Part shown: piece by piece, positions 1 through 64,000 of the stretch
Position numbering within the stretch: the stretch's first letter is position 1
How the letters are laid out: every line of letters starts with the position of its first letter
Source: Eledone cirrhosa
Taxonomy: Eukaryota
Reading direction: 5' to 3'
NCBI GenBank assembly: GCA_964016885.1
Contig: OZ024756.1
Location: 23,808,001-23,872,000, forward strand
Length of the DNA stretch: 64,000 bases
The notes under the pieces: generated by a model
The model's database searches: none
Seen by the model: only the letters and a program-made list of their open reading frames with translations
What the model was told of the DNA's origin: nothing
Made by a program: the position numbers and the translations under genes

Positions 1-602
1 GTCGTTGGAGGCCCAGCAGTTGCTGGACAATCAGTGTTGTATTTGGATTATAATTTCATTGAGATGGTGCAGAAGGGAAGGGAGACGAGGAAAGCAATAC
101 AGAAATAACATGAAAAATTCCGTTATAGGATTTTGTTATCTGTGATTCTGTGAGAAAGAATGGTACATAGGATAGTGGTATGTAGGATGAACAGTACGTA
201 GGAAGAATGGTATGTATTTGTAGAATATGAAATAGAGTTGATTTCAAATTTTTTTTTTTTTTTTTTTTCTTTTTTTAGTTACAAATAAATATTATTTTCT
301 ATTATAACTATATGTTTAGTCTTTGTTATTGGTGAGCAGACATGGCTGTGTGGTTAAGGAACTTGCTTTGTAACTGGTTGTTTTCGGGCTCTAATATATA
401 TATATATATATATATATGTAAGTATATATTACACAAAGAGAAATGTGTTACACGGTGAGAAGTGTGTAAAGAATTATTACAAGTGATTTTTACCGTTACT
501 GTATAGGAAACAATATCTACAGGTAAGCAATTAAATAGAAAAAAACCAGATCAGAATCAAATCTCTGGATTGGAATTTTAAATCACAAACCTTATAACTA
601 TA

Positions 603-700
603 TTTTGCTGATACGAACCTAGTTTTTCGTTTCAACACTTATATGTGTCACCACCTATATGTGCAGTATAACAGTCCGCATGGATCATCAGTCAGCAAAA
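603..700 (-). ncRNA. Type I hammerhead ribozyme-like motif (stem II extended/degenerate)
   Basis: Minus strand: UUUUGCUGA-CUGAUGA-(51 nt, partial hairpin)-GAAA-CGAA aaacuagg UUCG-UA-UCAGCAAAA. It has a 9-bp stem I, a 4-bp stem III, an intact core and a GUA cleavage triplet. The base of stem II is mismatched. Confidence 0.6.
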
Positions 701-878
701 TGCGAGACTGAAATCTGTACATCTAACCCTTATAGCTAGAGAGATTGCAAATAGACACGCGAGCCAGAGTGGGTGAAATCACGTGTTATTCGAATTAAAT
801 AACGGCTCTCATTTTGTATAATATATATATGTATATGAACAATTTTTCCAAGCATAAAACATCTTGGTTCATGAACAC

Positions 879-910
<32 letters not shown>

Positions 911-916
<6 letters not shown>

Positions 917-1195
917 CACATACAGGTTCCACCGTATATATATATATATATATAGCTTCAGTCTGACCGGTGTCTTGTTAGTGAATATGGTAGATGGAAG
1001 GAACTCTATCATGTGTGTATGTATAATATATATATATATATATATATAAACACATACACATACAGGTTCCACCGTATATATATATATATATATATAGCTT
1101 CAGTCTGACCGGTGTCTTGTTAGTGAATATGGTAGATGGAAGGAACTCTATCGTGTGTGTATGTATAATATATATATATATATATATATAAACAC
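911..1195. repeat. Tandem duplication of a ~140-bp unit containing (TA)n tracts
   Basis: CACATACACATACAGGTTCCACCG(TA)nGCTTCAGTCTGACCGGTGTC...GGAACTCTATC occurs at ~911 and ~1051, directly abutting the LINE 5' truncation point. Confidence 0.85.
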
Positions 1196-2438
1196 ATGGC
1201 TAAGACTAAAGTTCTAGTTTGTAGGAAAGAAAATAAGGTGTCGGTCCCTTCCGGGAAATGGCCATGCTCAGTGTGTAGGAAAGGCATAGGTAGAAACTGC
1301 ATTTTATGTCCCAAGTGCAAAGTATGGGTGCATAAAAGATGTAGTGGGATCACAGGTAAGCTAACTAAGAACATAGATTTTACATGTGGCCGATGCTCTG
1401 GTGCAATAAGTAGCAGCAAGTGCCCACAAGATACTAGCACTTTCAATTGCGCAGAGGGTTCTATAGAAATAGTGGACAGCTTCCGTTACCTGGGTGACAA
1501 AATCAGCAGTGGGGGAGGGTGCTCTGAAAGTACAGTAGCTAGAGTCAGAACTGGATGGAAAAAGTTCAGAGAGCTTATACCACTATTAGCCGCTAAAGGG
1601 TTCTCCCTAAAAATGAAAGGCAGGTTGTATGATGCCTGCATATGAACAGCAATGTTGCATGGCAGTGAGACTTGGGCATTGTGTGCAGAGGATATACGCA
1701 GACTAGAGAGGAATGAAGCTTGCATGCTCCGCTGGATGTGTAATAGTAATATACGTGAACGGCAAAGCATAAACGAACTAAGGGAAAAATTAGACATAAG
1801 AGGGATCAGATGTTTACTCGAGAGAAGGCTACGTTGGTATGGTCACGTGATGCGCATGAAAGACGACAGCTGTATAAAAAAGTGCAGGGCAAAAAATAAA
1901 GATAGACGGTAGCCACGGAGTAGGCAGACCCAGAAAAACCTGGGATGACCTGATAAATTCCGACCTCACACACTTACACCTCTCCAAGACAATGTCACTG
2001 GACCGAGATCTTTGGCGGTACACAGTTATACAGAAGACCCGCCTTGCCTAAATACAAAGTAAACCTACTACAGTCAGTAGGCATTTCTAACAAAATACGC
2101 CTCCGTCACACCATCCACACCGCCCCTTTCAATGTAAAGTTACGTTGGTGCCACAACATCCAGGCCGAAACAAATGAGATCGTGTAGGTGTCACGACAAA
2201 AAAACACACAGTCCACGCTGTAATGTGGCCGTGTAGGCAACACGGTTAAAACCTCCCAGTCCCACACTGTAAATGTGGTTGGTGTTAGGAAGGGCATCCA
2301 GCTGTAGAAAACCCGCCAGACAGTCCTATGTGAGCAAGACAACCACTCTTGCCTCAAGTGGGAAAACTCCCGTCCAAACCCATGCAAGCGTGGAACATGG
2401 ACGTTAAACGATGATGATGATGATGATGATGATGATGA
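1196..2438 (+). mobile_element. 5'-truncated, degenerate RTE-clade LINE (RT C-terminal part with a PHD-like Cys finger, 3'UTR, (GAT)n tail)
   Basis: ORFs 1196-1645 and 1652-1912 give AKTKVL, CSVC..CPKC..WVHKRC..CGRC, VDSFRYLGD, KGRLY, MLHGSETW and RRLRWYGHVMR, followed by GRPRKTW in a shifted frame. There is an internal stop and a frameshift. The element ends in GGACGTTAAAC(GAT)n. Confidence 0.9.
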
Positions 2439-3583
2439 CACAACACATATCTATTTTAAAAATGTTTCTATCTTTCTTCTTGTACCCTCCTTATGAAGGG
2501 CTAAAGCCCAATACATTGAACACCTTTTACTCTCTTTCATTCAAAGCGTGAGACTAATAACAATTGTTTTTGTATCACACTGGAGTCAATTTACTTGACT
2601 TTTCCCTCACCACCAAAAATTGTTGGCCTTGTGCCTAAATCAAAAAACATTTCAATAAACTTACATAAAAGATGATGATGATGAATAGAGACCATTCAAG
2701 ATCATATTTTGTAACGATAACATTCCATTAAATGTAGTTTACTGCTTGTGTAGTATGTGATAGACTTAATATGGAGCCCTACGTTTAGATGTAGGTGTTT
2801 GACGGTCCTGTTTGCTTATTTACGTATCATATTGTGATGGTTGATTTCTTTTTTTCATCCAGTATATTTTCCATAAATTAATTGGGCTACAAGCAACAGA
2901 GATTTGTCAAAGTTGGTGTATTGCCTCACTAAAGTGTCACGTGATGCTTTTGAGGGCGCTTGGCTTTTCCATCGCCCCAGACTCTCTACCATTAACAGTA
3001 ATGTAAATGTTTTGAGCTACCTCAAAAAGTTTCAAATGGCAACACAAGCAATCCCCATAGTTGTGTGTATGTCTTTTTGTGAAGCCACATGACATAATGC
3101 CTAGGATGCTCGACGCACGATCGTAATGTCATTGGTTAGATTCCAGGATGCTGTGTTCTTGAGCAAAACACTTCATTTCACATTGCGTCCTGTTTAAGGA
3201 GTCTTGTACTCTCCACTATCTGGAACATACCCTCTCGCCCATAATTAATATTTGATAAAACTACTACTCATAAAATTACTTGATGTTACCCACAATGAGA
3301 AAAATAAAGATATTCCCTCAATTATCCGTTTTATGACGAGCCACACTGGATTGTACATGTACTAAGCACATATATACGTGTGTATATATATATATAGGTT
3401 TATACGTGTGTATATATATATATATATAGGTTAACACAAATCAATATATTTGATAAACAAATCCTCATATTTATGTATGTATTGTAAATGACCAAGTTAG
3501 CTAGATAGAAATATACTAATAATAATATTACAGTTTGCCTATCATGACTTAAGATAATACATCATAAATCAACAAAAACAAAT

Positions 3584-3624
3584 TGAAACATGTGTAAATC
3601 AATTAAATAATGTATTAAACCTTG

Positions 3625-3662
<38 letters not shown>

Positions 3663-3703
3663 CAAGGTTTAATACATTATTTAATTGATTTACACATGTT
3701 TCA
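3584..3703. repeat. Perfect 120-bp palindrome centred on (TA)n
   Basis: TGAAACATGTGTAAATCAATTAAATAATGTATTAAACCTTGCT-(TA)n-exact reverse complement. Confidence 0.95.
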
Positions 3704-3756
3704 TTCAAATACTGAAGAAGGTAGGATTTTATTCCTGATCTACCCTATATATATGT

Positions 3757-5930
3757 GTGTGCGAATCGAACATATACCGCTGGATGTGTAACGTACGAGT
3801 AATTGATTTGAGAGAAAAACTAGATAGTGGAAGATAAATGCGTGTGTGCAGATATTTAGTTCAAATGTAGTCAAGGGGAGATAACCAGTGTTACCCTAAG
3901 TAGTCAACTGTCATCAGGCAGTTGACTACTTAGCGAACCTGTTTAAAACTCATTAAAAGTAATAAAAACACATTGGCAGCAATTGAATGAATGGGAAAAA
4001 CTGGAGTGTTAATAGTAGATCGTTAGAGACTCGAGGGTTTTACCATTTACCTTGTGTTAGAGGTAGAAACCCCGCAAAACACTCCACTGTAAATAACTCT
4101 TTTGTCTCCCTCCCTCCCACCCAAATCCGAGATAAACCCTCAAATACTCCGTCCGGTGGGTCCTGTCAAAAGCAACCGTCTCCAACTGATCCGGCTGGCT
4201 CTCCAAACGTGACCAGCCAAACTCATAGATGTTATCCAACCATCTTGCTCAGGGTCTTTCGTGAAACATTCTAACCACATGCCCAGTGTATCGGATATCT
4301 CAATTCAGAGACGTTAAGGCATGGGAGGACTTTGGGGTCAAGCTGGAATCCGACTTCAGATCAGCAAATAAAGTGTTTTGGCAGACCATCCGGTGATTTT
4401 GTAATAAGGAGCCCTCTTCCACACATGCTATAAAAAAAATGTTAGCTTACTTCAAAAATCATTAGAGGGAAGTCTCAACGATAGCTTACCTCAAAAATCA
4501 TTAGAGGGAAATCCCAACGACCCTGTATAAATCGTTTTCTTCTATTTCCCTTGGATATAATTTAATCCTTATCCAACGATGCTGAACAGAAGAGCCAGTT
4601 GTTAAAAGCAGTTACAGTCATGTTTAGTAATGTACGTTAGACACATGAGAGATCCTTAGTGAAAGTGAGGCTGAGATTTTGGAGGGAACTCCAAGGTTTT
4701 TCTAATTTCATGTTGTTACTGTTTAAATGTGGAGAGATGTAATGATCTTTTAGTACCATAAACATATTAAACGAAGCAAATAAACAATTAGCCTGTTACC
4801 ACCCCCACCCCCTCCATACACATACACACACTTCCTCCAAACGTATCTTTGCATCGCTGTGTTTGTTTTGTTTCATTTATAAACTATTTTTCCACGCTTA
4901 CGCGGTCCACCTGCTATTCTAACCTGGATAATTACACTGAACATGGATTAACCAGCCTCCGGGTTACTGGATTTTGAACTGCTATATCTATATATGTATG
5001 CATATATATATATATAGAGAGAGAAAGATTTATAAATGGAGTTACCTATTTACCTTTGACTATACAAGATGCTGGGAAGCTGATTGTGCTGTTATGATGG
5101 AATACATCTAAGGTAAGTTCCATGACTTAACTTTTATATGTATTTAAAGACATTTGGATGTTTATTTTTTAGGAAGATTTGTCTGGTATTTCTAGTTTAT
5201 TGAGAGATCGCATTGGGACTTTCCTTGTTGAGATGTGCTAGAAATAGCAGCCAAATATCCCCCCCAAAAAACCTACTGAAGATTACAGTGCACAGTGTCA
5301 TCTTCGATATACAAAACGGTAACTTGTTGGGTTTATCAAGGGTAGGCCGTCTTTCGTGCGAGGTCTTCTTCCACAGAAGGTTAAACAACAGACCCTGTGC
5401 GCACGCGCGCATGTATGTCTGTGGGTGCTCTCAGTACAATCGAGTGAGACCCGTCATAAAACGGATAAATTTGAGGAGTGTATATATTTGTCACTGTGGG
5501 TAAAAATAGGTAAAAATAATTATAATTCTGTGATTGTTTTATAAAACATTTTATTTCAGTAGTTGATTCTGTTTAATTTCGGATGTAAGAAAAAAGACAA
5601 GAGTCACTGACAGTGGTATGTGTTATGGGGTTTCTACTTCCAACACAAGGCTAACTGGTAAAATCCTCAAGTCTCTAACCATCCACTATTAACACTCCAG
5701 CTTTTCTAATTCATACTATTACTGCAAATGCATGTTATTATTAGTTTTAAGGGGCTTTAAACTGGTTCAATACCACTCAACAGACGGCAGTTGACTACAT
5801 TTAAACCAAATATCTGCACACGCGCATTTATCTTCTAATGCCCAGTTTCTTTCTCATATCATCCGGAGTTCGTCGTTCAATTACTCGTACGTTATAAATT
5901 TAGGGAAGCATGTTCGATTCGTGTACATAT
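3757..5930. repeat. Diverged ~350-bp inverted repeat pair (3757-4110 / 5590-5930)
   Basis: CGAATCGAACAT..AACGTACGAGTAATTGA..GAAGATAAATGCGTGTGTGCAGATATTT..CTGGAGTGTTAATAGT..GTAGAAACCCC is reverse-complemented at 5625-5925. Confidence 0.8.
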
Positions 5931-6435
5931 ACATACGTATATATTATGCATAGTCACGTACAAGCATATATGTATATTTTCATATTTATTTATATATATG
6001 TATAAGTGGCACAAATTATCCGTGTGTGGTAAAGAAGTGTAGAAGCTGATATATTATATATTTATGTTCATACTCAGAACAAAAAAGGGCTACCTTAGTT
6101 TTCAAGGCCTAGTTATGGCCACCTCCCCGTACTGTGTACGGTCTGGGGAGATGGTCATTACTGGACATTGAAACCAAAGTTAGCGCTTTCCCATTCTGTT
6201 TAAGAACATAAACAAAGAATATGTATGTATATATATATGAGGAAAACTCATCGCTAGAACAGCCGATAAAACAACCAAATGCCGTCAAAGAAAGCGATGG
6301 GTAAAAATGCCTCAGGGGACAGCGGCCAGTGGACGACAGAGAGAGACAATCAACGAGGTGTGACAGGCAGATGATCGCGATTAAACATATCAATATATAT
6401 ATTCAGAAATGCTTCCACCACCCCTGCTCCCCAAT

Positions 6436-6519
6436 ATATATACACACTTCAATAGCATTCTAATAAATATTGCCTGTACAAGTAATCAAAGTGTGTACAC
6501 ATTTTGGGAGGACACCCTG
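6436..6519 (-). mobile_element. Partial Tc1/mariner-type MITE (same family as 62903-63002)
   Basis: Reverse-complement match to 62903-63002, ending GGACACCCTG-TA. Confidence 0.6.
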
Positions 6520-8174
6520 TATATATATATATATATATATACGTTCAAGGTACGAGTGTTTGTGGAAAGCCCAGCCACTTGCATCTTAATTTCACGAGCA
6601 GGCTGTTCTGTTGATTGTGTCAACAGGAATACTCGTTCTCGGAGCCGACAGAGTTCCATTACTAGAATATACATATGATATATATATATAATAAAAGATC
6701 AAAATTTATTAGAATATAAAATATCCAGTAAAAAAAAAAATACAATATACATGGCAATAATGAAACAAAAAATGGGGAAATAAGAAAAAGAGTAAGGAAA
6801 ACAATTATTTATGTACTAAATTCCCAAAATGCCCCATCCTGTTTTTTATGATATACTGTAGTTGTTTGTGGAAGAGGTATATAATATTTCTATAAAATTA
6901 CAAAAATATGTATTATTTTTTACTGAGTCAAATCTAGTTTAGGGTAAATTTTTGAGAGTTGTTTCCCTTCCCACGTATTACAAAAAAATTCAGCTCTCGT
7001 TTTTCAACTCCAGGCCAACTATGATTGAACATGTCTATAGTCAAAATATCTTCCAACTGTGACCATTACGTCCTTTTCATGCATACAGTTGTGCATTTTG
7101 AACAGCTGCAATATTCAACGTGGTTTTCATTTTTAAGACTGTAAGGTGTGATTTAAGAGATATTTCGTTACTATTTCTATCTAGTTTAGCCACCACGTAC
7201 GTGCTCACCTGGTAAGGAAAATAAATACTGTAAATAATAATAATAATAATAATTTCTGATTTAGGCACTGAGCCAGAAAATTTATTTTGGGTGAGAAGTC
7301 GATTAAATTGACCCCAGTACATTACCGATGCTTTATTTATCGACCCTGTAAGGATGAAAGGCAAAGCTAACCTCGGCGGGATTTAAACACAGAACATTAG
7401 AGGGCTATAAACTCTATGCTGCAAAGCATGTTGTACGACGCTGTACCAATACTGTCAATCCACCGCCCTAATAATAGTGCTTTCTGATTTAAGCACAAGG
7501 CCAGTAATTTGAAGGGGCGGGGCAAGTCGATTAAATCAATTCCAGTGCATTACTGGTGCTTTATTTTTATTATCTATCTATCTGTTTTTCTGTCTCCCAT
7601 CACTATCAATTTGTCTACCTATTCTTATTCATTTTCTACCATCTATCTATATATTTTCTATCTCTTGTTCTTTTTACCTATCTCTATACCCACTTTGCAT
7701 CTCCCAATGCATTGCGTACACCCATGATTAGTGGTCACCTGGGGCTCAGCACCGCAGAATCCCCTATATATATATATATATCAGATAGGGTGTGGTAAAA
7801 ACCAGTTAGACCATAACCCACCAGAGTACTCGATACTTGGGGTAGTAGAGTGGTTAATATGAAAAGTATATATATATATAGTATAAAAGTCTCTCTATAT
7901 ATATAGACTTGTGTGTGTGTTAACGAGCCTATCGGAATCAAAATCTCTATATATATAGATATCTTTCTTTATTCTATATATAGATAGGTTGGAAGTTACT
8001 AGTAAGACCATATTCAAGCTAAGTACTCGATACTTGGGAAAGTAGAGTATGATTAGTGAAACGTTAGTGCGTGGCAACTGAGCTCACGCCGTTTCAATGC
8101 CATGAGCTCAACCGTCGGGTACTAATTTTTCACTATATATGCATATATATGTGTGTGTGTGTATATATATATAG

Positions 8175-8209
<35 letters not shown>

Positions 8210-8353
8210 GTTTCATTCATATATATATATATATATGCAGAGGTTAGATTTAATTAAAAAAATGTTATAACTGATATAAAGCACTCAACAGTTTAGTGGA
8301 GTAAATATACAATATATTAATAAATTAATATATATATATATATATATAGGCTG

Positions 8354-8441
<88 letters not shown>

Positions 8442-9339
8442 AACCACCCTATGACACTACGGCGCTCCAACGACTCCAGGCTTCACAGATTCATACATAT
8501 ATTCAGTGTTATGTATTGGAATTCCAACGACGAGTTTTCCAGTTGATCAAATCAACGGAACAGCTTGCCCTTAGAAACATACATTAACGGTTATGGGCGC
8601 AGCCCTTTATGATTAAATGATAAAAAATGTATGTTAGAATATATACACACATATATATACACATACACATGTATGCGTGTATCTTTTGTGTGTATGTATG
8701 TATGTTTGTACGTGTGTATATGTGCATCTGTTTGTGTGTGTTATGTTTGTTCGTGTGTGCATGTATATATGCCTGTGTGCATGTTAGTGTGTGTGTCTGT
8801 CTGTGTACATGTATGCATGTGTCAATATATATATCTATGTATGTGTGCATCTATTGTTTCTGTATGCATATGTTTGTGTATATGTATGTTATCTACCGGT
8901 GTTTCTATCTGTCTCCCCATCCTTATCTCTTCAATCTATTTTGTCTCCATGCATGTTATTCCTAGTATGCGTGCGCATCCATCTTCGGCAATGGAGCGAT
9001 TAACTTTTAAACTAGCTATCGATCTAGCATGATGTTTTATTTTCTCTACGTCGACCAGGGGGAAATCCTGCATTGTCAATTATAATAATTGACCTAAACA
9101 GTTTAGATTTTAGAAAGCCAATTACATATACATTTGCAGACACACATACACACAAACAGTTGTTAATTACATATCACACGCACTTGTATATCTATAAATA
9201 TATACATATATGTATATATATATATTTATTCATGCTTGTTTATTTTTGATAACGTAAAATAATAAATAAAAGCTATGATTGTAGTATCATCGGATGTTGA
9301 TTTATAGAAGTGATTCTTGTGGTTGGAAAATAATATAGC

Positions 9340-9466
9340 TTTGTCACCTTCGAATATCGCGGCTCCGAATAAGCCAACAACTCCATCTGGAAACTGAAAA
9401 ATGGCGAAATATTTTATTTTTTTCCACTAATCTTGTCACGTCAAACACAAGAATGTTTAGGTAAGT
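9340..9466 (+). promoter_or_regulatory. Possible orphan promoter / non-coding first exon
   Basis: CpG-containing non-repetitive patch with YY1-type AAAATGGCG (9397-9406), CRE-like GTCACGTCA and a strong donor AG|GTAAGT at 9461. No downstream exon identified. Confidence 0.3.
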
Positions 9467-11002
9467 CGTTCGTGTTTATCATTCATTTCTGTTTTTTTGT
9501 ATTGTTTATTGATTGATGTCTTTATTCTTATTTATATATATTTATCAATTTTTTAAATATATATATATTTCAAACGTCTCTTACATCTATTGAAGAACGA
9601 TCGTTTCTCATTGAAAGTGTAGTTTGCCTGGGTAAAAAGAATGAACGGCATGTTTTCAACCGAGAGCTTAACTGAATAACACACACACACTCATAGACAC
9701 CTTGTCTCTCTTTCTCTCCATATTTAATAATCATAACGAGGAGATAATTAAAACCCTTTAGTTTGTTGTTGATTTACTATAATTAGTGTGTATGCATTTT
9801 TTATGATTGTTTTTTTATTTACAAATAGATCGGCCTATATTTCTTTAAAAACAAAAATTATGTTAATCAAGCAAAAGGATGAATATGGAATTTACTTAAA
9901 GGAATTAGGGAGAGTTGTTATTTTAAGACACACCACCCCCTCACAAACTGAAATTATTATAGAAATAAGCGAAATGGAATAAATGCTTCGATAAAAAAAA
10001 AATTATGAAATAAAGTTTTTTTTTCACATGAAGCGCACGAACAGTATATTATGACATAAAAGAAAAACAAAAAGCAACATTCTTTCTTTATTATTGCAAT
10101 AGAAGTATTAAAGTTTTTAAAAAATGTAAATTACATTCGATTTTAATTATACATAACATTTGTATGTTATACATAAGGTTTGCTATTTGTTAGTTATATA
10201 TAAGGTGTTAATTATACACAATGTTTACTATATATTATACATAAGGTTTACAGTCTGTTAATTATACATTAGGTTTACTATACCGGTCAGCGTGACTGTA
10301 ACGAATTTTTGTGGTAGGGTTATAAAATAAAATGAATTATTGAAATCATCGCAGACGCAGAAAACCGTGCGTGTTATAGAAATATATCATTTTATAAGTT
10401 CTTAAAGAATACGTCTTTTTCGATAATTAAACTTATTTAATATTGAAATATTTAATGTATCAAGGAAAGGAAGAATTTGCAGGTAAATTCGATGTTGGAG
10501 ATCTTGGAAAACATGCAGAATCAGGACTATTCTGGAGGAGAGAGAAGAAAAAATAACAGATATTTAATCAAACACGAAACAGTTCGGAATGTAGAGATTG
10601 TTTTTGCTGCTTTTTATTTTGCTTTTTCTCGGTGCACAATCACGCATTTAAAGTATATATATACATACTTTAAATGCGTGATTATATATATATATATATA
10701 TATACACTCACACACAGCCAAATCTATTGCAGTCTAGCTGTTACTTTGTACTTTAAATTCTATTGCAATCAGTTAGAATTCTCTTGACAAGTATAACGCA
10801 AGGAGATAGACTGCATATAAAAGATAGCAAAAATGTAAAATACGCTTACACTACAAATTGTCAATTGTGTGCAGGTGTATATATATATATATATATATAT
10901 GAATCTAACATAACTGTGTAAAATTGCCTCCTGTGTTTTTGTTTCATTTATTAATATATATATATCTAATATAGCTGTAAAATTGCCTCCTGTGTTTGTT
11001 TC

Positions 11003-11074
<72 letters not shown>

Positions 11075-14035
11075 TATTTATTTATTTATTTTATTTATTT
11101 TGTATGTGTGTGTGTATACATATGTATATTGTACACATGTGTCTGCGTGTGTGTGAAATTTCGTAATGTGAGGAGAGAGAATGAATGAATGGCGAATTGT
11201 GTGGAACTGTTGAAATGAATAGTAGCTATAAAGATAGATATAACACATATTTTAAAATGAACGTTTACGCTATCTTTTGGTTTTCAGATTTTCATTTTAG
11301 ATTTTCTGAACAAAATAAATGATTAAAAAAAATGGAAATAAAAAAAATGAAAAAAAAAATATGTATATCTTGTTCAATTAAACATTTTTATTATGTTTTT
11401 TATTTTATAAATAACTAACAAATAATATTGCCATGTTTTTTTTTTTTGCTGAAAATTATTATTATTGTTTCAGAGTTTTTTAAATGGTTAAAATTCATTA
11501 ACTAGCCATGTTATGCTCTTGTGTTAAATATATATATTCCTTTTATTATAGAAATCATTAGGAAAGTCCTGATGATTTCTGAGGAATGAAACAGTTTTAG
11601 TCCTGTAATCATTTCTATAATAAAATGAATATACCCTACTAACGTATATTGAGTACCTTTTTTTACAATGGTCGCCTCCCGATTTACATCGGGGTCCTAC
11701 ATAATATATATATATATACATACATACACACACACACACATATGTACACATATACAGAGAGAGGTTTCGACGGTTTCGGCAAAAAATTGTCTTTTTCTTT
11801 TAAAAAAATGTTATTTGTTTTCTTAAAATACCACGTATGGCATACATTTTTGTTGTTGCGGGGGTGGTGTTTTGGCCCCCACACTCACCCCTGTGTTCTT
11901 TTGATTTGACCGTTTCCACCGCTTTGCAGATTCAATTACCTACCCACTTTTAAGGAAACAGGAATGTGGTGGTGTTGGGGGGTGTATAGACACGTCGGTA
12001 GGAATCTCCGACATTAGATCTCGAAATAAGATTCATTGTGTGTGTATGTATATATATAAAGTCCTGTAGGAGCCATTTCTCTATAAAACTTGATATATAT
12101 ATATAGGATCTCTATGTAAATCGGGAAGCGACCACTGTCAAAAAAGGTATTCAATATGTTAGTAGAGTATATGTATATTAATTCTTTTTTATAGAAATGA
12201 CTTCTATAATACTAGAACTATTTCATTCGTAAGAAATCATCATTACGAATGAAACAGTTCTAGTCCTGTAGAAGTCATTTCTATAATAAAATGAATACAT
12301 GTTGGTAATTCGAATTTTGATGAGTGCTCGCTGGCTTGCGTATCAGCGAGCAATCTCGAAATATAATAACTAATTATGCTCTATGTTGGTATTGAGCACT
12401 TTTTCCCTGTGTTATCAAATCCAAAAGTGTGTACGAGCAGAGCATGCGTGGAGAATCCGGTGAATCTGAGGAGATATTTTCGTTTTCCCATTTCGAGCTC
12501 TATTGTCAATTGTTTTTTGTTTTCACATAACACACAGTAGATATATTTTACAAACGTCAGTTTTTTTCCTATAATATATATATATATATCTTCAGGTTTA
12601 TACGTATTAAGATCTGTAGCAGTTTTAATAATAATTATTATTATTTGTTGTAATCTAATTTTATTCAATTCTTACTACTGATAACATGTTTGCGAAATTG
12701 TTACAACATATATATGAATCGATTATTTTCGTCGTATGTAAAACTGCCAGACGAAAAGTGCTACAGATGTTGCCTTAAGGGAAATCATGCTGTTTTCATT
12801 TGATTTTTATCTATAAAGAATATATATTTATATGTCTGTGTGTGTGTCTATAAAAATATATATGAAACCGCATAAATATTATGGTTAAATTGTTTCGTGT
12901 TACCAAAGATCGTGGGTATCTGTGTGAAATAACGTTGACTGCTGTTAATTTTTTGGGAATATCCTGATTTTGTGAACGAAGTACTTGGAACCATTTATTT
13001 CAACGTAGTAGTTACAGTTGCAGATCGATGGGCTACTGTCTGCAAGTGGAGGGAAAAATCACACCACACAATAACTACACAGACATATACGATAGTTAGC
13101 TAGAGATAGGTAGATAGATAAATAGAACCAGTTGGCGATGGTTACTTCTGACAGGACCCGCTAGAAAGATTGTTTGGGGACTTAGTCCCCACGATCCTCT
13201 CAGGAATACGTGGGCGAAGAACAAGATAAATAGACAGATAGTTATACAAAAAGTGGTAGATAGACATAGATATAGATAAATTTGTAGGTAGATAGATAGA
13301 CATTTGTCTGAAGTTTGTTTTTAAAAAAAAATTGAATATTTTACATTTACAAGCCAACAATATTTCCTCCTAATTTAAATAAATAAATATATAAATTAGG
13401 TAAATTGAAGCACGGTCTTTAATGTGTATAAGGACGATTCATTGTGTTTTGTGTCATTATCACTGTAGTTCAGTATGATATTCTATCCGTATGGTGATAC
13501 ATTTTTGGAGGATGTAGAGGTGGTTTAGGGTTAGGGTAGATGTTGGTTTTCATCCATTGACTCATATCGATTTGAAGATTAACCCTGCTTCATCTTAACC
13601 TCCCTCTAACTGGAAATCATGTTCAGATTACCAGGAGGGAAGATGAAATCAATATCAAATTACCTCCCAAAGGTGTAGCTTGGACATAATTTCATCTTAC
13701 CCTTCAATAAAGAAGCTATTATTGTTGTTATTATTAACAATGCATTGGCATTATCGGTAGAGCGTTGGACATGCTTCGCGACACAGAGTTACGTCCCTTT
13801 ACGTTGCGAGTTTAAATCCCGCTAAGGTTAGTTTTGTCTTTCATTCTTACGGGGTGGAATAAATCGACTTTCCGCTCTCCCAAATTGTTGACTTTGTGCC
13901 TTAATCAGAAACCATTATTAACAGTGCAGGAGTAATTTGAAATTAGATTCAGGCTCCCCTCAGGTAATAGGAAAGTGATTTCGGATTAATGGGAGATGAC
14001 TTAAAATGGTGGACGGTGGTTTCAAATCTTTACAC

Positions 14036-14306
14036 CTGTGGTTCCCAAACTTTTGTGCACTATGCCCCACCTGAACATCTCAAAAATTGTCACCCTCACT
14101 CCTCGATATGAAAACCGATGATCAATTGCAAAGTGTAAACAAATTGTCATATAGGTGGTGCCAGATGCACAATAACGGAGATGAGACAGGAGTTTCCAAT
14201 AGTAATGAGTACCAAAGTTGCCTTGGTGTAAAAGTAATAAGGTAAAATCTGAAGTTTGTTCTCATAAACATCATTTTCAAATTGCACCCCAAGTTGGGTA
14301 TCACTG
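14036..14306. mobile_element. Degenerate hAT (Charlie-like) MITE
   Basis: Termini C(T)GTGGTTCCCAAAC ... GTTGGGTATCACTG resemble CAGTGGTTCCCAA-type TIRs. Confidence 0.5.
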
Positions 14307-14534
14307 CTTTACACCAACCAGCCTTACTGGATCCAAGCTAACATTGAACCACCACCACTATCACATTCGGCCAGACATTCAAATAATTTTCTACTTTTGG
14401 CATAATGGGTAGGAGGATGGAGAAAGTCGATTAAATCGACCCCAGTGAATTGCTGATGACTGTATATGTAGCCCCCCACTCTCCTCCGCAGTTCATCACT
14501 GGTATTTAACTCAACCAGTGTTGAGACTCGAAAG

Positions 14535-14835
14535 AGCGCGTAGCTCAAAGATTAGAGAGTCACTTCAGATAGAGCCGCTACTTCTCCAAATTGAGAGATC
14601 ACAGCTCTGATATTACTGACATGCGGTTAGAATGTCCTGGGAAAGAATTGCTGGACAGAATTTTAAAGGCAAAACCAACTGGCAGGAGCCCGAGGGAGAT
14701 GGTTGGATAACATCCATGAGCTCGATAGTCTCACTTGGGGATCCAGCCAAATCAATTGGAGACGGTTGCTTCTGGAAGGAATGTTTGAGGACTTTGCCCT
14801 CCGTGACCCTCACAGGAATAAGTGGGCGAAGAAGA
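14535..14835. repeat. Unclassified interspersed repeat family (copies at ~4120-4280, 13135-13225, 21120-21410, 24225-24460, 47330-47520, 60890-61080)
   Basis: Shared core GATGGTTGGATAACATCCATGAGCT...CAGGAATAAGTGGGCGAA occurs in both orientations. Confidence 0.75.
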
Positions 14836-16171
14836 AGCGTTAAAACTTCTGTGCACCTGCTTAACATGCTAGAAACAGCATCTAGATCTGCTCTTTAACA
14901 CTTTCGATAACAAACCAACCGAAACTGCTCCTAGTACTACGATACAAAACAACAACTAGAAACAAACAATATTTACTGTTTATGTATGGACAAGATTAGA
15001 GTTGTCAATTCTTCCACCACTTGTCACAGACAGCCATGCTAATTTGTGTGTGTCAGCTTTGTTAACTAAATTGTTCTCTTTAACATAATCTACTCTTATA
15101 TTGTATTAATTAATGACATTTTGTCACTCACATTTAAACCCCAGTTTATTCTTATACTAATGATATGACTCACCACTCTTGCTCTTCTTAACATTCTCAT
15201 ATCTATTAACAAACCTTATTGCTTAGCAACCCATAGGTTAACCCTTTCAATGCATGCATGCATGGTCCCCTAACTCCTGGCGGAGTCGTAGGGGCACCGT
15301 ATTGACATGCGGCATATCTAGGGCATTTTAAAACCTGGCGGAGCCCATTTCCTCTCCAGGTTTGAATACAGCAGATTTCTTCCAGAGAAGGATAGAGATT
15401 GAGGGAATGGAAGTGAGGAAGAATCGACCCCAGTACTTCACAGGTACTTTTTTTTTTATCAAACTCGAATGGATGAAAGGCAAAGTTGAACTGAGAGAGC
15501 AGAGAGCTGAAACGAATACCGCAAATCATTCTATCCGACATTCATACGACTCTGCCAATTCGCTACCTGCTATATTTCAATATCTTATTTCTAATGAAAA
15601 ATATTGCCTATTGCTTTGAGAATATTCAAGAATTTAGAAGTGGTTTGGCAGAATCGGGAGAGCGTCGGACAATATGCTTTGCGGCATATAGTTATGGCCC
15701 TTTACCTTATAATACTTATTATACCATAGATATGTCTACCTGTATTTACCTTTACATTACCTCTATACCATAGATATAATCTAGCTACACCGTTACCCAA
15801 GGGAACTTTCTAGGTAGAAAACCTGTGGTCATTCGTGACCAAAGAGAGCCTTTTTTTTTTATAAGAGGCACTGTTTTATTCTTTGAGTGGAAAAAGAAAA
15901 TTAATATTCTGAATTTATTCTTAATCCAGGTGTGACCATGAACCTTAATTAAGATGAAATGTCAACTAGATTGACAACACGTTTTCCTTACGCTGTCAAT
16001 TAAAAATATATAGAAACGACCTTCATGAATATCAAGTAACTCTGACACCGTTACTATGACTACCAATATTGTATTTGTCATTCATTAAAATAATTAAAAT
16101 AATAACTCATTACTGTCGAAACGAAATTTGTAATAAGTGTTTATATACATATATATGTAATGTTGTAAAGT

Positions 16172-16478
16172 GGAACAATAGCTGAGGCCGTGGAGAGGAG
16201 TTCCAGCTATATCTGGTTGAGGAAGAACAAAAGCGAGCTCTGTACGGTTTAAATTCACAACAAGTCTCCCCTGGTATCGAAGTGGTTAAAGGGTGTCAGG
16301 CGTGAGCAGAAGCGGACCCAAGAGTTGTGATTTGGATGTGGCCCAGCTTCCTTAAAGTGTAAGGGGTTAAGGACTGAAAAGCTTGCATGAAGGTCTGGGG
16401 GTGGGGAAGGTGGAGCTCTTCTTCCCTGAAGACCTGATGTCCAGCTTTCCGCGAGAGTTTCTTACTACTACTACTACT
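16172..16478 (+). mobile_element. 3' end of an RLE-type (HERO/R2-group-like) LINE
   Basis: Translates GTIAEAVERSSSYIWLRKNK..stop, resembling the AE.AS.W.WL.R C-terminus of HERO-like elements. A GC-rich 3'UTR and a (TAC)n tail follow. Confidence 0.45.
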
Positions 16479-16638
16479 GTAATTTGTATGTAAAGTTAGG
16501 TATGATGTTTTTCGGTCTATCAATTATTGAAACACTGCTATTGCAGGTAGTTAGTTACATTTGTTTGTTTCGCATAAACAGAGATATTTCACTGGTCAGT
16601 GGTTAGACATGTATCACTACATTATTTGCTGACTAGTT

Positions 16639-16801
16639 TGGCAGGGTCGGACGCCATGCTTTCCAGCATAGTTACGTCCCTTTACGATCTGAGTTCAAAT
16701 CCCGCCGAGGTTGACTTTGCCTTTCATCCTTACGGGGTCGATAAAATAAAGTACCAGTAATGCACTGGGTAATTGCTGGCCTTGTGCCTAAAGTAGAAAC
16801 A
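16639..16801 (+). mobile_element. tRNA-derived SINE with Deu/Nin-like core, 18-bp TSD (representative of >15 copies)
   Basis: B box GAGTTCAAATCC and core GACTTTGCCTTTCATCCTTACGGGGTCGATAAAATAAAGTACCAG, with TSD ATTATTTGCTGACTAGTT on both sides. Other copies at ~7255-7470, 13745-13920, 15240-15570, 20040-20200, 21450-21625, 30290-30470, 31765-32330 (3 copies), 42600-42760, 44700-44850, 45077-45260, 47100-47265, 48310-48380 and 54055-54250. Confidence 0.85.
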
Positions 16802-18505
16802 ATTATTTGCTGACTAGTTACTTCGAGCTAGCGTGTATGCATGTATCAATACAACGATATAATAGTCGTGAAATAACAGGAAGACGATAGATTAGTGAAA
16901 AACATAAGTAAACCTACTGCCTGTGTCTATCCTGTTAGTTGATCTACCGAGCGGGTATGAAATGTGAGAGCATAATAAACACTGGTTTTCGTGAAGAGAA
17001 ATTTCAGTGTTAACAGAACTTTCTTCTCTTGTTTGTGTTATCACTATGTCTGATGGTGTAATCTGGCCGAGAAGGTGAAAGCCAGTAAGGTCAGGAGAGA
17101 GAAAGGGTAAAAGTGAATGGCTACATCGTTAACCTCTCACAGACAGCTGCTTCGTGTCTCTCTGGTGGATTCCCTAAGTACTTATATTTATAATAACCCT
17201 AGAGCTAGAATGATGTGTATATGGGTTGATTTATGAGAAACCATGTGTGTTTCATCTGTCAGGAACCTGGAGTCACAGGTCAAGTGGTATGTATGTTTAT
17301 CATACTTGTCTCTTGATAGGACAATGGTGGGAAACTCCCAACAATAGGTGGTCCCAGAGGCGAGAAACCTCAGATTCGGTTTCGAATTTTGCCAGGTAAA
17401 ACGTAGGAGTATTCCGTTACACATGTAATGATCAGTGCTGGATTTAACAATAAGCTATAGCTTAGGGCCACACACCCTCGGGAGCCTCATTTAAAAAAAA
17501 AAAAATTTTAGTTTTATCATTAGTTTTTTTTATTCTTTAACACTAAATCATCAAAAATTATATATTTACATATCATCATTATCATCGTTTAACGTCTATT
17601 TTTATATACTATCATGCGTTAGATGAATTGTCCCGTTGTGAGACAAGTCAGGTCAGATCACCGTTTCTGGCGTGGTTTCTATGGCTTGCTAACGCCAATG
17701 ACATTTACAGAGTGGTCTGGGTGTTTTTATCGTAATATTTATATATATTATTTATTATTTTCATTAACATTTATATAAAAAAGCAATAATTATATATTTT
17801 TAGAGAAGGGCCTCAAATTTCATATAGCATAGGGCCTCAGCTGGACAATATCACCAATATTAATCTATATGATGCTGTTTGTCCATAATTCTCATCAGAG
17901 GGAAAAGTGACATCGGTGCGTCCCGAATCTTCATCCAACGACCATATACCTCATTTAAAAAAAAATAAAATAAAATAAAAAAAACATGGCTTTGCATTAA
18001 GGAAAGCAGTTGATCACAGAACTCTGCCAGTAAAAGTCTTATCCAACCCTTTCTAAAACTAGACGCATTCTGTTGAATTAATTTGAGTCTTTATGCCAAA
18101 ATCAAAATCAATTATTTTATTCAGTCAAGATTTTATGATTTCTAATTTAAGAGTATTGATTTTCTTTTTAATTTGACAAGGGGTTGGGAGGACCTTTCAG
18201 TTTGACTAAAAAAAAACACGACTTCTCTGCACTTGATGGAATGTATGATCGTATGTAAGCAGGATATTGACACCTGGGCCTATCTGGCAGGTCAGTAGCC
18301 ACCACTTCAGTACTGACTTGGTCTCTATAGACCCATTCAACCTTTGCTGGCAGGGAAAGCAGGCGTTAAACGATGATGATGATGATAGGGATACTTCTTG
18401 TTTATTACTCCACATTTCAAATTGAAACAAATGTTATCTAACCCAAGACCTTGCCCCTGAAACCTATTGCTAATTCTAAACCCGTAACTCTAATGGAAGA
18501 GGCTT

Positions 18506-18898
18506 TGTAACCGGTCCCAGGGAAATAGAATCCCAGGCCATTTAGCCAGTAAAAGTGGCAGACACGTTGCGGCCGAGTTAAGACAATTTGAAATCTTTTC
18601 CACCATCAATTGTTAAAATTTAGTCATCTTATAATCCTGCTTGTGTTTCGCCCATTCGTAACGTACGTTACGCTTTAATTACATACACTCACATCTACTG
18701 AATTGATTGGCCTAAGAATTTTAGCAGAAAGTCATGACCTAGGTTAAAGATAGTAGTCACTACTTGGTTTCTAAAACACTTTATCATTTAGCGGTAAAAT
18801 AAGCTTCCGATATCCCGGCTAGAGTTGCGTCCCTTTAGGGTTTACCGGTAAAATAAGTTTAAAAAGCATGCTTGTCCATTTTGCCGGGACCGGCTACA
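18506..18898. mobile_element. Putative MITE with imperfect terminal inverted repeats
   Basis: TGTAACCGGTCCCAGGGAAAT ... ATTTTGCCGGGACCGGCTACA. Confidence 0.45.
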
Positions 18899-19160
18899 TA
18901 GCCTATTCCAACTCTAATTTATATAAAGCTTGTTTCAACTTGAAAAGCAGGTTAATAACGAAGAAAGGATGACACGAAGACATTTTTCCCTACAGGGAAA
19001 TATAACTCGAATCAACTCTTCCCTAGAGTATTACTGGTTTGTCAAAATTCCATTGTATATTTTCTGCCAATTCTTTGTTTTTATTGATTAAATAAAAAAT
19101 AAAATTGTTTCATGAAACCTTATATTAAATAATTCAGGTGCTATTTGTTTATCAATGTCG

Positions 19161-20036
19161 TATATAACACCATTACTATCTCTGTATATATAAAACCTTT
19201 ATTATTTCTGTATATAACACCATTATATATAACACCATTACTATTGCTGTATATAACACCATTACTATCTCTATCTCTCTATATATAACACCATAACTAT
19301 TTCTGTGTGTAACGCTATTACTATCTCTGTATATAACACCATTACTATCTCTGTATATAACACCATTACTATCTCTGTATATAACACCATTACTATCTCT
19401 TTATATAACACCATTACTATCTCTGTATATATAACATCAATACTATCTCTGTATATAACACCATTACTATCTCTGTATATAACACCATTACTATCTCTGT
19501 ATATATAACATCAATACTATCTCTGTATATAACACCATTACTATCTCTGTATATATAACATCAATACTATCTCTGTATATAACACCATTACTATCTCTGT
19601 TTATATAACATCATTACTATCTCTCTCTCTATATATAACACCATTAGGATCTTTGTGTATATAATACCATTACGGTCTATGTATATATATATAAATAACA
19701 CCATTACGATCTATATATGTAATACCATTACTATCTCTGTATATATAATACCATTGATATCTCTATATATAATACCATTACTATCTCTGTATATATAATA
19801 CCATTGATATCTCTATATATAATACCATTACTATCTCTGTATATATAATACCATTGATATCTCTATATATAATACCATTACTATCTCTGTATATATAATA
19901 CCATTACTATCTCTGTGTATATAATATCATTACGATTTATGTATATAACACCATTACGATCTATGTATGTAATACCATTACTATCTCTGCATATATAACA
20001 CCATTAATATTTCTATATAACACCATTAATATCTCT
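19161..20036. repeat. Minisatellite, 24-26-bp unit TATATAACACCATTACTATCTCTG
   Basis: About 35 head-to-tail units with variants and no unique spacers. Confidence 0.95.
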
Positions 20037-20424
20037 CGATTAAATCGACCCCAGTACGTTACTGGTGCTTTATTTTATTGACTCGGTAAGGATGAAAGGT
20101 AAAGTTAACCTTGGTGGGATTTGAACTCAGAACGCAAAGGTACGTAACTCTATGCCGCAAAGTATGTTGTCCGACATTCTGCCGATATTGTCAATACACC
20201 GGCTTGGTAATAGGTAAAGTACTCCTAGAGACGGTAAAAAAAAAGAAGAAAAAACGGACAGCAGCCGCTAGAAAGAATCGATCTCTGTGCCTTTTTATTT
20301 CCCATTGAGCTATTACTTATTGCAATCAGCTGTGATAACAGTTATATTACTGCGTTTTAAATTTCTTCATTTTCTAAGAATTTCAAATCTATTTACTTAG
20401 CGTTCCGATATTTTCGAAATTAAG

Positions 20425-20471
<47 letters not shown>

Positions 20472-22133
20472 ATATATAGGATGGCCGTTGGCTCTCCTGA
20501 GTTCTTGTTTTTCATCCTGCAGGGTGTCCATAATCACCCTCCTCACCAAGCAAGTTTGGTTGCCATCCAATAATTTTTTTTAGAGTGAGAGACTCCTAGT
20601 CTTCATTAAGATATCTCTCTAGGAGAAGGTCACTCTGGTATAAATCCTACGACTTCGTTTGCATCCAATGATGTAAACCAGTTCTTCTTTTTGGGCAAAT
20701 GCATTCAATGTTCAGAGAGTGGGATGGGCCCCGTGCAAAGCCTTTCCTCACTTAAAAAAGTTTCAAGCACAGGTATTGCTTGATATGTGACATTTTTTGC
20801 GATGCATAGCATTGCTGGCCACAGGCAAGCCCCTAGCAGGACTAATGCGTGATGCTCAGGCTTTAGTATTAAGCGATGGCATTACTCGAAATCGAGTTGC
20901 AGCCATCATATATATATACATTAAATAGCTGAATCGTCGGAGAACTCAACATCATACATCGACATTTATTTATCCAAAGATTTTTCAAAGAAATATTACG
21001 GAATAGAGTTGTTTTAAGAAAATAAATTGACACATTTATTATACTGTTATTGTTTCCACCGCGAATATAAGCGGGCGAAATGGGGTATCTCCGAAGGGTC
21101 TTTGGGGTAACGTTACCCGACAGAGTGCGTAGCTCGGAGATCAGAGAGCCGCTACTTCTCCAAATTGAGAGATCACAGCTCTGATGTTACGGACATGCGG
21201 TTAGAATGTCCCAGGAAAGAATCGCTGGACAGATTTTACGGACCAAACCAACCAGAGGTAGACCCCGAGCAAGATGGTTGGATAACATCCATGAGCTTGG
21301 CTGGTCTCGCTTGGGAATCAGTTGGTAACGGTTGCGTCTGACAGGACCCACTGGAAGGACTGTTTGAGGACTCTTCCTCACGACCATCTCAGGAATAAGT
21401 GGGCGAAGGTAGAGAAATTATTGTTATTATTTTCTCATTCATCACGAACGTGAATTGGTAGAATCATTAGAGCATTGGCAAAAATGTTTTTTAGATATTT
21501 GTACCGGCTCTTTATGTTCTAAGTTCAAATCCCGCTGAGATCAACTTTGCCTTTAACATTCTCGCATATATTATTCCCTCTCCACCTCATAAATTTCTGA
21601 CCTTGTGTCTAAATTAGAAACTATTAATAAAAAGGTGGTGCGTGCAAAAAAATTGTTTGCTGATATTTTTTTCTTGGGAGTGGGTGGGATGTTGGTGGTT
21701 AGTGTTTGTTGTCAGTTTAAGAATTAAAAAATAAAAAAATAAAATATGGAAACATTTGAAAGTACATTTCACCCCAACCCAGTTACGTCCCTTTCACCAT
21801 CGCCACCACCATTACACTGCTACATCTGTCATAATTTAGTTTCAGAGGTTCATAGTAAGAAAAAATGCTGCTAACTTATCTCAATAAATCTTTTTTTCTA
21901 TTCCTGTGACTCTCTAACCTTTTTTTTTTATTACTCACACGCCCCACTTTATATCTAAATTCAAAAGTTTATCCGAAACAGATTATTTCTACATATTAGC
22001 ATAGCATAAAGTCGAAAAATGGATTATAAAATATACAGAACAAATTAATTGTACTTCAATCTTTAGTAAAAATATAAATGGAGCAAAGGTCATCACTAAG
22101 ACGTGGGTGAGGTGACTTATATATGAACTTTAA

Positions 22134-23006
22134 CTAGCCGAATTACCTGCGCGTTGCTGCGTTTCACATTTTTTCCTTTTTTTTTTTTTTGTAAGAAAAT
22201 GATGATTGATTTTAAATCAGTGATATAATTTATGGAGAAAAACTCTGCATTTCAATATTAATGCATGAAAAATTGGAAAATATTTTTTAACATAATAAAT
22301 ACATGAAAATATATTTCATACTTTGTCCTAATGAAGAACTTCAGGGTAAACAACATTTTTTGTATTTCTTTGATTGGCTAAAATGTAGAGATTTTTTGAA
22401 GTTCCAGTCCTTGAAACAGCCGCATAAAACATGCCATGACTGAAACATGTTTTTGTCAGATCTAAACCAATAGTTTTGAAAGTTTGACCTTGACTCTTAT
22501 TGATGCTCAAGGCAAAGCATGGCCTCACTGGGAACTGCAGCCTCTTAAATATAAAAGGCAACTCGCTATCACTTGGTATAAGTGGAATCCTCGGAATGAG
22601 AAGAGCTTGACCTTTGTAAGCCCCGAATATAATGGTTGCTTCAATCAAGTTCTCATGCAATCTTGTTACAACACATTTTGTTCCATTTATTGGCCAACAT
22701 TTTCACTATAGGGGGTTTAACCCCCATTAGGGTGTCTTAATATTATTGAAATTTGCTGAAATTTTGTGGATAGGTATCATATCTTGTCATTTACCTATGG
22801 TTTAAATTTCATATAAATCAAAGGGAAAACATTTTGAGCGGGATTTGTGCCCCCGGAGAACGCTTTGATTAAAATGAAATATACTTATCCAAGTACCCTG
22901 GTCAATGTAGTTTCAGAAAATATATGGTTATGGGGGTCTATCTCCAAAACGATAGGAGGGGTTCGTGAACAAACAAACAGACGAACTACAACTTTATATA
23001 TAGAGA
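22134..23006 (-). mobile_element. Internally deleted Helitron carrying the C-terminus of its PIF1-family helicase
   Basis: On the minus strand it starts 5'-TC (A|TCTCTATATATAAAG) and ends CTAG-3' (..GCAACGCGCAGGTAATTCGGCTAG|T), i.e. inserted at an AT site. ORF 22328-22660 has IPRIPL, RLQFPVRPCFALSINKSQGQT, FSHGMFYAAVSR and TKNVVYPEVL. Confidence 0.9.
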
Positions 23007-23787
23007 TTTGACTTTATATTCACGTTTTGAAATAGAATCTTGCACTTTGGCTACAAACCCTCTCGTCTGTTTGGACGTATTGTCTCACTACTAGCTTCGA
23101 CCACTACCCCATCCCAACAATTTCCCCCGCCTCATAACTTAATAAATAATCTATTTTTTTTATAAATAAATACAGGCCTTTATTTGACAGATGTGGAATG
23201 TTGTTCAATAAAATGTACAGAAAAAGAAAGCAGCGTTGGATAGGGCTATAAATTCCATAAATAAGGAGGGGAAGAGCAAGGACTATTAGACAAAGGAAGA
23301 AAGGAATGGGGAAAGGGAGATGATGACAGACTTTACACCTAAGTCAAAGCGGTATTTCAGCTGCACCACGCGGACAATGGCCAGCAACAGGTTCCACCTC
23401 CGTCTCTAAGTCCCAGCCGACAGGATGGAAAATGCGTTGCCCCAGAGGACGACGAGGGAAACGCGTTGGAACAGCCACTGAAGCTCGCATTATTTCAATT
23501 TATGGTTATCTTCTCTTATTGTGCACGATGGTGCAGAGTGGAAGAGCGATCATATATTATATATCAACTCCTTCGCATAACGTGTTAACTTTAGATGATA
23601 TCATACCGGTGTCGGTTGCCGATGTAATGATCGCATAACAGCTCCACACTGGTGTCACTGAAATACGTGTTATCCAATAAATACGATTATATAACATCTC
23701 TTTTAAAGTATATTTCGTATATATATAAAATTTGAGTATGTGTTGGTTGTGTACCGACACTTCAGTATGCAGGGTAGAGCACTCAAC

Positions 23788-24006
23788 GATGTGTAAGTCA
23801 ACAGGTTAAAATTAACTTCGTTTATTCATATTCGCTGTTATATATATTTCGGTGATAACCGTTATTCAACAGCTATAACCTCATCAGACAGCTAGCTAGA
23901 ACTTAAACAGAAAAACATAACGATGGACGTTATGTTTTTGAGTATGTGTTGGTTAATAGCGAATATGAATAAACGAATTTAATTTTAACCTGTTGACTTA
24001 CACGTC
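23788..24006. repeat. 53-bp inverted repeat (3 mismatches) enclosing a hammerhead; Penelope-like pseudo-LTR arrangement
   Basis: GATGTGTAAGTCAACAGGTTAAAATTAACTTCGTTTATTCATATTCGCTGTTA is reverse-complemented at 23954-24006. Confidence 0.85.
23834..23892 (-). ncRNA. Minimal type I hammerhead ribozyme
   Basis: Minus strand: GCUGU-CUGAUGA-GGUUAUAGCUGUU gaau AACGGUUAUCACC-GAAA-UAUAUA-UA-ACAGC. Stem I is 5 bp, stem II has 12/13 pairs, stem III is palindromic and the core is intact. Confidence 0.8.
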
Positions 24007-24182
24007 TTGGTTTTATATATTATATATATATATAAGAAGAAGAAAAGGACGATTTGTTGTCTTCATTGCGTTTATTGAGTAGTAACTGCACGTTACATTC
24101 CTTATCTATATATAAATAATGTCTACAGTTAAAGCAGGGCTATAGGGGAAATATTCACTATTACCCCGCTAATGTGTGTGTG

Positions 24183-24227
<45 letters not shown>

Positions 24228-24484
24228 TTCGTCCACTTATTCCTGAGTGGGTCGTGGGCCAGAGTCCTCAAACACTCCTTCCAACGGGTCCTGTCAGAAG
24301 CAACCGTCTCCAACTGCTCTGGCTGGATCCCTAAAGCGAGAACAACCAAGCTCATCGATGTTATCCAACCATCTTGCTCAGGGTCGATACATGGGTCCAG
24401 TTGGGTTTTGTCCGTAAAATCTGTCCAATCATTTTTTCCTGAGACATTCTTACCAAAGTAATCGGTTAATACACACACATACAC

Positions 24485-24539
<55 letters not shown>

Positions 24540-24781
24540 CTCTCAGACGCGAGCCTGCACATTAAGACATATCTAAGGAGCTTCCGATTCCAGAGTGAGG
24601 TTCGATCATTAATAGATTGTCCCTCGGGCTGATCGACAGCGAAACATATGTAATAACTATGTATTTGATGCAACACCGATTCTTTGTTCCTTTATATATT
24701 AATACTGTAGATACTCTGCTCCCCAAGAGCATCGAGTGCTCACCCGGCATATCGCCTACGGACGCAATTAACTTGCACCTA

Positions 24782-24827
<46 letters not shown>

Positions 24828-25220
24828 TAAAATAACAAATTAAAGTTTAAGCAAAGAATCGCTGCTTTCACCCTTAACGGGATCTTCTGAAACTAAATAT
24901 ATATATATATTTGATAATGCATAAAATGCTGAAACCGGTAATTGATAATCATTAAATAAATAAATCAATGCCATTGTTAATTAATAAATAAATTAACTAA
25001 TACCTTAACACTTCACACAAAGTAAAATATTTTGTTTTAAACATTTTCTAAACCAGAAAAAAAGAGAAAACATTTTTTTTTTCTTCCTAATCGTTTTTCT
25101 TTGCTCCCTATATATATATATATATATATAACGAAGGAAATGTGTTAAGGAACCAGGTGGACTGGACCATAACGCACCAAAGTACTCAATACTTAGGGTA
25201 GTAGAGGGGTCCTACTTGTT

Positions 25221-25266
<46 letters not shown>

Positions 25267-25547
25267 ATAGTTCCCATCTCCCGTTTGAAGGATCTTCCAA
25301 GACCGGTGGGAGCGAGGTATCCTCAAACTCGCTAGAGGTCATCCAAAAGCCGCGGAGTCGTGGTGTTATACCGGCCGACAATGGATTAAGTTGGTTACCC
25401 AAATCATAATTCATAATACTGCCCTGCCGTGTATTCAGCAATTCATTTCTATTAGATCCTTGTTACAAACCTACCACGTCAGGCAATGCTTTGAACGTGT
25501 CAGCTTTTGTTCCATATACATATATATATATTTCGTTTCTGAATTTT

Positions 25548-25905
25548 TTAATCTTTTTCCAGTTAGCCTTGTAGAAGTTAAGGCTGGATAGCGTCCCGGA
25601 GCTTCTTGGTGGTTTTGTCTCTGTTGGTTCTCTTGGACCACATATCATTAGCTCTACTAAGTTATGATCCGAGAGAATTGTTGGTGTCACCTTTACATTG
25701 TGGATGAGCACTTCGTTGTTTGTAAAACAGAGGTCCAGGACATTTTCGCCTCTTGTTGGGAGGAGTATTGCTTGCTCCATGAACAGCCTGTGTGTGAGGG
25801 CCAGCAGGGATTCCGTCTGTCTCTGTTCTATTGATGTCATTCCAGGGAGGAGGTAGCCCTCAGGCCATTTGACCTTTGGTAGGTTGAAGTCTCCCAGCAG
25901 TAGGA
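25548..25905 (-). mobile_element. LINE (CR1/L2-group-like) AP-endonuclease fragment
   Basis: LLGDFNLPKVKW..PTRGENVLDLCFTN..LSDHNLV..LNFYKANW contains the APE catalytic motifs GDFN, LDL and SDH. Truncated by microsatellites on both sides. Confidence 0.85.
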
Positions 25906-26514
25906 TATATATTATGTGTGGGCGGTATATATATATATGTGTGTGTGTGTGTGGATGAATGTATGTATATATATACACATGGGGATTATATGTATATATA
26001 TACATGGGTCTGTGTGTGTATATCTATCTATCTATTGATATATATATATATATATATGGGGTTGTGTGTATTTATATATATATATAAATATATATGTAGG
26101 AGGTGAGTTTTATTGTAGTACAATAAAGCAATGCAGATATCGGATCAGTATTCAATATACAAACCTTAATTTAACATTATTCTTAATTTTTTCTCTTCAT
26201 TAATTTTCAAATTCTTTTAATTTATATATTATCTTCCAACTGCTTTTGAACCTCTCTCTGTAAAACAATATATTTTTCACAGTTATAAAGGTTATCTCTC
26301 TCTTTCTATCACCCATCTCTCCTCCTATCTCATCCTTCCTTATTATACTCCACCCCCACCATTCTTTACTCTCATCTCCTCCTCTTTTTCATCCTTTCCA
26401 ACTCCCCTCATTGTTTTCCCAATATCACACATCAATCTTAAATTACTTTTCATATGTTGATTTAAAACTGCACTATTCACAAGTGTTTTTTAACCTTCAT
26501 ATCATGTCTCCCTA

Positions 26515-26581
26515 TTTTATCTGACGAAAACGCAAATGTCATCGCATGATGATATTTGTTTTTGAAATGCGCATAATAAAA
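26515..26581 (+). ncRNA. Minimal type I hammerhead ribozyme
   Basis: UUUUAU-CUGACGA-AAACGCAAAUGUCAUC gcau GAUGAUAUUUGUUUUU-GAAA-UGCGCA-UA-AUAAAA. Stem I is 6 bp, stem II has 15/16 pairs, stem III (UGCGCA) is palindromic and the core is intact. Confidence 0.8.
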
Positions 26582-26618
26582 TACATGGAACTCTTTTAAC
26601 CATCTTTTGATCTTATAT

Positions 26619-26689
<71 letters not shown>

Positions 26690-26759
26690 GGGGGGGGGGG
26701 TTTACATCTATATCTGTGTATCATGATACTGGCCTGCAACGAAGCCATGCTTCTTTCTA

Positions 26760-27118
26760 ACTGACTATAGCGCGCATGCAAGTAATAAAAACAAAAAAAA
26801 ATAGCGAACGAGCCTCGTTTTAAACGCTCACGTGATCACACAGCATAAATTACATACATACATATATAACGGCATACATGTACACACATACGCTCACTTA
26901 TATAAAGGTCTACGCGTACATACGCACACTCTCTTTCTCATTCATATTGTTAGAAGCCATCTTTGTTTGTTTTAAAATATCGGCGTTTTTGCGTTACAAG
27001 AGAGTTTTTATTTATCTGATAACATCTAGTAGTAAATGCATTGTTTTAGTTAGGTGAATTTTGTTTTTTAGATAGAGCAAATCTAGTAGTTTGCACTGTA
27101 CATTATTTTGTTCTCGTA
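26760..27118 (+). promoter_or_regulatory. Putative PABPN1 promoter/5'UTR
   Basis: Locally CpG-enriched. Contains NRF1-like GCGCGCATGC (~26770), E-box TCACGTGA (~26828) and YY1-type GCCATCTT (~26956). Further YY1-type sites lie in intron 1 (CGCCATTT ~27490, AAAATGGCGG 27541). Confidence 0.45.
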
Positions 27119-30100
27119 ATGATGGCAGATACTGAAAACGGCGAACAGGAAAGTTTTAACATGGACTCGTCGGTAGATGCTATAGGAGTTACGGGAAATG
27201 ATGAATCAGTTGAAGATCCTGTAAGTGATTAATTCTCTCACATGAAGTGCAATTATATATATATTTATCGATGTATATATATATTTATATATAGCTATTT
27301 TCTTTTAACACCTAGAATTTTTTTTGTTGGATCCCCCTTTCTTTGATCGAGTTGGCGAATTCGCCTTTTAATTCCTCTTTTTGTTTTATGATATTTCTAC
27401 GAAGACTTGGCGATTCGAATGTTGCTTTAAATACTTGCAATATTTTCCGAATTATTTTTCCTTCAATGTGTCAATTTCTTTATTTTAGACGCCATTTCAT
27501 ATATATAATATCTATTTTTTGCCTTAACGCATGGACACTGAAAATGGCGGAGAGTAAGATTTATAGCTAAGATGTTTTCGACAAAACCCAGATTTCTTTA
27601 AGACATCACCGTTATATATAGATTGTTGATTTTTTTTCTCTTTATTTTTTTTTCAATATATGTTGGTAACCTTTTTAATGTATAGAAATATAATTATATT
27701 TACACACATGTATATATATAATGAGAGAAAGGTTTTAATTTAATAAAAGCCGGTTTGGCATGCAGAGGTATATATTAAATGTCTTTAAATGTAGCAGATT
27801 TCCTTTCTTTTAAAATATACTTTCCCCTGACTTACTGCAATGTTTGAAAGAAACTCGACCTACCGGTATCTTTGTTACGTTGTTTGAACAATTTAATAAA
27901 AAATGCCATCGTTAAGAATATATCCCTTTGCCTTTCAAAGCTTCCTACATGCAGCTAAAGCTCATATATATAATCTTAGCTTTAAAAATTTATAGATAGT
28001 AAAATGGTTACAGTATATTTTTCTTCTATATATTTTTATTTTTAGGTATGAGCTTATGCTACTTTTTTCAACATCTGCAATGATAATCTTTGGACTATTA
28101 TATATATATATATATATATGTATATATTTAAAGAAGATAAATGAAATAGTTTTCGTTTTGTGTTTTTTATTAATAAAACTATTTTTATTTAGATGATATA
28201 CAATAATATATAGCATCTTATACAAGATGATTGAGATGTTATGTATATTGGTGACAAATTTCCTTTTTTATATATATATATACATATATGTGTGTTGTGG
28301 TTGGGGAAAGAAATTGATACGACATATTTCGTTAAATGGAGATCTAAGTGAAGCGATCAAAGTAAAAAAGATGTTAAAAACTGTCGAATCAGTCGAGAAC
28401 GCTTCCCGAGTTCGAATCTTGGTTATTTTTACACAAAGTTACCTTTTCACGGGGAAGGTCACCAACAGCATTTCTTCTCCCTCCTATCTCTCCACCTCCT
28501 TTTTAAATTAAAATTTCTCTTTGTAAAGCAGCAGTAGTATATATGTATATATTATTTTCTCGGTTTTAATCATAATTTTAAGATTAGTGTAATGATAATA
28601 CAAGATATTCGAATACTGAAGGACATATATCTATCTTTACATGTAGTCATACGTACTGCTGTATTTTAAGAAAGTGGGTTATTTTAAAAATATAATAATA
28701 TATATCTATCTTTACATGTAATCTGATATATATACATACATGCGGCTGTATTTTAAGAAAGTGGGTTATTTTAAAAATATATAATATAACCACCAGGCCA
28801 TTATCTGACTGTCTTTTATACTCACTCCCACATCAACATATTTAATAGAGAAGATCGATGTGAAGAAACTTTGTGGTTCAATAATTGTTAATTCTTAACA
28901 TTGCAGAGAGGTAATAGGAGCAGTGTTATGTAAAGACCCGTTGTTTCTCGATATATACGTATGTAGTTAACGGCCGTGAGAAAAGAATACTCAATACCGA
29001 AGTAGAGTTTGAATATATATATGTAGATGCCAGAGGCAGTTAAAAAGGGTACTCAATACATTGGTAGGGAATTTGCATTTTTTATTTCATATTGTAATGA
29101 CTTATACGGGACTAGAACTGTTTGATTCGTATGAAATCATAAATATATATATATATATTAGAACATAGGTAATTGTTGAAAAATGGAAATGTATTGGCAT
29201 ATGGTTTATTCGCAATATTTTATTCGCCTTAGGTATATGAATTTGACAATAAAATGGAACTAAATGGTACCTAATTTATCGCCCTGTATATTTTAGGCTT
29301 TTGCCATTATGTTAAAAATATATCTATCTAAGCTTTAAACTGTATAATGTTACTGCTGCTAAAATTATATCAAAGTCATCATATTACCTGTGATATAGGT
29401 ATATTTTAAAACGTGATCATATTAGGGCGTTTTTTATTTATTTTTTTTTTAGATCAGGAATTTTAAATATTTTCCCGTATATTTGGACTGTTTAGCATTT
29501 TTTTTTTTTTTTCCCCAGTATGAAAAATATTAAATGTATTCTTTTAAAACTTATCAAGAATAATAGAAAATGCTATAAAAGATATAAGTAATTGCCTATT
29601 TGAAATCATATCGACTGATTACCACTTGTATAGTGCACACACGTGGCATAGCATATTGTGTTTCACAAGTATTTAGGTTGTTTTATGTTGGGTTTATAGA
29701 TAGTCTAACAATGACGTCTGTAACCAAATTCGGCTTCATTACCTGTAATCCAAACTAAATCAGTTTTACATCGGTTATTAAGCTTTGCTACAAGCTGTTG
29801 TTTCTACAAATCATTCGGTGTTGTTTTTTTGTTAGTTTTTTTGTCGCTCGACGTAGGTATATATAGGTGTTTTATGAATATATTATTTTGTTGGCTAGTT
29901 CCACTTCGTTTCTGACCGAGCAGATCTTTATATATATATATACGCACACATATACTGCATTTTGATAGATAATCAAACTTTTCTTCCAAATCGTGAAAGA
30001 TGGTTGAAAAATAAAATAATCCTTGGATGGATTTATTTTTAATTGCTTTTATTGTTAAAAATAATTCTTGTCCAAGGCATGTGGTTGAATTTACTGATGA

Positions 30101-33100
30101 TATAATCGTTTTTATATTTTCTTCTACAGGAATTAGAAGCTATTAAAGCAAGAGTTAGAGAGATGGAGGAAGAAGCAGATAAGTTAAAAGAGTTGCAGAG
30201 TGAGGTTGAAAAACAGATGAATATTGGTGCTATAAGTAAGTGTATTATTTTAGGTCCCTGTTGGGGAAATAGGGTTGCCGAAAAAAGTTGTTAGAGCGTC
30301 GGACAAATGCTTAGCAATATTTGCCCTGCCTTTTTTTACGTTCAAATTTCAAACCCGCTGAATTTTGCATTTAATCTTTCCGGGTTGATAATATAAAGTA
30401 CCCATAACGCAATGGGATCGATTTAATTGACTTTCCAAATTGTTAGTCCTATGCCTAAATTAGAAACCATTATCAAAAAATTGAATTGCTCTAGAGATCA
30501 TCCATGGAGAAGAACTGTGATAAAATACATACCACCTGTGTATTATAGTCATTGTCCAGTATGTCCTTCCTTTTATTACCATATTTTTAAAGGGATTTAC
30601 TGAATTTACCTTTTGAAATTGATGGGTTTATATTAAAAGGGTTAAACTATTCAGATTTGTTAGGCTGAGCTCAAATGTCCTTATTATTATATCCTATTGA
30701 TAAAAGGGAATTTTTGTCCTTATTCTAGCTAGCCCCATCCAAAATAGGGTAGCAGCAATTTGTGGTCAGATTGTTGTGTAGTAGATCGATGTATGACAGC
30801 ATTTAAAAATGGATGTTAAATCTATGATGATTATTTAAGAACAGAAAATTAGTTGTAGTATCCACTTAGAGAAAATGACAGGTGCTAAATCCATCAAAGA
30901 AATTTTTCAGATTCCTTTCTACTGACTTGGATAATGGATGCTTTTTAATTTTGGCATTTGAAGAGGGGGAAAATATTGTTGGTTTTTGTTTGGCATTTGA
31001 AGAGGGGGAAAATAAGTTGGTTTTTGTAATACAAAGTAAGAAAAGTTTTCATCTGTTGAGGGAAAGAAAACTAAATGAAATGATTGTGCGATGATAAAAT
31101 GAGTAATAGATCATTATTTGAATTATTCCTGTGAGTAGAGGAGATAACTCCATGATTTTTCAATGTTATTAGACCTCCTCAGCAATAATTTACCAGCTAT
31201 GTAAAGTTGATATTCATGAACCATTGACTAATATAGACTATTTATTTTCCCGACTTATTTAACCTTGAAATAGTGTATTTCATGACTATCTCTCATGAAA
31301 TACACTATTTCAATTAATTAATGAAGAATTTGGAGGGATTTACTAAGATAGTAACTTAATATAAGAATATAAGGTTCTCATAAAATTATGTTGAAAGATT
31401 CTAATTTAAAATGGAGGTTTTTATAACAGAACCAGAAGAATCAGGTTGGTAACTAAAATGTTAAAACATTCTTTGCATTAGGTTTGCTCACTATAACATG
31501 AGGTGTTTTTCTGTGAATACTTGTAGGTTGTGGTGATAGCTTAAAGTATTTTTCACAAGTTGTTTTGCAATGACTAGAGTTGTTAATGAAAACCTATTTT
31601 AGGTATTAGCAAGATTCAATCTACTTAAGGAAATATATTGAAACAATTGCATTTTAATTTTAACAGCAAATTTTCCTACATATGAAGAGAAACTGGAAGC
31701 TGATCAGCGATCTATATTTGTTGGCAATGTAAGTAAATTCTGATATAATGGTATTGGTATTATGCAGTAGAATCGGTAGAGCGTTGAACAACATGCTTTG
31801 CAGCATGCAGTTGTGACCATTTACATTCTGAGTTCAAATCCTGTTGAGGTTCGCTTTGCCATTCATCATCCTTATGGAGTTTGGGGTCGTTTTAATTGAC
31901 TTTCTCCTCCCTCAATATGTTTGACCTTGTGCCTAAATCTGAAACCATTATTAGTAAGATTGGTGAATTAGCAGTAATTGGTAGAGCAACTGACAACATG
32001 CTTTGTTGCGCCCCTTTACAGTCTGAGTTCAAATCCTGCAGGGGTGAATAAAGTACCGGTAACATGTTTCTTCTCCCACCAAAACTGTTGGCCTTGTGCC
32101 TAAATCAGAAAGTTTGTGGATTGGCAGTAATCAGTAGAGCGTCAAGACATGCTTTGCAGCATATTGTTGCAGCCCTTTACATTCTGAGTTAAAATCCTGC
32201 CTGGGTTAATTTTGCCTTTTACCCTCACAAGGTTAATAAAGTAAAGTACCAGTAACAAGCAGGGGTTGGTTTAATTGACTTTCTTCCACCAAAATTGTTG
32301 GCCTTGTGCCTAAATCAGAAACCATTATTGTAAAACTGAATTGAGAAAGTCCCCAATGATTTGGATTAAAATGCTTTTCAGTATTAGTTCCGAATCTCTG
32401 GGCTCGTTAGTTGTGCCTTTCATACTTTTGCGTTTTGGCAAAGTACATGTCCAGAGCAGTGGATTTGCAGAATTGTTAGTGAATTGAATGTGGTGTTTTA
32501 CAAGCATTTCTTTGGGCCCTATGTTACTTAGCTATCTCACTGGAATTAAGCTGTCAGCATTTACTTAGACTACCATCGGTAGCTTGGAGAGGAAGGCTTG
32601 CTTGCATGGGTGGCTGATGGTTGTTAAGACTTTGTTCAGGCTTGCACCTTGGAAAGGAATCTTCCTGGTGCAAAGCCCTGGCTAGCTAGACATTAAAGGG
32701 GCCTTTGACTCTTAACAATTATACTCTATTTCAATTAATGAAGAATTTTAAGGGATTTACTAAAATTAATTTTCCAGTTCTGAGATAGTTGGATTAAATT
32801 CCTTGCCATTATTTAGTTCAAATCCCATTGAAATCAACTTTGCTTTTTATAAGTAAGTACCTGTGAAGTACTGGCATCAATATAATCAACTGTCCAGTGT
32901 AAGATATTGGAAATCATGGATTGGTTGCTTGGGATCTTTTCAAGTACGACATATATGATAGGCAGTTGACACCACAGGTTTTATAAACAACTTTGTGGCA
33001 GCTGGCATACATATATTTATAAATATATATATGCATACACAATAGGCTTCCGTACAGTTTCTGTCTACCAAATTCACTTGCAACGTATTGGTTGCTCTGG

Positions 33101-36100
33101 TAGAAGACACTTGCCCAAAGTGTAATGCACTGGAGCTTTGCTTGAAATCATGGGTTTCCAAAGTAAACTTGTTTAAAAACGCTACCATACTTGCCTGCGT
33201 CTATTTGTTCATGTATTTGCTGACTTTGATACTGAATGTTCAATTTGATAATTATTTTTCAAGGTTGATTACGGTGCCACTGCTGAAGAACTTGAACAAC
33301 ATTTTCATGGTTGTGGTTCAGTTAACAGAGTAACTATCTTGTGTGACAAATACAGTGGACACCCTAAGGGGTAAGTAACAGTATTAAATGTGTATATCAT
33401 CATCATCGTTGCGATCACAGTTGAACATTCCTGACAAAGTCTCTCCCCCTCTCCACAATTCTTAATTTTCCATTGCTCTGGCAGTTGCTCTGCTCCTTAC
33501 TTGGATTTGTATCATCTGTGAGTTGATTGATGAATGTTCAAGCAGGTCTTCCTCTATTGAATCTCCCATGAGTTGGTTCCCATGATAGATAGATCATTGC
33601 AACCACAGTTGAACATTCTTAACAAAGTTTTTCCCTATCCTATTCAGGATTTTCCATTGCTCCTTATTGGGGTTTGTATCATCTGAGAGTTGATCGATGA
33701 ATGTTCGAGCAGGTCTTTCTCTACTGTTTCCTGTGAGTTGGCTCCCACAATAGGAGCTTGTGTATAACTTCCTGCTTACTTCTTCAACCTTGTGTTGCAA
33801 ATTTTTATAAAGTTCAGATATCCAGCTAGGGAAGTTTCCCCCCACCCCTCAAATTCCATAGGTAAGTCAAAGACTGACAAGTAAACAAAACTGAAGATAT
33901 ATTAATCCTTTTTTTGTCATAAACACTTTAAAATAGTTTTGTCTTGTAGAACCTGGACCAGTTTTCAGTTTATTACAAAAGTTTCCAATCTGGTTTCTTG
34001 GTCTGTTGTTCATTATTTATTTACTTTTAATTTTAGATTTGCATATGTGGAATTTGCTGATAAAGATTCGGTTGGAACTGCTATGGCTTTAGATGAATCT
34101 CTTTTTAGAGCGAGACAAATCAAGGTAGGTAAACTCCATCGTTACATTAAACTTCACTTGACCAGTGGATAAATGGGGCATGGTAGGGTTTTAAAAAAAA
34201 GAAAAAAACCTTTCACACACAACAATAACTCTATTCTAGTTCTGGTGTAGCTGTTAACTAGTTGAGCTATTAAATTTTTCCTTTTAATATAGTAGCATCG
34301 AGTTAGAGGAGGAGTCGTCACCCACCATATAGGTTTTGGGGAAAGTGTATTTTAAAAAAATATACATATGAAAGAAGAAAAAGAAATTTGAAAAATGTTA
34401 CCTAATCTTTAAGGCTAGATAGATTGGGCAATGTGTATCTAATTACTAAACAGAGATCTTGGAAGTGTTATTTCTTGCCTGTTTAATCATGATTTTCAAT
34501 GCACTTCAAAAATGAACTATAATATATTTCTAAGTTGTTGACTTATCAAGCTGCTTTGCAAATGGTGTCTAATTTTATCAGACGCTCTCAAACTCCTTTA
34601 CCTGAACTTTCCCCCCCTCCCCATTTTTGTAGTGAATTGTAAAGATCAGTGATTAAATATGCAACTTTTAAAAATTCTATTACATTCCAAGATCTTTGTG
34701 TTGTATTTTATCTCTAATTCTGCACTGTATGCCTCTTTACATACATGATCATTCCATCATGTTTAGTATGTATACACTGAGGTGCCGACAGATCCTAAAA
34801 AGAGAAGAGACGAGAAAAAAAGATATATACATTTTGTATTTTTGTAAGCTTTCCTGTCAGTATTTGATCTTTCGGCCGTTTTGTTTAGAACAGGTTGGCT
34901 TGCAGATGAGGCTTTGCATTTCAAGAGGAGAAATACTGGTGTCATGAGATTGCTCCAACATAAGAAATTAACTTGAAAAAAAAAATTTTAAAAAAGCAGG
35001 AAAAAAAATTGCTAAAAAAATTAAGATACAAAAAAAAGCTAGAAAAAAGTTAGAAAAAAATGAAAAAAAAGCAAAAAATCTTATTAAAAAAATTTCTGGA
35101 AAAAAAAAATAATTTTTGGCGAAATGAAAAATGGGGCGTTTTCTAATACCAGCTACTTGTGTAAAATTGTGGAATTGGTGTTGGATGTCTGCCGCTGAAG
35201 TGCCACACATTGAAGGTAAGCCTTAGTTTTAACATAACCCCAGTTGTAACTACTCTACAGACATGGCCTCTTGTAATTCTGGCAGTGTGTTTGATATTGA
35301 TCTCAGCTCGGCTGGCACTAAGCCTTTTTACGTGTCTTGAGCTTCACTGGCTGCTGCTTCCATTTCCAGAAATTCCATCAGTTATTAATTTTAGATATGT
35401 TAGAAAGAAAGAAAAACTTAGACAGAGCATGAGCTTATTATTCCACGTATATTTTTGCTATGCTCTTAATTTTAAAAATTACAAAAAGAGACTTAGAAAA
35501 AAAAGTGAAAAGAAAAGAGAAAAAAGCAAACAAAAAGCTTATATTAGATTCAGTGTTTAAGAAAAATAAGTTGCTTAGAAGTTAAGGTAAAATACAATTC
35601 AAGATGGCAGCTTTTTTTTCTGATGGATGAACATTTTAAAATATGTATACCTACATATATATATTTATATATTTATCTATATATAAAATACTAAAGGCAT
35701 AAAATATCTTCCAGAAAATAATACTTGAAAAATAGCAAGAGGAACAAAAAAAGGTAAAAAAAAGTGTGATGAAATCTTATTAAATGCAATTTTTTTCTTA
35801 TTTTTTAAAATTATTATTATAAGGTTTTCATTTCAGAGTACAGGTGAGTAATAAGAGGCTCCAAAAAAGGTTGACTAACCAAGTCCTCTGTTTAATTATC
35901 TTTCACTTTTGACACCCATCCCTTCATTATTTTTTTTTTTTTTTTTAGTCTCTTCATTAAGGCATTTATCATTACTAGTAACTTTTTTTTTTTTTATTCT
36001 TCATTAAGTCATCATTGTAGTAACTTTTAATTAATTATTATTATTTCCTAAGATTTAGCTCTTCTAAAATCCTGGACTCATTTACTTTCCATTTCACGGA

Positions 36101-38137
36101 GAAATTTCAAGAACATTTCAATTTTCTTTCTTTGTTTTTCTGTCTACTTTGTCAAAAAGGTAATGGCTAAGAGAACAAATAGGCCTGGCATCAGCACTAC
36201 AAACCGTAGCAGAGGGCGTTCTCGGCGAGGGAGTTATTTCAGAGGTGGTGGCATGGGTTCTGGATATTATCCTTATGCACCAAGATCTAGGCCTAGATAC
36301 AGGTCAGTGTAATAATAGATTGTACTTGCAATATATTAGTTTTTATTTTTTTCTTTTTCTTCAACAGTTCAAGGCAAGTATGATTTAAGTATCTCACTTT
36401 CATTGTATTATCACAGAATGTAAACACACACATACATGCTCATATATATATATATATATACATATTGATACACTTTATATATATTCACATATAAAAAAAT
36501 ATACATATGCATATAAGTGTTGTGAATGCAAATAAACAGCCTTATATGAATATGTATATTTTTTTCACTGTTGTTTATTGATTTAAATGACAGTTCATTT
36601 CATGTCTTAAGAGTATCTTAACAAAAATTTTCTGTGAAATCATTCATTATAAAGTTTATAATTATATAAAAATTGTTTATTTTTGGATTATATTCCATGT
36701 ATATATAATCCTAACTTTTATGGCAAACGATAAATTAAGGCTGGAGTCAACATTGGAAATGTTAATAATTTTTGAAATATTAATTTGGCATTTTACATTT
36801 GTGTATCAAAGATACTCTTAATTTACCTCTAAAATATCTGTATATTTCCAAACTGCTTTTGGTGCTCAAATATGGTTACGGGCCTCCGTTGCTCTGAAGT
36901 AAAACAATCAAGTTAATTTGTAAGTGTTTAGGCAGATAGTTAACAGTATTTGGACTTGAAATCTCTTCATTGTTCTATTATTTATATGGATTACTTAAAG
37001 CTTTCTTTAAATAGTGAGTATTTTACTTGGCTGCTCTATGTCCTTTAAACTAGAACAAGAATGATTTCAAGTTCAAATTAAGACCCAAACAACATTGTCA
37101 AGAGGAAAAGCTCTTCAAAAATATTCATTTCGCTCCTAAATTATTATTATTACTTTTTTTTTTTCTCTCCTGCTGTTCCATTGCCTTAATTTTTCGTGTG
37201 CTTAAATTTGGCATTTAAATAAGTCAATCCTAAGCTGATGTGACATTTCAATCGATAATTAAATTTTTAATATTTTTGAGATTGCTATTGACACTTTGTT
37301 GTTTGGGTCTTCTTCAGATAAAGATTATACATACACCATCTTTCAAAGTGAAGCTTCAGACAGGATTGTACCATGTGAATCTCCACAGTTTATGGCAACT
37401 GTCATTTTGTTTCCAAGGCACCCACAGCATCCAGGTGAATGACTTTGTGAATTGTGATGATGTGAATATATATATATATATATTTATATACCATATTTGA
37501 TGGCTTATAAGACACACCCCAATTTGGGCAGGCATTTTTTTAAAAAAATGAATGGGTTTAAACTATGAATGTCAGGTGAAAGGTGTAAAGTTTGTACATA
37601 TTTTTTTTATTATTCTACATCGTAGTACTGGTGATTTACACTGTAAAGTGGTTGGTGTTGGGAAGGGCATCCAACCATAGGAATTTTGCCAAACAAGGTG
37701 TTACGAGGATCCTTCAGTTTAAGTCAAGACAACTTCTCTGCAAGTGAATCAACCTCTTCAGTCTGTCTTGGTTTATATAGATCTGTCCGACCCTTGTTAA
37801 GTGATTGTATCTATTGTTGTAGAAGCGATCACCACCTTATTTGCAAAGATGTTTGTGATTTAATTTATGGGCCACTGCAGCACTAGAACTCTACTAACCA
37901 GTAACCCAAACTGATTCTGGACGATGCAATTCAGGGGGAATTTCTGAGATGATTTGGAAAAAAACGTGCATCTTATAAGTTGTCAAATGCGGTATATCTG
38001 TTTATCTATGTATGTAAATATATACATATATTTTAAATTTTATTTCAACATAAATTCACATTTGTGAGTATCCATATATACTTTTATATTTTCGTTTCAG
38101 TCGCTTCCGGAGGTCGCTTTGGTACCACCCTTACTGA
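27119..38137 (+). CDS. PABPN1: Polyadenylate-binding protein 2 / nuclear poly(A)-binding protein 1, 214 aa, 7 coding exons
   Basis: Exons 27119-27220, 30130-30235, 31667-31728, 33264-33370, 34037-34124, 36160-36302 and 38101-38137 are all GT-AG with consistent phases. Protein: acidic N-terminus, coiled coil [21 protein letters not shown] ([28 protein letters not shown]), [11 protein letters not shown], Arg/Gly-rich tail ending WYHPY*. Confidence 0.97.
33400..33760 (-). mobile_element. Two tandem RTE-group LINE 3'-end fragments in PABPN1 intron 4
   Basis: [14 protein letters not shown]-like peptide occurs twice (33405-33595 and 33595-33750), with a (GAT)n tail on the minus strand. Confidence 0.55.
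34894..35215 (+). other. Candidate poison exon of PABPN1 containing oligo(A) tracts
   Basis: In-frame acceptors at 34860 (TTTCCTGTCAG) and 34893 (TTGTTTAGAACAG), stop TGA at 34945-34947, strong donor AAG|GTAAGC at 35216. Confidence 0.5.
35837..35843 (+). other. Candidate 7-nt frameshifting microexon (AGTACAG) of PABPN1
   Basis: TTTTCATTTCAG|AGTACAG|GTGAGT: a consensus acceptor and donor 7 nt apart. Confidence 0.45.
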
Positions 38138-39404
38138 GCACTCTTTACTTGGAGGATTTCCATTGTATTAAAGAATATTTTCAAGGAGATTACATTTCAT
38201 CTGCCACGCTTTTTAATTTTTTTTTCATCTCCTAACAGGCAACTTAGTTGATCCTTCAGCTCAGCTGGCCTATTTTATATTTTTGCAGAATTTTTAGATT
38301 TTTTTCCTCCCATTTGGATGACCCTAGGTCAGTGTGTGAGTGCTTGTCATGGAAGCGTCTGGAGTTCGTATCCTGAATTATGAATTATTTTTTCTCTACT
38401 GGGGAAAATATTTTGTTCTCTTTCAGCTGAGTCAGTTTTATAATTAGATAAATTTAGTTTTGTTGGAGTCAAACAGAATGCATTTGAACAGCTTATGTTT
38501 GTAGTGTATGTGTATATATGTGAGTGTATTTATTTATGTATGTATATACACATTCATAGTTTCACGGAAAGATACTTTCAATACTACTGGGTTAAGTTAA
38601 AATTATATATCTAAATTATTAGCAGAGATTTTGTTTTCGTTATTAAATCTGTTCAGTTTTCAGTCAGGTGAATTCTATCTCTGCTACTATAGTACTTCTT
38701 TATTCTTTCTTAGGTTTAACTGACCAGTTGATTAGTGGAAAAATTTTATTTCAATTTGCATTATCTTGTTACATTGTGGCCAGTCCCATTCCACTGTTTT
38801 TCCATCATATTTGAGTGATCCAGGAAGGAGAGTTAAAATGTCATGTTGAGCTATTTGCAAGAGTCAAAGTGCTGTTTAACTCGTTCAATCAAGCATGTCT
38901 TACTCCTCGGTTGCTATTAAAGCCTTCATTCCTGGCTTTTTGTCTTTAAAAACACAAATTAATTTTTTAAAAAACTTCAATTTCTTAATCATGAGCTTTT
39001 TCTTCTATTACTCTAAATGTTGAAATTTAGCTGATTAGGATCTGTTTTACCCCCACATGTCTAGTGTTTCTTTTCAACCTCCGGTTCTTCCTTCTCCTTT
39101 GTTAACAATGGTTTAGTATAGCTATTTGTTTTACATTCTACAATGTCTCCACTTCAAATTACTAGCACTATACTTATTATTATTATATCTATCAATTTGG
39201 TATTTACTGCTTGAATTTTAAGTGCAAGCTTGGCTCTTGATATGATTTAGCTAGAAGCAATATTCATAGTATGCAAGTTGTGTTATTTCTCTCGTGAAGA
39301 ACAATTGGTATGGATGTTAGTGACTGTATGCCATCATTTTCAGTCCTCATGGCCAGGTGCAGAGGAAATGTAGGTAAAAATGTTTCTATTTATGTATAAA
39401 TTTG

Positions 39405-39410
39405 AATAAA
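39405..39410 (+). terminator. Putative PABPN1 polyadenylation signal
   Basis: AATAAA ~1.27 kb after the stop, with upstream TGTA and downstream GT-rich sequence. Repeats resume afterwards. Confidence 0.5.
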
Positions 39411-39988
39411 AATTTTAAAATGTATACAAATGAGTTATGTTTGTTCTTGGAGGTTGGAGACATAAATAAGAATTCATTGATCATGCACAGATTGATGGTT
39501 GATGTAGCTGCCCATTAAAGCAGATTCTTATGATTGGGTCTTCTCGAATATTAAGCCAACCTTATTTTATGTCTAAGAAATAATCCAGGTAATCAACAGA
39601 GTTTAGATATTTATATATATATACACTACCTTAATGTCTGTCTGAACAGTAAGAGGTGAGAATTCTGGCCAGATAGAACCAGTTTAAATGCTTTTGTTTC
39701 ACAATTCAATAATCACAGCTAGCCCCTATAGCTGAGGGTCACACCATTGTTTGCTATATTTAGATACACTTGGTGATAGATCAATGGAATCGCCTGCTCA
39801 TATAATTACTGTGTAGTGGCTGAGCATGTACCATTAATGTAAATCCAAGATATATTTAGAATGACTGATAAGGCTGGTCCTTTGAATTATAGCTACAGGT
39901 GTGCAAGGGATGCAGAAGTTCAGGTCAAAGGAAATGAGTTTTAACGACCATAAATAAATAAGAAAAGAGACTTTTTTTTTTTTTAAAT

Positions 39989-39994
39989 TTTAAT
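39989..39994 (-). terminator. Putative polyadenylation signal of the coiled-coil gene
   Basis: ATTAAA on the minus strand ~640 nt after the stop codon. Confidence 0.35.
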
Positions 39995-40630
39995 AGTTTA
40001 AAAACCTGGTGTTTTTCATGGACGAACTTGAAAAAAAATAAAAAACAGTTGTGATGTGAATATGTACAAGAATATATGAACCATCAAAGAAAGGTGACAT
40101 ACAAATACTATCATCAGCAGTTGTATGAGGCCATCTAAACAATAGAACTGCTTACCTCATGCCAATGGAATAACCAATAGGGAACAGAAAAAATTACTTT
40201 TCTTTCAATGATTTGTCAAGGTAAGCATGACATGAACCTTTTCCAGGCTTCTGAGATTGGTGCAAGGAACCAGATATCTGGCTCAAATACTTGCAATAGA
40301 AAAGACTGTAAAAAGCATTCAAGTGTCATATGGTAGGCAATAAATTAGGTCTAGCACCCAAGATAACCAATTGGTGGGGAGCAGATACTACTGTTGGTGC
40401 CTCTAGATACATTAAAAAAAATAGCTGTAATGAGAGCAAGTGAATGTATACTTATCACACATACATGAGCACTAGCATGGTCACAAACAATATGATATAC
40501 AATGGTCTGATCCTTGTTGGCAGTGAAAACAAATGTTAATTCTTTCACTAACAACAATAATTAAAAAAGATTGAGTGATCAGCAATTATTTCAAATGAAA
40601 ATAGGGCTCTAAGTATTAAAACTTAAAATC

Positions 40631-62493
<21,863 letters not shown>

Positions 62494-62868
62494 CTAAATA
62501 GGAAGAGAAAAATACAATATATATATATCATCATCATCATCATCATCGTTTAACGTCCAACCCCGACGCTAGCAGGGGTTAGATGGTTTTGTTCTAATTG
62601 ATGCGGGAATGGTCGGGAGACCATGTCTCACTCGCACGGAAGCATCTCTGGCAGGTTTCTTTACAGCCGAATGCCCTTCCTAACACCAACCACATTTACA
62701 GTGTGGACTGGGAGCCTTTTCACCATGTTGCCTACACGGCCACCTTACATATATATGTTTGTGTGTGTGTATATATATATATTCATATACATATATATCC
62801 CGTATATCATACAGAACTAGTCCTTAAAGAAAAATGTCACTTTTCAATGTATATATATATATATATAG

Positions 62869-62902
<34 letters not shown>

Positions 62903-63002
62903 CAGGGTGTTCCAAAAAATGTATACACACTTTCATTACCTGTACAGGTAATATTTATTAGAATGCTGTTGAAGTGTGTATACATTTTTTGGAGACACCC
63001 TA
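62903..63002. mobile_element. 100-bp Tc1/mariner-type MITE in (TA)n
   Basis: TA|CAGGGTGTTCCAAAAAATGTATACACACTT ... AAGTGTGTATACATTTTTTGGAGACACCCTA|TA. Absent from paralogous copy A. Confidence 0.75.
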
Positions 63003-63750
63003 TATATATACTTCCCTTACATACAAAGTTAAACGTAGTCAGTAGGCACCTCTTAACCAAATATACACCTCACCCCACTACCCCTACTCCATCCTTCCAC
63101 TTCCACCTACACCACGGTTTCTCTGTAAAGTTATGTTGGTATCACAGAGCATCCAGTACACACTGTAAAGTGGCCGTGTTGGTGTCACAACAAAAAGCAC
63201 CCAGTCCTCACTGTAAAGTGTAGGCAACACAACAAAAAGCATCCAATACTTACTATAAATGAGGTTGGCGCTAGAAACTGTAGAAATCAAGCCAAAATCA
63301 GTTCTGCATGAGCAAGAAATGGTCACCTGACCTGGCATTGTTCACAACAGGATAACTCATCTAATTCATGCTAGCATGGAATATATATATATATATATAT
63401 CATCTCATTTCATTTCATTTTACGTCCGCTTTTTCCCTGCTTGCAAGGGTGGGACGGGAACTGATTCTGGCTTAATTTCTACAGCTGGATGCACTTCCTA
63501 ACACCAACCTCATTTTCAGCAAGTGCTGCGTGCCTTTTTTTTTTTTGCTGTGGCACCTACACGACCACTTTGCAATGGAATGATAGGGACCCCAGTCCCT
63601 ATCATCTCATTACTACAGCTGAGTAAACTGGAGCAATGTGAAATAAAGTGTCTTGCTCAAGGAAACAACACATCACCCGGTCTCAGAATTGAACTCACAA
63701 CCTTTCGATTGCAAGGCCAATGCTCTAACCACTAAGCCATGTGCCTCCAT

Positions 63751-63783
<33 letters not shown>

Positions 63784-64000
63784 AAGAGAGAGAAAGAGAG
63801 AGATAGAGAGAGTTAGTTAGTTACACAACAAATTAAAATGAGTAAACCATAGTTGAGAACACGTATTTTACCCAAAGAAGTATCCTTTAGGTGAAACACG
63901 TGTTCTCAACTATGGTTTGTTAATTTGTTGTGGAACTATAACTCTATACTGAACTCATCCTATGGACTGAGTGCTCTACCAACTTTGGATATAAGCTCCT

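Follow-up and report, generated by a model that had tools for sequence, protein, structure and literature searches.

An oligo(A) array behind a conserved stop-carrying exon start in intron 5 of octopod PABPN1: a possible PABPN1-sensing switch of unproductive splicing

Introduction

In human cells, an A-rich stretch in the 3' UTR of the PABPN1 transcript is bound by PABPN1 itself, upon which the terminal intron is kept and the RNA is passed to the nuclear exosome (PMC5602073, PMC8707817, PMC12385487), an autoregulation credited to Bergeron et al. (2015) by these papers and by PMC6884704. Comparable self-limitation has been described for yeast Nab2, acting through an A26 tract (PMC12581835), and for mammalian PABPC1, acting through an A-rich element of the 5' UTR (PMC4691835). 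In addition, a mouse Pabpn1 isoform is annotated as a target of nonsense-mediated decay (NMD; PMC10840355), so that a mammalian counterpart of the forms described below is possible. The dose of PABPN1 governs both the length of poly(A) tails and the decay of RNA in the nucleus, and in the literature found its self-control has been worked out only in mammalian cells.

For the octopod gene, an original prediction made from the letters of the DNA had proposed a PABPN1 autoregulatory cassette in intron 5, consisting of a stop-carrying exon loaded with oligo(A) tracts. Here, this proposal is compared with annotated protein isoforms of relatives, with genomic background and with PABPN1 transcripts of other eukaryotes.

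Results and Discussion

PABPN1 Gene and Intron 5

The window, i.e., the whole stretch of 64,000 nt from Eledone cirrhosa that was analyzed, carries on its forward strand (+), like all features given below, a PABPN1 gene reaching from start to stop codon at 27119..38137. It comprises seven exons (27119-27220, 30130-30235, 31667-31728, 33264-33370, 34037-34124, 36160-36302, and 38101-38137), forming an open frame of 214 aa that is identical to the Octopus PABPN1 protein P0009 in 206 of 215 alignment columns, to an Argonauta protein in 190 of 215 and to a protein probably from squid in 179 of 216. These values fit an octopod near to the named Octopus species yet different from them. The assignment is in line with a single RRM (RRM_1, residues 87-156 of P0009), a coiled-coil region, an Arg/Gly-rich tail with PY end and orthology to named PABPN1. 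The human gene is likewise laid out in seven exons, in agreement with the borders seen in the octopod gene. Introns 1 and 2 bear short tandem duplications (28625-28788 with a period of 87 and 30950-31027 with a period of 39, respectively).

In intron 5 (34125..36159), which is retained in annotated O. vulgaris isoforms, A-runs outnumber T-runs by 33 to 12. This applies to none of the other five introns, where the A/T counts are 12/24, 3/11, 1/2, 0/3, and 6/12.

Extra Exon and Its Annotated Isoforms

Within intron 5, tandem internal acceptors are found at 34887..34893, with AGs ending at 34888 and 34893. Splicing to the first results in the tail RQIK|NRLACR with a stop at 34909, splicing to the second in a 17-residue tail with a TGA ending at 34947. 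Both tails are already annotated in Octopus, the former in isoform P0007 (XP_029647329.1 of O. sinensis and CAI9737417.1 of O. vulgaris; NRLACR identical in 6/6 residues to the peptide deduced from the window), the latter in P0008 (XP_029647328.1 and CAI9737416.1, respectively; 17/17 identical), each with the stop in place. Splicing of the extra exon at its acceptor is hence on record in annotated isoforms of two Octopus species, these being gene models and not from E. cirrhosa. The original expectation that inclusion would add a stop-ending peptide is borne out by the very same peptide in O. sinensis and O. vulgaris. From the two in-frame acceptors proposed at that time, the one at 34893 recurs in the Octopus models, whereas use of the other, at 34860, was seen in none of the eight octopus sequences; the acceptor at 34888 had been missed, although it is one of the two present in the gene models. 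In line with this, the single branch-point-like motif in the 60 nt preceding the exon (34864..34868) would be placed 21-26 nt upstream of the used acceptors and downstream of the AG at 34860. As acceptor 34893 is followed by GT, recursive splicing was considered as well; in this intron of 2 kb, it would regenerate a donor of poor quality.

The Octopus PABPN1 protein cluster consists of six members, and a second cluster of two O. vulgaris records. Among the eight octopus sequences, two employ the internal acceptors, two show intron-5 read-through, two intron-6 read-through and two the full tail. In P0134 and P0136, both from O. vulgaris, exon 5 reads on into intron 5. P0135, in which an unrelated N-terminus is joined to a squid-type tail, probably arose as a chimera during assembly and was left out of all counts. 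Every internal-acceptor or intron-5 read-through form stops before exon 6, and the annotated short forms of 173 or 162 aa keep the coiled coil and the whole RRM while the arginine-rich tail is lost. Altogether, intron 5 presents a conserved cryptic exon within a retained intron of more than 1 kb, as is characteristic of decoy exons. The O. vulgaris isoform models are most probably transcript-based, because, according to the genome paper, PASA was used to add alternative forms on the basis of aligned reads, both short ones and Iso-Seq (PMC10700109).

When searching the region with the alternative tail, three proteins among seven candidates were obtained, and the exon peptide did not turn up in any additional species, the underlying clustering at 90% hiding isoforms. 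The isoforms are present in public annotations, albeit unremarked: in titles and abstract starts, subscription journals being outside this coverage, neither the exon nor PABPN1 autoregulation in molluscs was found to be described, nor did passages of PMC5546720 and PMC7356254 contain anything of relevance.

Candidate Donors and the Exon-6 Acceptor

On the 3' side of the exon, the donor motif AAG|GTAAGC previously noticed at 35216 is indeed present (35216..35221, consensus in 8 of 9 positions) and would close an exon of 322 or 327 nt. A second candidate donor at 35844..35849, overlooked in the original prediction, corresponds to the consensus in 9 of 9 positions and would close an exon of 950 or 955 nt comprising all three A-rich blocks described below, all of which lie between the internal acceptors and 35844, with the intron being T-rich beyond. 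For donor-like sites with at least 8 of 9 positions, the expectation is 0.44 per 2035 nt, and two were found in the other five PABPN1 introns; the exact word AAGGTAAG is expected 0.02 times. Protein records end at the stop and are hence uninformative on the donor at 35216. With the candidate donors at 35216 and 35844, the distance from stop to junction would amount to 268-306 and 896-934 nt, respectively, the TGA ending at 34947 being 268 nt upstream of the junction at 35215, as good as the approximately 270 nt initially estimated. The perfect donor at 35844 is preceded at a distance of 7 nt by an acceptor-like AG with its end at 35836, and the stretch 35837-35849 is possibly a micro-exon or a second decoy unit.

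The regular acceptor of exon 6 (36137..36159) shows an A-run at its end and A at position -3, and P0003 and P0004 read KK|V over the same border. Since a branch-like motif was absent from the 60 nt before it, as likewise before exon 7, and with the A-run in view, this acceptor is probably weak. Read-through of intron 6 (36303-38100) is seen in P0001 and P0011 of O. vulgaris and in four of seven probable squid members, which recalls the retained terminal intron of the human gene.

Conservation of the Exon Start

Conservation was deduced from the peptides of relatives and not from their DNA. Over the 59 nt at the exon start (34889..34947), bearing stops in both frames, the Octopus peptides require 0 nucleotide changes in two frames, stops included. 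As control, the O. vulgaris read-through peptide was compared with the first 117 nt of intron 5, giving agreement in 20 of 39 columns; by our own scoring, this 5' end of the intron requires 10 substitutions and 7 indels, i.e., 17 events over 126 nt. The difference between 0/59 nt and 17 events/126 nt is significant (Fisher p 0.002), albeit with a crude control, as unrelated DNA costs 31-32 versus 24 for the control, of which a run of 12 residues is identical as well. Judged from these peptides, the exon start appears to be more conserved among octopods, over its first 59 nt, than the intron background in the crude control. Near the 5' end of the intron, the 36 nt at 34207-34242 translate into 12/12 residues identical to the O. 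vulgaris read-through peptide and may represent a second conserved intronic block.

In the probable squid cluster, three of seven members end in a tail of 13-14 residues after exon 5, beginning like donor read-through, and the other four end just after exon 6. The three tails do not match anywhere in intron 5 of the window, and the exon is therefore shown only within octopods; for Argonauta, the one record is of the full form. These records suggest that retention-like forms occur beyond octopods, the extra exon being seen within octopods only.

Oligo(A) Array

The sense strand of intron 5 bears three A-rich blocks, all at the places originally predicted, with A contents of 68% (34976..35109), 67% (35475..35540), and 63% (35725..35765). 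The first is the main oligo(A) array and candidate landing pad for PABPN1. It starts 29 nt past the stop at 34947 and, in accordance with the earlier description as about two-thirds A in runs of A6-A10, contains 11 runs of 10, 6, 8, 7, 8, 6, 7, 8, 6, 7, and 10 A in a total of 134 nt. The spacers, often purine-rich, are 2-9 nt long and not 2-5 nt as previously assumed. Also the supposed spacing of about 10 nt had to be revised to a center distance of 12.4 ± 2.2 nt (range 9-16.5 nt), so that the array is loosely periodic and strict 10-nt phasing, as in DNA bending or PATC-like elements, is ruled out.

No other 134-nt stretch in the 64 kb is as dense in A-runs: the array has 11, the runner-up 6, and the best T window 5. 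Shuffling of intron 5 exceeded 5 runs per 130 nt in 0 of 500 cases. In 54 arbitrary 10-kb genome stretches (540 kb, both strands), at least 11 runs were reached at three sites from two loci, all of them short-period microsatellites, besides one irregular site with 9 runs, and at least 33 runs on one strand, as in intron 5, in only 1 of 216 chunks of intron-5 length. The array is predicted to be 68% unpaired, compared to 38-44% in its flanks, which is expected for A-rich RNA. Its longest run has 10 A and none 11, the latter being the footprint of PABPN1 (PMC12581835). A unit of run plus spacer of about 12 nt is close to this value, which may be coincidence. A lysine-rich open frame of 46 codons over the A-block is attributable to chance, as 590 of 5000 spacer shuffles reach that length. 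In the Rfam search of 34100-35700, no match came near the gathering score; two at 21-23 bits were dropped at a cut-off of 50.

3' UTRs and Other Poly(A)-Binding-Protein Transcripts

The 3' UTR region of the productive octopod mRNA (38138..39437, with AATAAA at 39405) is U-rich and lacks an A-run array, with 5 A-runs versus 10 T-runs in 1300 nt and a best window of 2. An A-rich region of the human type was accordingly not found in the 3' UTR of this gene.

For comparison, a metagenome scan with P0013 as query gave 219 confirmed PABPN1 loci, of which 80 were kept (L011-L090), none of them recognizable as cephalopod, the best match having 82% over a long segment. In 46 of these, the frame consists of a single block with PY end, and at least 300 nt follow the stop; they collapse to 39 clusters at 90% identity, for which A-runs were counted in 130-nt windows of the first 1000 nt past the stop. 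At least 6 A-runs per window were present in 12 of the 39 distinct PABPN1 mRNAs of other eukaryotes, compared with 1 of 39 for T-runs, this being a count made without control genes; at least 7 were present in 8 of 39 versus 0 of 39. Before filtering, the proportions were 16/70 and 1/70. Nearly all of 200 composition-matched shuffles are exceeded by 18 of the 39 clusters, and fewer than 4 runs were seen in 16. The two mRNAs whose nearest relatives among 36 named proteins are from snails have 8 and 7 A-runs. Arrays of A5-A10 runs past the stop begin, for example, at 1158 in L011, 833 in L017, 762 in L046, and 836 in L064. The distribution suggests, with the 12/39 having been obtained without control genes, that elements corresponding to the human one in the 3' UTR exist across animals; alternatively, many invertebrate UTRs may be generally A-biased.

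Tentatively, and with considerable doubt, an ancient, animal-wide autoregulation of PABPN1 via A-runs might be envisaged, with the sensor normally residing in the 3' UTR and having moved in octopods to intron 5, where it would drive a poison or decoy exon with tandem acceptors, so that a poly(A)-binding protein would directly switch the splicing of an internal exon. Speaking against the wider idea, an intronless PABPC gene on C21 shows no sense-strand A-run array in the 10 kb analyzed, upstream sequence included. This copy (L096, 634 codons) is one of two PABPC-like open frames without introns that were noticed, the other being located on C7 (L097, 621 codons). As roughly one in three unrelated PABPN1 mRNAs carries an A-run array past the stop, public transcriptomes would allow for a direct test of how widespread the human mechanism is.

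Proposed Feedback Switch

The annotated acceptors and read-through forms, the conserved exon start, the density of the array, its single-copy flanks and a UTR lacking such an array are all consistent with a PABPN1-sensing switch of unproductive splicing, corresponding to the feedback loop of the human gene but with the sensor placed in intron 5, to which we assign a probability of roughly 0.5. Free PABPN1 would occupy the A-runs of its own pre-mRNA, where, given a footprint of 11 A and about 12 nt per run and spacer, approximately 11 monomers might fit onto the main array. Binding would stall splicing at the internal exon or redirect it there, away from the splice between exons 5 and 6, and the probably weak exon-6 acceptor would buy time for this decision. 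Either the RNA would then keep intron 5 or part of it and undergo nuclear removal like its human counterpart, or the exon would be closed at 35216 or 35844, leading to NMD. All unproductive products would stop before exon 6 and hence be without arginine-rich tail. Stalled splicing with retention is considered a little more likely than inclusion as a clean cassette, since annotated forms exist for retention but not for use of a donor. Against such a switch, it can be argued that no run reaches 11 A, and that intron-6 read-through is on record, so that the human-type route via the terminal intron may still be operating. Taken as a whole, the original prediction is partly supported, namely by the annotated exon, the read-through forms, the conserved exon start and the recurrence of A-run arrays, while acceptor 34860 and the 10-nt periodicity found no support.

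With the human system (PMC5602073, PMC8707817, PMC12385487), the octopod case would share the gene itself, an A-rich element encoded in the genome and present on the pre-mRNA, and the occurrence of incompletely spliced forms; in contrast, the human element is located in the 3' UTR and concerns the terminal intron, whereas the octopod array is found in the extra exon of intron 5 and the UTR has none. As in yeast NAB2 and PABPC1, a poly(A)-binding protein is proposed to read an A-rich stretch of its own transcript, although these examples, according to the descriptions available, operate at 3'-end formation and translation (PMC12581835, PMC4691835), while in the octopod case the splicing of an internal intron would be affected. 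Similar to the poison cassette exons of SR proteins (PMC6884704, PMC11062102), a conserved stop-carrying exon in the gene of an RNA-binding protein holds the regulator's presumed motif, but the octopod exon is conserved over 59 nt among octopods only and would enter NMD through candidate donors. Finally, with the decoy exons of SF3B1 intron 4 (PMC6097662) and ARGLU1 (PMC5602073) it has in common the conserved cryptic exon, the retained intron of more than 1 kb and the occurrence of both forms; in contrast to the putative octopod decoy, an A-array sensor is not mentioned in the descriptions of these cases considered here.

Provided that the switch exists, cephalopods would have a second architecture in which the feedback is kept and the wiring changed, as in the poison exons of splicing factors. 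It would also allow for a clean test of whether PABPN1 on internal, interrupted A-runs steers splice-site choice away from the 3' end.

Alternative Explanations

A regulated unproductive exon might also be read by another protein, such as ZC3H14/Nab2, cytoplasmic PABP in the nucleus or an SR/Tra2-type factor, which would mean cross-regulation. Conservation and annotation of the exon are silent on the binder, Nab2/ZC3H14 is known to bind A-tracts as well (PMC12581835), and the purine-rich character of many array spacers would suit this view. Nevertheless, it is considered unlikely in light of the A-run arrays recurring in PABPN1 transcripts of many lineages, the self-binding in the human case as described in the papers cited above, and the PABPC gene examined lacking such an array within 10 kb.

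Instead of being unproductive, the exon might serve as alternative last exon for a tail-less PABPN1 of 173 or 162 aa, with the A-blocks as its 3' UTR or as sites of internal oligo-dT priming. Both forms are filed as protein-coding isoforms with complete RRM_1, the peptide is fully conserved, and ATTAAA hexamers are present at 35083 and 35779. As predicted NMD substrates are usually entered as non-coding by the NCBI pipeline, the coding status would favor a terminal exon. On the other hand, annotation and conservation extend to two frames whose tails are unrelated, which points to a constraint on the RNA and not on the peptide. Moreover, ATTAAA and AATAAA together occur 12 times in 5.6 kb of this AT-rich region, and the A-blocks are followed by two consensus donors. 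A terminal exon is thus rather improbable.

The switch would likewise be dispensable if the annotated forms reflected splicing noise, i.e., low-level use of a cryptic acceptor beside a neutral tract, with the array being a decayed microsatellite or repeat fragment. Any AT-rich insert yields a stop, and arrays of A- or T-runs exist elsewhere (four sites with at least 9 runs in the 540 kb). In the genome, the 411-nt region around the array has 10 matches, comprising itself and nine others at 71-83% identity that cover the A-block only, three of them members of one dispersed repeat. To the repeat copy L002, the array is similar at a score reached by 7 of 500 order-shuffles, but L002 was picked from a genome-wide search and the related copy L006 is at chance level (112/500). 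Furthermore, the flanks of the array resemble none of the dispersed-repeat copies, and both are single-copy with the self-match alone in the genome, a lower bound as the search skips simple repeats. With both acceptors recurring in the annotation of two species and no change in the third, and with the array on the sense strand inside an exon of a poly(A)-binding-protein gene, noise is hardly a probable explanation. Insertion of a transposon or dispersed repeat was rejected, given that multi-copy sequence with matching flanks was not found within the same lower bound, in agreement with the original statement that intron 5 is without recognizable transposons. The repeat itself (L002, L006, and L009) is a dispersed AT-rich element of about 2.5 kb, with copies 78-88% alike and an internal A-run tract.
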